From a virus, in IMG/VR virus record IMGVR_UViG_3300034375_003182, positions 1 to 64,000 of that record: a DNA stretch of 64,000 nucleotides, one strand, 5' to 3'. The translations under genes and the position numbers were made by a program. Positions 1-64,000 of this stretch are shown here, piece by piece. The stretch's first letter is position 1. Every line of letters starts with the position of its first letter. The notes under the pieces were generated by a model. The model was not told the DNA's origin, ran no database searches, and saw only the letters and a program-made list of their open reading frames with translations.

Positions 1-104
1 AAATTTTTAACTACCAAAATCTTTGAGAGCGTAGGGGTATTATGAAACACACCCCACCTTAAGTAGAGTATTAACAGTACCCCCGGGTACACAAAACTAT
101 TGAT

Positions 105-404
105 ATGCAAGAGAACATTGCAGGTGTAGTAGTAGGTTCAGTAGCTCGTTCCTATGAAGGCAACACATACTACAGAGCTACAGCAAAGACAGCAGAAGGA
201 CTGATTTCCTTTAAGATAGCAGAGCGTCCAGCTTCAGGACAAAATGTATTGCTAGACATTTACAAGAAAGGCACCAAGCTACCATTTGGAGATGGTTCTA
301 TTCTTGAGAAAGATTTAGCAGTATGTAAGTTAGATAACTTCGATATTGAGGTTGTGAAGACAGCAGACGCATTGCTAAAAGAGCTAGAGGGTATTACATT
401 GTAA
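105..404 (+). CDS. hypothetical early protein
   Basis: 99-aa ORF with ATG start after an AT-rich leader; no recognised motif. Confidence 0.7.
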   Translation: MQENIAGVVVGSVARSYEGNTYYRATAKTAEGLISFKIAERPASGQNVLLDIYKKGTKLPFGDGSILEKDLAVCKLDNFDIEVVKTADALLKELEGITL

Positions 405-426
405 TACTCTTTATCTATCAACACAA

Positions 427-491
427 CATTAGTGTGTGAGTGTGTCAACTAGACTGCATTCACCACTTTTGTGGGTCTTTCACATTTAGTG
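427..491 (+). ncRNA. putative three-way-junction structured RNA
   Basis: 427-436 pairs with 481-491 (one bulge, GU pairs); 437-446 pairs with 452-462; CCAC/GTGG hairpin 463-474; intergenic. Confidence 0.4.
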
Positions 492-521
492 TCATTATTA
501 ACCATTACATTATATATCATT

Positions 522-584
522 ATGGACGAAGGCGAATGGCTAGACTGGATAATGGGAATTAGATTCCATAGTTATCCATACTAA
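522..584 (+). CDS. 20-aa micro-ORF MDEGEWLDWIMGIRFHSYPY, ending 1 nt before hammerhead 1
   Basis: ATG 522 after AT-rich leader, TAA 582-584; too short for the ORF track. Confidence 0.4.
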   Translation: MDEGEWLDWIMGIRFHSYPY

Positions 585-585
585 A

Positions 586-632
586 GATAATCTGATGAGC
601 TTTTATTAAGCGAAACACTATGTGTCATTATC
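586..632 (+). ncRNA. hammerhead ribozyme, type I (HHR1); predicted cleavage after C626 (GUC)
   Basis: Stem I GATAAT(586-591)/ATTATC(627-632); core CTGATGA 592-598; stem II GCTT/AAGC; GAAA 612-615; stem III CAC/GTG; GTC triplet 624-626. Confidence 0.93.
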
Positions 633-647
633 AAAATATATAGAAAG

Positions 648-693
648 GTCGTGATATTCGACGTATTCCTAAGCAAGAAGACAAAAGGCTTTT
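648..693 (+). ncRNA. small hairpin plus compact H-type pseudoknot
   Basis: GTCG/CGAC hairpin 648-662; GT-TTC/GAA-AC stem 663-682 with loop AAGC(671-674) complementary to GCTT(688-691) after an A-rich linker. Confidence 0.5.
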
Positions 694-710
694 TTAAAGA
701 TATTTAAGAT

Positions 711-823
711 TACAGGAGCTTAACATAATAGAGTGGTCGATCTCTTTATGACAGGCAGGTTTGATCACCTGTGCCGACAGAGGCAGTTGAACTACAAGGT
801 AGATTCAATCCTGTTGCTCCGTA
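711..823 (+). ncRNA. multi-stem structured RNA with perfect four-way junction and kissing loop; family not recognised
   Basis: P1 711-719/816-823; P2 724-733/742-750; P3 751-755/810-814; P4 756-760/767-771; P5 772-775/782-785; P6 786-795/799-809; loops GGTCGA(735-740) and TTGATC(761-766) are complementary. Confidence 0.75.
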
Positions 824-824
824 C

Positions 825-903
825 AAAATAGCCTCACTCGTAAGACGGAAGGGAAGGAAGGATACCGATGACTAAATGTCAACGCAGAGTCTGGGCTTGT
901 TTT
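825..903 (+). ncRNA. putative structured RNA with purine-rich GGAAGGGAAGGAAGGA segment
   Basis: AGCC(830-833)/GGCT(894-897) closing stem; TGAC/GTCA hairpin 869-881; CGG/CCG flank the purine run; fold ambiguous. Confidence 0.4.
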
Positions 904-910
904 TAACAAA

Positions 911-960
911 GATATACTGATGAGTCTTCAATAGACGAAACACTGTAAAGTGTCTATATC
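911..960 (+). ncRNA. hammerhead ribozyme, type I (HHR2); predicted cleavage after C954 (GUC)
   Basis: Stem I GATATA(911-916)/TATATC(955-960); CTGATGA 917-923; stem II GTCT/AGAC; GAAA 937-940; stem III CACT/AGTG with GTAA tetraloop; GTC 952-954. Confidence 0.95.
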
Positions 961-965
961 AACCA

Positions 966-1208
966 ATGTTATATATTATGTCTTATTATACTTACGGCAG
1001 ACTAAAGTTCTGCTATCAATTGTTAGCGTTTCTTACAGGTATTGTATCTATAATACTTGCAATATTCGCTATTGTTAATACTTCAATTTTGTACGGCTGC
1101 GCAACAGCTGTTACAATAATGCTAACTGCAGCGTTCATCAAAAGATCTGAGATGTATCAGACAAAGATGGACAACTGGAGTTACAAACACTATTTAGACA
1201 ATGAATAG
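966..1208 (+). CDS. small membrane protein (2 predicted TM helices)
   Basis: Two hydrophobic stretches; start may be ATG 978. Confidence 0.75.
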   Translation: MLYIMSYYTYGRLKFCYQLLAFLTGIVSIILAIFAIVNTSILYGCATAVTIMLTAAFIKRSEMYQTKMDNWSYKHYLDNE

Positions 1209-1341
1209 TAATTATACCCTCAAGGACTTAAGAGTACTAGTTGTACTCTTTGTCCTTGCGGTGTGGTTAACATCATGTTCCTCACCGAAAACATTGACAG
1301 GAAATGGATATGTAAAATCACATTGTAAAATGAAACGATGA
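1201..1341 (+). CDS. small lipoprotein (46 aa), missing from the ORF track
   Basis: MNSNYTLKDLRVLVVLFVLAVWLTSCSSPK...; lipobox LTSC; overlaps both neighbours (ATGA at 1338-1341). Confidence 0.7.
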   Translation: MNSNYTLKDLRVLVVLFVLAVWLTSCSSPKTLTGNGYVKSHCKMKR

Positions 1342-1526
1342 AATATCTAATTATACTTATTTGTATCATAGCTCTAGGTAGCTGTGGTACAACACGTAGT
1401 CTTGAGCGTGCTAAGCTCGACTATGAACTTGACCAACTGTGGTCAGAATACAATTACAAAGCTGATTCTATTTGGATTCAGTATAATAATACAATCTCGG
1501 TGGATGCTCCTTCACTAACTGAATAA
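1338..1526 (+). CDS. small lipoprotein
   Basis: MKYLIILICIIALGSC signal peptide II with lipobox LGSC. Confidence 0.8.
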   Translation: MKYLIILICIIALGSCGTTRSLERAKLDYELDQLWSEYNYKADSIWIQYNNTISVDAPSLTE

Positions 1527-1561
1527 GCTTTACGCTAAAGGTTGGACGAGATATAATCAAG

Positions 1562-1640
1562 CAATGTATCCTGGGGGAGCAAGGCCAGTCGTGGCTACTG
1601 CTTAATATACCTACGAGAGGTAGTCCTACGGATACACTTG
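1562..1640 (+). ncRNA. putative three-way-junction structured RNA
   Basis: TGTATCC(1565-1571)/GGATACA(1630-1636) extended by TGGGG/TCCTA; arm GAGCA..GGCCA-GTCG-TGGCT..TGCTT; arm TACCT-ACGAG-AGGTA. Confidence 0.6.
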
Positions 1641-1648
1641 ACATAATA

Positions 1649-1770
1649 TAATAACAGGTGTAACAATAAGCCTAGTGGTTAGTGATAACCTTCTAGAACT
1701 AGTGACGAACAGTAGAGGTGCCTCAAAGGGGAATGTAACATCGAGAAAAACGGCTGCTGACCTGTTATTA
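1649..1770 (+). ncRNA. putative multibranch structured RNA
   Basis: Perfect 11-bp closing stem TAATAACAGGT/ACCTGTTATTA; AGCC/GGCT inner stem; GGTTA-GTGA-TAACC GNRA hairpin; further short hairpins 1691-1741. Confidence 0.6.
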
Positions 1771-1777
1771 GTAACAT

Positions 1778-1870
1778 AAAGAGAGTTGGTTAGTGCACAT
1801 AACCACCATCCCGATACAAGTGAAGCGGTGAAATACAGAAATAAGACTAGGATCTGTACTCTCTTTTTTA
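1778..1870 (+). ncRNA. putative multibranch structured RNA ending in a U-tract
   Basis: 9-bp stem AAAGAGAGT/ACTCTCTTT; TGGTTA/TAACCA arm; ACAGA/TCTGT arm. Confidence 0.55.
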
Positions 1871-1950
1871 TAATTAACAGAGGACACTGCTGAAAGTGTG
1901 TCATTGCTAACCACAATATATAATTACTAATTTATTAAATCTAAAAGAAA

Positions 1951-2193
1951 GTGAAAGAAAATGAAAGACTAATTTGGACAGTAACTTACAGTTGCGATGA
2001 ATCGGGTGACACTACAGTGCCACTAAACTATCACACTTGCCAAAGAACATCAGTTTTTGGTAATAGTGAAGAAGCTCATGACTTTTATTCTCAATGCATT
2101 GGGCAGAAGGATATTAGACAGATAGCTATATCTTATGATGACTTATGTCGTGCAAAATACGATGTTATAGACATAGACAAACTTAATTATTAA
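1951..2193 (+). CDS. hypothetical protein
   Basis: 80-aa ORF, GTG start after AT-rich leader. Confidence 0.65.
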   Translation: MKENERLIWTVTYSCDESGDTTVPLNYHTCQRTSVFGNSEEAHDFYSQCIGQKDIRQIAISYDDLCRAKYDVIDIDKLNY

Positions 2194-2211
2194 TTTTTTA
2201 ATCCATTAGAA

Positions 2212-2850
2212 ATGACAAATGCGATGAACAGTGGTAGTATCCCCACTCTAAATGAGAATGATACACTATTGTACAGAATCTGGTCTACAAGTTCAGACAA
2301 AGTACAGCTAGAATTTATTGAAAATGTAAACAATCCATACAGAAGTGGTGGTGGTGCAGGTATAAACTTATTATATCTTGCTAACAAATCAGATGTAAGA
2401 TTTACTCGTAGAGGGTATCGTGCATGGTTGACTGGTACTGCTGAAGATGTTTACCCATTATTCAACATTGATCCTAACCATGTAGCTAATAGCTGGCAAC
2501 ATGATGCTGAAAGAGATAAGAATTATGTTGAACTAAACATTGTTAATCCAACTGTTGTTGGTGTAGCTAGTCCTGATGGCGAAGTTGTTCGTGCTAGAGT
2601 TCAGATTACTGAATCTACAGAGCCTAACGCTTGGCAAGCTGAAGATCCAGAGAACCGCTGCAAGCGCAAAGGTAAAGATGGTGAAGTTATGCTACACAAT
2701 GGAAAGAAAGTATTTATGAATGCACAAGTTGTATCATGTTATGGTGACACAGCTGCAGAGCAAACATTCTTGAAGACAGACACTGCTGTTGTACAAAACG
2801 CAGATGCCTTGGATAAGTTTGCAGATGTTGCAGGATTAAACCTAGGATAA
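2212..2850 (+). CDS. hypothetical protein
   Basis: 212-aa ORF with protein-like composition; function not recognised. Confidence 0.8.
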   Translation: MTNAMNSGSIPTLNENDTLLYRIWSTSSDKVQLEFIENVNNPYRSGGGAGINLLYLANKSDVRFTRRGYRAWLTGTAEDVYPLFNIDPNHVANSWQHDAERDKNYVELNIVNPTVVGVASPDGEVVRARVQITESTEPNAWQAEDPENRCKRKGKDGEVMLHNGKKVFMNAQVVSCYGDTAAEQTFLKTDTAVVQNADALDKFADVAGLNLG

Positions 2851-2857
2851 TATAAAT

Positions 2858-2904
2858 AATTTAGGTATATCATTTGTTTGGTATACCTAAATTTACTATA
2901 TTTG
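2858..2904 (+). promoter_or_regulatory. Bacteroidota-type promoter overlapped by a 12-bp inverted repeat
   Basis: TTTG 2873-2876, 20-nt spacer, TATATTTG 2897-2904 (consensus -33 TTTG / -7 TAnnTTTG); AATTTAGGTATA 2858-2869 and TATACCTAAATT 2882-2893. Confidence 0.7.
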
Positions 2905-2952
2905 TAAAGTTTTATAAAGAATATTTATACATAATTATCTAAATCATTGAAA

Positions 2953-3144
2953 ATGAATACATTAATAAAAAGCGCAGGTAAGGTAGTAGCTACAGTATCT
3001 GCATCTCATAATGTCACAGTAACTGAAAAGCAGATTACTATTGACTTATTTACTACCACGACTAAAACCAAAACCAAAAGACGTGGAAGACCTGTAGGGT
3101 CTAAAGCTAAGAAGTCTACTAAGACTACGAAGAAGACAGCCTAA
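2953..3144 (+). CDS. small basic protein with AT-hook-like motif
   Basis: KRRGRPVGSK within a K/T-rich tail; ATG 2953 preferred over TTG 2947. Confidence 0.7.
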   Translation: MNTLIKSAGKVVATVSASHNVTVTEKQITIDLFTTTTKTKTKRRGRPVGSKAKKSTKTTKKTA

Positions 3145-3174
3145 TCAATAGACTGTTAATACTAATTGATAATG

Positions 3175-3199
3175 AAGGGGCCTTGTGCCCCTTTGTTGT
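3175..3199 (+). terminator. intrinsic terminator
   Basis: AAGGGGC/GCCCCTT stem followed by a T-rich tail. Confidence 0.65.
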
Positions 3200-3214
3200 C
3201 TAATTCTATTTATC

Positions 3215-3412
3215 ATGCAGAATACTACTTTAACTAGAGGAGAAGTATCTCTTCTTATACACAGCGTACAGCGCACTTTAATTAAGCTAGAGCAATATGA
3301 TTCTAGTAGTGAGTTGGTTAGAAAGCATAGACTTCTTATCAACAGATTATTAGATATAGAGCAGGCACTGAACGAAGAAATAAAGAAAGAACCAATAACA
3401 ATATATAAATAA
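3215..3412 (+). CDS. hypothetical protein
   Basis: ATG 3215 (MQNTT); the listed GTG 3185 lies inside the terminator hairpin; TAATG overlap with next gene. Confidence 0.65.
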   Translation: MQNTTLTRGEVSLLIHSVQRTLIKLEQYDSSSELVRKHRLLINRLLDIEQALNEEIKKEPITIYK

Positions 3413-3642
3413 TGGGAAAGATGAAAGAGTTATATGCAGCTATTCAAGAGGGAGAGATAGAAACCTTAAGACATAAGATTAGATCAGCTGAGCAACAAGG
3501 TCAGCCAGAATTAGAATGGCAAGGTAAATTTGTATCCACAACATATGCTACATATCTAGTACAATTTAGTGATACATTCTTAAAAGAACTAACAGATGAT
3601 AACATTAGTAACGCAAACAACAAGTCTGAGCGACTCATATAA
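3412..3642 (+). CDS. hypothetical protein
   Basis: 76-aa ORF translationally coupled to the previous gene. Confidence 0.7.
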   Translation: MGKMKELYAAIQEGEIETLRHKIRSAEQQGQPELEWQGKFVSTTYATYLVQFSDTFLKELTDDNISNANNKSERLI

Positions 3643-5485
3643 GCTAGGCACTATTCAAAATGTGGTAGACTATTGCCACGACAAAGAAGTTCTAGGTGTT
3701 GATACAGAAACTGAAGGATTTGACTTTACTTGCAAGAAGATGATTATGTTCCAGATTGGGGACGAGCATCAGCAGTTTGTTATAGACACTAGGTTTATTG
3801 ATATTACACCTTTAAAAAATATATTAGAATCGCCTGCTATTATAAAGATATTTCACAATGCTAAGTTTGACTACAAGTTTATTAAAAAGTGGTCAGGTAT
3901 AGAATGTGATGGAGTTTATGATACGTTTTTGGTTGAAAGAATACTATCTTGTGGTCGTCACATAGGTTATGGACTGAAAGACCTCTGTAAACGCTACTTA
4001 AATGTAGAGTTAAATAAAGAAATCAGAAACCAATTTATAGGGTTATCCGGCCAAGCTTATCGTGATGACCAGATAGTATACGGTGCCAAAGACGTAGAAT
4101 ATTTATGTAAGCTTCGTAAGCTACAGTTGCCTAAGATAGAAGAGTTTAAACTACAGAGTGTAGTAGAACTTGAAAACCGTGCAGTGTTAGCATTCTCTGA
4201 TATTGAATACAATGGTATTGATATTGATAAAGATGCTTGGGAGGTCATTGCACGTGCAAGCGAACAAGAAGCCTTGGACATGAGAGATAAATTAGATGAC
4301 CTGGTAAAAATCGTCCCAGAGTTGTCGTGCTTTGTGTTAACTCATGTTCAAGGTGACTTGTTTACTCCTATTGAAGATATACGTAAAGTTGGGGTCAAGT
4401 GGACTAGCCCTACACAAGTTCTAAAAGTATTTCAAAAACTAGTCCCTGAACTAGAAGATGTTAACGGTAAGAAAATGTACAAGTACAGACGTAAGCACAA
4501 AGTCATTGATTTGTATGTCAAATACAAAGAAAAGATGAAGCTTGCTACTTCTTACGGTAAAGACTTCTTTAAATTTGTTTCAAGCGATGGTAAAGTACAT
4601 ACGCAATTCAATCAAATACTTGACACTGGACGGGTCGCATCCAAGAAGCCAAACATGCAACAGATACCTGCGGATAATAAGTTCCGTAATTGCTTTTTGG
4701 CTCCTGACGGCTGGTGTTTCGTCAGCAGTGACTATTCTTCTCAAGAGCTTAATGTAATTGCATTTGGCTCTAGTGATCCTGTATGGATTAAAGCTCTTCA
4801 AAAAGGACAAGACTTACACAGTGTGTGTGCTGATCTTGTATACGGACAAGAGTGGATAGATGCGGCTGAAGATGACTGTAGTTATATGAAGAACAAAAGC
4901 AAGTGTAAATGTCCTAAGCACGGTAAACTACGTACAAATGTTAAGACTATTAACTTTGGACTAGCCTATGGTATGGGACCACATAAACTTGCGGATACTC
5001 TTGATATAAATACAAAGGCAGCTGAAGCTCTGATTAATAAATACTTTGAAGCGTTCCCAGCTATTGGCGGGTTCCTAGATAAACTAGGCAGCTTTGGCAA
5101 AAAGTTTGGTTATATCAAAACATTTCCACCCTACAACAGACGTCGTTGGTTTCCTACATGGTACCCTCGTATCTATAAAGACAAGAGCCAGGCTTTTGAG
5201 CTTGGTAGTATAGAGCGCGCTAGTAAGAATACACCTATACAAGGTGCATCTGCTGACATGACTAAGAAAGCTTTGATTCTTATCAGAGACCACATTAAAC
5301 TGTATGACTTACCTGTAAAGATAGTTATGACAGTACATGACCAGGTAGACACTATATGTAAAGAGAGCATAGCAGAAGAGTGGGTGATTACAATGACAAG
5401 ACTAATGGAGCAAGCAGCTCTTGAGGTAGTTACGAACGGTCTGTTGAAAGCAGACACAAATATTAGTAAATCATGGGAAAAATAA
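3596..5485 (+). CDS. polA: family A DNA polymerase (3'-5' exonuclease + polymerase, no 5'-3' exonuclease domain)
   Basis: Exo motifs DTETEG, HNAKFD, YGAKD; TGRVAS..PNMQQIP; motif A DYSSQEL; motif B RTNVKTINFGLAYG; motif C VHDQ. Confidence 0.96.
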   Translation: MITLVTQTTSLSDSYKLGTIQNVVDYCHDKEVLGVDTETEGFDFTCKKMIMFQIGDEHQQFVIDTRFIDITPLKNILESPAIIKIFHNAKFDYKFIKKWSGIECDGVYDTFLVERILSCGRHIGYGLKDLCKRYLNVELNKEIRNQFIGLSGQAYRDDQIVYGAKDVEYLCKLRKLQLPKIEEFKLQSVVELENRAVLAFSDIEYNGIDIDKDAWEVIARASEQEALDMRDKLDDLVKIVPELSCFVLTHVQGDLFTPIEDIRKVGVKWTSPTQVLKVFQKLVPELEDVNGKKMYKYRRKHKVIDLYVKYKEKMKLATSYGKDFFKFVSSDGKVHTQFNQILDTGRVASKKPNMQQIPADNKFRNCFLAPDGWCFVSSDYSSQELNVIAFGSSDPVWIKALQKGQDLHSVCADLVYGQEWIDAAEDDCSYMKNKSKCKCPKHGKLRTNVKTINFGLAYGMGPHKLADTLDINTKAAEALINKYFEAFPAIGGFLDKLGSFGKKFGYIKTFPPYNRRRWFPTWYPRIYKDKSQAFELGSIERASKNTPIQGASADMTKKALILIRDHIKLYDLPVKIVMTVHDQVDTICKESIAEEWVITMTRLMEQAALEVVTNGLLKADTNISKSWEK

Positions 5486-5910
5486 AATTATATAAACTAG
5501 ATGCAAACGTTGCAAGAATACTTGCTACTGTGTCTAGACTTACTGAGGTCCCAATCAGTAAGATTAGAGGTAAAACCAGAAACGGTGAAGTAGTTGCGGC
5601 TAGACGTATATGTATGGTGCTTATTAATGATAAGTTAAAATACAGCTCTACTGTAAATGCTGCTATATTTCATAGAGATCATGCTACAGTGCTGCACGCA
5701 TTTAAAGTGCATGCAGATCTTATGGATGTAGATAAGGCATATGCAGAGTTCTTTAATATATGTGAAATAGCTATAGGAATTAAAGGTATGTCAGATTCTA
5801 ATGATAAAGATGAAATGATAAAAAAGTTTGCAGCTCGTGTGGAATATCTTGAGCATGAAAATGAAGAACTGCAAATGCAAATTAGTAAAATACAAGTAAT
5901 ATTATCATGA
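5473..5910 (+). CDS. DnaA C-terminal (domain IV)-like HTH protein with coiled-coil tail
   Basis: VVAARRICM...FHRDHATVLHA resembles the DnaA domain IV RDHTTVLHA signature. Confidence 0.8.
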   Translation: MGKIKLYKLDANVARILATVSRLTEVPISKIRGKTRNGEVVAARRICMVLINDKLKYSSTVNAAIFHRDHATVLHAFKVHADLMDVDKAYAEFFNICEIAIGIKGMSDSNDKDEMIKKFAARVEYLEHENEELQMQISKIQVILS

Positions 5911-6011
5911 ACAAACCAAAACACGAATTTGACTACAACATGTTTGCCTGTACTATAGGCTTTCTAGGTATAATAGTATTAATATTAACAATGTTAATTA
6001 TAAATAATTAA
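5907..6011 (+). CDS. 34-aa single-TM protein, missing from the ORF track
   Basis: MNKPKHEFDYNMFACTIGFLGIIVLILTMLIINN; ATGA overlap with upstream stop; fills the gap. Confidence 0.6.
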   Translation: MNKPKHEFDYNMFACTIGFLGIIVLILTMLIINN

Positions 6012-6014
6012 ATT

Positions 6015-6293
6015 ATGTTACACGAAATAGAATTAGAAAATGGATACACGGTCCAAGTTGATTATGAATATGAATCATCTGAATTAGACTACAGTGGTAC
6101 AGGTTACCACGGCGGTGTTACAATTAATGCCTTATGGGCAAACTTAACAGACACTAATGGTAACCTGTTAAAGGTAGATATTCTGCATTTTATGCAGGGT
6201 TTTGAAGAGTTTGATAAAGATGAACTTGAAGGTATAATACAAGAAAACTACGAAGACTATGAGCCAGATCCAGATAGATTTAGGGATGAGTAA
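6015..6293 (+). CDS. acidic hypothetical protein
   Basis: 92-aa D/E-rich ORF. Confidence 0.75.
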   Translation: MLHEIELENGYTVQVDYEYESSELDYSGTGYHGGVTINALWANLTDTNGNLLKVDILHFMQGFEEFDKDELEGIIQENYEDYEPDPDRFRDE

Positions 6294-7452
6294 ACTAATA
6301 AAAGTAAAAGATACAGAGCAAAAGAAAGCTCTTAACAATTGGGCAAAGAAAGGTTTTAACGGTAGTATTATCGCTGGTACAGGCTTTGGTAAGTCTAGGT
6401 GTGGTGTTATAGCTGTAGCTAAAACCTTATCTGATGGTGGCAAGGGACTTGTACTAGTTCCTACCCATCAGTTGCAAGACCAATTTAAAGAGGAGTTTAT
6501 TAAGTGGGGCTATGAGTCTGCGCTAGATAATGTAGACATCTTATGTTATGCTTCTGCTTACAAGCTAGAGGATCAGCACTATGATGTTGTGGTCTGTGAT
6601 GAGATACACCTTGGTCTGTCACCTGAGTATCGCAAGTTCTTTGAGAACAATACTTGGGACAGATTATTGTGCATGACTGCTACATTACCTGAAGATTACG
6701 AGTATAAAGAGTTGTTGTACAAGATTGCTCCTCTAGTGTATATGATAAGTCTTGATGAATGTGTAGCGCTTGGCCTTGTTTCTCCTTATGAGATAGTTTG
6801 CATACCTATACAGCTAACTGATGTTGAACAGAAAGAGTACAAGAAAGCTAATAATACATTTGTATATGCTAAATACTGTCTTGGACAGTTTGGTGCATTT
6901 GATAAAGCAAAGCATATTATGGGTGCAGGTAAACACACGGCTAGCTCTGAAGATAAAGCTGCTGCTGCACAGTTCTATCGCTCTATTAGAGCACGTAAAG
7001 CTGTGGTAGACCATGCCGATGGTAAAATTGCAGAGTTGCAAAAGATTGTTGTCAAGAACATAGGTGAAAAGATACTTGTGTTTGGTGGTAGCAATGAGTT
7101 TACTAACAAACTTGCTGACGCAACAGAAACATTCTCTACTGTATATCACAGTGGGAAAACTAAGAAACAAAAAGAACAAGCACTGAAAGATTTTAGATCA
7201 GGTGACAAGCCTGTGCTATGTTCTACAAAAGCTTTGAACCAGGGCTTCGATGTGGCTGATGCTACAATGGCTGTTATATGTGGCTTGACTAGCAAGTCCT
7301 TAACTATGATACAACGTGTAGGTAGAATTATACGTTATCAAGAAGGTAAGATAGGCAAGATACATATCTTGTATGTCAAGGATAGTCAAGAAGAAAAATG
7401 GTTGAAAAGTAGTGTGAAAAATCTAGATAATGTGACCTGGTTACCTTGTTAA
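6286..7452 (+). CDS. superfamily 2 (DExH) helicase
   Basis: GTGFGKS Walker A, DEIH, TAT, QGFD, IQRVGRIIR; ATG 6286 preferred. Confidence 0.93.
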   Translation: MSKLIKVKDTEQKKALNNWAKKGFNGSIIAGTGFGKSRCGVIAVAKTLSDGGKGLVLVPTHQLQDQFKEEFIKWGYESALDNVDILCYASAYKLEDQHYDVVVCDEIHLGLSPEYRKFFENNTWDRLLCMTATLPEDYEYKELLYKIAPLVYMISLDECVALGLVSPYEIVCIPIQLTDVEQKEYKKANNTFVYAKYCLGQFGAFDKAKHIMGAGKHTASSEDKAAAAQFYRSIRARKAVVDHADGKIAELQKIVVKNIGEKILVFGGSNEFTNKLADATETFSTVYHSGKTKKQKEQALKDFRSGDKPVLCSTKALNQGFDVADATMAVICGLTSKSLTMIQRVGRIIRYQEGKIGKIHILYVKDSQEEKWLKSSVKNLDNVTWLPC

Positions 7453-7483
7453 TCAGGCGCATTTTTCGTAAATTTATAAGCTT

Positions 7484-8029
7484 ATGCAATTAGAAATTGA
7501 CATTAATTTATTAACTGAAAATGAGATAAGTGCAGATGATTATCTTGCTTTGTATGCTATATACAGAAAAGGATTTAAGACTCTGTCTAATCTAAAATTA
7601 AACCCTAACTGGGATGACTTACAAGAGAAAGGATTCGTTAAGATTGGCCCTGAAGGCTATGACACATACATTGTTAGGCAGAAGTTTATTGATTTGTTTG
7701 CTTCTGATTTTGATCAGATGTTTGCTCAGCTTTTGGCTACGTATCCTATGAAAGTTAGAACATCTAATGGTATCAGGGTATTACATGCTTCAGATCCAGA
7801 TGCCAAGACAAACTTTAAAGCCAAAGAAAGGTATAGAAAGATTGTTTTGGATAGAAGGCACGTGCATGATCGTATTATGAAACTATTACATGTTCAGCTG
7901 AAGGTAGACAAACAAAGATTAGAATACTTACAAAATCTTGAAGTGTGGATAAACAATCACACTTGGGAAAAATACACAAATATAGACGACGATGCAGGAG
8001 AACAAGAAAGAATCACAAGAAGACTCTAA
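7484..8029 (+). CDS. hypothetical protein, possible replication initiator or helicase loader
   Basis: Directly upstream of DnaB; F..YP.K and W.N..WE pattern typical of phage replisome organisers; function inferred. Confidence 0.5.
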   Translation: MQLEIDINLLTENEISADDYLALYAIYRKGFKTLSNLKLNPNWDDLQEKGFVKIGPEGYDTYIVRQKFIDLFASDFDQMFAQLLATYPMKVRTSNGIRVLHASDPDAKTNFKAKERYRKIVLDRRHVHDRIMKLLHVQLKVDKQRLEYLQNLEVWINNHTWEKYTNIDDDAGEQERITRRL

Positions 8030-8939
8030 CGTATTTCAAACTAGAGGATTTCAAAGAATAGACAGGGCGGTAAATCAATCTGTTGCTATAGTCAAACAGG
8101 CTAAGAAAGGGCAACGGAACGTACTAGCTACGTCCTGGAAAAGACTTAACAGGAATCTTCTAGGTGGCCTACAAAAGGGTAAGATGTATGTAGTTGCTGG
8201 TCGTCCTGGTGTTGGTAAATCAGCATTCAGCAACCAGCTAATCTTTGATGTGCTTGATACTAACAGGCACAAGAAAATAATTGTATTGTATTGGACCTTT
8301 GAGATGCCCGGTTACCAGCAGGTGATGCGGTCAGCATCAAAGGATGTTCAAAAACAAATGGCTGAACTACTGTCTGTAGATAATACATTGTCTGATAAAG
8401 ACTTTGGTATCTATGCGGCAAAAGTTCAGAAGTATAAGAACTATCCTATATACTTTAACAATGTTCCTCGTAGTATGGAATACATAATGAATACTAACGA
8501 AGAACTATTTAGTCAGCATCCTGAGCACACAGTGATCAACTTATTTGACCACTCACGTTTGATACGTGGCAATGAAGAAACAGAGTTGCGCAGACTAAAC
8601 ACAGTATCTAAGGGTTGCATGTGGATGCAATCAAAACTTGGAGTTATTAATATATTATTATCACAGCTCAATCGTAACATAGAACAAGAACATCGTGCTA
8701 AGAATCAGTACCAGCCACTACTAACAGATTTGTTTGGTGGTGATAGTATTGGCCAGGATGCACATGTAGTTATGATTCTTAATCGTCCTTATGACTTGTA
8801 TGGTATCACAGATACATACTGCGGTGAGAACCCGCAAGGGTTACTCGCATGTCATATGGAAAAGAATCGTGACGGCTTGCTTGGTATGATTGGTTATGAA
8901 GCAGACATGAGTACATTTAATATTAAAGAAAGAAAATGA
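7992..8939 (+). CDS. dnaB: DnaB-like replicative helicase (C-terminal ATPase domain only)
   Basis: AGRPGVGKS, FEM, LSQLNR, IGQDAHVV, KNRDG. Confidence 0.93.
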   Translation: MQENKKESQEDSNVFQTRGFQRIDRAVNQSVAIVKQAKKGQRNVLATSWKRLNRNLLGGLQKGKMYVVAGRPGVGKSAFSNQLIFDVLDTNRHKKIIVLYWTFEMPGYQQVMRSASKDVQKQMAELLSVDNTLSDKDFGIYAAKVQKYKNYPIYFNNVPRSMEYIMNTNEELFSQHPEHTVINLFDHSRLIRGNEETELRRLNTVSKGCMWMQSKLGVINILLSQLNRNIEQEHRAKNQYQPLLTDLFGGDSIGQDAHVVMILNRPYDLYGITDTYCGENPQGLLACHMEKNRDGLLGMIGYEADMSTFNIKERK

Positions 8940-9637
8940 TGGAGTTACCAAAAACTGTGGTTAAGGCGAGCCGTAAGTCGCCTAAGAACATGATAATCTA
9001 TGGTCCACCTAAGATAGGTAAGACTACAGTATTGTCACAATTAAAGGATTGTTTAATCATTGACCTTGAAGAAGGCTCAGACATGGTTGATGCCTTGAAG
9101 ATTAAAGTTAGCAGCTTAAAAGAACTTGGTGAAGTTGGGAAAGCTATCATAAAAGATGGTAGACCATACAAGTATGTGGCTATTGACACTATCTCCAAGT
9201 TGGAGGAATGGTGTGAAGCTGAAGCTAAAACTATATACATGCAAACTCCTATGGGTAAGAACTTTGAACAGAAGAACCCTGGTGCATCAGTCCTATCATT
9301 GCCAAACGGCGCTGGCTATTTATATTTACGTATAGCCTACAAGAAATGGATAGACAGACTGAATAAACTAGCGGATCATGTTATCTTAGTTGGCCACCTA
9401 AAGGACAAGATGCTTGAGAAGAAAGGCAAAGAGGTTGCTGTAAAGGACCTTGACTTGACTGGTAAGATCAAGCAGATTACATGTGCTAACGCTGATGCTG
9501 TTGGTTATATTTACAGAGAAGAGGATGAAACTATGGTTTCTTTCAACTCTTTGGATGATGTAACAGCTGGTTCACGTTGTCACCACCTAAAAGGTAAGAC
9601 CATGCCTCTAAATTGGTCAGAAATATTTATTGATTAA
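8936..9637 (+). CDS. AAA_24 / Sak4-like ATPase
   Basis: YGPPKIGKTT, IDLEEG, VAIDTI, LVGH, ADAVGY. Confidence 0.85.
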   Translation: MMELPKTVVKASRKSPKNMIIYGPPKIGKTTVLSQLKDCLIIDLEEGSDMVDALKIKVSSLKELGEVGKAIIKDGRPYKYVAIDTISKLEEWCEAEAKTIYMQTPMGKNFEQKNPGASVLSLPNGAGYLYLRIAYKKWIDRLNKLADHVILVGHLKDKMLEKKGKEVAVKDLDLTGKIKQITCANADAVGYIYREEDETMVSFNSLDDVTAGSRCHHLKGKTMPLNWSEIFID

Positions 9638-9656
9638 CCGCGTAAAATTTTAAATC

Positions 9657-10037
9657 ATGATTGAAGCACGCACAAACAACCCTGGCGAGGTCACGCAGAA
9701 AAACGAAACACCAAACACTATTACAGTATCTATGATTCTGGAAGACTTGGACAACGGCGTTGACCGTCCAGGTATTCAAGAGAAGTATGGTCTTGAGAAG
9801 TGGGAAGTAACACAGATGTTCCAGCACCCAGCATTGAAGGGTAAGAAAGCTAGAAAGGTCCGTAAGTTGTCTTTCAACTTTGTTGATGATACAGCTGCAG
9901 ATCCTAATCAGACTAGTATTCCTGTAGAAGAACCAGATGTACACCAAGAAGCTATGTCTACTATAGCAGCTACACCTGAGTTACAACAGGAAGATCCTTT
10001 TATAGGAGAGTATGGTGAAGATGAAGATGAATTTTAA
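9657..10037 (+). CDS. hypothetical protein (HTH-like core, acidic tail)
   Basis: 126-aa ORF. Confidence 0.7.
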   Translation: MIEARTNNPGEVTQKNETPNTITVSMILEDLDNGVDRPGIQEKYGLEKWEVTQMFQHPALKGKKARKVRKLSFNFVDDTAADPNQTSIPVEEPDVHQEAMSTIAATPELQQEDPFIGEYGEDEDEF

Positions 10038-10055
10038 TTATTAAACTAATTTATT

Positions 10056-10805
10056 ATGGCTATTAAAAGCAATGACAGTAATGTCGAAGTTGCAGGCGGA
10101 GGTATTAAACTATTTTCAGGCCTTGGCAACTTCAAAGTAATCGCAGTAAACCCTACAATGGCTGAGCTGCACGAATTGGGCATCATGGTAAAACAAGACC
10201 CAAACTATTTTGTTGAACTAAACGGAACTGAGTATTTCAAACTAACTTTCTGGATTAAGAATGAAGATCTTACTACAAGATTTGATCTTCTTATGAACGG
10301 ATCAGAGCGTGTATCTCAGACAGGTAAGAACCAGTGGATTAATGCTATTGGTCAGTCTACTTGGTCTGACGGTGAGCCTGAGTATGATTGGTTCAAGAAA
10401 GAAGGTTTGCGTAAAGCATTGACCGGTGAAGAAACTCTTATCAATTTTGTTAAGCAGTGGGCTAACGTTGCTAATGGCGATGAGGCTTACTTTGATAGTA
10501 TAGCTAAGATTGTTAAGGGTGATGTAACTGAGGTTAAAGCTTTGGTTAAACTTCTAGAGAGTAATGAAGTTAGATTACTGATTGGTGTTAAAGATGGTAA
10601 GTATCAGACTGTGTACACAAAAGTATTTGGTCGTGTAAAACCTCAACGTGATGACTTGTTCGTTAAGAATCTTAATGATGATTATGGAACATTCAATGCA
10701 GAGTTTGACACGACGTTAGCTTGGGGTGCATTTAGTCCTGAACTAGCCGTTGTTACTCCAGATGCTGACTCTGATAATGTATCAGAAGATGAAGACTGGG
10801 TGTAA
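10056..10805 (+). CDS. replication-region protein, possible ssDNA-binding protein
   Basis: Lies between Sak4-like ATPase and primase; acidic C-terminus EDEDWV; function inferred. Confidence 0.55.
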   Translation: MAIKSNDSNVEVAGGGIKLFSGLGNFKVIAVNPTMAELHELGIMVKQDPNYFVELNGTEYFKLTFWIKNEDLTTRFDLLMNGSERVSQTGKNQWINAIGQSTWSDGEPEYDWFKKEGLRKALTGEETLINFVKQWANVANGDEAYFDSIAKIVKGDVTEVKALVKLLESNEVRLLIGVKDGKYQTVYTKVFGRVKPQRDDLFVKNLNDDYGTFNAEFDTTLAWGAFSPELAVVTPDADSDNVSEDEDWV

Positions 10806-10863
10806 CATTATAGTAGTATGGCCTTGTAACCTAGTGGTTATATGGCCTAGTTAATCAAATAAT

Positions 10864-10897
10864 AAAGGGTAGTGTAAAAGCTACCCTTTTTTATTTT
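10864..10897 (+). terminator. intrinsic terminator
   Basis: AAAGGGTAGT/GCTACCCTTT stem followed by T-run. Confidence 0.75.
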
Positions 10898-10910
10898 AAA
10901 TTCGCAAACT

Positions 10911-11903
10911 ATGATTAAAAGCAGAAGTAGTGAGGATGTATTGACGCCTGATAGAATACTATCAAAGATTAGTGAGGTAGATATATTTGCATACTATTGT
11001 AATTCTTTTAAACAGTTGGGTGTTAAATTTTGCAGTGAGATTAGACAGGATAAGAAACCAGGTGTTTATATTATACTTTGGAAAGGTAGACTTTTGTACA
11101 AAGACTTTGCTTATCCGGATCATAAATTTGATTGCTTTGGTTATGTCATGGCAGCATACAATGTTTCTTTTTATTCTGCTCTTCGTATAATTGACAATGA
11201 CTTTGGTCTTAATCTTGCATCAAGCAAAGAGGAGATGGCTTTCACCAAAGGTTACCTTGGGTATCAATCTAAAATAAAGATTGAAAACAAAAAAGTAACT
11301 ATAATTAAAAAGAAGTCTAGGCCTTGGAAGCGTAAAGATGCAGATTTTTGGTCTCAATACTTGATTAGTAAAAAAACTTTGACTAAGTTTGCAGTTAGCC
11401 CTATCTCACACTACTGGATTAATGACAGTAGATTTACATGTAAGCTTAGCTATGCATATAAAATAGGTAGGAAATACAAAATTTATTCACCTTACGAAGA
11501 AGTAAAGTGGATGAGCAATACTAACTCTAAACAAATTCAAGGATATGATCAATTACCTAACAAAGGGGATCTCTGCATTATCGCATCATCTCTCAAAGAT
11601 GTTATGTGCCTTTTCGAGATGGGTATCTCTGCAGTCGCCATGCAATCAGAAATGCAATTGCCACTGCGCAGTACAATCGAAGAACTAAAACAGAGATTTA
11701 AACAAGTTGCAGTCTTTTATGATAATGACTTTACTAATCCCAACAATCCTGGTCAGACCATGGCTAAAAAGATTTGTAAAGAATATTATCCTATGAAGAA
11801 CATTCTCATACCTGACGAGTATCAATTAAAAGATCCGTCAGACTATGTTGCGCACTTTAAACAAACAGAAGGATTACAAACATTGATAGACATACAATTG
11901 TGA
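10911..11903 (+). CDS. dnaG: DNA primase (Toprim)
   Basis: N-terminal CSEIRQDKKP..KDF region; SSLKD, YDND and KDPSD motifs of crAss-type primases. Confidence 0.85.
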   Translation: MIKSRSSEDVLTPDRILSKISEVDIFAYYCNSFKQLGVKFCSEIRQDKKPGVYIILWKGRLLYKDFAYPDHKFDCFGYVMAAYNVSFYSALRIIDNDFGLNLASSKEEMAFTKGYLGYQSKIKIENKKVTIIKKKSRPWKRKDADFWSQYLISKKTLTKFAVSPISHYWINDSRFTCKLSYAYKIGRKYKIYSPYEEVKWMSNTNSKQIQGYDQLPNKGDLCIIASSLKDVMCLFEMGISAVAMQSEMQLPLRSTIEELKQRFKQVAVFYDNDFTNPNNPGQTMAKKICKEYYPMKNILIPDEYQLKDPSDYVAHFKQTEGLQTLIDIQL

Positions 11904-12343
11904 AGCGACGTACACGAAAACCAAAAAACAAAAAAGTAAGAAACGCTACCGCTAAGGTTTATAAGGGTATTAAGTTCAGGTCTAAGCTTGAACTTTTTAC
12001 GTATAAGAAACTAGAAGATGCAGAGATTAAATCTTTGTATGAAAAGAAGAAGTATGTTTTACTAGAAGGTTTTCATTATACAGCTGAGTGCCACGAGCCT
12101 CACAAAACAAAAGGTTATATCGATAGTGGATATAAGGTTAGGGATATTACATATACTCCTGACTTTGTAGATCCTAATGGTAAATGGATTATAGAAGTAA
12201 AAGGTTTTGCAAATGATGTCTTCCCTTTGAAGTGGAAGATGTTTAAGAAACACCTCATGGAACTGGAGAATCCTCCAGTATTATACCTGCCTAAAAATCA
12301 AGGCCAGGTGCTACAAACAATAGAATTAATTAAACAACTTTAA
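11900..12343 (+). CDS. PD-(D/E)XK endonuclease (DUF1064 / endonuclease I-like)
   Basis: FRSKLE...YTPDF...IIEVKG. Confidence 0.85.
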   Translation: MKRRTRKPKNKKVRNATAKVYKGIKFRSKLELFTYKKLEDAEIKSLYEKKKYVLLEGFHYTAECHEPHKTKGYIDSGYKVRDITYTPDFVDPNGKWIIEVKGFANDVFPLKWKMFKKHLMELENPPVLYLPKNQGQVLQTIELIKQL

Positions 12344-12346
12344 TTT

Positions 12347-12658
12347 ATGGAATACACAGAAGATTTGGTCCTCCGTCTGGATGGGCTTGGGATAGATATG
12401 TCCAAAGGTCACAGTGATACAGCCAAGCAACTTAATAAGTTGTATGAAGAAACAAGGTACAATACATTTGGATACCTTGAAGATCTTGAGAAGTTTGATA
12501 AAGTCTTTGAACCGGTATATGGTTTGGAGTTTTTCATACTAGTCAGAGATGTACAACAACAATTCTTTAGAGAGATTAAGTATGCTGAGCTATCAGCTGA
12601 ACTAAATGAAATACACGAACAAAGTAAAATAAATAGACATGAGTATAAAAACGATTGA
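12347..12658 (+). CDS. hypothetical protein
   Basis: 103-aa ORF within the operon. Confidence 0.7.
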   Translation: MEYTEDLVLRLDGLGIDMSKGHSDTAKQLNKLYEETRYNTFGYLEDLEKFDKVFEPVYGLEFFILVRDVQQQFFREIKYAELSAELNEIHEQSKINRHEYKND

Positions 12659-15380
12659 TAAGCAGATCAAAGGATCTGAAGGCCTTGCTAAGAAGATTAA
12701 CAAGGGCGCTGAAAAGATGGTATTTGACATCTTGCAGTCTACACAGTACTCTACACCTATCCCGTCTACAGTGCGTGAGTTGGCTACCAATGGTGCCGAT
12801 GCGCAACGTGAGAAGGAGATGGCTATAGAGATACTAACTGGTAAAGCTAAAGCAGAAGATTACTACATTGAGCGCCACGGCGAGCAATATAATGATAGTA
12901 ACTTTGATATTAACTATTACAATCTGGATCATTTAGATACAGAAAACAACGACGTACTAATTACATACAAAGAGAATGAAGGAACAGGATACTGCGATGT
13001 AGTTACGATAAAAGACCACGGTGTTGGTATTGGTGAACGTCGTTTGGAAGGTGTGCTTGAGCTTGGTTATTCAACTAAGCGTAATACAGCTGAGAACTTC
13101 GGTGCGTTTGGTCTTGGTGCCAAGGTTGCATTGTCAACTGGTGTGGATTTCTATACTATAGAGACTGTACATAATGGTAGGAGGTTCAAAATGAACTGTT
13201 ACAATTACAAGACAGACTTTATTATACCTGCGTTTAATCCAGGACTAGGGCAGCCTAATCCTTACATTACACTTAGTGATGGAACTAAGGTATACTATGA
13301 AGATGCCAAAGCAAAGAATCAAACCATAATATCGTTTGGGGTCAAAAAGCACAACAGACGAGATTACCGTGATGCGGTAGAAGAGCAGTTGATGTATATG
13401 CCTAACATTAAATTTAAGCGTATTGCAGAAGATGGCTATGAAAGGGAAGAAAACATTCACCCAAGAGTTATGCACAACTCTGATAACTTGATTATCTCTG
13501 ATACATATTTGTTTAGTAAACCGCACATTGTATTAACTAAAGATGTAGGCGCACCAACCGGTGTTAACTATGGCTTTGTTGATTTCCGTGAGTTGGAAAT
13601 GCAGCAGATGTGGGGACCAATTGCTTTCAAATGTCCTGCAAGACAAGTAATCAATGACCCAGATACTGGTGAAGAGATTGTATTGCAAGATGGTGTAGAT
13701 GTTACGCCGTCACGTGAGAAGGTAATATGGAATGAGAACACTAAAGCATACATCAAGTCTGTAATTGAAGCAGCTGCTGATGAGGCTAGTGAGATTGTAC
13801 AAGAAGAGCTTAAGCAAACAGACTTTGTGTCTTGGTTGATAGCTTGTAAGAAAGTCTTAACTAAAGCTGACAGCGGTAGTGTGCTTGGTAGATTGTCTAA
13901 CATTATTGACCAGGAACAACTCAAGCCTAAGTTTGGGCCTGACCCAAGACTTAAGAATGAATCTGTAAAAGCTTTATTCAGAGGTATGAAGGTTGAGGTT
14001 GTAACTAAGAGCAGAGATTATGGTACTGGTGAAGATACTATTGAGAGAAATGCTATTGAAAACTACAGCCAATTGAGAGAGAATAACATCTTTATCATGG
14101 GTGAAGAGAATCATAGCAAGTACAAAGATATGTATCTTATACACGAGTGTGATGGTCCTGTTATTTGTATTAAGCCTGTAGAGAACTGGGAGCCTAGTAC
14201 TGTTGTTAGTACTGAGTCTGTTAAAGCAAGCAAGAAAGCACTTGCTAAACGTGCTAGAGTTCTTGAGTTAATTACTGAGTCTACTCACAGTCGTAACTAT
14301 GACGACATAGAGGTAAATGAAGAGTGGTTAGAAGAATACAAAGATGAGATTGCTAAAGCAAAGGAGGTTGCACAGTTCGAGAACATTACACCAGCTGAAC
14401 GTCGTAAGATAGAAGAGCGTATGGTTGCATACACTTTTAGATACAACGAAAAGCATTGGCATAGTTCTGGTAGTGACAACCGCTACATCAGAGACAAGAT
14501 TGAACCAAAGGTAAAAGATCTTATGAAGACTCAGCGTACTACCTATTACGGTACTGCAGCTGATGATGATAAACTGATGGTAGCTTGTGGTATGATACAT
14601 CCTTTTGCTCCTAACATTCGTCAAGTATACAAAGATATGCCTGGATGGAGAACTGAAGGTCAAGACGATAGACTGTTTTTCTTTGATACTCCAGCTGTTA
14701 GACTTGGTACTGGTGAGTTTACAAAACCAACTACTACAGTCAACAGTGATGACGGTACGGTATATCACAATACTAATTTTGATTGGGATACACCACAGGT
14801 TATCAGAGTCTCACAGAGCAATGTTAAACACATTAGCATGAATCCTAATGTTAAACACATTGATGAATTCTTTTTACAATTAACACCTAATGGAGGATAT
14901 ACTATGGATGAATACGCAATTAAGTGGTACACTGCAGATAAGATGAAAGGTATCACAGATAAGACATATTTATATTGTCTTAAGGACATTAATCCAGACT
15001 TGTTTGAAAAGTATCAAGATGTATACAATGCATCTGATGTGGATGTAAGAGTAAGTCAGTGGATGAAAGATACTGATATATTTCCTATGGTCGAGAAGAT
15101 TGTGGAAATGCATAACTTCTGCAAAGACAACGATGACGCCGCTGCTATACAGCAGAAGAGTCGTGAACTCTTTGTGCTAGATGTACCAGAAGCTATTGGT
15201 CAAGATCAAGAGTTGATGGATAAGTTTAATGAGCTTCAAGAGTGGTCTGAGGGTGTGCATACACTATTGGATTGTATTAGTGAAGTATCATACTGTCCTA
15301 ATAATGATCATGATTTAGATCAGGATCTTATTAAAGAAATCAAGGTTTACCTGGACGCTAAAGGCAGGCTAGACTGGTAA
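12639..15380 (+). CDS. rIIA: rIIA-like protein with N-terminal GHKL (Hsp90-like) ATPase
   Basis: RELATNGADA, DHGVGI, GAFGLGAK, VTPSRE; followed by an rIIB-like gene. Confidence 0.85.
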   Translation: MSIKTIDKQIKGSEGLAKKINKGAEKMVFDILQSTQYSTPIPSTVRELATNGADAQREKEMAIEILTGKAKAEDYYIERHGEQYNDSNFDINYYNLDHLDTENNDVLITYKENEGTGYCDVVTIKDHGVGIGERRLEGVLELGYSTKRNTAENFGAFGLGAKVALSTGVDFYTIETVHNGRRFKMNCYNYKTDFIIPAFNPGLGQPNPYITLSDGTKVYYEDAKAKNQTIISFGVKKHNRRDYRDAVEEQLMYMPNIKFKRIAEDGYEREENIHPRVMHNSDNLIISDTYLFSKPHIVLTKDVGAPTGVNYGFVDFRELEMQQMWGPIAFKCPARQVINDPDTGEEIVLQDGVDVTPSREKVIWNENTKAYIKSVIEAAADEASEIVQEELKQTDFVSWLIACKKVLTKADSGSVLGRLSNIIDQEQLKPKFGPDPRLKNESVKALFRGMKVEVVTKSRDYGTGEDTIERNAIENYSQLRENNIFIMGEENHSKYKDMYLIHECDGPVICIKPVENWEPSTVVSTESVKASKKALAKRARVLELITESTHSRNYDDIEVNEEWLEEYKDEIAKAKEVAQFENITPAERRKIEERMVAYTFRYNEKHWHSSGSDNRYIRDKIEPKVKDLMKTQRTTYYGTAADDDKLMVACGMIHPFAPNIRQVYKDMPGWRTEGQDDRLFFFDTPAVRLGTGEFTKPTTTVNSDDGTVYHNTNFDWDTPQVIRVSQSNVKHISMNPNVKHIDEFFLQLTPNGGYTMDEYAIKWYTADKMKGITDKTYLYCLKDINPDLFEKYQDVYNASDVDVRVSQWMKDTDIFPMVEKIVEMHNFCKDNDDAAAIQQKSRELFVLDVPEAIGQDQELMDKFNELQEWSEGVHTLLDCISEVSYCPNNDHDLDQDLIKEIKVYLDAKGRLDW

Positions 15381-15387
15381 TAATCAG

Positions 15388-15423
15388 CAAGTTACAGGGG
15401 TGAAATATCCCCTGTATTACTTG
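15388..15423 (+). terminator. intergenic hairpin (terminator or processing site)
   Basis: TACAGGGG/CCCCTGTA extended by CAAGT/ACTTG; weak U-tract. Confidence 0.5.
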
Positions 15424-15471
15424 TATAAACAAAATTTTTATATTATTTTTAACCCTAATTAATTAATTATC

Positions 15472-16650
15472 ATGATTACAATTAATGTTATTGAGAACCA
15501 AATATCTGGTTCGTACGGCGACAAGCCGTTTAGTGTCAACTACTCCGAGGACACTTATAGAAAAATGATGGAGTTATCTGACAGACAACAGTCTGTTACA
15601 ACTATGGACGAGTACAATGCACTCATGGAAGAGTTTGCTAAGCTTACTGTCCAAGACTACAAAACAACTGTAGAAACTGCGTGCCCGTGGATTTATGTCA
15701 ACGAAGGTACAGGCGAGTTCTTTTTGAAGCACGAAGGTGTAGTATCTAGTATACCTATGCCACAAGCTTTGGTTGACCGTATCTTTGAATCACTTGACAA
15801 GGGTGTAGATTTTGAACCACTTGTAAAAATGTGGATTAGATTCTTACGTAACCCTATTCTTCGTCAGAAGATGAACAACTGTAACTGTGAGAAAGGTGAG
15901 AAGTTCACTGAGAAGTTTTTTAACTTTGTTAACTTACAGTATGTACATCCTAAACTGAAAGAAGAGTTAATAGAAGAACACGGCTTGAGTGAAGAAGTTG
16001 CTGAGCGTAGAGCTACTATGTATCAGATGAAGATTACTCAAGAGGGTTTACTAAATGGCTACAAGGTATCTCACGAAGTTATGCATGCGTATGACACAGA
16101 GACTGGTGAAGTAGTAGATCGTTACAAGCGTACATTCAATCCTGATACAGGTGAGATTGAAGAAGGCGGATTGCCTGAGCATGTAGAAGATAGATTGTTT
16201 CAGCCTGCTATCATGGGTACTAGCGGTGATGCATTTTACTGTGAGGGCCCTAATGGTTACGCTAATCCAGGACACTTTATCAAAGTTGGTTGTACACACA
16301 GATTACCAGATTGGTCTTATGTAAATACAAACGACAATGCATCTTGTGTTAAAGGTTTACACTTCGGTGGTCTTAAGTACATTGCATACTACAGCGGTGA
16401 GATCCACAACATTTTTGTTGATCCTATGCATGTTGGTGCAGTGCCTGATGACGAGACTGGTGCAATCAGATGTTTACAGTATTTTGTACATTCATCTCTG
16501 GCTGGTGTAAATGGTAGTATCTATCACAGTTCTACCTATGCAGCTAAGACTGATGCTGAGTGGGAAGAGATGCGCAAAGAAGCGGTCGCTGATTACTCTG
16601 ACATTAAAACAGAGATTGATAAAGATATTGCAGAGGTTAATTCTCTGTAA
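15472..16650 (+). CDS. rIIB: rIIB-like protein
   Basis: ITQEG..GYK, SCVKGLHFG, VDPMHVGAVP.D...IRC motifs; adjacent to rIIA-like gene. Confidence 0.85.
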   Translation: MITINVIENQISGSYGDKPFSVNYSEDTYRKMMELSDRQQSVTTMDEYNALMEEFAKLTVQDYKTTVETACPWIYVNEGTGEFFLKHEGVVSSIPMPQALVDRIFESLDKGVDFEPLVKMWIRFLRNPILRQKMNNCNCEKGEKFTEKFFNFVNLQYVHPKLKEELIEEHGLSEEVAERRATMYQMKITQEGLLNGYKVSHEVMHAYDTETGEVVDRYKRTFNPDTGEIEEGGLPEHVEDRLFQPAIMGTSGDAFYCEGPNGYANPGHFIKVGCTHRLPDWSYVNTNDNASCVKGLHFGGLKYIAYYSGEIHNIFVDPMHVGAVPDDETGAIRCLQYFVHSSLAGVNGSIYHSSTYAAKTDAEWEEMRKEAVADYSDIKTEIDKDIAEVNSL

Positions 16651-16669
16651 TGTTTGTGTATTCATGATT

Positions 16670-16699
16670 CTAGTGGGGGGACGAAAGTCCCCTTTCTAG
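16670..16699 (+). terminator. hairpin / intrinsic terminator
   Basis: GGGGAC-GAAA-GTCCCC followed by TTT. Confidence 0.65.
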
Positions 16700-16724
16700 T
16701 CTCTTAACTTTAAATCCTATTAAC

Positions 16725-17468
16725 ATGAGTAAGATAGTACTTATAGATGCAGATAGCCTACTGTATTTTGAGATGGGTAAAGATACCCTAGAAGAGGCAA
16801 TTGATGGAATAAACCAAAGAATACAACAGATACTTATTGAAACAGAAGCTGAAAGCTATATAGGATATTTAACATTAGGTAAATGTTTTAGGTATGATGT
16901 CGCTAAGACCGTGCCTTACAAACACAACAGAAAAGGTGGTTTAAAGCCGCCTATATTTTATGCATTACGTGTCTATGTACAGCAGGCCCACGGGTTTAGA
17001 GCTGTAGATGGATATGAAGCAGATGATATGGTTGGTATAGCAAAAGATTATTTTATATCACAAGGTCGTGAAGCTGTTATATCTAGTCCCGATAAAGATG
17101 TGTTACAACAGATTAGGGGCAGACATTATAACTATCAGAAGGCTGAGTTTGTAGAGACTACTGCTGAAGACGCTAAGAAGTTTCTTTGGAAGCAGGTTCT
17201 AATGGGCGACAGTACTGATGGCATACCAGGCATACCAGGTCTTGGACCTAAGACTGCAGATGCTATCATTGATAACATGCCAAAGTCAAAGTTAGCTTAT
17301 CACGAGGTAGTATTGTCTCATTATATGGCTAAGTTTGATTTGCCTGAAGCTGTAGATAGATTTGCAGAAACATTTAAACTTGTATACATACTTAAAAGTC
17401 TAGAAGACTTACATGAGTCTGCATATCTTGATGCGTTTAACCTTCAAACTTTTAACACTGATGAATAA
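16725..17468 (+). CDS. 5'-3' exonuclease (T5/T7/PolI N-terminal family)
   Basis: IDADS, YKHNR, EADD, SPDKD, GDSTDGIPGIPGLGPKTA (H3TH). Confidence 0.93.
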   Translation: MSKIVLIDADSLLYFEMGKDTLEEAIDGINQRIQQILIETEAESYIGYLTLGKCFRYDVAKTVPYKHNRKGGLKPPIFYALRVYVQQAHGFRAVDGYEADDMVGIAKDYFISQGREAVISSPDKDVLQQIRGRHYNYQKAEFVETTAEDAKKFLWKQVLMGDSTDGIPGIPGLGPKTADAIIDNMPKSKLAYHEVVLSHYMAKFDLPEAVDRFAETFKLVYILKSLEDLHESAYLDAFNLQTFNTDE

Positions 17469-18198
17469 TACAGATAAAAAACAAGTTAAGTGGGCCCTAG
17501 AAAGCCCACTAGCCTTGTCCCTTGAGGGCGAGCTTAAGTTTAACAATAGTAAAGATGTTATTACTAGTGTTTCTTTTAATAATCCAGAACTTACTATTTC
17601 TTTAGGCGATACTCAGATGTTTCGCAAGATGCCATTTAAGGTAAACATTATTGAGAAGACATCTTCTACAAAGTGTGAGCTAAAGGTTGCACCTAGAACA
17701 AAGTCTTCTGTGTTTATTATGCCTATGCTTAGTGGTAGTAAAGAGTTATATTTTTATGATTCTTTATTCTTGAACTGTTTTATAGGCACTAAAGATCATC
17801 CTAACAGTGTTGTTTTATTGTATAGATTTTCTGGTAGCGCTCTGTTCCTTAAGTTTGAGCAGGCTCTTAAGAAGTTTACGACGTTTATAGATATGCAAGA
17901 TCCAAGTCCACATCATGTTATGTTTATCTTTGATATACCTAGTAAGTATAAAGATGATTATAACAGATTTATTCTTGGTAAGTATTCTCATTTTTCTCCT
18001 GAGTTGAAGGATGCTATATTTAAGTTTCACAAAACAGATATGCATTCATCGCTTGGCCAGATACTTTACAAAAGTGAGAAGCGTCGTTTAAGACTGAGTC
18101 AGAATCTTGGTATGGAGATACCTACAGACATGGAATTGTTTGATGTGCCAGATCCTGAAGATGAAATATATAACCCAAAAATTTATACAAATGAGTAA
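17461..18198 (+). CDS. hypothetical protein
   Basis: ATG 17461 overlapping the upstream stop is preferred over 17413. Confidence 0.75.
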   Translation: MNNTDKKQVKWALESPLALSLEGELKFNNSKDVITSVSFNNPELTISLGDTQMFRKMPFKVNIIEKTSSTKCELKVAPRTKSSVFIMPMLSGSKELYFYDSLFLNCFIGTKDHPNSVVLLYRFSGSALFLKFEQALKKFTTFIDMQDPSPHHVMFIFDIPSKYKDDYNRFILGKYSHFSPELKDAIFKFHKTDMHSSLGQILYKSEKRRLRLSQNLGMEIPTDMELFDVPDPEDEIYNPKIYTNE

Positions 18199-18910
18199 AG
18201 GAATAGAAAAGCAAGTAGGGGATTGGTATCCCTTGCTTGAACCAATACTAAGTTCAAGTTACTTTAATAGCTTGACTACAACAATAAAGAAAGGTAAAGC
18301 AGAAGGTAGGATTATATATCCTGATACAAAGCTTACCTTTCGTGCATTTAAACTCTGTCAACTAAAAGATCTTAAGGTAGTTATCCTTGGACAAGATCCT
18401 TATCATGATGGCAGTGCAACCGGGTTGGCTTTTGCTAACAACGGTGACGGTCCTAGAATTAGTCCTAGCTTGGCTTGGATTAAGAAAGCTCTAGAACATG
18501 ATTATGATACACTATGTCTTGACTTTGACTACGATCTTACTAGTTGGGCTGACCAAGGTGTGTTGTTATTGAATACTGCACTAACTGTAGAGAAGGGTAA
18601 AGCCGGATCTCACACGGTGTTGTGGAATACATTTACTAAAGAATTATTAAATTCGTTAACAAATACCAAAGATGATATTATATTTGTACTATGGGGCAAG
18701 AAAGCCCAAGACTATGCAAAGTTCATTAAAGGAAATAATAAGATTGTCACTGCTCCGCATCCCGCTGCTGATGCTTATACTGGTGGGTCTGCTGGGTTTC
18801 ATACTAGTGGTACCTTTCGTGCTATTAATGACTTTCTTAATATTCCTATTAAGTGGAATACACATTGTGGTGAGCCTTTGCCTCTTGAGCGTAGCGAAGT
18901 TCCTTTCTAA
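18191..18910 (+). CDS. ung: uracil-DNA glycosylase, family 1
   Basis: VVILGQDPYH, ATGLAF, QGVLLLNTALTV, LWG, HP; ATG 18191. Confidence 0.95.
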   Translation: MSKGIEKQVGDWYPLLEPILSSSYFNSLTTTIKKGKAEGRIIYPDTKLTFRAFKLCQLKDLKVVILGQDPYHDGSATGLAFANNGDGPRISPSLAWIKKALEHDYDTLCLDFDYDLTSWADQGVLLLNTALTVEKGKAGSHTVLWNTFTKELLNSLTNTKDDIIFVLWGKKAQDYAKFIKGNNKIVTAPHPAADAYTGGSAGFHTSGTFRAINDFLNIPIKWNTHCGEPLPLERSEVPF

Positions 18911-18920
18911 ATTTTAAATT

Positions 18921-19478
18921 ATGAAACAGTTAGCAAGAATTATTAAAGACTGTGGTCACCGTGGAAAGGTGGGCCACATTTATGAAGTGATAGAAAAGAA
19001 TCCAGGAGATGGATTTAGATTAGTAATACCAGGTCAAACTCAATTTACATTTTGGTATCCGGAAGATTGTATAGAAGAGGTTGAGCTTGGGGCGTGCACT
19101 GTGCCGTCCTTTGATGTAGGTAAGTGGACAGAAAGTATAAAAGCTTTAGAAGAAACTACTACTGGTCTAGATTTAGAGGATATAAAGAAAAAATCTACTT
19201 GGAAAGTCCCTGAGAATGCAGATTTTGCATGGCACTTGGACAAAGTTACTGAATCTATCACGGATTTATTGAAGGAAAAGAACGCTGCGTATGGAAACAC
19301 GGCGCTCAATCCTCTTGGTATCTTTAGCAAGCTTGGTGCAGCTGAAGCTATCAAGGCTAGGATAGATGACAAGTTAGCCCGCATATCTAACAAGGGTCTT
19401 AACGATGATACAGAAGATACAGCTAGAGATCTAGTTGGTTATCTTTTGTTATTGTTAATGGCTATCGATAGGGATTAA
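18921..19478 (+). CDS. DUF1599 / nucleotide-modification-associated domain protein with N-terminal SH3-like region
   Basis: KNAAYGN...RIDDKLARI...EDTARDLVGY. Confidence 0.75.
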   Translation: MKQLARIIKDCGHRGKVGHIYEVIEKNPGDGFRLVIPGQTQFTFWYPEDCIEEVELGACTVPSFDVGKWTESIKALEETTTGLDLEDIKKKSTWKVPENADFAWHLDKVTESITDLLKEKNAAYGNTALNPLGIFSKLGAAEAIKARIDDKLARISNKGLNDDTEDTARDLVGYLLLLLMAIDRD

Positions 19479-22400
19479 CCTTGTTTTGTTCGTACACTTC
19501 TAGTATACGTGACATCTGCTTATAACCAGGGAAGAATGGCAACGAGTAATATCCCCATGGGGTCTTATCTCTGTTGTCTTCTCTTTGGGTTATAGCATCT
19601 ACTACCTCATCCCATGTATTGTTTGTAGCTTTTAATGCATCTATTACTACACCTGTCATTGGTACAGGAGTTCTGATAAAGCTTACCATTTCATTTGGAT
19701 TACTTAAGAATCCAAGTTCCATTGCTGTTCTTGATAGCGATGCATACATTTTTCTTGTAGCCCAAGTTTTAGTATATAGTCTTTCATCGTCGTCTCCTTT
19801 CATACCAAGGGCCATCAGTGATAGTGCTAGTAATAATACCATTCGTAGTTCTGCAGCTGCTGCTCTGATCTGTCCCTGTCGCATTGAGAAGTACTCATTG
19901 AAAGACATCTTTTGTATGTTTGGATTATCAGGATTGTCTTGTATGTATTGTTTGAATAGTTTTTCTGCTACCTCTTTGTTAGCTTTCATTTTATATCCTA
20001 AACCAAAAGTAGTTGCTTCAGCTGATAGTTTTAGTGCTGTAGCCAGAGTTCCTTTTATTTTACCAAAGAAGTTCTCTTCTATTTGCCACGCTTCACCTGC
20101 TACTACACTGTAACGACCTTGTTCGTATACATCTGCTACAGGGTTGTATCTAAATGTACCTAGCCTTTCTCTAACTAGACGTGGCATCCAGTTTTTAAAC
20201 TGCATAACAACATTACCAGTTAGAGTTGTGTTAACTACATTAATATCTTCATCAGACATCTGCCCTTTTACAGATCCTCCAACGTATCTTGCTATGCCTC
20301 TGAATTTATTCATGCCTTCTTCAGACATTCCTTCTATTTTTAGACCATCTTCATTTATAGTTGTTAACTCAAAGATAGACTTGCTTCCTTCTGGTAGCAG
20401 TTCTAATCTTTTAGGCATGCCGTCTTCGTTTACGCCATAGTTCTGGGACATAGCTATCAAGATATTGTTATCAATCATCTCATCCGCCTTACGATATGGG
20501 TAGTAAAGTTTATCCATAGTAGCAGTCTTTACTAGTTTACTAGCAGATAAGTTGTTTGCTACACGCATAGTAAAGTCATCTTGCCAAGGTTGGAAGAAGT
20601 TTACTAGTCCTAAGTATTTATCTTTTTGTTTGTAGAATAGACGATGTGTTTCCGCCATCTGCTTGTTTGTATAGTGTAATCCTTTAGCTCCCTCCATATA
20701 TGCAGAAGCTTTGGCTGCTAAGTATGCAGCTGAACCCGGTATGAATGCAAGGCCTAATACTTTAGCAGAGAAGTATTGTTTAGCTCCTAGTATTACTTTG
20801 TTCTTACTATAACCTCCCCAGTCTGCATCTTTTGTTTGGATACGCTGTCCGTATAGATAGAAGTTTACATACAGTTGTTCAAATGTTTCTAGCGTATCTC
20901 TAGAATTCATTTTTTCTGCTAGTTTACCTGTCTTGTCTAAGAATGCGTTGCCGGTTGCATCACGTAGTGCAGCTGGATTATCAATTAAGAAACTTTGTAG
21001 TGCTAGTATGTGCGCTTCAATCTCTGACTTGTGTGCATAGTTGTGTACGGATTTACCCATCAAATATAATGCGCGTCCTAAATCTTTTGTTTTTAAACTA
21101 TTATCTACCTCACCATTAGCATTTCTAACTGGAGCCATGTACAGTGCAGGTATAGTTGCAATAGGTAAACCAGTAATCTCATCTAACATTCCGCCTTTGA
21201 AGTTATCATCTTCACGGATCTTCAATCCTTCTAGTAGTGTGTCAGAACTTAAGTCGTAGTTACCTGCAGCAATAGAATCAATTATATCTTGATGTATGTT
21301 TGCTATGAAGTTACCTTTAATACCTAGGCCTGACATCTCTGCAAACTTTCTATTTGTTTTTTGATAGAAGTCAAAGAATTCTTTTAATGGCTTTCTATCA
21401 TTTAAGTACTTGTATTTATCAGAATAGTACAGCGCTTCTTTTTCAGGCTTAATCTCTAAGTGATACCAAGCTTTTGGACTTGTCCATGCTGAATCTCTAC
21501 TGAGGTCATGTGTGTTTAACCAGGCCTGCTTCATTGCTTCACGCTTCTTTCCACGAACATTATTTGGATCAGGTACCTTCTCATACTTACCTGTCTTCTC
21601 ATTATACTCTTCGTAGTCTGCAAACATTTCATCTATTCTTGCAAACTCTCTTTCTTTCCACTTATCAAACTTCTCTTGGTAACCCTCTTTCTTTTGGAAT
21701 GTTTCTTTTGCCCATGCCACATCTTTGTTTTTTGCGGCATCACGAACTCTTTCATAGTACTCAGGCGTATATTTACCAACCAGGCTGCCAGTGTTCTCAT
21801 CTATCATTAGTCTGTAAGCATCCATCAGTGACATGCCATTGTCTTTGGCCCACTGTTCTACGCCGCCCTGATATTTTTTTATTTCTTTTTCTAATTCATT
21901 CTGTGCACGACGTGTTCTTTGCTGTGCCTTGTCTATGTATCCCCAAGCTGTTTGGAATACAGGATGGTCAAACTCTGACGCAGTGGCAAATGTCTTAGTT
22001 AAGAAGCTAAACTCTTTTACTAATCTAGTTGGATCTCCTACACCAAACTCTTGTCCCATACCAACAACTCTATCAGCCAGCTCAGCCTTTAAGTCTTCGT
22101 GTGTTCTTTGTATAACACCACTAGCTCTATCAAATCTTTGTACTAATTTATTATATGCAGCCTCATCAGACTGTTGTAAATCTTTGAAGAAGTCTCTTGA
22201 ATATTTAGACATACCTGTATATAAACCAAACTTATCTATCAGGTCTACCAGTTCGTCCATTTCTATGTAGTCCGCATTTTCTGCGCCGTCTGGCAAGAAC
22301 TTATCTTTTACTCCTATTCTTTTTTCTAAAGATCTAACCTGTCTTGCAACTTCAGTAAGAACAGTATCTAATCCTCCATTCAATTGTAGAGCGGTTAGAC

Positions 22401-24453
22401 TTTGTTGTATAGATTCTATCTCTGCAGATAGTTTATCATATTTTTGTGGATTGTTTCTTACCTTACTTCTTTTTTGTACCAGTGCGCCTTTTCTAGATGT
22501 AAGTCTTTTTATAAGTTTATCTATACCTTTATCACCAAACATCTCATTTGCTAATGGTATTTGTTGTAAGAACTCATTGCCTGATAAACCTGCTGCTTTA
22601 CCACCGGCTTCCATCTTGACTACTTTACCAGTTAGCTGGTATTTACCATTTATCTTTTTACTTTCATACTGTACATGTATAGGTATAACACGAGATTTTC
22701 TTACATGTTTTATACCGTACTGTCTTTGTAGTATATCTTTATATGCACCTATCTGCATATTGTACTGATCCATCTTGCCTACGTGTGGATTCTCTACAAT
22801 TCTAGCATTCTTTCCATAACTAACTACCTGTTCTGGTCTCGGTGTAATAAACTTGTAGTCTAGTATATCTACTGTACCATCAGAGTATACAAACATAAGG
22901 TCAACTGTACCTGCAGTTTCTTCTGCCACTAAACCTTTTCTACCTATAGGGTCATACACAATCTGCTCTGTCTTTACTACAAGCTCTCCCTCAGGATCTA
23001 TCTTTGCTTGCATTTCTTTTGCATTTGCATACTGCTCAGCTGCTAAAGAATACAGTACATTGAACTGACCTTCAGTTAAACCAGACTCTTTTTGTATTTG
23101 TTTTTTATCACCCTTCTTTTCAGATAAAAGAATCATTACACGCTCCATAGTACTATGATGTTGTGTACCACCGCTTCTTTTTACCTCGTTATTTTTGTTT
23201 GCATTTAATTCTATTGCACGCTCTTTACCCACGTTACGTATAAATGCTGCGCTGGGCCTATCACTTACCCTGTTAGCAATAATTTTATCTGCTTCTGTAT
23301 CATAGTAACGTGGAGTTGTTCCTGCGGGATCTAATACTATCTGCTTACCAAGTGCAGCTAGCTCTTCAACCTTTGCATTCTTTACATCTCTGCTTTCTAG
23401 TCTTCTACTAGTTTCGTCTAGTTGATCGAGTATCTTTTCAGTTCGCTGCTTGTCTGACATTGGATTTGTGTCTTCCGCCTGGAAGAACTGCTCTGTTCCT
23501 AAGTCAACGTTCTTTAATTCTTTTATACCGTTAAGCTGGTCATTCATTATAGCAAACGACGCCTGCGCAAACGGATCACTCTTAGGCATCTTAAATGTTT
23601 TTCTGATAAAGTTCATCACCTTATCAAACCATCTTCTAAATCTTGACACTTTCTGTGGTGTGTCAGCCCCGGTCTCTTGTGCTACTATTTGTTGTGCAAT
23701 TACTTTACCTATTGCCTCTTCCCTCATTAGTATAGGATCATTCTCATACTGCTTTTGATAGACAGGATTGTTCATTACATTCCCAAACGCCTCATACTGT
23801 TCTATCTCACGCATCATAGATTTGTACAGCGGGCTACCTTTTGCTCGTAAATATTTTACAAAGAAGTGAGCTGCTTCTTCTGGTAGAGTATCTAGTCCGG
23901 CCTTGCCTTCTATGACTTCAACAACTCTGTTTAACATGTCAGCTTTTGCTACAACATCTATTGGGCTACCATTTGCATCTAGTATCTCATCTACTGCTTT
24001 ATACTCTACACCTATTGTGTCTAAGAAGCTTCGCATTTTATTGTTTAGCTCTATACCGGGATCTCCCTTGGCAGCTACCTGATACTGTGGCGGTAAGAAG
24101 TCTCCGACATCATTGAACTCACCAACAGCTGTAGCAAATGGCTCTGCTATATATTTATCTCTGTTAAAGTTTTCTACTATATCATACGAGTACAAAGTAG
24201 ATTGGCCTAACTTTTTATAATTAATACGATGCCTAGTATTCATCAAAGCATTGTATTCTTTTAATTTTTTGTTTACATTTCTTACCTGCGCGTTAGACAA
24301 ACCTTTGTTAGGGTCTTTAGGTAATCTTAGATCTACCTGGACGTTAGGAGTCTTATTGTTGTTCTTTGTATACATGCTATACGCTCCATACAAACCAACG
24401 TTTGATACTAACTTAATCCAGTCTGGGTGTTTTCTATTGGGACATGTAGCCAT
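19462..24453 (-). CDS. large virion cargo (ejection) protein with PD-(D/E)XK nuclease-like domain
   Basis: 1663 aa, adjacent to the RNAP gene; AGTVDL...DILDYK motif; EEAAH zincin-like remnant. Confidence 0.75.
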   Translation of the reverse strand: MATCPNRKHPDWIKLVSNVGLYGAYSMYTKNNNKTPNVQVDLRLPKDPNKGLSNAQVRNVNKKLKEYNALMNTRHRINYKKLGQSTLYSYDIVENFNRDKYIAEPFATAVGEFNDVGDFLPPQYQVAAKGDPGIELNNKMRSFLDTIGVEYKAVDEILDANGSPIDVVAKADMLNRVVEVIEGKAGLDTLPEEAAHFFVKYLRAKGSPLYKSMMREIEQYEAFGNVMNNPVYQKQYENDPILMREEAIGKVIAQQIVAQETGADTPQKVSRFRRWFDKVMNFIRKTFKMPKSDPFAQASFAIMNDQLNGIKELKNVDLGTEQFFQAEDTNPMSDKQRTEKILDQLDETSRRLESRDVKNAKVEELAALGKQIVLDPAGTTPRYYDTEADKIIANRVSDRPSAAFIRNVGKERAIELNANKNNEVKRSGGTQHHSTMERVMILLSEKKGDKKQIQKESGLTEGQFNVLYSLAAEQYANAKEMQAKIDPEGELVVKTEQIVYDPIGRKGLVAEETAGTVDLMFVYSDGTVDILDYKFITPRPEQVVSYGKNARIVENPHVGKMDQYNMQIGAYKDILQRQYGIKHVRKSRVIPIHVQYESKKINGKYQLTGKVVKMEAGGKAAGLSGNEFLQQIPLANEMFGDKGIDKLIKRLTSRKGALVQKRSKVRNNPQKYDKLSAEIESIQQSLTALQLNGGLDTVLTEVARQVRSLEKRIGVKDKFLPDGAENADYIEMDELVDLIDKFGLYTGMSKYSRDFFKDLQQSDEAAYNKLVQRFDRASGVIQRTHEDLKAELADRVVGMGQEFGVGDPTRLVKEFSFLTKTFATASEFDHPVFQTAWGYIDKAQQRTRRAQNELEKEIKKYQGGVEQWAKDNGMSLMDAYRLMIDENTGSLVGKYTPEYYERVRDAAKNKDVAWAKETFQKKEGYQEKFDKWKEREFARIDEMFADYEEYNEKTGKYEKVPDPNNVRGKKREAMKQAWLNTHDLSRDSAWTSPKAWYHLEIKPEKEALYYSDKYKYLNDRKPLKEFFDFYQKTNRKFAEMSGLGIKGNFIANIHQDIIDSIAAGNYDLSSDTLLEGLKIREDDNFKGGMLDEITGLPIATIPALYMAPVRNANGEVDNSLKTKDLGRALYLMGKSVHNYAHKSEIEAHILALQSFLIDNPAALRDATGNAFLDKTGKLAEKMNSRDTLETFEQLYVNFYLYGQRIQTKDADWGGYSKNKVILGAKQYFSAKVLGLAFIPGSAAYLAAKASAYMEGAKGLHYTNKQMAETHRLFYKQKDKYLGLVNFFQPWQDDFTMRVANNLSASKLVKTATMDKLYYPYRKADEMIDNNILIAMSQNYGVNEDGMPKRLELLPEGSKSIFELTTINEDGLKIEGMSEEGMNKFRGIARYVGGSVKGQMSDEDINVVNTTLTGNVVMQFKNWMPRLVRERLGTFRYNPVADVYEQGRYSVVAGEAWQIEENFFGKIKGTLATALKLSAEATTFGLGYKMKANKEVAEKLFKQYIQDNPDNPNIQKMSFNEYFSMRQGQIRAAAAELRMVLLLALSLMALGMKGDDDERLYTKTWATRKMYASLSRTAMELGFLSNPNEMVSFIRTPVPMTGVVIDALKATNNTWDEVVDAITQREDNRDKTPWGYYSLPFFPGYKQMSRILEVYEQNKVNPYR

Positions 24454-27400
24454 TTAACATTCAAATATTGTGCGCAACGTATCTAAGTGTGCTGTTAACG
24501 CAGGGTTAGTGCTATCAGGTATAACTAGTTTTATGTTTGGATTAGCGTCGAGTAAACTTTTTATTATAACTACTCTAGAATCTATTTCTTGTTGAGTAGA
24601 TTTGTTACCAGGTTCTAATCCTAGTGGTGGTAGCAAGAAGGTCTTACCTGGGTTCTTCTTTGCTAGCGTATCTATTTTACCTATACTGTCTGCAAATATA
24701 GCAAAATCTACCGGTTCTCCATACTGTGCTTTTGTAGGCGCAGATATTACATTAGCTTTAGCTGTAAATTTTTTTGCTATTGGCAAACCTTTTGCTTTGG
24801 CAACTCTAGCTAAACCATTTGCAAATGTTCCTGACTGATCCACTGGCACAATTGGTATGCCGGCTATATTAAATATGTCGCCTGTAACAGTTTGCTTGCC
24901 TCTACGCATCTCTTTTACATTTGGATCTAGAGTTTTATCAGTATGGTCTTTGCCATCTAATGTGATATTATTAGAGTTAACCATTGATATTATTCCCTCT
25001 GGCCCATACTCTTGTAAATACATTCCATTACCTAGTGTAGTTATTTGCTCCCATACCATAGTCCATGCGTTACCTATTTCCTTTCTCTTGCCTTCAGATA
25101 GTTTTTTAACTACAGTTTTATAGTTTGCTTTAGAGTCTTCAGTAAGTTTAAATAGTTTTTTAATTGTAGTTTTTTTGCCTGCTTTTATTAATCTTGCTTT
25201 CTGCTCTCTTGACAATGATGTATCAGGAATTTCTACAGATATAAACTCTTGAGGAGGCCTATTAGGAGAGGCTATTTGTAATGCTCTAGCCCCAACTATT
25301 CTAACCTTATTGCTTAATCCAGGGGGTATTTGTGTTTTTCCTGTGTCTGCCTCAAATCCATACGTAGCCTCATCAACCTTTTGTTTCATATATTGAGGAA
25401 CTACGAATGGATTTTTAAAATTGTTTTTATAGAACTGTAATCTAAAGTTATCTAGATTAACATTGCTTTGTTCTTTTGTTCCTGCTAAATACTTTTTTAA
25501 TATAGGATCAACTATGTCTATGTATTGCTGAGCCGGTATCAAATCCATAAAAGATACAGGGGATGTTTGCTGTCCTGATTGTAGTATTATAAACTTAACA
25601 ATATCTTTTGCAAGCTCTGGATCTTTCTCCATTAGTACTTGCATGTCTTCTATTAATGCATTACGCTCAAAAGATGTAAGACGTTTGTTAAACTTCTTTA
25701 TATTTTCCGTGGCATACTCAGGGTGTGTAGGATCATATGTCTGCAGTATTGGGAATAACTCATTTAGTATTAATGACTTCTTAGTATCCTTCTTCAATTG
25801 CATTACTCTTCTAGCTAAACTAGGACTGTCTTTAGTACCTTGGAATAATCTAGAAGCATCCTTAAATAACTCTTGCTGATTTTCTGTTCTAACTGTTTGT
25901 AGTATATAGTTTACTAGTGAGTTTTCTACAAGGCCTGCAAATCTTGCCTTATCATCATTTCCTATATCTCTACGATTTATAATATCTACTATTAAAGAGT
26001 CTAAAATAAATTCAGCATCTGCTTTACGTGTAGTAGCAAACAGACTATCAAACATTCTAGATGAGCTTTCTAAAGATTGCTCAAATGATTTTTGAAAACT
26101 TTCATCTAGATACTTATCTAAGTTTACAAATTTGTTTTCAGCTTTTAATGTATTTAACTTCATTACCTGCATTTTAGCTTCCATTCTATTTTTAGGAGCT
26201 AAACCAGATCTGTCACCGGTAACTGCTTCAGATAGCTCTTGCATTGGAATAGTTAAGCCGTCACGGATATCAATATACTTTTTCATTGCCTGCATTTGGA
26301 ATGTATGATAATCAATTAGGTCTTGCGGCGTAAACTGATCTAACAGTTTTGCTTTCTGCTCAGGAGCCATGCCATTAGACATCTCTTCAAACTGTCTTGC
26401 CTTTTCACCTAGAGCTAACATTCTTTCCATTGCTGGAATAGTATACTCAACTGTTGCATCAAAATCTGTAGGTAGCCCTGATAGTGCAGCAATGTCTTTA
26501 GCTTTATTTTCATGTTCTTTTTGAAGAGTCTTACTTATTTCACCTAAACCAGTAGCCGGGTTCTCTGTCTTTGTGGCAACCATCTCGAATAGAACAGGCT
26601 GTGTCATAAACTTAGATACAAACTCTAAAGGAACACCTGCTCTAAGCATAGATATGTACGTACTAGCAGTAGTCAAGTTACCGTTTATATCAAATACAAA
26701 TGGATCTTTGGATACATCTACAAAGGCATTGATAAACTCCCCTATAATTTCTGACACATAGTTTAATCCTAACGCATCCCTAGTTCCTCCCATTGGAATA
26801 GCTAGGCTCCCATCTTCTAGCTCTATCATTTCATATGCAGGCATGCCTATAGAAAAGTCTGGGTCTACTCTTAACGCTAGTCCGGCACGTTGTGCTTTTA
26901 TCTGGTGTGTATTAGCTACAGCTGCAACACCTAAGGCCTTCTTACCTGCTAAGAATCTGTTACCCATTTCCTGTATAAACTCAAACTTAAGAAGATCGCT
27001 AAATCTAGGGGATTGATTAGACTTTCCTTGCAGGCCTCTAATAACATTAGCCATGTCTTTTAGTCTCTGAGCTCCAACCGGTCTAACTAGTTGTTCATAG
27101 TTAGCCTCATTTAAAACAATTTTTCTAGAGTTAGTTAAGATTTGATTCTGAATAGCTTGTGTAGCATTCTGTCTTTCTAATGGTATGTCTTGTTTGTCGA
27201 CTGCATTAGCTATTTGTGAATCAATCTTTTCAAACTCTTTAGATATTTTATCTTTAACACTTTGAATAGATACATCCATGCCAGTGTCCGCATCTTGTAT
27301 CTTAGCCATCCTGCGCATCTCTAGTAGTCCTATCTCAAAGTCAATGCTATCTCTTTGTGATCTAGGGGCTTTCTTTCTCTTCTTATACAGATTATCAATC

Positions 27401-30400
27401 TGTTTGCTTACTTCTTGTACCTCTGGGTTCTGATAGTTTTGATAATCTAGTTGTTTTAGTTTAGCAAACTCTTTATTCATTGCTACAACTTTATCTACAA
27501 CAGATTCGCCCAATCCTACCTGCTGTGCTAGTGTAGCATACTTTCTAGGATTTAAAGTTCTAAGAGCTTGTACTCTTTGAGTGCTTGTAGAGTTTGCATT
27601 AGTTAGGAATGGTACAACATTTAGTTCATTCTTACTACGGTTATATGTATAGTTAGGTAGGAATATAGATAGTTTATCAATATCGTAGTCACTACCAGCT
27701 TTAACTACAATCTCTGAAGGTACCATGATAGCATCACCAGCCTCTTGCGGTAAGAAGCCTGCTATCTCAATTGCTTCTATAGAGTTCAATGCTGACGTTG
27801 GAATACGGAATCCATATACTTCAAGCATCTCTTTGCCTCCTATCTTTTCACCGTCTCTATATACACCATCTTCTCTTATAGTAACATTCTCTCCAATCAG
27901 CTCTTTAAAATAATGTGGTAACATTACCTGCATTGCTTTTACCTTACCATCTTCTTTTCTATAGAACTGTAGTGCAGCAACGTTCGCCCCATACTTATGT
28001 TTATCTTGGTATACAGTACGTTGTTCTACCTCTATACCTGCAGATGATACTTGTACCTTAGCGCCTCCAAATGTTTTATAGTTTACAATACGATTAGATA
28101 CTAAAGAGTATAGAAGGTTTTCTATCTTAGGCTTATTACCTAATACATCTAGCACTCTAGTTTCTCCTGATAAGAATTCTTCTAGACCATCTAAGTATGC
28201 ATCGGACATGTCTCGTCTTTCAGCCTCACCTCTTAATACTTCTGTAAGCTTTTCATATCCTTCCTCACTGATAGTAAACTCATTGCCTGCGTCTTCTATT
28301 CCAAACTCTCGTTTTAAAGACTCAAACTCCGCATCAACTAGTTCATTTTCTAATACCTGTAGTCTTTTATCTATAGCAGCAACTTCTTTATTTACAACCT
28401 TACCATTCTCATATGCATTAGAAGCAAGTAGTGCTCTTTGCTGACTACCTTTAGATACTTTTGTTTTTACTGGGTTCTGAGTTTCAACTTGTATACCCAT
28501 AAAGTCGTAGTACAACTCTGATACATTAGCCTGGTCTATTCCCGCATAGTCTCCAGACTCATCATAGAAGTCATTAGATGCATTATCTGCTCCTACAACT
28601 TTACCTACTTTAACACCACTTTCAAATACCGCTAGCCCCACCTGATTATCTATCATGTCGTCTAGCATCTTACCTAAATTACTACCCTTACCAATAGACT
28701 CTACTAGTTGTGGGTATATAGGTAATACAGATAGCTTGATAAATGCAGGTGAATATATACCTGTAGCGTATGTAGGCCCGTAGTACTGTGGTTTTAGTGG
28801 AGGGAATACTGCCATCTCTTGTGCAGATAGTGGTTGACCCTCTCTAACTTTTTTATATGCAGTTCTTTGATCTGGCGTAACATTACCTACACGCTCTAAG
28901 AATTCCATATACTCATCAATAGTCATGTAACCTTGCGCATCTGCCTCATCAAACTCTAAGTATGGTCTTAGTATTTCGTATACTTCTTCTGTCTTAGGGT
29001 CTAGTTGTACATTAGGTGTTTCTAATTTAATTTGTATAGCCGCAGGATCTGCTCCATATGCTTCAGCATACTCTAAAAATCTTTCATTAGTTATAGAAGC
29101 TTTTACATCTCTATAAGTTATGTGGCGCATCTTGCCGTCTGCAGTCTTACCATCTAATCTTTCATAGTTTTGGTTTAACCAGTCATTTACTTCTACACTG
29201 TTATCTGCAAAGAGCTTAGGCCCGTGTGGTCCTGATGTACGTTTAAAGAATGAGTCTGGCTTAAAGAATCCTAAGTCTCCTAGTACAGCTATAGTCTGCT
29301 CTATGTTACCTGCTTCATGCAGCATCACAAACTTCTTAAGCATGTTCATTACATCTCCCTCTAGCATAGAGTTGTGAGTACCACTCTTCTCAAAATCTAA
29401 ATTGTTCTTAGCAAGTATTTGATCTGATACCTCAACGTTATATTTTATATTGTTTTCAGGATCTAGCTTAATTAATTTATTTTCTATGCCTGCTCTAAAC
29501 AGTTCTTCAGCTCTAGTTTTTAGATGTGTTCTTAAGTCTGCTTCTATAGCCTCTTTATTCTCAGCCATATATGCATCTATGTTTCCTACTCCACCTACAT
29601 CTTGTAAATTTACTGAGGTTACATAGTCAAATACTCTTAATTGTCCCTTGTTTCTATTGTAACCATCTATAGAGTTACCATGATTACTAAGAGCTTTGTA
29701 TATTTCTTGTCTTAAATACTTTGACATTTGACCTACATACTCTGCTTCTGTCTTAGGCATAAGATCTATAAGTGCAGAGCCTTCTTCATTTCTTGCATTT
29801 AAGTCAAATACAAATTGTGATTTCTTTTCTGCTGGTCTTATCTGTGGTATTCTACCATCTAGCACAGCATTGAAGTCTGTTCTAAATCTTCTAGAAGGCG
29901 AGTTGTTTTCATATACAAACCCTCTACGGTTACCTTCTTTCTTGATACCATTCAATGTACCCATACCTATCTTCATGCCTCCCATACTTCCTTCTAGGAA
30001 TATAGAACCTTTAACAGACTCCATTAGTTCCCCGGTTTCAGGATCTATAAAGAACTCAGGTACACGACCATTGTTTAGTCTACCTACTATATTAGTTGTA
30101 AAGTTATTTGTTATTACACCGTAAGCAGTTTTACCATCAGCTGTTTGGAATTGTAGGTCCACAGACTTTTCAGTTCTATCAGCTTGTATATCTATAATCT
30201 TTTTAAATCTACTAAACGCTCCGCTTTCTCTGCTGAATATATCCTCTATACTAACGCCCTCTTCACCAAGCTCTACTAGTTTAGATAGTATACCTGTACC
30301 CTCTGATGGTACAAGCTCTGAAAGAATATTCATTCTTTGTTTAGTACTAAGAGACTCTGGGTTAGTAAACTCTACACCCATGTAGTTTAATATTGCAAGA

Positions 30401-33400
30401 GCATCAGCCTCATTAATGTTGGCTCCTTTACCTGCAAGCTTAGCAAGAGTCATTTGACGACCATTAACATTAAATGCTTTATTCGGCTCTATCACTACTC
30501 TACCAGTTTCTGGATCTACAGAGAAAGGTCCTTTACCTTCTTGTACTCTTTCTTTAAAGTTAGCTCTAAACTCTGACATGATAAGAGCAGACTCTCTATC
30601 TGCGTTAGCAGGCATAAATGTAACATGTCCATTCTCTGCGTCGTATATAGCTATAATATCTTCACTATTAAATTTATGGAACTGCTGTCTAAACTGTCTT
30701 TGTAGTTTAAACTCATTAGCAGTTAATGCAGATGCATCTTTAGTTACCTGCAGTCTGTTTATAAGAGTTGTAATAGGACCAGGTGTACCAGCTATGTCAG
30801 CGTACTCTGGGTGTTCTATAGCTAACTCTCTTAGTTTATTTATCTGATCTGCAAATGACTCAGTGCCTGCTAGTCTTTTAAGAACTAGATTGAAGAAAGG
30901 CTTGTAGTCTACTAGTCCTAAACCATAAGCACTATTTGTATTCTTCATACTTCTAGATGCAGGCAGTGTAGCAATTAATAGTTTTACAGCAGCTGGGGCA
31001 GTGTCCTTTAGATTAATTTCATTATTCTCATTTATATTGTAGCTATCTCTTAGCTTAGTAGACTCTGCATTTTCTTTTATCTCTAGTTGTACCTTAAACT
31101 GCTCTAGAAAGTCAAATACAGATTGTGTAACAGCTGTTGTATTGTGATAAACCATCGCAGCTAAGTTGTCTATATCCTGCTGTACTTCTGCGCTTGCGTT
31201 TTGTCTTATCTTATTTAGATTTGTAAAGTATGTACGATACGTAACATTCATTAACTCCTGCATCTTTTGTTTCTTTGCATCTGAGTTATTCTTAGATGAC
31301 AAGTCTAACAAGTCAGCCATACTGAATCCAGCCACCTGACCATTAAACAAGTGTCCAAACATTATACGAGTTAGTGATTCTGTAATAGCCTTGCTTTGAT
31401 CTACGCTTATCTTAGAACCATCTGCTAGTGTAATACGCTTATCCATGGACATTGCAAAGTCCGGGTTGTTTACAGGTTGTACAAATCTGTTATCTCTAAT
31501 ACTATCAAAGAACTGTTGTAATCTTTGTCTGTCCGCTGCTGGCCCTCTACCAAGCATTGTGTTAAAGAACTCTTTGATTGCATTAAAGAATCGTTTTATA
31601 AAATTACTATCCTTATTTGTTTTGTTGCCTATCTTATACTTATCTCCTACTAACATGTAAGATCTAAACTCTTCAGCAAGTCCCTCTTCTATATTTTCTG
31701 TTTGACCAGTAAGTCTTGTGAATGCATCTTCTATCTCCTGCTTAGTTTCAGGAGTAGTAAATCTACCTGATACTACGTGGTACGCCTCGTGATATACTGT
31801 ACCTTCTTGTGCTAGATCTGATAGTAATACTCTAGCAGCATTTAAAGTTCTACCATATGACTTACCATCAATAAGTCCGTCTATTACTTTGATTGGTATG
31901 TTAGGAAACTTACCTTCAAACCATGCTATCTCTGCAGGTATGTTAGCAGCTTTGTATTGTTCTGTAACTTCAGAAGCTAACAAGTCTTGTACTTCAGGTC
32001 CCATAGTAGGATCTTCCATCTGCCCACCGAACTTAGCTAATATGTCTACAGTAGACGGAGCTTGCTTTGATTCGGAGTCTTGTGCACTGTACGCTTCTAG
32101 TATAGCCTGATCCACACTAGTAGGATTAGTCTGTTTAGCAGCATCTACTTTTGGTGGAACTATAACATTCTTTTCTGAGATTTCAAATCCAGCGGTAAGG
32201 CCAGGGCTTACTTCTTTTATTTTAGATACAGCGCCCATAAATGATAAATCTTTCTGAGCATTATAGAAGTCAATAATCTTTACAACATTAGTGTCAACAT
32301 CATCACTCTTAACAATTATCTTGTTATCATTACCTTTACTTATCTCATAGGTTCCTATAAGTGAGCCATCCGCTTTGGTAACAGTAAGATTGTAGTCTTG
32401 TCCAACTACCATATCAGGAGTATCAAGACCGGTGTCTTCTTGTGCTCCTTCAGTAAGGTCTGTAGGTGCATCTGTTTTTGCTACAGGAGTAATAGGAGAC
32501 TGCTGAGCTACAGATTGACCATAGTCATACTTTAGGTATGTTCTCTTTATCTGTGTATTGTTTACATCTTTAGACATTGGAACTATACCTGTAGTAAGTG
32601 GAGGTGTGGTGCCATCCTCTCTTTGTAGGAACAGATAGTCATTGTAGCTATCATATGTAACACCAGGTTGTGTACCTTCAGGTGTTACAACTACAGATGT
32701 GTATGGCTTATTAGGCTTGTTTAAAAGGCTCTTATCTATGTTGTGATTCTTTGTAGCTAAGAACTCTTTTAACAATTGTACGTTTGCTTCGTTATATATA
32801 TCTACAGTTGTACTGATTGGATTCCCATCAGCGTCAGTGCTGTTAACTACATCAGCTGGGGCGTTTGGATCTAGACTTCTTATATCTATCTTATTACCGC
32901 CAAAGTTTAGGTATGTTACATCGCCTTCTCTTGCTGCATATATCTCAAATGACTTAGAGTTAGGACTGTCTGTAGCTCTTCTGTTAAATCCAATTAAACT
33001 ATTAAGGTATGGACGAACTTGAACATCAGTGCCTTCTATAATGTTGGCAGCAGCTGCAACATCTTTATCAGTTGAATGTAGCTTTGTACCATATGCTGCA
33101 AGTATTTGTACAGCAGTTTCTATTTCTGTATCAGTAAGTGTTCTAGTTTCTAGTGGTACCGGGTAGCCTTTGTGCGCCGCATATGGCATACCTCTAACTA
33201 CCTTATACTTATTACCACCTTCTTGTATAGTTGTAAACCCATCAGGACCTGTTACACCTGTGGCTATATTAACTTTTATTTTCTTAAGTTTCTTTTCATC
33301 ATTTGTTATTCTACCTAGAGCAGCACCCTTTACGTAGTTACCATCTGCGTCTTTCTGCATAACAGCGGTGCCTCTACCTTTACCTGAAATTCTAAACGAC

Positions 33401-36400
33401 ACAGGCCCTCTAGACAATAAAATCTTTTTTCTAGAAACTTTATATGCCTCTGTAAGAATATCAAACTGAGCTTTGTTGTCTTCGTTTACACCAGAAAACT
33501 TACTACCATCTTCATTGGGCAATAGTTGTTTTGTGTATATAAGTCCGCCATCCTCTGATCTAACATATTTTTTATTTACTTTGTCGTAAACTGCCAGTAC
33601 TATATCAGCGTTTTCCGGTGTAGCTTCTGAACCTGTAAAGAATTCGTCTTGGTTTAATGCATCTATGTCTTTCTGCTCTAAACCTGCACTTTCTACATTT
33701 CCTCTGTGGAATGCACGAAGTTCATACTTATCATTTCTTATATCAGTAGGTAGTATACTGTCAACAAACTTAAAGAATCTTCTTTGGTCTAAAGACATGT
33801 TCTCCTCACTGGTATCCTCAAACTTATTCTCTACGTCTATACCACCAGTCTTACCATATCCTATATCAAATGCATTAGGTTTAGTATGTGTCTTATCTTC
33901 ATTAGAAATAAAGTCAGCTGTTCTACTAGGACCATCTATTGTTACAGCCTCATTAGATTTAGGAGCTGGCGCAATTACACCCCTGCCCATCACCTGGTCG
34001 TATACTCTACCTTCTTCTATAACTATAGCTGAGAGCTTCTTCTGTAAGGCGTTATAGTTTGTACCAAATATAATACTACGCTGTACTTTCTCCATGCCTT
34101 TGTATTTATTATCTAAGGCATCAATCATAGCTGCTTCTCTTTGCTTAGCGGCACGCAATGTTGTTTCTAGTTTTTCTAGCTTCTCTTCTGTGGCAAAGAA
34201 CTCGTCCTCCAAGAACCTTTGATCTTCTCTTTTCTTATACAAGTCCTGGAACTCAGAATACATCTTTGGTCTATTTACCAATAGATCTGCAAACTCAGGA
34301 TATTGATTAGCTAGATCAGCTTGTTCATTAGAAAACTCTATAAACTTAGCAGCATCTAGAGGATTTGCTCCTGGATATGTTTCTTTGAATTTTGTATATG
34401 CATTGAAGAACCTGTCTTCCATAAGTATATCCTTCAGCACATCATAATAATTCTTTGCTTTTTGTGCACTATCTTCAAGAACAGCTATCTGATCCATCAA
34501 CTCTTCTAAAGCCTGCTCAGTTCTACTTATAGATCCTTGAGCATTTGTATCTAACTCAGTTCTAGTTGACAGCTTAACGCTACCATCAGGCTGTAAGGTG
34601 GTGCCTGATATTCCTAATTGTTGTAGGCCTTGTTCTTTTAGTTGTTTTTCTAACTCAAGTCTATCTTCCATAGGAAGCATAAATGCAGACTCAGTCTCTT
34701 TCAACATCTGATCTAGGAACTTAGCATTCTCTTTTATAAGCTCCGCGTCTTCTTGCAGTTTATCTCTCTTTTCACCAAGCTCTTGATACAGGGACTCTGC
34801 CAGCATCATATCACTCTCTAGTTGGTTTATACTTACAAACCTACCTTTTTCATCACGACGAGTTTCATATCTCTTAAGCTGGGCTCTCATAGCCTCAGCT
34901 CCATAGTTCAGTCTTTTATCTAGTTCCTCTATTTCTTTCTGTATCTCTACTAGTCTTGAGGTATCAGTTTTCTGTATTCTTTCTATAGCCTCTGCTACTT
35001 TACGTCTTTCTATTGCATTCTGATTTAGTATAGATACGCCAGGTCTATAATCACCATTTGACATAATATCATCCATTGATATTTTGTCATTAGCATCTTT
35101 TACATTATATAAGGTAGTCGGATCTAAGAATCTATAGAACTTTTCTTTACCGTCTTTGCCTAATATTCCAACTTCGTTCTCTCTGTTTTCATTATAGAAC
35201 CTTACTTTATCATTCTCTCTAACAGCTTGCTGAGTTGCTACTGCCTGGCGCTCAGCTTCTTCCTTATTATAGTCGTCCATGTAGTACTCAATCTGCTGGA
35301 ACGCCTCTCTCTGACCTTCAGGGTCAGTCAGATTATTATATAAATCAATAAACTGCTCACGTCTAGCTCTAAGCATTCTAAGATCTCTAAGTGTGGAAAG
35401 CATCTCTTCTTGAGATTCTGTTTTAGCAGCTTCGTTAGGATTATTATTTATAAACTGATTCATAATGTCAGCATCCTCACGAGTGTTCTGACCAAAACCA
35501 TTTAAAGCACTTTGTTGCAGGGCATCTCTTGCAACTTCTAACTCCGCTCTAGCTTCTGGTGATAGTTTGTCAGGACTACTGTCTTCTAATGTATCATCCT
35601 TTCTAAGCACATCCTCTATCTGTTGTAACTCCCTATTGACTGTAGGAGCCTTTTGACTATATGCAGCATCAAAATCTATAGTAGTACCAGCTAGCTCGTT
35701 TACTCTTTTTTGTAAATCAGCTTCTCTTAAATCTACATTGTCTGCTACAGCTACTGCATGTGTTAGCATGTCTCTTACCTCTTTTGAATACTGCGCAAAC
35801 TTTGGGTTATTGTTTATCTGATCATGGGCCTTCTTTATCTTCTTAGCCTTTTCTATTGCAGAATCTACTACTTTATTCTTTCTATCAGTAAGTTCTTGAT
35901 CAGTCATAGTAGAGGTATCGTAGCCCATATCTCTTGCAAACTGTTCATTACTAGATTCTCTAACAGCCTCAAAGTCTTCCATTACATGCTCAAACAATCC
36001 AGCCTGTATTCTAGAATCTACATAGCTATACATCTGATCATTCTCTGCATTTTTATATGCAAACATGTTTTGTTCTGCTAACGCCGCATCCATCTCCTGC
36101 TGTAAGTTTGTAGCTTTAGAGAAGTTCTCGAAGTTAGTCTGCATGTTCTTTATAGTAGCAGCCGCATTAGGGTTTTTATTTAGATAATCTACTAATCTAT
36201 CTGTACGTCTTCTCTTATCCTTCTGCTCTCTGATGGCACCTACGATACCCCCTTGTATTTCAAACTGTCTTTTACCAGTAGTTTGAGACTTAGCATATGT
36301 AGGTATACCCATGGCACCTAGCAAGAACCCTAAACCTATTTCTTTCTGTGTATCTTTAGCTCCGTACGTTTCTATGAATGTATCATCCAAAGATCTTATC

Positions 36401-37731
36401 AAGTCTAATGCTGCGTTAACACCATGAGGTCTATCCTTTTTAGAATAGTACTCAGCTGATGCGTGCCTACCTGCATTACTTAACCATGACTGTCCACCTT
36501 CTTCTACAAAACCTTCGTAGAATGGATTCTTAAGAGCGTGGTATGCAGCACTAACGTACTTACCTTTACCCATAGATCTATATGCTGCTCTATAAGGAGC
36601 TGCTACTTGCTTCCCTGCATCTCTTATGATCTTTCCAAAGCTTCCAGACATAGAACGTGCTCCAGGTCCAAATATTTTTGGGAACTGTAGCATGTTACCA
36701 CCACCTACAAGAGCGAGGTTAGTTGTAAATACAGAGTTAGCTGATTGTGTAGCTAGGTCTTTTATAAAAGCTAGCTCTTCATCTGTAGGCTGTCTTCCAT
36801 TCTTAGAAACAAAGTCCTCTACACCGTCTTTTACTACACTGTCTAAGTGATGTCTTGCTTCTACACCTGCCTCATACCCAGCACCTGTAACAAGCTGTCT
36901 CATTACCTTGGATGCACTCCTAGCTTTTTGCATAGCTGATAGCCCTCCACGAGTTAGCCTGGCAGCATCACCCATCTTATCAGTTGTCTTTGCAGTTTTA
37001 CCTGCAATTTTAAATATCTTTTTTGCTTTTGATAGCAAGCTTGCAGTTGCTACAGCTTGTGCAGGAGCTGCGCCACCAAAACTTGCAGCGGTAGTAGCTG
37101 TCAAAGCCGCCTCTGTTAGGATAGCACCTGCTATAAAAGATAGCCCATTAGTAAAATCATTTGCCCAGAAGTTCCCTGTACCTAAGCTTTTAAAAAACCC
37201 TAAGTCTCTTTCTTCTTTTGCTATATAGTTAGGTAAGTTGTAGTCTAAGGCTTCGTTTATATCATCAAGACCACGTGTAAACTCATTATCAAATACAGAC
37301 TTAAAAGAGTCTGCTGCATCAGCGTCTGTCATTGCATACTTACCCAAACCATGCAAACTTGTAAATATAGTTCCTATACCACCAACTGTAGCTGTAGCAG
37401 TTTTACCAGCTAGTTTACCTACAGCGTTACCCCACTCTGTAGCATTGCTTTGACCATACGCAGCTAGATCTGTAAGGTCATCATTCTCAATATTAATTGG
37501 GGCTCTTAGAAAGTCTGGAGTTTCATATAGCTTTGCAGCTCCCTCTGAAGCATCTTCAAATAACTTTTGATCTGCAGATGTTCTACGAGTAAGACCCATA
37601 AAGCTTTGACCTTCAACTGGATCTACGTCCAACGAAGTCTCAGCCTCTTTTGCTTTTGTTAACCCCTCTTCTAAACCTGTATCTTTATCTATCTCAGATT
37701 TAAACTCCATTAAATTTTTTAGTATACCCAT
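24454..37731 (-). CDS. giant virion-packaged two-barrel RNA polymerase, crAss-type, with zincin-like and macro-like domains
   Basis: 4425 aa; FRIPT..NS and GSDYDIDKL catalytic motif (cf. DFDID of phi14:2 gp66); HEAYH; C-terminal GDIF..VPVD..G..GLA..PTK..PPLG. Confidence 0.9.
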   Translation of the reverse strand: MGILKNLMEFKSEIDKDTGLEEGLTKAKEAETSLDVDPVEGQSFMGLTRRTSADQKLFEDASEGAAKLYETPDFLRAPINIENDDLTDLAAYGQSNATEWGNAVGKLAGKTATATVGGIGTIFTSLHGLGKYAMTDADAADSFKSVFDNEFTRGLDDINEALDYNLPNYIAKEERDLGFFKSLGTGNFWANDFTNGLSFIAGAILTEAALTATTAASFGGAAPAQAVATASLLSKAKKIFKIAGKTAKTTDKMGDAARLTRGGLSAMQKARSASKVMRQLVTGAGYEAGVEARHHLDSVVKDGVEDFVSKNGRQPTDEELAFIKDLATQSANSVFTTNLALVGGGNMLQFPKIFGPGARSMSGSFGKIIRDAGKQVAAPYRAAYRSMGKGKYVSAAYHALKNPFYEGFVEEGGQSWLSNAGRHASAEYYSKKDRPHGVNAALDLIRSLDDTFIETYGAKDTQKEIGLGFLLGAMGIPTYAKSQTTGKRQFEIQGGIVGAIREQKDKRRRTDRLVDYLNKNPNAAATIKNMQTNFENFSKATNLQQEMDAALAEQNMFAYKNAENDQMYSYVDSRIQAGLFEHVMEDFEAVRESSNEQFARDMGYDTSTMTDQELTDRKNKVVDSAIEKAKKIKKAHDQINNNPKFAQYSKEVRDMLTHAVAVADNVDLREADLQKRVNELAGTTIDFDAAYSQKAPTVNRELQQIEDVLRKDDTLEDSSPDKLSPEARAELEVARDALQQSALNGFGQNTREDADIMNQFINNNPNEAAKTESQEEMLSTLRDLRMLRARREQFIDLYNNLTDPEGQREAFQQIEYYMDDYNKEEAERQAVATQQAVRENDKVRFYNENRENEVGILGKDGKEKFYRFLDPTTLYNVKDANDKISMDDIMSNGDYRPGVSILNQNAIERRKVAEAIERIQKTDTSRLVEIQKEIEELDKRLNYGAEAMRAQLKRYETRRDEKGRFVSINQLESDMMLAESLYQELGEKRDKLQEDAELIKENAKFLDQMLKETESAFMLPMEDRLELEKQLKEQGLQQLGISGTTLQPDGSVKLSTRTELDTNAQGSISRTEQALEELMDQIAVLEDSAQKAKNYYDVLKDILMEDRFFNAYTKFKETYPGANPLDAAKFIEFSNEQADLANQYPEFADLLVNRPKMYSEFQDLYKKREDQRFLEDEFFATEEKLEKLETTLRAAKQREAAMIDALDNKYKGMEKVQRSIIFGTNYNALQKKLSAIVIEEGRVYDQVMGRGVIAPAPKSNEAVTIDGPSRTADFISNEDKTHTKPNAFDIGYGKTGGIDVENKFEDTSEENMSLDQRRFFKFVDSILPTDIRNDKYELRAFHRGNVESAGLEQKDIDALNQDEFFTGSEATPENADIVLAVYDKVNKKYVRSEDGGLIYTKQLLPNEDGSKFSGVNEDNKAQFDILTEAYKVSRKKILLSRGPVSFRISGKGRGTAVMQKDADGNYVKGAALGRITNDEKKLKKIKVNIATGVTGPDGFTTIQEGGNKYKVVRGMPYAAHKGYPVPLETRTLTDTEIETAVQILAAYGTKLHSTDKDVAAAANIIEGTDVQVRPYLNSLIGFNRRATDSPNSKSFEIYAAREGDVTYLNFGGNKIDIRSLDPNAPADVVNSTDADGNPISTTVDIYNEANVQLLKEFLATKNHNIDKSLLNKPNKPYTSVVVTPEGTQPGVTYDSYNDYLFLQREDGTTPPLTTGIVPMSKDVNNTQIKRTYLKYDYGQSVAQQSPITPVAKTDAPTDLTEGAQEDTGLDTPDMVVGQDYNLTVTKADGSLIGTYEISKGNDNKIIVKSDDVDTNVVKIIDFYNAQKDLSFMGAVSKIKEVSPGLTAGFEISEKNVIVPPKVDAAKQTNPTSVDQAILEAYSAQDSESKQAPSTVDILAKFGGQMEDPTMGPEVQDLLASEVTEQYKAANIPAEIAWFEGKFPNIPIKVIDGLIDGKSYGRTLNAARVLLSDLAQEGTVYHEAYHVVSGRFTTPETKQEIEDAFTRLTGQTENIEEGLAEEFRSYMLVGDKYKIGNKTNKDSNFIKRFFNAIKEFFNTMLGRGPAADRQRLQQFFDSIRDNRFVQPVNNPDFAMSMDKRITLADGSKISVDQSKAITESLTRIMFGHLFNGQVAGFSMADLLDLSSKNNSDAKKQKMQELMNVTYRTYFTNLNKIRQNASAEVQQDIDNLAAMVYHNTTAVTQSVFDFLEQFKVQLEIKENAESTKLRDSYNINENNEINLKDTAPAAVKLLIATLPASRSMKNTNSAYGLGLVDYKPFFNLVLKRLAGTESFADQINKLRELAIEHPEYADIAGTPGPITTLINRLQVTKDASALTANEFKLQRQFRQQFHKFNSEDIIAIYDAENGHVTFMPANADRESALIMSEFRANFKERVQEGKGPFSVDPETGRVVIEPNKAFNVNGRQMTLAKLAGKGANINEADALAILNYMGVEFTNPESLSTKQRMNILSELVPSEGTGILSKLVELGEEGVSIEDIFSRESGAFSRFKKIIDIQADRTEKSVDLQFQTADGKTAYGVITNNFTTNIVGRLNNGRVPEFFIDPETGELMESVKGSIFLEGSMGGMKIGMGTLNGIKKEGNRRGFVYENNSPSRRFRTDFNAVLDGRIPQIRPAEKKSQFVFDLNARNEEGSALIDLMPKTEAEYVGQMSKYLRQEIYKALSNHGNSIDGYNRNKGQLRVFDYVTSVNLQDVGGVGNIDAYMAENKEAIEADLRTHLKTRAEELFRAGIENKLIKLDPENNIKYNVEVSDQILAKNNLDFEKSGTHNSMLEGDVMNMLKKFVMLHEAGNIEQTIAVLGDLGFFKPDSFFKRTSGPHGPKLFADNSVEVNDWLNQNYERLDGKTADGKMRHITYRDVKASITNERFLEYAEAYGADPAAIQIKLETPNVQLDPKTEEVYEILRPYLEFDEADAQGYMTIDEYMEFLERVGNVTPDQRTAYKKVREGQPLSAQEMAVFPPLKPQYYGPTYATGIYSPAFIKLSVLPIYPQLVESIGKGSNLGKMLDDMIDNQVGLAVFESGVKVGKVVGADNASNDFYDESGDYAGIDQANVSELYYDFMGIQVETQNPVKTKVSKGSQQRALLASNAYENGKVVNKEVAAIDKRLQVLENELVDAEFESLKREFGIEDAGNEFTISEEGYEKLTEVLRGEAERRDMSDAYLDGLEEFLSGETRVLDVLGNKPKIENLLYSLVSNRIVNYKTFGGAKVQVSSAGIEVEQRTVYQDKHKYGANVAALQFYRKEDGKVKAMQVMLPHYFKELIGENVTIREDGVYRDGEKIGGKEMLEVYGFRIPTSALNSIEAIEIAGFLPQEAGDAIMVPSEIVVKAGSDYDIDKLSIFLPNYTYNRSKNELNVVPFLTNANSTSTQRVQALRTLNPRKYATLAQQVGLGESVVDKVVAMNKEFAKLKQLDYQNYQNPEVQEVSKQIDNLYKKRKKAPRSQRDSIDFEIGLLEMRRMAKIQDADTGMDVSIQSVKDKISKEFEKIDSQIANAVDKQDIPLERQNATQAIQNQILTNSRKIVLNEANYEQLVRPVGAQRLKDMANVIRGLQGKSNQSPRFSDLLKFEFIQEMGNRFLAGKKALGVAAVANTHQIKAQRAGLALRVDPDFSIGMPAYEMIELEDGSLAIPMGGTRDALGLNYVSEIIGEFINAFVDVSKDPFVFDINGNLTTASTYISMLRAGVPLEFVSKFMTQPVLFEMVATKTENPATGLGEISKTLQKEHENKAKDIAALSGLPTDFDATVEYTIPAMERMLALGEKARQFEEMSNGMAPEQKAKLLDQFTPQDLIDYHTFQMQAMKKYIDIRDGLTIPMQELSEAVTGDRSGLAPKNRMEAKMQVMKLNTLKAENKFVNLDKYLDESFQKSFEQSLESSSRMFDSLFATTRKADAEFILDSLIVDIINRRDIGNDDKARFAGLVENSLVNYILQTVRTENQQELFKDASRLFQGTKDSPSLARRVMQLKKDTKKSLILNELFPILQTYDPTHPEYATENIKKFNKRLTSFERNALIEDMQVLMEKDPELAKDIVKFIILQSGQQTSPVSFMDLIPAQQYIDIVDPILKKYLAGTKEQSNVNLDNFRLQFYKNNFKNPFVVPQYMKQKVDEATYGFEADTGKTQIPPGLSNKVRIVGARALQIASPNRPPQEFISVEIPDTSLSREQKARLIKAGKKTTIKKLFKLTEDSKANYKTVVKKLSEGKRKEIGNAWTMVWEQITTLGNGMYLQEYGPEGIISMVNSNNITLDGKDHTDKTLDPNVKEMRRGKQTVTGDIFNIAGIPIVPVDQSGTFANGLARVAKAKGLPIAKKFTAKANVISAPTKAQYGEPVDFAIFADSIGKIDTLAKKNPGKTFLLPPLGLEPGNKSTQQEIDSRVVIIKSLLDANPNIKLVIPDSTNPALTAHLDTLRTIFEC

Positions 37732-37732
37732 G

Positions 37733-39949
37733 TTATAGTCCTAATAGTTTTGGATCGTATGTTGTGCTAAAGTAACTTTTTTCTATAGCCTTATACTGAT
37801 TGTGTTTTGGATGATCTTGATTACTCTCTATTTCTCTAAGCTCACTTAAACTGCTTATACCCATTTGAGTTCCAATCAAATTTAGTAAATTATTTTCTAT
37901 GTTAATTAAATTAGTTAACGTGTAGGCAGCTAAAGCTTGTTGTTTTGATGGAAGTTTTTTATGATCAAACGCCATAGGATCTTGTACCATTTGCATAATA
38001 GTGCTCATATCAAATCCTGCTCGAACTAGTGGAGCTAGTTGCTGCTGTTGTTTTTTATTATTAAAGTCAGCAAACGTCATTTCACCATGAATTAAAGCAT
38101 CATAGTCCCCTTCATTACTTTCAAACTGCTGTGAAATTCCTAAACTCTCTGCAATGCTAGACATAAGATCATGATGTTTTGCACCTTCACTAACATTTTT
38201 AGGTTCCACTGTGTAGAATTTACCTTTATAGTTTAATGTTAAAGTTGCCTGCGTGCCTGTAAACATATCGGGCATAGTAAGTCCTGCAAATGTTGCACCG
38301 CCTTCTGTTCCAACGCTTTCTATTATTTCTTCCATATCGTTTGTGCTAGCAAAAGTACCATCTGCTCTCAAAAAGCTAAAGTCATTCATAGATAGTTGGC
38401 CTCTCATCACATTATTTACTTTATTAAGTTCTGAAGAACCTTCAGGTGCAAAAGCTATTCTATCTGAAGTTTTAATTGAAGCTGTATTAGTATGATGCTC
38501 ATATAACTCATCCCCGCCTTTATCTTTATGTATAGTATAATATTGTTCAGCAATCTTTTCAATATTAGCTAAATCATCCTGAGTGTAGTTAGTGCCAAAC
38601 ATGTCATTAATATCATTAATACCTTTTCCTAGTTGAAGCATTAAATTCTTAAGCTCACCTTTACGCCCTAGCATTGGAGATCTTACATTTCTAAAGCTAG
38701 TACGAGTAAATAGAGTGTTATCTGCAGTATAAATAGATCTCTTAACGTCTCCACCAAAAGCTCTATCAGTGCCAAAGAATGATTGATCTGCAACCAACTC
38801 CATAAGCAGTGGTTCTATAACCTGATACTTAGAGTTGTCACCCTTAAATAAACCTTGCATTAGCTTGTAAGCATTTTTTGCATCTTTACCTGCACTCTTC
38901 ATAGAGTTAGCGAACATGTTGGTACGCTTATTAGTTATGTTAGCTAGCTGTATCTGAGCATCTCTTTTCTCTTCATTAGTTTTTGCATCTCGCATTGCAT
39001 TTAACGCTGCAGCATAATCCTTTTCCACTTGCTCGAATGTGCCCATACCTGCATCAATAGCACTGTTACCTGGTAGTACCATTACATTACTAAGATCTCC
39101 AAACCCTGATGCACCGCTTTGCTCTGGAGCCTGCATATAAGAAGGAACCATACCTACCTGCTTCTCAGCTACATCTCTCATGCTTTGTACTATACTGTTG
39201 TATGCTTCTTCTTGACTTAGCCCGTCAAGCTGTGTAAGCTTTTTTAGTTCTTGTTGTCCTTCTGATGTTGATATGTATTCTTCTAGTAAACCTTCAGCTA
39301 TTCTATCAGCTTTAGCACCACTAACACCCGTCCATCTTTCTAGCAGTCCTAAAATATCACTAGGACCTAGTTCTGATCCAGACTTAGCAATGCCTTGTAG
39401 CATCTGTTGCTTCTTAGCATCATAGTCCATCATTAACTCTGTACCACCGTGGTATATATTACGAGTCATAGAACCATCTTCATTTTGATAAAAAGATTTG
39501 TGTGCATCAAAAGCATGCCCAATTATTTCTCCAGTCTCTTCATCTCTAACCACGTTGAAGTCTAGCACTTTTCTACCAGTCTTCATCTCTATCTCACGAG
39601 CAGCTTTTATCTCTGCCTGTCTATTTGCATAAGATTGTGACGCTAGCTTAAGTCCTTCATTCATAGCAAAGTCTTGAGCAATACCATCTACAATAGCACC
39701 AGAGTTTTCGTAGTCTCCTACCATAACTGTGTTTGCCATCTTATCATTTATATCAGCTATAGCATTATCCTTTATATACTGATCGCCACCACCCACTTGA
39801 ACGCCAGCTAAGCTTCTCTCTACTAAGTCATGCTTCTGCTTGTTATTATCATAACGCTGTCTTAGTAATTGATTTACTTGTACACTTTGTGGGTCTACGT
39901 ATTGAGATACATAAGGTGTAAGACTATATTTACTATACTTGTTTGCCAT
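37733..39949 (-). CDS. putative virion cargo protein
   Basis: 738 aa, helical; lies between RNAP and muzzle genes as crAss-like cargo genes do. Confidence 0.65.
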   Translation of the reverse strand: MANKYSKYSLTPYVSQYVDPQSVQVNQLLRQRYDNNKQKHDLVERSLAGVQVGGGDQYIKDNAIADINDKMANTVMVGDYENSGAIVDGIAQDFAMNEGLKLASQSYANRQAEIKAAREIEMKTGRKVLDFNVVRDEETGEIIGHAFDAHKSFYQNEDGSMTRNIYHGGTELMMDYDAKKQQMLQGIAKSGSELGPSDILGLLERWTGVSGAKADRIAEGLLEEYISTSEGQQELKKLTQLDGLSQEEAYNSIVQSMRDVAEKQVGMVPSYMQAPEQSGASGFGDLSNVMVLPGNSAIDAGMGTFEQVEKDYAAALNAMRDAKTNEEKRDAQIQLANITNKRTNMFANSMKSAGKDAKNAYKLMQGLFKGDNSKYQVIEPLLMELVADQSFFGTDRAFGGDVKRSIYTADNTLFTRTSFRNVRSPMLGRKGELKNLMLQLGKGINDINDMFGTNYTQDDLANIEKIAEQYYTIHKDKGGDELYEHHTNTASIKTSDRIAFAPEGSSELNKVNNVMRGQLSMNDFSFLRADGTFASTNDMEEIIESVGTEGGATFAGLTMPDMFTGTQATLTLNYKGKFYTVEPKNVSEGAKHHDLMSSIAESLGISQQFESNEGDYDALIHGEMTFADFNNKKQQQQLAPLVRAGFDMSTIMQMVQDPMAFDHKKLPSKQQALAAYTLTNLINIENNLLNLIGTQMGISSLSELREIESNQDHPKHNQYKAIEKSYFSTTYDPKLLGL

Positions 39950-39951
39950 AA

Positions 39952-42618
39952 TTAAATATATTTTTTAACTCCGCCGTACATAGCGCTTTGTTGCTCTTGC
40001 TGATTCTTAAGCATTTGCATGTAGTAATCCTGAACTGCCTTCTTATACTCTGCACTGCTCGGATCTAGACCAAGACTATCTTGTACCATCTTTCCAATCT
40101 GCTCTCTTGTATATACACCCGTGCCTCCAGAGATAGCTCGTGCTAATCTTTCTTGAGCATCATACTTAAGCCTATCAGTATTCATAGTAGCCATAGATTT
40201 AAACGCATTGTCTAACGCCATCAACTTTCTATCTTCTACTGCAGCATCAGCAGATCTGTTAAACTCATCAGTATACATAGCATTCTTTATGTTGTTTAAT
40301 CTAGCTTGCTGGTTAGCCATCTTAGTTTGCATAGCTATTTGAGCTTCTTGATTACCAATCTCAGTGTTTACTCTAGATTCTTGTGCAGCAATCTTTAAAT
40401 CGCCAGTCTGCTTACGTCCATAAGCTGCCATCTTAGCAATGATACCAGCTGGTCCAATACCACTAGTCTCAATAAATCTGTTCATAGCCCTAGCGTCAGC
40501 TGCATTCTGAGCACGCTCTGTGTTATAACTTACTCTATCTAATCTTTCAGCTCTTATGTTATTAACCTTTCCAGGTTCAGACATGTACTTAGGCTTAGTA
40601 GCAAATGCTGCGGCTGCAGGTATAAGCTGACCTATCTGTGCTGCACTTGTAAGTAGATCACTGTTCTTTAAACCTTTCTTAAACTGATCTTTAAGGTACT
40701 CACCCCTAGGTAATACTCTCTTCTTTTTCTTTTGATTATCATCATCTTTCAAGTCATCAGGCAACACAGCCGGTATTAACTTAATCTCAGACTCTGGAAG
40801 ATCTATCTTATCAATTGTCTTAGGCTCAATATACTCTATAGTCTCTTCTTTTCTTTTATTAGTGTTAGTAGTAGTAGACTTCTTTTCCTCTTTCTTTTCC
40901 TCTTCAGGTTTTACATACACACCATTTTCAGCATCCCATATATACCCCTGATTTATCATATTAAAATGCTCTTCTCTTTGTCTACGAGCTTCATCAGTCA
41001 TAAAACTTTCTGTTTCATCATCCCAGGACACAGGACTGTCTACAGTATTATATGAGGTTTGTGTAAAGTCCATAAACTCTCCTCCCTTATTATACATATT
41101 GTATCCACCTGCTCCTAGTTTTACAGCATTAGGATCTCTACCTGCTTTATCTTCTTGTAGCTTGGCTAGAGCATCAACATCTCTTTGACTTCCACCATTC
41201 TTTAATATCTCTTTATGTCTCTGTGCAAATGACTTACCTCCCATCTTTAAGTGTTGTGAGAAGAAGTAATCTCTTTTACCGCCCTTCTTAGCTATAGTAA
41301 CTTGATCCATAGTCTCTCCACCTTCTACTTCAGTCATAGGATCTACCATGATACCACCCTCATCGTGTGATTGTCCTTTAAACTCTACAGCATCAGATCC
41401 TGGTATAGGATTCATACTACCACCCGGTAGCTGTACACCACCCATTTGATAGTAACCACCATACTTAGCTACATCAGTACCAAAATCAAAGCCTGAATAT
41501 TCTTTAGACTTCATTTCCTCTATTTTTCTTTTTGATGCTAGTTTTCCTAACTCTCTCTTCTTTTTATCTTCAGCTTTTCCTTCTTCTCTTCTAGCTTTAC
41601 CTCTTTGTATAAGTCCTTTACCTAAACCATATATAGCACCACCTACAACACCAGCTGCTGTACCTACAGGTCCTAATGATGATCCCAGTAATGCTGCAGT
41701 TGACATAGCTGCACCAATACCTGTGCCTATACCTGATAGTCCAGATCCAATAGTTTCACCTGTATTCATTGTAGTAGCATCTTGATCATCAGATGCCATC
41801 TTAATACCCTCACCTGCAAGTGATGCAATAGCTCCAACGCCACCCATGCCTATACCTGCTCCTGCTCCGGCAGCAGTGCTAGTTGTAGCCTGTGCTAACT
41901 GGGCAGTTCCTTCTTGTGCAGCTTTCATACCTGCAGTTTGTACACCTGTAACTACTTTAGGTGCTACCTTTTGAAATGCTCCAGGTGCTGCTTGTTCTAA
42001 GGCTGCCTGTGTAGTTTTAGTACCAACTACTTTAGCAGCTTCTTTTGCAGCTAAGTCTTTAGCTTTTTGAGCAGCTTTTTCAATACCCTTTTGTTTAAGC
42101 TTATCAAATACTCCAAGCTTGTCTAGTCCTTTTACACCTTGTGATAGCCCTTGTTCTATACCACTAATAGTAGAAGCTTGCTTTTGAACTTCTGCTTCTG
42201 CTTCATCTTGATACTTTGTAGACTCTTGAGCTTCTTTTAGCTCATCTTCCAATGCTTTTAGTTTAGCAGGGTCTGCTTCCGTGTAAGTAATTGACGCAGT
42301 CTCTGGAGCACCAGGCATGGTATTAGCTCCATACATAGGTGCAGCTCCTAAGCCACCTGCTTGGTAATAACCCATACGCTTCATAAAATCATTCTTGTCA
42401 CTCTTAGGGTATCCGCCTTCCTTTTTTTGATCTACTTTAGGAATGCTTGGAGGAACTGTATATGTGTACTTCTTGGTAGTTTTATTATAAGTAAGAACTG
42501 CGTTCTTTGGTATTCTACCATTAAACCTATTCTGAAGTTTCTTTCTAACAAGTGCTTGATCGTTTGCGCTTACTCTTATTGTGTCGTTACCACCACCATT
42601 ATTATTTTTCTTTGCCAT
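39952..42618 (-). CDS. virion cargo protein with Gly/Ala hydrophobic segment and repeated xxGG motifs
   Basis: 888 aa; GQSHDEGGI..EVEGGET motif typical of crAss-like cargo; TM-like G/A stretch. Confidence 0.7.
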   Translation of the reverse strand: MAKKNNNGGGNDTIRVSANDQALVRKKLQNRFNGRIPKNAVLTYNKTTKKYTYTVPPSIPKVDQKKEGGYPKSDKNDFMKRMGYYQAGGLGAAPMYGANTMPGAPETASITYTEADPAKLKALEDELKEAQESTKYQDEAEAEVQKQASTISGIEQGLSQGVKGLDKLGVFDKLKQKGIEKAAQKAKDLAAKEAAKVVGTKTTQAALEQAAPGAFQKVAPKVVTGVQTAGMKAAQEGTAQLAQATTSTAAGAGAGIGMGGVGAIASLAGEGIKMASDDQDATTMNTGETIGSGLSGIGTGIGAAMSTAALLGSSLGPVGTAAGVVGGAIYGLGKGLIQRGKARREEGKAEDKKKRELGKLASKRKIEEMKSKEYSGFDFGTDVAKYGGYYQMGGVQLPGGSMNPIPGSDAVEFKGQSHDEGGIMVDPMTEVEGGETMDQVTIAKKGGKRDYFFSQHLKMGGKSFAQRHKEILKNGGSQRDVDALAKLQEDKAGRDPNAVKLGAGGYNMYNKGGEFMDFTQTSYNTVDSPVSWDDETESFMTDEARRQREEHFNMINQGYIWDAENGVYVKPEEEKKEEKKSTTTNTNKRKEETIEYIEPKTIDKIDLPESEIKLIPAVLPDDLKDDDNQKKKKRVLPRGEYLKDQFKKGLKNSDLLTSAAQIGQLIPAAAAFATKPKYMSEPGKVNNIRAERLDRVSYNTERAQNAADARAMNRFIETSGIGPAGIIAKMAAYGRKQTGDLKIAAQESRVNTEIGNQEAQIAMQTKMANQQARLNNIKNAMYTDEFNRSADAAVEDRKLMALDNAFKSMATMNTDRLKYDAQERLARAISGGTGVYTREQIGKMVQDSLGLDPSSAEYKKAVQDYYMQMLKNQQEQQSAMYGGVKKYI

Positions 42619-42620
42619 AA

Positions 42621-45600
42621 CTATCTATAGAATTTTTTTGCAGCCACTTCGGTGGAATACAAATTTATTAATTTTTTTGTAATATTGTCGTATTTTAAGC
42701 GAATTCCTATCCATTTATCTGAGAACTTACGTTGATTGTTCCACACTTTTCCTGCATCTATAAAAGCATTGTTTACAGTTTCGCTCATGCCGTCTATGTT
42801 AAACATGGGTGAAATGGTTCCAGAAGTTAAACTACTTGTTATATTTGTACCCGCAACACTTGCACCTGGTACGCCAAAGTTAGATCCTGCTCCTGCGGCT
42901 ACTGGTGTGTTTACCAAGGCTGCCATATCCCTAAACTTATTTATTTTCCATGCATTACCTATGCGTCTAGTGTTTATCATATACTCTATATCTAGTTCTC
43001 CAGATATTTGATGAGTATCATAAACATAGAAACTACTAAAGCCTTGATCATGTATCAAAACATTATTAGTATTATATACATCTATCATGTACTCAAAGCT
43101 ATAAAAAGTCTTATCTAAGTTTTTACCTGAGTTATATATAAACTCAAACTCTGATGCATAGTCTGTACCATAAAACTTTCCTCTGTTAAGCTCATCATTA
43201 TGTACCCATATACCTGTAGACCCTTCAGTAAATGAAGCTAACTCGTCTGCAGATCTAGTATATTTGTAAGGCACATAATCGTGGAATGATACCCACACAT
43301 TTAGTTCTACATCATATGATACAGTCCAACCTGAGTTCTTAAAGAATGTAAAATTATCAAATTTTATTATAAGACCACCTTGTCTAAATCTATGGATACT
43401 AGAATCATATATAATATTACCTAAATTATATTGATTTATAAAAGTTTTAGTAGGTTTTAAATCTCTCTTAGTTAGTATTACCCTGTCATATCTCTCATCA
43501 TACATTGCATGAAAACCTATACCAATAATAGGATTATCAAAGTAACTAGTATCTAAACCGTATTGCTCTAATGCAAATGGAATATTATCTTGAAACCATG
43601 ACTCTAACCCGGTCTTGCCTATGTCATACAGCTGATCTTTAAACATAAACACTCTACGATTTCTATAGTCCATAGTAAAGTATCCGTGCTTAGTCACCAT
43701 ACATACCCACTGTGATTGTGTACCTCCATAACCAAACTTTGTTTGTATAACCTCATCCGGGTCTTGTGTAAATATATCACCACTACCTACAAAAGACTCT
43801 GTACCATCTGACATTTGTAGTGATTGTTTACCCTTAGTTCTAAATAAACTATCTGTTGTATGTAAGTATAGTAAGTTATTAAGACTTATAAGCTTCCATA
43901 AATCACCTCTGTTACGTGGTAAGTCTTTGAATTGTAATGCTAAGTGTACACGATAGTTATCTATAAGACTTGAGTTGTCAGCTTTTGCAGATCTTTGTAC
44001 TCTTGTTTTAAATATGCTAGGATCAGACTCTCTTAATGGGTATGGTATAGCAGGCTTTATATCTGCAATGCCCAAAGAGAATGATTCATCATATTTCATA
44101 TTATCTTTCTTAGTAAGATCTATTTCAGCTTTTAGTGCTAATATTTTTCTTGCTGGAGATCCTGGAAAATATGAGCTATCTTTATCTGTTTCGTGTCTAA
44201 AGTTTATGTTATCTGTAGATTCACATATTGTATAAAGTATAGATTTATGATCTCTAGGGTTTGTACCAGCTACTTCAGGCCTGTGTGTTATACGATACCC
44301 ATGTCTACATATAAAAGTATCTCCTCCAAATATATCTCCTGTATTGTGAGTAGCTCCCACAGTAGATGTATTATCATCTTCAACAGTGTAGTTAGCTAAA
44401 TTATCAACGCCAAGTACTTCAAAACCTGTCCACACTAATTCTTGTGTATCATAAGAAAGATACATATCTGTTTTAAATGCATTAAGATTATGCAATTCCA
44501 GTCTAGGCATAGTATGATTCTCATATGAAAATCCTTGACCAGACGCAGGAGTTTGGTGCCATACGGCTCCTCCACCTGCCGGAGTAAAATTATAAATAGG
44601 GGTTCTACTAGGATTATATGCTAACAGTATAGAACTTTCACCTCCTATATTATATATCCTTTTACCAAAACCTATTCCTCTACCATCATATATAGAGTCA
44701 CCATTTAAGTATGTTTTACATTTTTCTCTCAATGGAAAGTGTTGGAATGGTTGATTATTAGCTGTAAAATTAAAATAGTCTGTTCCTATATGCAGAGCAG
44801 GATAACTCATCCCTAATAGACATTCATCTCCTATATCATCAGTCACATCTGCATATCTATCACCTGGACCTAAAAATGATCTTACATCTACAAAATATTC
44901 TTTACTAGTATGAGTTGCTGGAACTAAACTATTTCTTCTGTTTAATAAATAAAAATCATGAAAAGTAGCTGTATTAACAGTTCCGTCATATAAAGATCCT
45001 GCAGATAATATAAAATCTTCAGTAGATCCATTACCGCTTATAGAAGTATTACCAGTACCACATCCTGCAATATCCCAACCATCAGCATCATTAGCTCTTT
45101 TTATAAGATCCTGACCTAGTACTCTTCTATTCTCATGCTTCCTTTCTGCATAGTATATCCTAAATCCTTGTACTTTATCTGCTATAGTTTTTGGTATTTT
45201 TATATCCTGAAGTCTTATTCCTAGTGCTTGTACTTCATGTGATATAAAACCGTTTTGTGTAACAGCTGGGTATGTAACCTGCCAAACAAATATTGCATAG
45301 TTTGTTTGTCCTGGTACTTCATCCTCTCCATCACCTCCACTACCATACTCAGTATAAGGTTCACTAGGTGGAGTTTGATCTATCCTAACCTGATCTGTTC
45401 CAGGCAAGTACTCTGTAACAATTGCGCTGGTTCCACCTGAAGTATTGATACTACCATCAGGACCATCTGCAAACATGTAGTATCCTGTTACACCTTCTAA
45501 ACTTTGGCTAGGAGCTTGATATTGCCAATTACTATAGTTACCAAAAACTCCTGATATATAATTAAAAGCATTATCATATCCTACAGGCCATCCAGATTCA

Positions 45601-47519
45601 TTGTTTGCGCTATAATCAAAGCTTGTTATACATGTTGTACTATGAGTGCCGTGATTCATTAGAAGATTATCATTAGACTGACCTGACCCAGCTCCGTTCT
45701 CTACACCCCCTTGTGCACTCCCTCCTGGAGTATTAGGGTTACAATCACCAACTGCAAAGTAATAAGTCTCAGTATAAGTGTCTGCAGAAGGTATAAAAGT
45801 TCCTGTATTACCAGCTATTACTTCTCTACCACTATTAGTATTACAAGGCATATGGTGGTGCCTAACATTACTACCTTTAAGATCTTCTACTATAACTCCA
45901 GGATTATTAGCGTCAATCATTTCATAGTCATCCGTACTAGGATAGAATTCATTTCTGTTTTCCCAAAAATTTGTGTTTCTATTACCAAATATAGAAAAGT
46001 CATAAAAGTGAAATAGCTTACCTTGTCCTTGTGTTAAGTCTGTTAAGTCTGGATCATTTACATCATCATCCTCATTTACAGTTAATCCATTCAAAAACGA
46101 TACGCCCGTGTTTGGGTCTTGATCTACTTTTCTAACTTGAGATCCTGTTTGATTTGTAAGTCTTGATCTACCTGGTATGTGGTAAGCATATGACATGCTA
46201 CCATCATTTAATACGAATGATATATAAAATGCATACACTTCATCTCTTGTATATCCTTTCTTGTTTTGATTTCTAGATGAAAGATTATCTATATCTCTAA
46301 AACCCATGTTCTTTACTATTGATGGGTCAGGCTCTGTATCTAAATACCCATAGTCTAAGTTATCAGCCGTTAACTCATAAGAATCAAAAGGGTCTAGCGG
46401 GTCAGAAACTGTTGTCGTAAGCTTAATAAAGTTAGCATATTTCTGATAGCCTATATCTTTAGTGCCTGCAAGGTTACCTAAATAGAGTATACTATCTAAT
46501 TGTGTCAATGTCTTAGCAGTATCATAAGCCACAGTATCTATAATCGCTTCTTCTACTGATGAAGACTGGTAGCCTTCTAAACCTGAAAACACTATAGTTC
46601 CTGTATTACCGCTTACATCTACATCATTAAGTTTAAAAGCAAACTCAGCGGGAGCGCCTTCTTTATCTAACGTTCTATGTACTACTATAGGTCTAAGAAA
46701 TTCATAATCTGTATTTAGATTAGTTACATTCCAAACAATACTTTTTCCTGTTTGTGTATCTGGCTCGCAGCCATCATACCTTTCTATGGGCCTAACACTC
46801 TCATCATCTTCCACAATGGGTACCGTCAATGAATAAGACACAAAGTTTGTTTGTGTAAAGTTTTTATCTACATACGCTAAAAATAAAGTATATGTTCCTG
46901 ACTTTAATGCGCCGCCATTAGCTATTCTGGTAAAAGATATGCTAGGCACAGGGCCTGCATGTGGAAACAAATTAAGCCTATCTATGTAATTTTTGTTAGG
47001 AGATGTAAAAGGATTTACACCATATATTCTAGCGGTAGTGCTTTCGTTTATTTGTCTTGTAATATTTAGTGATCTAGGAGGATTATTATTATCTGTCCAG
47101 TATACTATAAGATTGTTATCTGGATCAAACTTATATGTTCCTTCTATAGGGTAATCCCAACTAAATTTTAAATCAAAGTCTGCATCACTACCCCCAGCAT
47201 TTATTGGGTGAGCAGGGTTAATTACAGGCTCAGTTCTTAATACAAGATTTACAGAATCTGTACTAGCAGCATAGATATATATGTGATGAACATCACTATT
47301 ATCTGTAGTAAATAGAACTACAGTATCATCTGTAACTTCAATACTACCTATAACTTTATGTCCATTTGCTATAGCTGAGTTAACACTTATGTTACCAGGC
47401 TCATTAGATAATGCACCAGCAGTTTCATTAGATAGCATATTCTTAGCATATCTGTATGATCCTTCTGGCTGATCTACTGGAGCTGTGTCTTTATTTAATC
47501 CTTTTATATACTTAGCCAT
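42621..47519 (-). CDS. tail muzzle / stabilisation protein
   Basis: 1632 aa, beta-rich; KGLNKD..P, YWTDNNNPPR, WVSFHDY motifs and position match crAss-like muzzle proteins. Confidence 0.8.
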   Translation of the reverse strand: MAKYIKGLNKDTAPVDQPEGSYRYAKNMLSNETAGALSNEPGNISVNSAIANGHKVIGSIEVTDDTVVLFTTDNSDVHHIYIYAASTDSVNLVLRTEPVINPAHPINAGGSDADFDLKFSWDYPIEGTYKFDPDNNLIVYWTDNNNPPRSLNITRQINESTTARIYGVNPFTSPNKNYIDRLNLFPHAGPVPSISFTRIANGGALKSGTYTLFLAYVDKNFTQTNFVSYSLTVPIVEDDESVRPIERYDGCEPDTQTGKSIVWNVTNLNTDYEFLRPIVVHRTLDKEGAPAEFAFKLNDVDVSGNTGTIVFSGLEGYQSSSVEEAIIDTVAYDTAKTLTQLDSILYLGNLAGTKDIGYQKYANFIKLTTTVSDPLDPFDSYELTADNLDYGYLDTEPDPSIVKNMGFRDIDNLSSRNQNKKGYTRDEVYAFYISFVLNDGSMSYAYHIPGRSRLTNQTGSQVRKVDQDPNTGVSFLNGLTVNEDDDVNDPDLTDLTQGQGKLFHFYDFSIFGNRNTNFWENRNEFYPSTDDYEMIDANNPGVIVEDLKGSNVRHHHMPCNTNSGREVIAGNTGTFIPSADTYTETYYFAVGDCNPNTPGGSAQGGVENGAGSGQSNDNLLMNHGTHSTTCITSFDYSANNESGWPVGYDNAFNYISGVFGNYSNWQYQAPSQSLEGVTGYYMFADGPDGSINTSGGTSAIVTEYLPGTDQVRIDQTPPSEPYTEYGSGGDGEDEVPGQTNYAIFVWQVTYPAVTQNGFISHEVQALGIRLQDIKIPKTIADKVQGFRIYYAERKHENRRVLGQDLIKRANDADGWDIAGCGTGNTSISGNGSTEDFILSAGSLYDGTVNTATFHDFYLLNRRNSLVPATHTSKEYFVDVRSFLGPGDRYADVTDDIGDECLLGMSYPALHIGTDYFNFTANNQPFQHFPLREKCKTYLNGDSIYDGRGIGFGKRIYNIGGESSILLAYNPSRTPIYNFTPAGGGAVWHQTPASGQGFSYENHTMPRLELHNLNAFKTDMYLSYDTQELVWTGFEVLGVDNLANYTVEDDNTSTVGATHNTGDIFGGDTFICRHGYRITHRPEVAGTNPRDHKSILYTICESTDNINFRHETDKDSSYFPGSPARKILALKAEIDLTKKDNMKYDESFSLGIADIKPAIPYPLRESDPSIFKTRVQRSAKADNSSLIDNYRVHLALQFKDLPRNRGDLWKLISLNNLLYLHTTDSLFRTKGKQSLQMSDGTESFVGSGDIFTQDPDEVIQTKFGYGGTQSQWVCMVTKHGYFTMDYRNRRVFMFKDQLYDIGKTGLESWFQDNIPFALEQYGLDTSYFDNPIIGIGFHAMYDERYDRVILTKRDLKPTKTFINQYNLGNIIYDSSIHRFRQGGLIIKFDNFTFFKNSGWTVSYDVELNVWVSFHDYVPYKYTRSADELASFTEGSTGIWVHNDELNRGKFYGTDYASEFEFIYNSGKNLDKTFYSFEYMIDVYNTNNVLIHDQGFSSFYVYDTHQISGELDIEYMINTRRIGNAWKINKFRDMAALVNTPVAAGAGSNFGVPGASVAGTNITSSLTSGTISPMFNIDGMSETVNNAFIDAGKVWNNQRKFSDKWIGIRLKYDNITKKLINLYSTEVAAKKFYR

Positions 47520-48469
47520 TAACCTCTATATAAAGTTTCTCTTTCATTTAATTCTTCAAAGAAACATGCGTGCCTATTAATATCTGGTACAAGTCTAACC
47601 CATTGATTCATATAAGACTCGTATTTTTCTATGTCTGGGTAGTTAGCTGCATTTCTAGCTTGAGTACAATAGTACTGCCATTTCTGATCTGCAAAGTTAT
47701 AATCTATCTTATTGTTAGGCTTGTCGTATCCACCTAATAACATTTGTTTGTATATATACCAGAACATAGCTTCTTTATAACTTATGTCATCTGGCACCAT
47801 TGGAAAACAATCATCATCTATTGGAAATGCTGTATAGCTTATACAAACTTTACCAGAAGCAAAAGATGTTTTTATATAATCACAATCCACTATATAACTA
47901 GATATGTGGTTTGAGTATTCATTTACGCAATCGTCACAGTGCATAGATTTATGGAAGGTGCTAGCACTATAGCTCAAAGGCTGTAGGCCCACACCTCCAT
48001 TATCAGTATTAAAAAATATCCCCTCTAAAACGGTTATCCTACTGATTAGTTCTCTTAGTTCTGCTACGTTAGCTTTATATTGTGTGTCATATACATTCAA
48101 GTCTGCATTGGTAATACTGCTACTATTTGCAACATCATCCTCAAGAGTGCTATTATATTCTGCTATTTCAGCTCGTAGTTTACGAACCTGCTCTGTCAAT
48201 ACATCTAACTCCTCACTTGCTTCAGGAGTAGAACTTGTACTGATAGCTACTTGATTTATAAAATACAAGTCGCCTGGTAAACATGCTTTGTGATCTTCAA
48301 TAGTAAGAACACACTGCTTCTGACACAGCTGTGAAGCTGCACCTATATGCTCTAAAGCTTCTCCCATCCACTCTATTGCATCATCTATCCATTCATCCCC
48401 AGTAGGCTTCAAATCTCTGAAAACCTTTCTAATAATCATCTTACTTGATATGTTCTTATATACTGCCAT
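47519..48469 (-). CDS. tail ring (tubular) protein
   Basis: IEWMGEALEHIG...DDCFPMVPDDISYKEAMFWYI; immediately precedes the muzzle gene. Confidence 0.7.
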   Translation of the reverse strand: MAVYKNISSKMIIRKVFRDLKPTGDEWIDDAIEWMGEALEHIGAASQLCQKQCVLTIEDHKACLPGDLYFINQVAISTSSTPEASEELDVLTEQVRKLRAEIAEYNSTLEDDVANSSSITNADLNVYDTQYKANVAELRELISRITVLEGIFFNTDNGGVGLQPLSYSASTFHKSMHCDDCVNEYSNHISSYIVDCDYIKTSFASGKVCISYTAFPIDDDCFPMVPDDISYKEAMFWYIYKQMLLGGYDKPNNKIDYNFADQKWQYYCTQARNAANYPDIEKYESYMNQWVRLVPDINRHACFFEELNERETLYRG

Positions 48470-48471
48470 GT

Positions 48472-48744
48472 TTATCTCCAGTTACTACAGCTACCACAGT
48501 TCCATGCACGTAGCGATTTATTAATTCTTGAATTAGGATCTCTTTGACCTTTAGCTCCTGTACGCTTAGATTTCATACCGCACATTCTACTACAGAAGCT
48601 AGAACGTCTTTTGTTTCCCTTCTTCTTACTAGGAGCTTTCAAGTTACCTCCTGTTGATCTATTGTAAGAAGCTCTACCTGCAGCGTTTAATCCGCCGCTA
48701 GGGTTCTTGCCTGCTTTTCTTGTCCATGCCGCTGTCTTTGCCAT
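48472..48744 (-). CDS. small basic protein (DUF6321-like)
   Basis: AWTRKAGKNPSGGLNAAGR...RRSSFCSRM...SRINKSLRAWNC, a family seen in aquatic phages. Confidence 0.75.
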   Translation of the reverse strand: MAKTAAWTRKAGKNPSGGLNAAGRASYNRSTGGNLKAPSKKKGNKRRSSFCSRMCGMKSKRTGAKGQRDPNSRINKSLRAWNCGSCSNWR

Positions 48745-48746
48745 AA

Positions 48747-49037
48747 TTATATTCTTGCTGGTCCAGGTAATATAAATCCACCACCCTTTGCACGTTTAAC
48801 TTTCTTTTTCTTTTTATATCTACTAACTCTACCTTTAGTATTCTTCTCTTTCTGCGCTGCTGCTTTCTCAGATTTTGACAATTCAGACCATGTAGATGGT
48901 GTATCCTTAGATATACGTCTAGTAGGTCTAAATGTATTTTCACCTTTAGAGTAATCCTTCTTACCACTAGGTGTTGTCCACTTCTCTTTAAACCAACGCT
49001 TTAATCTAGCGCCTGCAGCAGTCTTTCTTACAGCCAT
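48747..49037 (-). CDS. small basic protein (DUF5872-like)
   Basis: LKRWFKEKW...RPTRRISKDTPSTWSELS. Confidence 0.7.
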   Translation of the reverse strand: MAVRKTAAGARLKRWFKEKWTTPSGKKDYSKGENTFRPTRRISKDTPSTWSELSKSEKAAAQKEKNTKGRVSRYKKKKKVKRAKGGGFILPGPARI

Positions 49038-49240
49038 TACTTCTTCTTTTTAAGAGTACGGCTACTTCCGTAAGTATCAGATAGAATACTATTAGCTATT
49101 CCACCATGCTTTTTCTTTTTACTATTTCCCCAGTTAGCAGCTCCAACCTTACGACACTTAGCCATTGCACCACTTCTGTATGCAGACGTCTTAGGACCGT
49201 AACGGGCTACAACTTTATGATAACACGCGTCTTTTGGCAT
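49037..49240 (-). CDS. small basic protein of a family seen in cyanophages
   Basis: KDACYHKV..RY...SAY.SGA..KCRKVGAANWGNS. Confidence 0.75.
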   Translation of the reverse strand: MPKDACYHKVVARYGPKTSAYRSGAMAKCRKVGAANWGNSKKKKHGGIANSILSDTYGSSRTLKKKK

Positions 49241-49242
49241 CT

Positions 49243-49707
49243 CTAATTCTTTTTAAATTTTAAATAATCTAGTTCGTCTAACTCCTTCAGTTTACCTTTG
49301 TTACCCTTCACTCCTCGTGTAGCATCAAATCTGTAAACTGTTTTGTTCTTTACTTTGCACTTACCCTTACGCCAGTAGTATTTAAGATACTCACTGTCCG
49401 TGTAGTATATGTGCCATTTGACACCGTCTCCAGTGTCCTTATCAAAAAGCTCATCACCATTTGCCAGCAACTCAGCTTTATACTTATTTGATTCACCCCA
49501 ATCTATGCCAGGGTTTCTTGGATCTCTCTCCATTCTTACGATGGAAAGAGTTGATAGGTTATAACCCATATTAAACTCTTTACCATCTAGAATGTAATCT
49601 ATAATCATCATGTTAAACTCACTGCATATATCAACAAAAGTTTGTTTAGATACACTGCTGTCAGTTTCTACATAGTCATTGTATATATGAGAAATCGTGT
49701 GCTGCAC
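49243..49707 (-). CDS. HU/IHF-like protein
   Basis: FN..IID.ILDG.EF.M..NL.TLSI pattern; IHF-like genes occur in crAss tail modules. Confidence 0.55.
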   Translation of the reverse strand: MQHTISHIYNDYVETDSSVSKQTFVDICSEFNMMIIDYILDGKEFNMGYNLSTLSIVRMERDPRNPGIDWGESNKYKAELLANGDELFDKDTGDGVKWHIYYTDSEYLKYYWRKGKCKVKNKTVYRFDATRGVKGNKGKLKELDELDYLKFKKN

Positions 49708-50288
49708 TAATCTCTGTCTAAATCAAATACAGGCATTTCTAAAAATCCACCAGTCTTGTACATAGCTGCGGATAGTCTTGCTGCTGCGCCTTGTACACCT
49801 TTTTTAGTAGCTTTTCTTTGTTTTCTAGCAGCCTTCTTTAACTTACCTTGAGCAGTAGCTTGATCACCAGCTAGTCGTTTTCTAGAAGCAGCTTTCATTT
49901 TTCTATCTGCTCTTTTATTAAGACCTTTTGCCACACGCTCTCTTTTATTCTGACCTCTCTGCTCTTTTCTAGCTTCCTTCTGACCTGAACGCATTTCCTT
50001 TCTATCTTCCTTTTGCTGCTTCTTAAGGTCCTTCATTAGTCCACCTTTTTTAGCCAATAACTTAGGCTTATTATCTACTCCAATAGCCGGCTGTTTTACA
50101 AATGGTTTCTTCTTACCTTTGGCCTGCTTCTTATCCTTTACAGCATTTTTCATAGGCTCTTTCTTATTGCCGTCTTTATCCATATCAAGATAATCAGGCT
50201 TAGCTCCGCCAGCCTTCATCATTTTCTTTTTACCACCGTACATCATCATCTTTTTCTTAGATCCTCCGTACATCATTTTCTTTCTCAT
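49707..50288 (-). CDS. very basic K/R-rich protein with repeated xxGG motifs, putative DNA-condensing core protein
   Basis: MMYGG, MMMYGG, MKAGG, AKKGG, YKTGG; EF-hand-like DMDKDGN. Confidence 0.7.
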   Translation of the reverse strand: MRKKMMYGGSKKKMMMYGGKKKMMKAGGAKPDYLDMDKDGNKKEPMKNAVKDKKQAKGKKKPFVKQPAIGVDNKPKLLAKKGGLMKDLKKQQKEDRKEMRSGQKEARKEQRGQNKRERVAKGLNKRADRKMKAASRKRLAGDQATAQGKLKKAARKQRKATKKGVQGAAARLSAAMYKTGGFLEMPVFDLDRD

Positions 50289-50311
50289 TTTAAAAATATT
50301 TATAATTATAG

Positions 50312-50998
50312 TTATTGTTTAGGTGCTGCAGGTCTGCCCTGATCCTGCAACGTGTCATTAGTTGTGTCATTTACTGACGATGCAAGCATCATAAGCTCAC
50401 CACTCATAATGCCTTGTGTGATGGTTTGTAACATATCCATAGGAATAGGAAAATCCATATCGTCATTATAACAATCAGATCCATCACAATCAAATAAAGC
50501 AACATCTTCAGGGTCTTCAAAGATGCCTCTAATGTTTATAAACTTCAAACCGTCTGCATTATAGATGTAGATATAATCTTCAATCATATATGCTTTCATT
50601 TTGTTCTTAGTATACTTATCGTAAGGCAACCATTGTACTGCATTTGAATCTACAATAGGAATAGTGCCTGTACCACTAACATCTCCAACGTGTGTAATTG
50701 CATCACTAAAATTAAATCTAACAGTTCTTGGTACCTTTTTAACAGTTCTATAGACAGCACACTCAGTAGGAAGATTGCAACATTTAGAAGCGTCAACTTT
50801 TATTAATTCTAAACATCCTAGATCTTGTTCTAGGTGTCTAGTGATTATACCGTTTCTAGCAAAGTCTCTACGTATAAGCATAGCTCTGTAGTACTTTACA
50901 TTAAACTTAATCTGACTAGTAGATATATGCTCATTATTGCTAGATCTACCTCCTCTAACTAAATTTAAAATATTATATGCAATCTCATTTAATGTCAT
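50312..50998 (-). CDS. tail ring protein (crAss-like)
   Basis: MTLNEI...YYRAMLIRR...INIRGIFEDP...FPIP; tail-module position. Confidence 0.7.
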   Translation of the reverse strand: MTLNEIAYNILNLVRGGRSSNNEHISTSQIKFNVKYYRAMLIRRDFARNGIITRHLEQDLGCLELIKVDASKCCNLPTECAVYRTVKKVPRTVRFNFSDAITHVGDVSGTGTIPIVDSNAVQWLPYDKYTKNKMKAYMIEDYIYIYNADGLKFINIRGIFEDPEDVALFDCDGSDCYNDDMDFPIPMDMLQTITQGIMSGELMMLASSVNDTTNDTLQDQGRPAAPKQ

Positions 50999-51001
50999 CT
51001 G

Positions 51002-52132
51002 TTATATGTTCGTTTGTAAATAACCTTCGTATCCGCGTTCTTTACTCCATATATGTGCTTGGCCTGTTCTCTTGGCTTCATAACCCATCATCTTATGCCA
51101 AGCGTCGTTGCCACAGATAGATGGAATAAATCTTACCTTTACTCCTCTATATTCATTAACTTGTTCTTTATGTTTATGTCCACAGTGAACCTCTCTAAAC
51201 TTAGTCTGTGCAAATAGCATAGGCTGTTCAGTTGCCATTATAAGTGGCATCTCAGCTGGTTTCTCTTTATCTCCGTGTGTAAACATAATTAAGTTAACTC
51301 CGTATTTATAATATTTCCTAGAGTCAAAGTTATTATCAACATCAACTCTATCATCATTTTTAAAGAATGCTCTCAGGTATTCACCTGCATAAAACATTCT
51401 TTCATAGTCATGGTTACCTTGTACAACAACCACATCTACTGGTGCAGACTTGGCTAGGTAGTGTATTGCTCTTACCATAAGATTACAATACCCTACGAAT
51501 GTCTCTTGCCATTCTGCTGAATCTTGCTGAGGTGTACCTTTAGTGGTAGCACGGGAATATCCCTCAGAGTTCATACCATCATTACCTATCGGTAATAGAA
51601 TTCGTTCTACATCTAAGCCTTGCGCCTTAGACAACAAATCCTTTACAGTATTCATATACTCTTCCTCAGCTTGGTCAAGTGTCTGTCCAGTGTACTTACC
51701 ATAGTGTATATCTGGTAAGGAAATTTCATATACTACTGGGTCTTGAACGGCGTCGTAATCCTTTTCAACCTTCGGGCTGTAAGACTCTAGAAGTGCAACC
51801 ATTTCTTCTTTTGCTTTCTTCATTAGATCGTCTTCTCCTTTGACTACGACAGAGAACCTGTGGTCCCCTTGCATATTTTGCCAAAACTTCACAGACTTGA
51901 CATCTGTTTCTTCTATCTCATTATCTTTTAAGAACTGTTTGAACTCACTTATCTCTGAAGTACTTACGTTATCCAGATCAAAGTCAGATCCTTTTGCATC
52001 TATTCGCGCTTCTGTTAATGCATGTTTGCATGTTTCTACACTGCAATTTAGCTTCTCTGATAATCTAGCCGCACCTTCTTTTAGGTAGCCAGGCTTCTCT
52101 CTTAGAAAAGCTTTAACTTCATCTTTAGTCAT
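51002..52132 (-). CDS. calcineurin-like metallophosphoesterase with N-terminal HTH-like region
   Basis: PDIHYG, GND, GNHD, THGD, GHKH motifs. Confidence 0.9.
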   Translation of the reverse strand: MTKDEVKAFLREKPGYLKEGAARLSEKLNCSVETCKHALTEARIDAKGSDFDLDNVSTSEISEFKQFLKDNEIEETDVKSVKFWQNMQGDHRFSVVVKGEDDLMKKAKEEMVALLESYSPKVEKDYDAVQDPVVYEISLPDIHYGKYTGQTLDQAEEEYMNTVKDLLSKAQGLDVERILLPIGNDGMNSEGYSRATTKGTPQQDSAEWQETFVGYCNLMVRAIHYLAKSAPVDVVVVQGNHDYERMFYAGEYLRAFFKNDDRVDVDNNFDSRKYYKYGVNLIMFTHGDKEKPAEMPLIMATEQPMLFAQTKFREVHCGHKHKEQVNEYRGVKVRFIPSICGNDAWHKMMGYEAKRTGQAHIWSKERGYEGYLQTNI

Positions 52133-52149
52133 AATATTGGTTTTGGTTA

Positions 52150-52566
52150 TTAGTCTTCTTTACTGTTTTTCTTTGAACTGCCGCCAAAAAAGAAATCAAC
52201 AATTGTGTTAACTTTTGCCGACATTGCTCCAAAGATAGTAGAAATAAAGCTAATTTCAAACTCTCCTAGGTTTATATCTCCTAGAACAAAGTGATTAAAC
52301 ATCACAAAACTAATACCAAAGTACGCTACAGTGAACAAAGTTGCTAACACTTTTTGAATGATAGCATCATCTTTATATAAGTCTCTTGCAGACTTTCTGT
52401 CCTCTACTTCTTTAGCAAAAGCTTCACGCTCTGCTTCTAGTAATATCTTTTGCAGTTCTAATTTAGCCTGATCTCTTTCCTTATCAGTTGTAATTACTTT
52501 ATCTAATATTCCTTCAGCGTTGTCTAGTACCTTGCCAAACAGGCCGCCCATTACTTTTTGTATCAT
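52150..52566 (-). CDS. holin (GTA 3TM-like)
   Basis: EVEDRKSAR, two TM helices, FFFGGS. Confidence 0.75.
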   Translation of the reverse strand: MIQKVMGGLFGKVLDNAEGILDKVITTDKERDQAKLELQKILLEAEREAFAKEVEDRKSARDLYKDDAIIQKVLATLFTVAYFGISFVMFNHFVLGDINLGEFEISFISTIFGAMSAKVNTIVDFFFGGSSKKNSKED

Positions 52567-52567
52567 A

Positions 52568-53002
52568 TTAATATTGATTTATATTTCTACTAACTCCCGC
52601 AGATCTTACACTAGATTGCTCATAATCTAGTATAACATCAACGTTTTGAGTTGATTCTATAACTAATTGAAACTCACTTCCGTGTCTACAAGCATGATCA
52701 GTAAATAAAGATAATGTAGTTCCTGTAGGTATGTTAACATTTTTTATTTGATAAAAAACTTGCCTATCTATCTTATTTAAGTAATTTCCTTCAGAATCAA
52801 CATTACCGTTTTCTAATGAACCGTGTATTTCAACAGTTTTATTTAAATTGTATTTCTCTATATATATATCTACATCTGCTGATGTACTATCTACATTTGC
52901 TATTTGACACTTGTGTATAGTAGTTATACCAGATTTACTTTGACTCGAATTTATCAAAATTACTGGAGCTGTCGTTGTTATATTTTTATATACGTAATTC
53001 AT
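52568..53002 (-). CDS. hypothetical beta-rich structural protein
   Basis: 144-aa ORF in the tail module. Confidence 0.65.
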   Translation of the reverse strand: MNYVYKNITTTAPVILINSSQSKSGITTIHKCQIANVDSTSADVDIYIEKYNLNKTVEIHGSLENGNVDSEGNYLNKIDRQVFYQIKNVNIPTGTTLSLFTDHACRHGSEFQLVIESTQNVDVILDYEQSSVRSAGVSRNINQY

Positions 53003-53154
53003 TCTGCGTTTTGTGCTTCTACTAATTCGTCTAGCTTTTCTACCATCTTTTTTATTATAGTTACAACCTCAGTGTAATCTCCACTAAGCATTGCTTCTTC
53101 TATATCTGCTGACATTTCCGTCAACTCTTGTGTCATTGTTTTTATATCTGCCAT
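52999..53154 (-). CDS. 51-aa helical hypothetical protein, missing from the ORF track
   Basis: MADIKTMTQELTEMSADIEEAMLSGDYTEVVTIIKKMVEKLDELVEAQNAE; TAATG and ATGA overlaps on both sides. Confidence 0.75.
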   Translation of the reverse strand: MADIKTMTQELTEMSADIEEAMLSGDYTEVVTIIKKMVEKLDELVEAQNAE

Positions 53155-55094
53155 TACGGTAATAATGTTTTAAGAACTAAAGTACAGTTCCACTGCACGG
53201 TTCTTGAGTTACTTGCTACACTACCAATCAAAGGAAATATCACATGCCCTGCTGACATAGAGCGGTTAGCTGATAAGTAATCTGCTCTAACAGGTCTTTG
53301 ACTATAGTTGCTATCAGGTCCAGCGCTAGTATCTGCAGCATTGTAAGCTACCAATGTACAATCATATGTAGCAAAATCGTTATACGTTGGCACACCAACA
53401 GCTAACCCAACCTTAGATTGATGATTACCAACACTTCTTATCAAACTAGTATAACCTACTAGGGTACAATCGTAAGGTACAATAATACCTTGACAAATAG
53501 TAGTGGTAGGTATTGTAACTGTTGAACTGCCCACTGTTGTGCCACCAGAACCTAGATTTGTATTCCATGTGTGGTTAGATATACCATTAGCAGAAACTGT
53601 CATCCAGTCTCCATCTGAAGGTACTGTTGCACTACCTGTAAAGCTTATGTATTGATAAGCAAATCTAGCATCAACGTGAGACTTTAAACCTGCAGGTGTT
53701 ACCGCCCTAGCTGTATCAGTTCCTGTGTCAGCCTCTGCTGTTGTAGCTAATTCAACAACACCATCTAATGTAGCCGAGGCAGATCTTACTTTTGTTAAAT
53801 CTACATCAGCGTCAGGAACCGTTATTGTTCTATCAGCTGTTGGATTTGTAATACTAAAAGTTGTTTCGTGTGCATCTGGTACTGATCCTTCAAATATAAG
53901 ATTACCTTGTAGAATAGTATCCCCATCAGTTCTAAAGCTAGCTACTACGTTTGTTCCTCTAAGAGCAGTTCCACTACTAGCATTAGTTTCTCCAGCTTGT
54001 ATTATTACCGCTCCACCAGCAGCGTTACCAGTTGCTCTACCACCAAATATCTGTAAATCTCCACCGGCTTTGTTTGTACCAGTGGCATCGCCACTTCTTA
54101 TATAAAAGTCCCCACCCTCATCGTCAGTGTGCCTCAATCTTCTTATCTGAGCAGCGCTATTATCATCAGCTCCAATATCAAGTATTTCACTATCATAAGA
54201 CAGCGTTGATTCAGCTTGAACCGCAGATGTACCGTTACCTGTTAATATAGAGTTTGATGTTAAAGTTGTCGCGCCTGTGCCTCCATTTCCCACAGGCAGA
54301 GCACCAGTTACTTCGTCTGTTAAATCAACACCGCCCGACTTTATGCTAATAGCACCTGACGATGCTGCAAAATTATCAGAGCTAAAACTAGCTACACCTT
54401 TATTAGACGTGCTAGCATCCTCGGCTGAGTATGTAACTTGTTTTACAGTTCCACTAAGAGAGTTTATAGCAACATCTATACCTTCGCCAGTTAAAAACTG
54501 TACTGTTGCATCTCCAGATGCTATATCTGTAGTAGAGCTACCATCACTAATTGTAATCTTGGTTATGTCACCTGCATTGGTTGTGTAACCTGCTCCATTA
54601 GTTATAGCATTATTGTTTAATGAAATATCTCCTGTACCATCAAAAGCTACACCTGCAATATTTCTTGCTGTTTCTAGTGCTGTTGCTGTACCAGCGTTAC
54701 CACTTACACTAGTTTGATCGCCAGTATTTGTACCGCTTTGTCCAACTAGATAAGCCTGGTCTATAGCAGTACCTCTCCACACACCTGTTGTTATACTACC
54801 AACAGCTACAATACTTGTAGTGCCTTGATAGCCTGCGTTTAGCCCCGCTGGAGTAACAGCTCTCGTCGAGTCTGATCCTGAGGTTACCTCTGCAGTAGTT
54901 GCTAACTCTACTATACCTTTAGTTGTAGCATCAGCGTCTGGAGCTGCAGATGCAGAAGCTTTTACTACTTTATTATTTGAGTCTAGGCCTAAGCTACCGC
55001 CACTAGCAATAGTACCGCTGCTTATATTTTCTAAATAAACATCGCTTCTAAATCTAGCAATAAAGTCTTGTATGTACTGACCTATAAACTTCAT
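53154..55094 (-). CDS. tail fibre protein
   Basis: Two G(I/V)VELATTAE..RAVTPAGL repeats, TATALETARNIAGVAFDG, LPVGNGGTG, Gly-rich beta repeats. Confidence 0.85.
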   Translation of the reverse strand: MKFIGQYIQDFIARFRSDVYLENISSGTIASGGSLGLDSNNKVVKASASAAPDADATTKGIVELATTAEVTSGSDSTRAVTPAGLNAGYQGTTSIVAVGSITTGVWRGTAIDQAYLVGQSGTNTGDQTSVSGNAGTATALETARNIAGVAFDGTGDISLNNNAITNGAGYTTNAGDITKITISDGSSTTDIASGDATVQFLTGEGIDVAINSLSGTVKQVTYSAEDASTSNKGVASFSSDNFAASSGAISIKSGGVDLTDEVTGALPVGNGGTGATTLTSNSILTGNGTSAVQAESTLSYDSEILDIGADDNSAAQIRRLRHTDDEGGDFYIRSGDATGTNKAGGDLQIFGGRATGNAAGGAVIIQAGETNASSGTALRGTNVVASFRTDGDTILQGNLIFEGSVPDAHETTFSITNPTADRTITVPDADVDLTKVRSASATLDGVVELATTAEADTGTDTARAVTPAGLKSHVDARFAYQYISFTGSATVPSDGDWMTVSANGISNHTWNTNLGSGGTTVGSSTVTIPTTTICQGIIVPYDCTLVGYTSLIRSVGNHQSKVGLAVGVPTYNDFATYDCTLVAYNAADTSAGPDSNYSQRPVRADYLSANRSMSAGHVIFPLIGSVASNSRTVQWNCTLVLKTLLP

Positions 55095-55561
55095 TAATCA
55101 AAATCAATATATTCTATTGTTACTTCTTCTCCTTGTTCTATGGCCTTAGCAATAGACGGATAAATCCTTTTATACGCATTAACGCTTTTACCAACGAACC
55201 CATCACGCAGAATAAGATTGTTTTCTTGACTGTCTCCAACGATAAGACAACCAGCAGTATGCTCGTCAGTGTTTCCAGTATGAATAAGAATATATTCAAA
55301 ACCAGGGACATCAGTAACATGAAGCATACCACGGTGTATACCAGGATATTTTTTATCATATCTTGCATGAAATCCTCCTTCTTTTCTTAGTTCTATTTTA
55401 TATGTACCAGCAGGTATTCTTGTTTCACCTTTTACTTTTAGAGCTCTTTGCTCGTCTTCTAAAGTGTAACATAAAAAATGTCTGCCTAAATCATTTATCT
55501 CAAATAACAAACCGTGTGTACAATCTACTTGTGAGCTAAATCTTAATACTTCTAATTTCAT
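55094..55561 (-). CDS. DUF5675 family protein (YkuD/L,D-transpeptidase-like), candidate lysin
   Basis: CYTLED...IPAGTY...ILIHTGN...TAGCLIVG. Confidence 0.8.
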   Translation of the reverse strand: MKLEVLRFSSQVDCTHGLLFEINDLGRHFLCYTLEDEQRALKVKGETRIPAGTYKIELRKEGGFHARYDKKYPGIHRGMLHVTDVPGFEYILIHTGNTDEHTAGCLIVGDSQENNLILRDGFVGKSVNAYKRIYPSIAKAIEQGEEVTIEYIDFD

Positions 55562-57540
55562 TCTATAATTAGTTTTGTTGTTATATTTAAGTTTTCCTTA
55601 GAAATCTTAATTAAGTATATACCCTTGTCAAGTTTTATTGTATTTGTTTTATCTTGTAATACTAACTTGCCAAGCATATTGTATACTTTTATATTTACCT
55701 CAGCTGTAAAGTTTACTATACCTGTTGATGGATTTGGATAAGGTAACATGCCAAGTCTCTCAAACATTGCTACATCAGTTGGTCCTGACCATCCGTCTAC
55801 ACAATAAGCATATAAATTATCACATCCTCCATCCCACACGGTATTGCAACAATAAGGATCTATTGCAATGACCCACTCAAAACATTCATTAGGAATATAG
55901 TATACATCACCAGAGTTACACCCAGCACTATAATAACACGAACTGTCTGCCACGTTAACAAGCGGATTGTAATTAACAGCGGACGGATCATTGCAGCCAG
56001 GCACAGGATAGATACAGCTACCATTATCAGTATTTGCATTATCATCATAATTAACTGCTGTGCTGTCTGTACATCCATAATAAAAAGGTATGCAGCTTCC
56101 GTTATCTGTATTTGCATTAGCATCGTAATTAAACATTGTATTATCTGTACACCCAAAAATTACAGGTAAACAGCTTCCATCATCACTATTTGCTAATGGA
56201 TTATAGTTAAAGGCTGTACCATCGGTACAACCCCAGACTACCGGTATGCATGTGCCATCGTCTGTATTCGCTAAACTGTCATAGTTAAATGCTGTCACAT
56301 CTGTACACCCATACATAAAAGGAATACAGTTTCCATCGTCAACATTTGCATTGACATTATAATTAAACATTGTGCTATCTGTGCACCCTTCTATGATAGC
56401 AATACAAGAGTTAGGTAACTCAGTATTAGCCAGTGGGTCGTAATTAAGTGCAGTTGAGTCCATGCATCCGTATGCAACCAGCGTAGCACACGAACCATCG
56501 TTGTAGTCGTAAAGCGCGTCATATTCCAAATAAAGTGGATTAGTACACCCTGGGTTATAATAACAAGTTCCATCATCTGTATTTACTGTATCGTTATAAT
56601 TTACTGCTAGACTATCTATGCAGCCATATGTTCTTTCTATACATTCATCACCACAGTAAGGCATTCCGTTAACTATTACAAAAGGTACCAAAGGACTAGC
56701 AAACCCTCCTGGTGCATCTATAGCTACGTGTTCATCAGAATATACACTATAGCCGCATTGCACTGATGTAAACTGTGATTGTTGTGTTATGTTAAACTTA
56801 ACACTAATAGGCTCTGATATACTTAAATCAAAAGTAAACGTAGTATCAAAACCATCATCAAGAGTAAATATACCTAAAAAGTTGTTACCCTGAAACACTT
56901 GTAAATACGCTCCAGCCCAGCCGTTACCAGCTAAATCTGTAAGCTCTAGTGTGTGAGTACAACTATCTATTAGTATATCTGTATTGGCTGAGTCTATATA
57001 ATTATAAGCTAAAGAGTCAGTACAGCCAAATACCTTCTCTGTAAAGCACATTCCTGTATCTACAGTTGCTATTGGTAAAAACTCCAAAAAGCTATCATCC
57101 ATACAGCCATATATAGGCGGAGGAGGTGCGCAGTCTTCTACTGTAAATCCATGATAAGAAACAAAACCAAAGTTAGCTGAATCTATTTCAACTATTGTGT
57201 CGTTACATCTTACTAAGTAGTACGAGCCATCCTGTCCACCCCATAAACTACCTTGAATACCATCTCCATATCCATCACTTATTACAAATTCGTAATCACC
57301 ATTAGGTACACATAGCTGTGTAACTTGAGGTGAGTAATCAACTATATTATCATAAGGACCTCCAGTAACTATAGTATCTAAGTTTTCATCTAATACAGCC
57401 CAAGATGTTTCTTCTGGATATTGATCTGGGTTAATTATAATATCTAGATACGTTCCGTTAGGACATTGTCCAAATGCTGTAGATGCAGTAAATACTACAA
57501 CCATTATAAAAGCGTATAGAAATTTTGTAAAGTTGTTCAT
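55558..57540 (-). CDS. secreted Cys-repeat protein with T9SS (Por) type A C-terminal sorting domain
   Basis: Signal peptide ending AFG|Q; ~11 GC(T/M)D..A.NY...DDG.C repeats; C-terminal YPNPSTG..KVYNMLGK..KGIYLIKI..TTKLIIE. Confidence 0.88.
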   Translation of the reverse strand: MNNFTKFLYAFIMVVVFTASTAFGQCPNGTYLDIIINPDQYPEETSWAVLDENLDTIVTGGPYDNIVDYSPQVTQLCVPNGDYEFVISDGYGDGIQGSLWGGQDGSYYLVRCNDTIVEIDSANFGFVSYHGFTVEDCAPPPPIYGCMDDSFLEFLPIATVDTGMCFTEKVFGCTDSLAYNYIDSANTDILIDSCTHTLELTDLAGNGWAGAYLQVFQGNNFLGIFTLDDGFDTTFTFDLSISEPISVKFNITQQSQFTSVQCGYSVYSDEHVAIDAPGGFASPLVPFVIVNGMPYCGDECIERTYGCIDSLAVNYNDTVNTDDGTCYYNPGCTNPLYLEYDALYDYNDGSCATLVAYGCMDSTALNYDPLANTELPNSCIAIIEGCTDSTMFNYNVNANVDDGNCIPFMYGCTDVTAFNYDSLANTDDGTCIPVVWGCTDGTAFNYNPLANSDDGSCLPVIFGCTDNTMFNYDANANTDNGSCIPFYYGCTDSTAVNYDDNANTDNGSCIYPVPGCNDPSAVNYNPLVNVADSSCYYSAGCNSGDVYYIPNECFEWVIAIDPYCCNTVWDGGCDNLYAYCVDGWSGPTDVAMFERLGMLPYPNPSTGIVNFTAEVNIKVYNMLGKLVLQDKTNTIKLDKGIYLIKISKENLNITTKLIIE

Positions 57541-57893
57541 TAGAATTTGCTTATTATAAGTTCTTCAATATATTCTTGTATCTCTTCTCTAGTAGCAACC
57601 ATTTTAAAACTAATGTCTGCTTGAAAACGTTTTACTTCTTCACCATCATCAAATATTACAATAGTAGGTACAATTGCTATTTCATACTTGGTTTGGTTAT
57701 TATCCTCTTCTATTAAAAGAGTTTTCTTATCGCATTCTTTTAATTTAGAAAACCATTCAACATTATTAGCTGAGTTAAAATCAGCGTTAAAATGAATCGC
57801 GGTTACTTGACAAAAAGCAGTATGCGAGACCACCAAGAAAAACAATACTAATAAGTACATGCAAAGTAGTTTCCATTCTGTTCTCTTTTCCAT
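57540..57893 (-). CDS. secreted thioredoxin-fold protein lacking CxxC
   Basis: Signal peptide; HFNADFN in place of WCxxC; IVPTIVIFDDGEEVKRF. Confidence 0.75.
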   Translation of the reverse strand: MEKRTEWKLLCMYLLVLFFLVVSHTAFCQVTAIHFNADFNSANNVEWFSKLKECDKKTLLIEEDNNQTKYEIAIVPTIVIFDDGEEVKRFQADISFKMVATREEIQEYIEELIISKF

Positions 57894-58168
57894 TATTTTA
57901 ATGCGTCAATTTTATCTTCCATGCGGATCATACGTTCTTCTAGCTTTTCCACATTACGCTCTGTATTCTTGATAGATTGACGGATGTTAACGTCTTTCAT
58001 GTCAAATTCCATTTTAGAAATCTCTGGTTTAGGAAGCTCTTTTGCTTCTGCTATGTCTGCTTGTAGCGTAAACCACATGCCTATCAAGGTTGCCATTGCA
58101 AAACCTATACCTATTAATGTCTTTACACTTATGTTGAACCCTGTTTCTTCGTTAAGTTCTTTTGCCAT
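57893..58168 (-). CDS. single-TM coiled-coil protein
   Basis: One TM helix followed by heptad-like tail. Confidence 0.7.
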   Translation of the reverse strand: MAKELNEETGFNISVKTLIGIGFAMATLIGMWFTLQADIAEAKELPKPEISKMEFDMKDVNIRQSIKNTERNVEKLEERMIRMEDKIDALK

Positions 58169-58170
58169 TT

Positions 58171-59205
58171 TTAAAATATTCTATAATTTACACCAAATTT
58201 AAAGTCGTACCATTCTCTATTCCAGTACTTGTTATATTTACCTTCAATGAAACAACCTACATTTCTATTTAAGTTGTAACCAAAGATTAATCCTCCTGAG
58301 TAGTCATACCATTGTTCTCCATCATTAAAGTTGTGGTACGAATATTCGCCACTACCATCATAGTGATATGGCATTAGGTTACCCCAAGAGTGTAACCAAA
58401 AATCTTTTTTGTAGTGGTAAAAATCAAACCCTACTACTAACGAATGTTGCCACTGATTAGGTAGCTCATTCTTTTTCTTTTCTACATAGTTACTAAGTAC
58501 TTCAGGAATTACCACCTGATTCCAAACAGTTGCATTTTCTGCTACTAAATTACCATCCGGATCTCTATACTCAGATTCGTATACATCTACGCTATATCCT
58601 TCTTCAATAGCTAAGCAGGTGTAATGTAGTTGTCCTGAAGCTATTAACCACTCTTCTAGTGGATCATAACCATAAGGCTCTGCAAGTCTTTGAACTGTAC
58701 CTAGATTAAATGATAACTTTTTGTTACCAAGTAGTCGTAATCTTTGTGTACTTTCAAAATACTCAATGTCTGCAAAACCTTCTTTAATATATGCAACTTT
58801 TGCCATCCATACTGGCTTTACATATCTTATAAAATGTTGCTGGTCTAAATACTCTATACCTTCTTGTCTTCTGTAGTCTACTTCAAATAGATACTCGAAT
58901 GGAGATAAGCCAATAGTAGCAGCATCACCGTAAGCAGCTTCTGTACCATCTTTAAATGTTCTTCTATCTTCATATCCAAACCTCTTGATTTTACGTATGC
59001 CCATTGTAAGAGAATAGTCATAAGGGGTTAGAACTGTATCTACCCCTAAGTAACTATTATCTACTGAATATATATTTTCATCAGCCAAAGATGTGCCACC
59101 ATTTACTGCTACATAAAATGTAGAAAACTTAAATGGTTTCTTAAACTGTGCATTTACTGCAGTTGTAAGAAATGCTAAAAATAAAAATATAACTACTCTT
59201 GTCAT
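58171..59205 (-). CDS. putative outer-membrane beta-barrel protein
   Basis: ATG 59205 (TAATG overlap); signal peptide AVNA|Q; aromatic amphipathic strands; C-terminal FKFGVNYRIF beta-signal. Confidence 0.7.
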   Translation of the reverse strand: MTRVVIFLFLAFLTTAVNAQFKKPFKFSTFYVAVNGGTSLADENIYSVDNSYLGVDTVLTPYDYSLTMGIRKIKRFGYEDRRTFKDGTEAAYGDAATIGLSPFEYLFEVDYRRQEGIEYLDQQHFIRYVKPVWMAKVAYIKEGFADIEYFESTQRLRLLGNKKLSFNLGTVQRLAEPYGYDPLEEWLIASGQLHYTCLAIEEGYSVDVYESEYRDPDGNLVAENATVWNQVVIPEVLSNYVEKKKNELPNQWQHSLVVGFDFYHYKKDFWLHSWGNLMPYHYDGSGEYSYHNFNDGEQWYDYSGGLIFGYNLNRNVGCFIEGKYNKYWNREWYDFKFGVNYRIF

Positions 59206-59567
59206 TATGCTTTTTTCCAGTATGCGTATTCTAAAATACAACTAGCTGTATCAGCTCTTGCTTCTAAACCAGCCCCGTCATTTATAGGGAAAAATGCAAA
59301 CTCACCAGGATTCAATCTAGCGTACTGTACACTTGCTGTAGTTTGAAGTATAACAAAGTTAGTTGAGTCAGTGTTTTTAGCATAGAAGTAAAACACTCCA
59401 CTAGTTCCTTCGTCCACTAACTCCTGGTCATCAGCTGTTGTTATAGTCTGTCTTGATATAGCTACTATAGGCTCTCCGACTACTACTGTTTTTGAAACGC
59501 TAAGATTTAATGCATCGCTTGTAGCGTTGTTACTTGTTAATGTTAATTTTGCTGTTAATGTTGCCAT
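59205..59567 (-). CDS. hypothetical beta-sandwich structural protein
   Basis: 120 aa; KNTD...LNPGEFAFFP. Confidence 0.7.
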   Translation of the reverse strand: MATLTAKLTLTSNNATSDALNLSVSKTVVVGEPIVAISRQTITTADDQELVDEGTSGVFYFYAKNTDSTNFVILQTTASVQYARLNPGEFAFFPINDGAGLEARADTASCILEYAYWKKA

Positions 59568-59968
59568 TATTCAATAATTTTATCAATGTTAATAATTTGT
59601 TCTCCAGTAATATCTGCCGGTAAACAGTCCTCTGGTATAGCATGCAGCTCAATTTCAGTTTCTTCTAATAGTAGTTTATCTACTTCAGCCAACTGTTCTT
59701 TTCTTGCATCCACAAGTTCTTTATTCTCTTCTTCTAACTTAGCTATTGCTTCATCATCTTTCTGATTCATAAGAACCTGCATTTTTTGTGATAGTCCTAA
59801 AAACTCTTCACTAGGCTTGCTAGCTTCTTCGATGTCCTTAAGTTCTTCTTGTATTACTCTAATATTCTTAGATACTAATAATCCAAACTTAACTCCTTTC
59901 AAGGAATTCACTGCACTTAGTCCGTTAAATAATTCAACAAACTCACCATTTTTCATTTTTACTTTCAT
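59567..59968 (-). CDS. hypothetical protein (possible tail-fibre chaperone)
   Basis: 133-aa helical ORF directly after a fibre gene; function inferred. Confidence 0.6.
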   Translation of the reverse strand: MKVKMKNGEFVELFNGLSAVNSLKGVKFGLLVSKNIRVIQEELKDIEEASKPSEEFLGLSQKMQVLMNQKDDEAIAKLEEENKELVDARKEQLAEVDKLLLEETEIELHAIPEDCLPADITGEQIINIDKIIE

Positions 59969-59993
59969 TGTCTATATAATTAATTGGTTAATG

Positions 59994-61520
59994 TTATCCG
60001 ATTCTGTACATAGTTACTGCACTAGCACCGGTTCTTCTTATTCTAAATCTTCCTACACCAATAGATACTGCATCATCTGTTGCATCCTGTGCGTGTATTA
60101 CCATATTACCTACAAGTGTTACACCTGTTCCTCCTGTAAGCGTTACGTTATCTTGTCCGTCAGTTGTTAAATTAATAAAACTAAAATCAAAACTATCATT
60201 ATCTGCTGTTAAATCCAAACCTGATACTAAATTAGATGCAGTATCTGTAGCTTTAGATCTATCAGCTGTAGGTGTACACTGCACAATACCTGTTAGTATA
60301 TTAGCAGCTGATACTGCTGTAGTACCATCATCTGTAGTAGCTGGCGCACCTTGATATTGTATAAATGCTGCTGTACTAGATGCTCTTGCATAAATAGGTT
60401 TAGCAGATACAAATAACTTACCTGCATTTACTGCAACATCTTGTGAACTGTCTACAGTTATTGCTGTAGTTGCTGTTCCTCCAGTTGTATAAGTTCTTAC
60501 TCGTACACTACCAGGCGTTCCTGACGCAGCATCTCCTGCAACTATATCTACATTTCCTCCAGCTCCACTGCCTGTAGCTGTTCCTGCATATAATCCAAGA
60601 AGACCACCAGCCATATTTCCACCACCTGCAGTACCTGCGTAAATGTGTAATTTAGCTCCTGCAGTTCCTGATGATGATGTTGTAGTTGTAATATCATAAT
60701 TAGCTTGATATGCACCAGAGTTACCTATCTTAATTGCTGTAGTAGTTGTACCTTGTATGTTTAACTGCCCTGTAGCATCTCCTGTTGTTAGTGTAGATCC
60801 TGAGTCGTTAAGTATTACTTTACCATTAGTATGTACATATAAACCTCTATCAGATCCATCATCACTAATATAGTTAGTATTTAAGTCAATGTTATAACTA
60901 CCTGTATCTAGATTAGCTGCTAGACTTGATAAGTTAGCATCAAGAGTAATTGTACCTGCTCCATTAACAATAGTTAGATTACTAGATCCGGCTGCAAGTG
61001 TTGCTACTGATGGATAACCATTAGTTGCATTACCTATTAGCAGTTGTCCATCTGTAGACATTGCCGATGTAGCTGAAATAGCATCATCTGCGCTAGCATA
61101 TAATATTGCCCCTTTAACTATAGTGGATAATCCTGTGCCTCCATTTGTAACCGCACATGTACCAGTAACTGTACCTGAAAAATCTACACCAGTCAAAAAG
61201 CCTGATGTTGCATTGTTACATAAGCTAAGGTCTATACCTGCTTCTAATACCGTTAATACTATATTGCTTGAAGTAGTTGCTACTGTTAACAAACCTGTAT
61301 CTCCAGAAGCAATACCCTTAAATACTATCTGGTTTTTATTTGTTAATGTTGCACTAGTATATAATGTTTCTGAACTTGTACCTGCTGTAGACACTGCCGG
61401 AAACAATGTTTGTAGTTGTAACTTTTTAGCAGCTTTTGTGCTAGAGTTGGCTACTAATAAAAATTCATTAGCATCTACGCTAGTTTTTGCAAGGGTACTT
61501 AGTGATGTTATTTCTGCCAT
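59994..61520 (-). CDS. tail fibre / spike protein
   Basis: T/G/S/A-rich; VTNGGTG, DGQLLIG, GG.(L/V).(I/L).AG repeats. Confidence 0.8.
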   Translation of the reverse strand: MAEITSLSTLAKTSVDANEFLLVANSSTKAAKKLQLQTLFPAVSTAGTSSETLYTSATLTNKNQIVFKGIASGDTGLLTVATTSSNIVLTVLEAGIDLSLCNNATSGFLTGVDFSGTVTGTCAVTNGGTGLSTIVKGAILYASADDAISATSAMSTDGQLLIGNATNGYPSVATLAAGSSNLTIVNGAGTITLDANLSSLAANLDTGSYNIDLNTNYISDDGSDRGLYVHTNGKVILNDSGSTLTTGDATGQLNIQGTTTTAIKIGNSGAYQANYDITTTTSSSGTAGAKLHIYAGTAGGGNMAGGLLGLYAGTATGSGAGGNVDIVAGDAASGTPGSVRVRTYTTGGTATTAITVDSSQDVAVNAGKLFVSAKPIYARASSTAAFIQYQGAPATTDDGTTAVSAANILTGIVQCTPTADRSKATDTASNLVSGLDLTADNDSFDFSFINLTTDGQDNVTLTGGTGVTLVGNMVIHAQDATDDAVSIGVGRFRIRRTGASAVTMYRIG

Positions 61521-61545
61521 TTTATTTTATTTTATTATTGTTATG

Positions 61546-63999
61546 TTAGCTTAAACCTGCAAAATCGTCTTCACCTGCAATTTCATCGCTATCGTCTGTT
61601 GATCCTAAAGGACCAGTTAAATCTGATTGATCTGCTACATCATCAAACGTAGCTCCATTTACTGTCACACTAGTTCCTCCAACATTAAATCCACTTGTAA
61701 CATTAGAGCTTTTTGAACTTGTTCGTCTATAAGCTGGTATACCACAATCTTTACAATACTCTTTTGCAAAACTAAGAAAATTTTGTAAATAATCTTGCGT
61801 CTCATCTAGTATCTGATAAGTTATACACTTTTTCCAACCGCTTTCAGGATCGTTAGCAAATGGATCTACATCCAAACCTGTATTAGATATTGCTACATAA
61901 TAAGGAGCTGGTAAATTATTTGGGTTTGGTGTATAAGGTCTTCTTACATATGACCCTATAGTAAATGCACTTGCATTTGAAGGACTCCAGAACTGACTGC
62001 CTGAACTAATCCAGTTATCTTTACAAGATGTTTCTGCAAATTCTAAACTAGGAGTTGAAGGATCTGTACAGTTGTATATACAAGGCAATCCTTGTCTAGA
62101 CATTAGGTCTTGTATAATAATCATTTTCCATGTTTCCATGTTAGAACAATCACTGCCTAGACCAGTTATATGTTTAGTGTAAAATCTATTGCCAGCTCGT
62201 GCAATACATTCAGCATTATAATCTAATAATCTCTTAATACCTTTTGGAACGCATCCTGGCATAGTTGTGGTTACTCCATCGCAATCTTCTATACATCCAT
62301 TATACTCATATTCACAAGGGCATGTGCCATCTTGATAATTAGCGTTTGGATTATAATTCAAAGCATTTGGGTCCATGCAACCGCAGCTTGGATTATCTGG
62401 ACAGCAGCTAGGATCATAAGTAAGTACTCCTGCTATATCTGAACATAAACATCCACTTGGCGGTGGATCATTTACATACTCACAACATCCATCATCTACA
62501 TTTGCATTTGGAACAGAAACTCCTGCACAATTTACAAGATAGTTTGTAGCAGTTGGATCTAAACAGCCGTGAATATTAGTAGTACCAGCATTGTCATCAC
62601 AGTCTTCTAACACTACATTACCTGTACCAGATAATTGTGCGCATTGTCCTAGAATACTATTTGCTGTTGTAACAGGAAGATCTATCTCTCCATTAGAATT
62701 TAGAAATGCACTGTCATATAATGAAACAGATATAATATATGCACCACTAGGCACATTATTTAAAACTATTTGAGTGTTTGCTGTAAGTATATCATATGGA
62801 GCATTTCCTCCATAACTTGGTATAGATGCATTATTAACCTGTCCTGTAAACCAACTTCCGTATGCAAATTGACCAGCATTATGCTGTACTAACCATATAT
62901 ATCCTACCCCATTTGGATTTGTAATATTTGATAGTAAAGATGTTGCATCAGGAAGATTAAAAGTTAAACTACCTGTAGAATCATCATCACATAATCCTGT
63001 ATCACTATTATATGTTGAAGTAGATCCTCCACTACTAAATGTTATATTGCCTGTACTTTGATACTCTTCTAGCAAACAGCAATCAGATTCATTTGCTGCG
63101 GCAAGTAAACACTCAGCCTCTGTAACATATCCATTAGGTTCATCTAGATCAAAATCACAAACGTTGCATATTTTAACAACCCAAGAACCTGCATTTCCAT
63201 ACTCGCAAGATCCATCGTCAATTGTAGCTGCTGCATTATAGTTGTTAGCAGTTACATCAGTACATCCTAATATATCATTCGGCTCTGGGTAGTCACAAGT
63301 CCCATCGTCTGTTGTTGCAGCTGGGTTATAATTGCTAGCTTGTGGATCTGTACATCCTGGAGTTTCAGGCTCTTCTGTAAGACAGCAAGCATCCATTGAA
63401 GCTTGTTGGGCTGGAGTAAAAGGAATAAATTCAGTAACATTCTCACTGTAAACATTTAATTCTCCGTAGTTGTATGAAACTTGAACTCCTTGAGGAACCC
63501 CATAACTAGCTATTGCATCACAAATCCATTGACTATAAATACTAATATTAGGGCTTATCATAAACTCTCTAAGAGTATCATCTCCTGAACTAATCAGAGT
63601 GCCATCTCCCATTACAACAGCATGTTCTATTACAAAACCATGTGTAAAGTTTTGTCCGTATCCTGGAATAACGCCTCCCATCGGGTCGCCCGATGTATCA
63701 AAATCTCCCTGAGCGCCAGAAGGAAGCCCCATATCTCCATTTGTATATGCTCCATCATTTTCATTGGGATTAAATATACCATAGCATAGCACATTAAACC
63801 AAACAAATTTTGCAGCTACTTGTCGACCGGCTATATCAAGACTAGTAGGTGAAGTTGACGACCCTCCATTAATAAACTGCCCATTATAATATCCTCCAGC
63901 AACATTAAATCCATTAACTCCTGCGTCAAATACAGCAGGATTCGTAGCAAAGAAATTTGTAAATTTTATATCTACAATTCCGTATTGTGGATTACAACT
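61546..63999 (-). CDS. Cys-repeat (GCTD) structural protein, 5'-truncated by the window edge
   Basis: Frame stays open from the listed start 63792 to 63999; four GC(T/L/M)D..A.NY repeats. Confidence 0.8.
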   Translation of the reverse strand, partial: SCNPQYGIVDIKFTNFFATNPAVFDAGVNGFNVAGGYYNGQFINGGSSTSPTSLDIAGRQVAAKFVWFNVLCYGIFNPNENDGAYTNGDMGLPSGAQGDFDTSGDPMGGVIPGYGQNFTHGFVIEHAVVMGDGTLISSGDDTLREFMISPNISIYSQWICDAIASYGVPQGVQVSYNYGELNVYSENVTEFIPFTPAQQASMDACCLTEEPETPGCTDPQASNYNPAATTDDGTCDYPEPNDILGCTDVTANNYNAAATIDDGSCEYGNAGSWVVKICNVCDFDLDEPNGYVTEAECLLAAANESDCCLLEEYQSTGNITFSSGGSTSTYNSDTGLCDDDSTGSLTFNLPDATSLLSNITNPNGVGYIWLVQHNAGQFAYGSWFTGQVNNASIPSYGGNAPYDILTANTQIVLNNVPSGAYIISVSLYDSAFLNSNGEIDLPVTTANSILGQCAQLSGTGNVVLEDCDDNAGTTNIHGCLDPTATNYLVNCAGVSVPNANVDDGCCEYVNDPPPSGCLCSDIAGVLTYDPSCCPDNPSCGCMDPNALNYNPNANYQDGTCPCEYEYNGCIEDCDGVTTTMPGCVPKGIKRLLDYNAECIARAGNRFYTKHITGLGSDCSNMETWKMIIIQDLMSRQGLPCIYNCTDPSTPSLEFAETSCKDNWISSGSQFWSPSNASAFTIGSYVRRPYTPNPNNLPAPYYVAISNTGLDVDPFANDPESGWKKCITYQILDETQDYLQNFLSFAKEYCKDCGIPAYRRTSSKSSNVTSGFNVGGTSVTVNGATFDDVADQSDLTGPLGSTDDSDEIAGEDDFAGLS

Positions 64000-64000
64000 C

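Follow-up and report, generated by a model that had tools for sequence, protein, structure and literature searches.

Paired type I hammerhead motifs around a mosaic non-coding segment in an uncultured aquatic phage

Results

The phage and the locus

The window, meaning the whole 64,000-nucleotide stretch of DNA analysed here, corresponds to positions 1–64,000 of an 82,755-bp IMG/VR record that is rated 96% complete and belongs to an uncultured aquatic phage. The DNA runs containing the stretch are labelled freshwater, marine, or aquatic, and several may be the source of the record; in 16 DNA runs, 94% or more of the sampled words were present. The best named matches of the DNA polymerase were crAss-like phages, at 27–30% identity. 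Crassvirales are recognised by their capsid, portal, terminase, and virion RNA polymerase genes; here the candidate structural proteins had no PHROG or Pfam match, and a 508-aa protein found nothing by tblastn among 50,697 phage records. The crAss-like affiliation implied in the original prediction is thus weakly indicated. A large tail-region protein carries a T9SS sorting domain at its end, a hint of a Bacteroidota host; the other large proteins gave no match. Among several very large ORFs (two others have 1,632 and 1,663 aa), a single one of 4,425 aa occupies positions 24454–37731 on the minus strand and might contain a crAss- or N4-type virion RNA polymerase.

The features of the locus are collected in Table 1. 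The membrane-protein gene that closes the region has no PHROG family and is followed by two tiny lipoprotein-like ORFs, one of 46 aa with an LTSC box (1201–1341) and one of 62 aa with an LGSC box (1338–1526). Behind these, a further stretch without ORFs extends over about 420 nt (1527–1950); it gave no Rfam match and is also a mosaic, in that the segments 1508–1557, 1567–1634, 1646–1774, 1774–1873, and 1863–1960 have their matches in different relatives and at different positions. At 1493–1557, RNA-library contigs of X17 accumulate. A blastn search with positions 400–1300 against the 50,697 phage records returned no match.

Table 1. Features of the locus, in window coordinates
Feature	Position	Strand	Description
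Upstream box (ATTACATTATATA...)	504–521	+	conserved; abuts the first start codon in the slot
Micro-ORF (MDEGEWLDWIMGIRFHSYPY)	522–584	+	20 codons; in the hypervariable slot
HHR1	586–632	+	type I hammerhead, predicted cut after C626 (626/627); stem I GATAAT/ATTATC, core CTGATGA, stem II GCTT/AAGC, GAA, stem III ACAC/GTGT; lineage-specific extra copy
Motif A	643–691	+	conserved two-hairpin RNA element, 49 nt
Module M	694–830	+	strongly folding multibranch RNA, closing stem ~711–823
Module B	828–905	+	leader segment common to L012 and L020
HHR2	911–960	+	type I hammerhead, predicted cut after C954 (954/955); stem I GATATA/TATATC, core CTGATGA, stem II GTCT/AGAC, stem III ACACT/AGTGT; copy conserved before the 80-aa gene
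Membrane-protein gene	978–1208	+	76 aa from ATG 978, or 80 aa from ATG 966

Two hammerhead motifs on one strand

A type I hammerhead requires a CUGANGA...GAA core, an A15.1–U16.1 pair, and a residue other than G (H17) at the cut site. HHR1 and HHR2 both satisfy these requirements with CTGATGA, GAA, the A...T pair closing stem III, and C626 or C954, respectively. Stems I, II, and III measure 6/4/4 bp in HHR1 and 6/4/5 bp in HHR2, stem I is open-ended in both, and both lie on the strand of all neighbouring genes. A type I descriptor applied to both strands of the window picked out HHR1 and HHR2 and nothing else. Applied to 300 dinucleotide shuffles, its relaxed form averaged 0.027 matches (at least one in 7/300, at least two in 1/300), and the strict form (stems 6/4/4) matched in 0/300. 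Across the 82,755-bp record the core pattern occurred twice, at HHR1 and HHR2, with no occurrence on the reverse strand or in the reversed control. Chance matches are excluded. The two complete type I hammerheads originally predicted on one strand, with cuts at 626 and 954, are therefore borne out by the sequence and the shuffles; they are, as judged from their sequence, genuine hammerhead motifs, for which self-cleavage is predicted.

The Rfam covariance search that had been proposed as a check returned no match to either copy at gathering scores and yielded sub-threshold alignments only. In E-value mode, the HHR2 region aligned with Hammerhead_3 at 27 bits (E 0.004, 884–946), below threshold, and with RAGATH-1-hammerhead at 23.4 bits (881–959), and HHR1 reached 18 bits (E 1.4); the best scores, 27 and 18 bits, are to be set against a cut-off of 48.5. 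A sibling copy in another contig (L029:2233–2282) exceeds the Hammerhead_1 cut-off (36.2 bits vs 34), which together with the sub-threshold window copies places this hammerhead family just under the Rfam cut-offs. Our own family model (R2) found nothing above 13 bits in the window apart from HHR1 and HHR2, both of which were in its training set; this model and the motif A model used below (R1) were each calibrated on 0.2 Mb, and their E-values are rough.

The best sub-threshold alignment reads HHR2 as a type III hammerhead cutting after position 891. We rejected this reading: its stem III is mismatched, the upstream AGAGTC it uses is part of module B and is present without a hammerhead in L012 and L020, and the arm is missing from L004 and L005, while the type I helices are kept in all.

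The minimum free energy (MFE) fold of HHR2 is the hammerhead fold, whereas that of HHR1 is a competing structure at −5 kcal/mol with z ~0. HHR1 is weak in other respects as well, as its stem III, the shortest in the hammerhead family, has 4 bp and a 3-nt loop, and its stems are A/U-rich. Natural fast hammerheads have a tertiary contact between stem I and loop II, or a pseudoknot, which allows rapid cleavage at cellular Mg2+; in the flanks inspected we saw no complement to loop II and found no such contact. Loop II itself is strongly conserved, reading TCAAT in 13 of 23 aligned family copies.

A family of related hammerheads in phage contigs

A descriptor scan of all loci identified at least 32 distinct copies of this hammerhead family in IMG/VR phage contigs. 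When we searched for the exact HHR2 core and stem II, leaving stems I and III unconstrained, 21 IMG/VR stretches were retrieved. In 25 of the 26 rows examined, the 6 nt before the core are matched by their exact reverse complement 13–60 nt beyond GAAAC, with GTC or GTA in front of it; a contig end interrupts the remaining row, which makes the count 25/25 evaluable. Six different stem I sequences occur among these matches, all of them complementary. In an alignment of 23 family copies, 10 of 13 pairs vary on both sides, and the covariation score is 0.666 vs 0.167 in shuffles (0/500 as high), although these statistics are inflated because the descriptor that picked the copies demands pairing, and the value of 99.7% paired follows from that selection.

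The family has a characteristic genomic position. An ORF of at least 40 aa begins 8–60 nt past the cut in 40 of 44 unique contexts. Of the four contexts counted without one, the first is the window-type HHR1. In L011 the contig stops 67 nt past the cut, and one L029 copy is a counting artefact, since an ATG ORF starts at +31; the fourth is L030. The L030 copy (2644–2699, minus strand) is the only other family hammerhead without an ORF after the cut, and a G+C-rich, possibly structured sequence follows it. Arrays of five to eight hammerheads on one strand occur in L027, L029, L032, and L038. The best explanation for the usual job of the family is the cutting of multi-gene early transcripts about 10–40 nt ahead of a start codon.

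HHR2 is conserved, and HHR1 is confined to one lineage

Relatives of the locus (four contigs) were located through the neighbouring 99-aa and 212-aa proteins. The first, L003 (identical with L013, one contig), matches the window at 441/441 positions over 560–1000 and has both hammerheads; HHR1 was found only there and in the window. L004, L005, and L006 carry the HHR2 orthologue alone, directly before the same membrane-protein gene. Its helices differ by paired changes: T-A is replaced by C-G in stem III of L004 and L006, and GTCT/AGAC by GCTT/AAGC in stem II of L006. The closest relative of HHR1 is the L006 hammerhead, with 81% identity over 53 nt.

The upstream box ATTACATTATATA recurs in L004, L005, and L006 and also stands before motif A in L012 and L016. 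A consensus scan for sigma-70 promoters and terminators found nothing at this box or inside the insert; the box is possibly a phage promoter. The slot between the box and HHR2 is hypervariable among the relatives. It holds a 4-codon ORF in L004, an ORF of about 69 aa in L005, one of about 52–60 aa followed by motif A and then another non-coding module in L006, and an 83-aa ORF in L039; in the window it holds the 20-codon ORF, HHR1, and the 328-nt insert. The same 80-aa gene is thus preceded by a hammerhead alone (L004, L005), by motif A and module B with no hammerhead (L012, L020), or by motif A and a hammerhead together (L006, window). Cleavage at HHR2 would leave an mRNA that starts with this gene and has a leader of 23 nt (ATG 978) or 11 nt (ATG 966); the former is most likely, since L012 and L020 have a counterpart of ATG 978 but none of ATG 966.

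These observations bear on whether both copies work. HHR2 could be the only active ribozyme, with HHR1 a decaying or poorly folding duplicate; the insert would then be the long 5' leader of the operon, extending from the transcription start to 954 and removed whole, and there would be no defined 328-nt RNA. The restriction of HHR1 to one lineage, its place among the exceptions to the rule of an ORF after the cut (44 contexts), its short stem III, and an MFE fold that is not a hammerhead and is no better than shuffles all fit this proposal. However, all core positions and 14 helix pairs of HHR1 are intact, where a neutral relic should show at least one defect, and HHR1 scores 54.3 bits with the family model, though that model was trained on it. 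We regard activity of HHR2 alone as a possible but unlikely account, and favour two functional copies.

The 328-nt insert is a mosaic of separately conserved modules

The segment between the two cuts (627–954) is 328 nt long, as claimed, and the statement that it contains no credible ORF also stands, the longest frames having 32–34 aa with GTG or TTG starts. No tRNA or tmRNA was found in it, and the Rfam 15 covariance models gave no match in 627–880 at E up to 10. A BLAST comparison of positions 560–1000 with all fetched loci divided the insert into motif A, module M, and module B, each of which is also found at other loci with no hammerheads around it. Related phages carry the modules one at a time, as 5' leaders or as intergenic elements.

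The insert had been described as largely filled by folded domains. Taken whole it is not distinguished from shuffled sequence (z −0.97; 18/100 shuffles as good), but the description does apply to positions 700–830, with an MFE of −37.1 kcal/mol, z −3.24, and 0/200 shuffles as good, and to motif A, whose structure is supported by covariation.

The original prediction had also proposed a cassette and had held that loss of the insert from relatives keeping the ribozymes would speak against it. This is in part what we found, as relatives that keep HHR2 either lack the insert (L004, L005) or have a different one and no HHR1 (L006). A hammerhead followed within 18–48 nt by motif A was seen only in the window-type contig among 30 IMG/VR pattern matches, and a search of JGI metagenome contigs gave none, with a pattern verified on the window. 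The layout of hammerhead, insert, and hammerhead, which was to be sought in related contigs, is therefore specific to the window-type lineage. That the parts of the insert are conserved separately argues that the modules rather than the cassette are under selection.

Module M recurs in L033 and L039 with 96% identity over 137 nt, standing there after the stop of an 83-aa ORF and about 300 nt before a hammerhead; its MFE fold is also the centroid. An RNA-library contig of X18 spans 756–889 with no differences. A search for module M homologues with a 15-base pattern retrieved 57 stretches, most of them chance matches in coding sequence; a few non-coding RNAs resemble module M only in the hairpin CAGGN-UUGAUC-ACCUG. 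This hairpin lies at 752–772 of the window and at L019:1940–1960, and recurs in L289, L302, L305, and L310, and in L280, L311, and L312. The non-coding RNAs of these phage contigs that contain it are otherwise unrelated, and in L289 a long-form motif A directly follows such an RNA.

Module B shares 81–84% identity over about 80 nt with L012 and L020; in both, motif A comes immediately ahead of it, the same 80-aa gene follows, and there is no hammerhead. Its fold is ordinary (z +0.57). Another shared non-coding module (AACAAGGTTTGTG...GAGACTTGTTAT), with an 8-bp closing stem, is present at L006:4740–4860 and L039:6958–7050; in these two relatives it sits between motif A or module M and the hammerhead, and it is missing from the window.

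The insert could in principle encode a small protein, for example from the 27-aa ATG frame at 748–831 within module M, with the hammerheads flanking a gene. This frame stays open in L039. Yet no ribosome-binding context was seen, the three in-frame differences that separate the window, L039, and L033 are, as judged by eye, all amino acid replacements, and module M folds far better than shuffles, as an RNA would. Motif A is not a peptide gene either, because its copies differ in length by non-multiples of three and its covarying positions would cause radical codon changes. We consider a coding insert scarcely credible, and treat the segment as non-coding.

Motif A is a widespread element without an Rfam family

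Motif A consists, in order, of GAAAGG, the P1 hairpin, GUAUUCCU, and the P2 hairpin with the loop xGAAGACAAAC. Its 22-mer core is found exactly in 14 IMG/VR contigs. A degenerate pattern retrieved 83 stretches in 69 unique contexts; in 52 of these the P2 hairpin forms and is preceded by GAAAGG and the P1 hairpin, and these are taken as phage motif A contexts, while the remaining 17 look like chance matches in coding sequence. RNAalifold predicted the two hairpins. Among 40 copies, pre-filtered for pairing, two P1 pairs and four P2 pairs vary on both sides, with a covariation score of 0.377 vs 0.129 in shuffles (0/500 as high). P1 can take up structured insertions as long as about 60 nt, which have a conserved internal loop of their own, and the sequence blocks of the motif are very strongly conserved. 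Rfam has no family for the window copy or the other copies tested, and among the 120 genome_contigs matches listed there was no real copy in a cellular genome. Motif A thus appears to be widespread in phages and uncatalogued.

The window copy departs from the consensus at two otherwise invariant positions and scores 70.6 bits with model R1, compared with 82–85 bits for the closest consensus short copies. These two changes, which are specific to the window, create a 10-bp pairing of 641–650 with 687–696 (three G-U pairs), which joins the 5' GAAAGG region to the U-run behind P2. The MFE fold of the window copy is dominated by this pairing, though it is no better than shuffles (z −0.73).

In 24 of the 52 contexts an ORF of at least 40 aa begins 13–52 nt past motif A, and in 12 the motif lies no more than 9 nt past the stop of such an ORF. 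Homologues of the first lipoprotein-like ORF (1201–1341) stand directly behind motif A in L010 and L021, and L039 is a further contig noted for these ORFs. In one case it directly follows a tRNA-Leu. We considered whether it habitually neighbours tRNAs, as several adjacent sequences look like tRNA 3' halves, and dropped the idea when ARAGORN confirmed an adjacent tRNA in one of nine loci scanned (L107). In L043, L080, L083, and L063, a sequence resembling a tRNA acceptor/T-arm minihelix and ending in CCA stands just before motif A; ARAGORN called no tRNA at these four.

Such positions, together with the strong conservation of the sequence blocks, would also suit a DNA-level hairpin promoter for a phage RNA polymerase, in which case transcription would start inside the insert and HHR1 would lie on an upstream transcript. 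Phage N4 has a giant virion RNA polymerase that uses hairpin promoters, and the 4,425-aa protein encoded by the present phage is in keeping with this idea. Against it, structured P1 inserts with a conserved internal loop are typical of RNAs, not promoters, several phages have a separate conserved promoter-like box a short and constant distance ahead of motif A, and an RNA-library contig of a relative spans 640–691, with DNA carry-over possible. A promoter role is very unlikely in our estimation, and we continue to regard motif A as an RNA element.

Two known ribozyme classes were compared with motif A, which shares with them the character of a small, conserved, phage-associated RNA adjoining hammerheads. 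The hatchet ribozyme is described as having helices P1–P4 with a conserved P1–P2 linker (CAA) and conserved L2 nucleotides (PMC6561176, PMC4604424); motif A has two hairpins only and lacks that layout, the linker, and the L2 nucleotides. Twister is described as needing P1, P2, P4, and two pseudoknots (PMC5408937), for which 49 nt leave no room. Both were rejected. Motif A starts right after ORF stops and once after a tRNA, as expected of a 5'-processing element. It might belong to a new cis-acting class of RNA-processing element, possibly a new small ribozyme, that appears functionally interchangeable with hammerheads ahead of phage genes, and the hammerhead pair might be a natural device for releasing a stand-alone phage non-coding RNA built of mobile modules; we hold this combined reading to be rather doubtful. 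As conserved and structured RNAs that are uncatalogued, motif A and module M are candidates for new RNA families in aquatic phages.

Discussion

A model for processing at the locus

We propose that HHR1 and HHR2 are probably both functional, HHR2 trimming the mRNA of the 80-aa gene and HHR1 additionally freeing a 328-nt leader RNA. Transcription would begin at a point upstream of 522, and both ribozymes would cut during or after it. The HHR2 cut would sever the downstream mRNA, with a 5'-OH and a 23-nt leader, from the upstream sequence. HHR1 may represent a second copy added in this lineage behind the 20-codon micro-ORF, with the consequence that the non-coding leader would be released as a separate 328-nt RNA. 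That RNA would have a 5'-OH and a 2',3'-cyclic phosphate and would contain motif A, module M, module B, and the body of HHR2. It would amount to a set of modules freed from coding messages rather than to a conserved cassette. The idea that the phage excises a non-coding RNA without host nucleases is thus supported in so far as the hammerheads are complete and covarying; release is conditional on both of them cutting, and a conserved cassette is not upheld. HHR1 is the weak point of the proposal, as it has a competing fold and is young.

Ends of this kind raise the question of whether the excised RNA closes into a stable circle in the way that retrozymes and viroid-like RNAs do. RtcB-type ligases take a 5'-OH and a 2',3'-cyclic phosphate as their substrate, which such ends would suit. 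The stem I sequences of the two copies differ, however, so that the joined ends (GAUAUA against AUUAUC) would form 4/6 pairs, with the two next to the cut mismatched; this makes ligation catalysed by the hammerhead unlikely. In the account given by Perreault et al., neither circles nor spliced products were detected for clustered prophage hammerheads (PMC3088659). The four RNA-library runs are assemblies that give no ends, strand, or level, and they carry no weight for or against cleavage or circles; no back-going joint is listed in them, and most of 300–640 is without cover. A circle appears highly improbable.

Comparison with known systems

In their overall design the two copies resemble Rfam Hammerhead_1 (RF00163) and RAGATH-1-hammerhead (RF03152), with which they share the type I topology, an open stem I of 5–6 bp, and the same core. 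They differ in that both fall below the gathering cut-offs. HHR2 aligns end to end with RF03152, but the extra upstream hairpin of the RF03152 consensus is unmatched.

Tandem hammerheads a few hundred nucleotides apart that bracket a non-coding RNA are also described for retrozymes and viroid-like RNAs (PMC5680766, PMC6765202). Those elements are repeats of one ribozyme, so that their ends rebuild a hammerhead, and they belong to eukaryotic RNA or retro-elements. The window pair, in contrast, has differing stems I (4/6 pairs when joined), lies in the operon of a dsDNA phage, and gives no indication of a circle.

The window pair also resembles the clusters reported by Perreault et al. in 2011. 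Their description has multiple hammerheads flanking prophage genes and cutting transcripts of about 2 kb in vitro, with one case in E. coli (PMC3088659). The shared traits are several hammerheads on one strand of a multi-gene phage transcript that is thought to be cut into shorter RNAs, and the arrays in L027, L029, L032, and L038 are of the same type. Since clustered hammerheads in phage transcripts have been described since 2011 (PMC3088659), the paired layout as such is not new. The role of bacterial and phage self-cleaving ribozymes is still called largely elusive (PMC6765202), and the present locus offers a compact natural comparison, in which one gene is preceded by a bare hammerhead, by a hammerhead-free structured leader, or by both. 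The ribozymes of the 2011 clusters, as described, flank genes or short gene blocks, as does the present family at large (40 of 44 contexts), whereas the window pair brackets 328 nt with conserved modules and no credible ORF. If the 328-nt RNA accumulates, phage hammerheads would release non-coding RNAs as well as messages.
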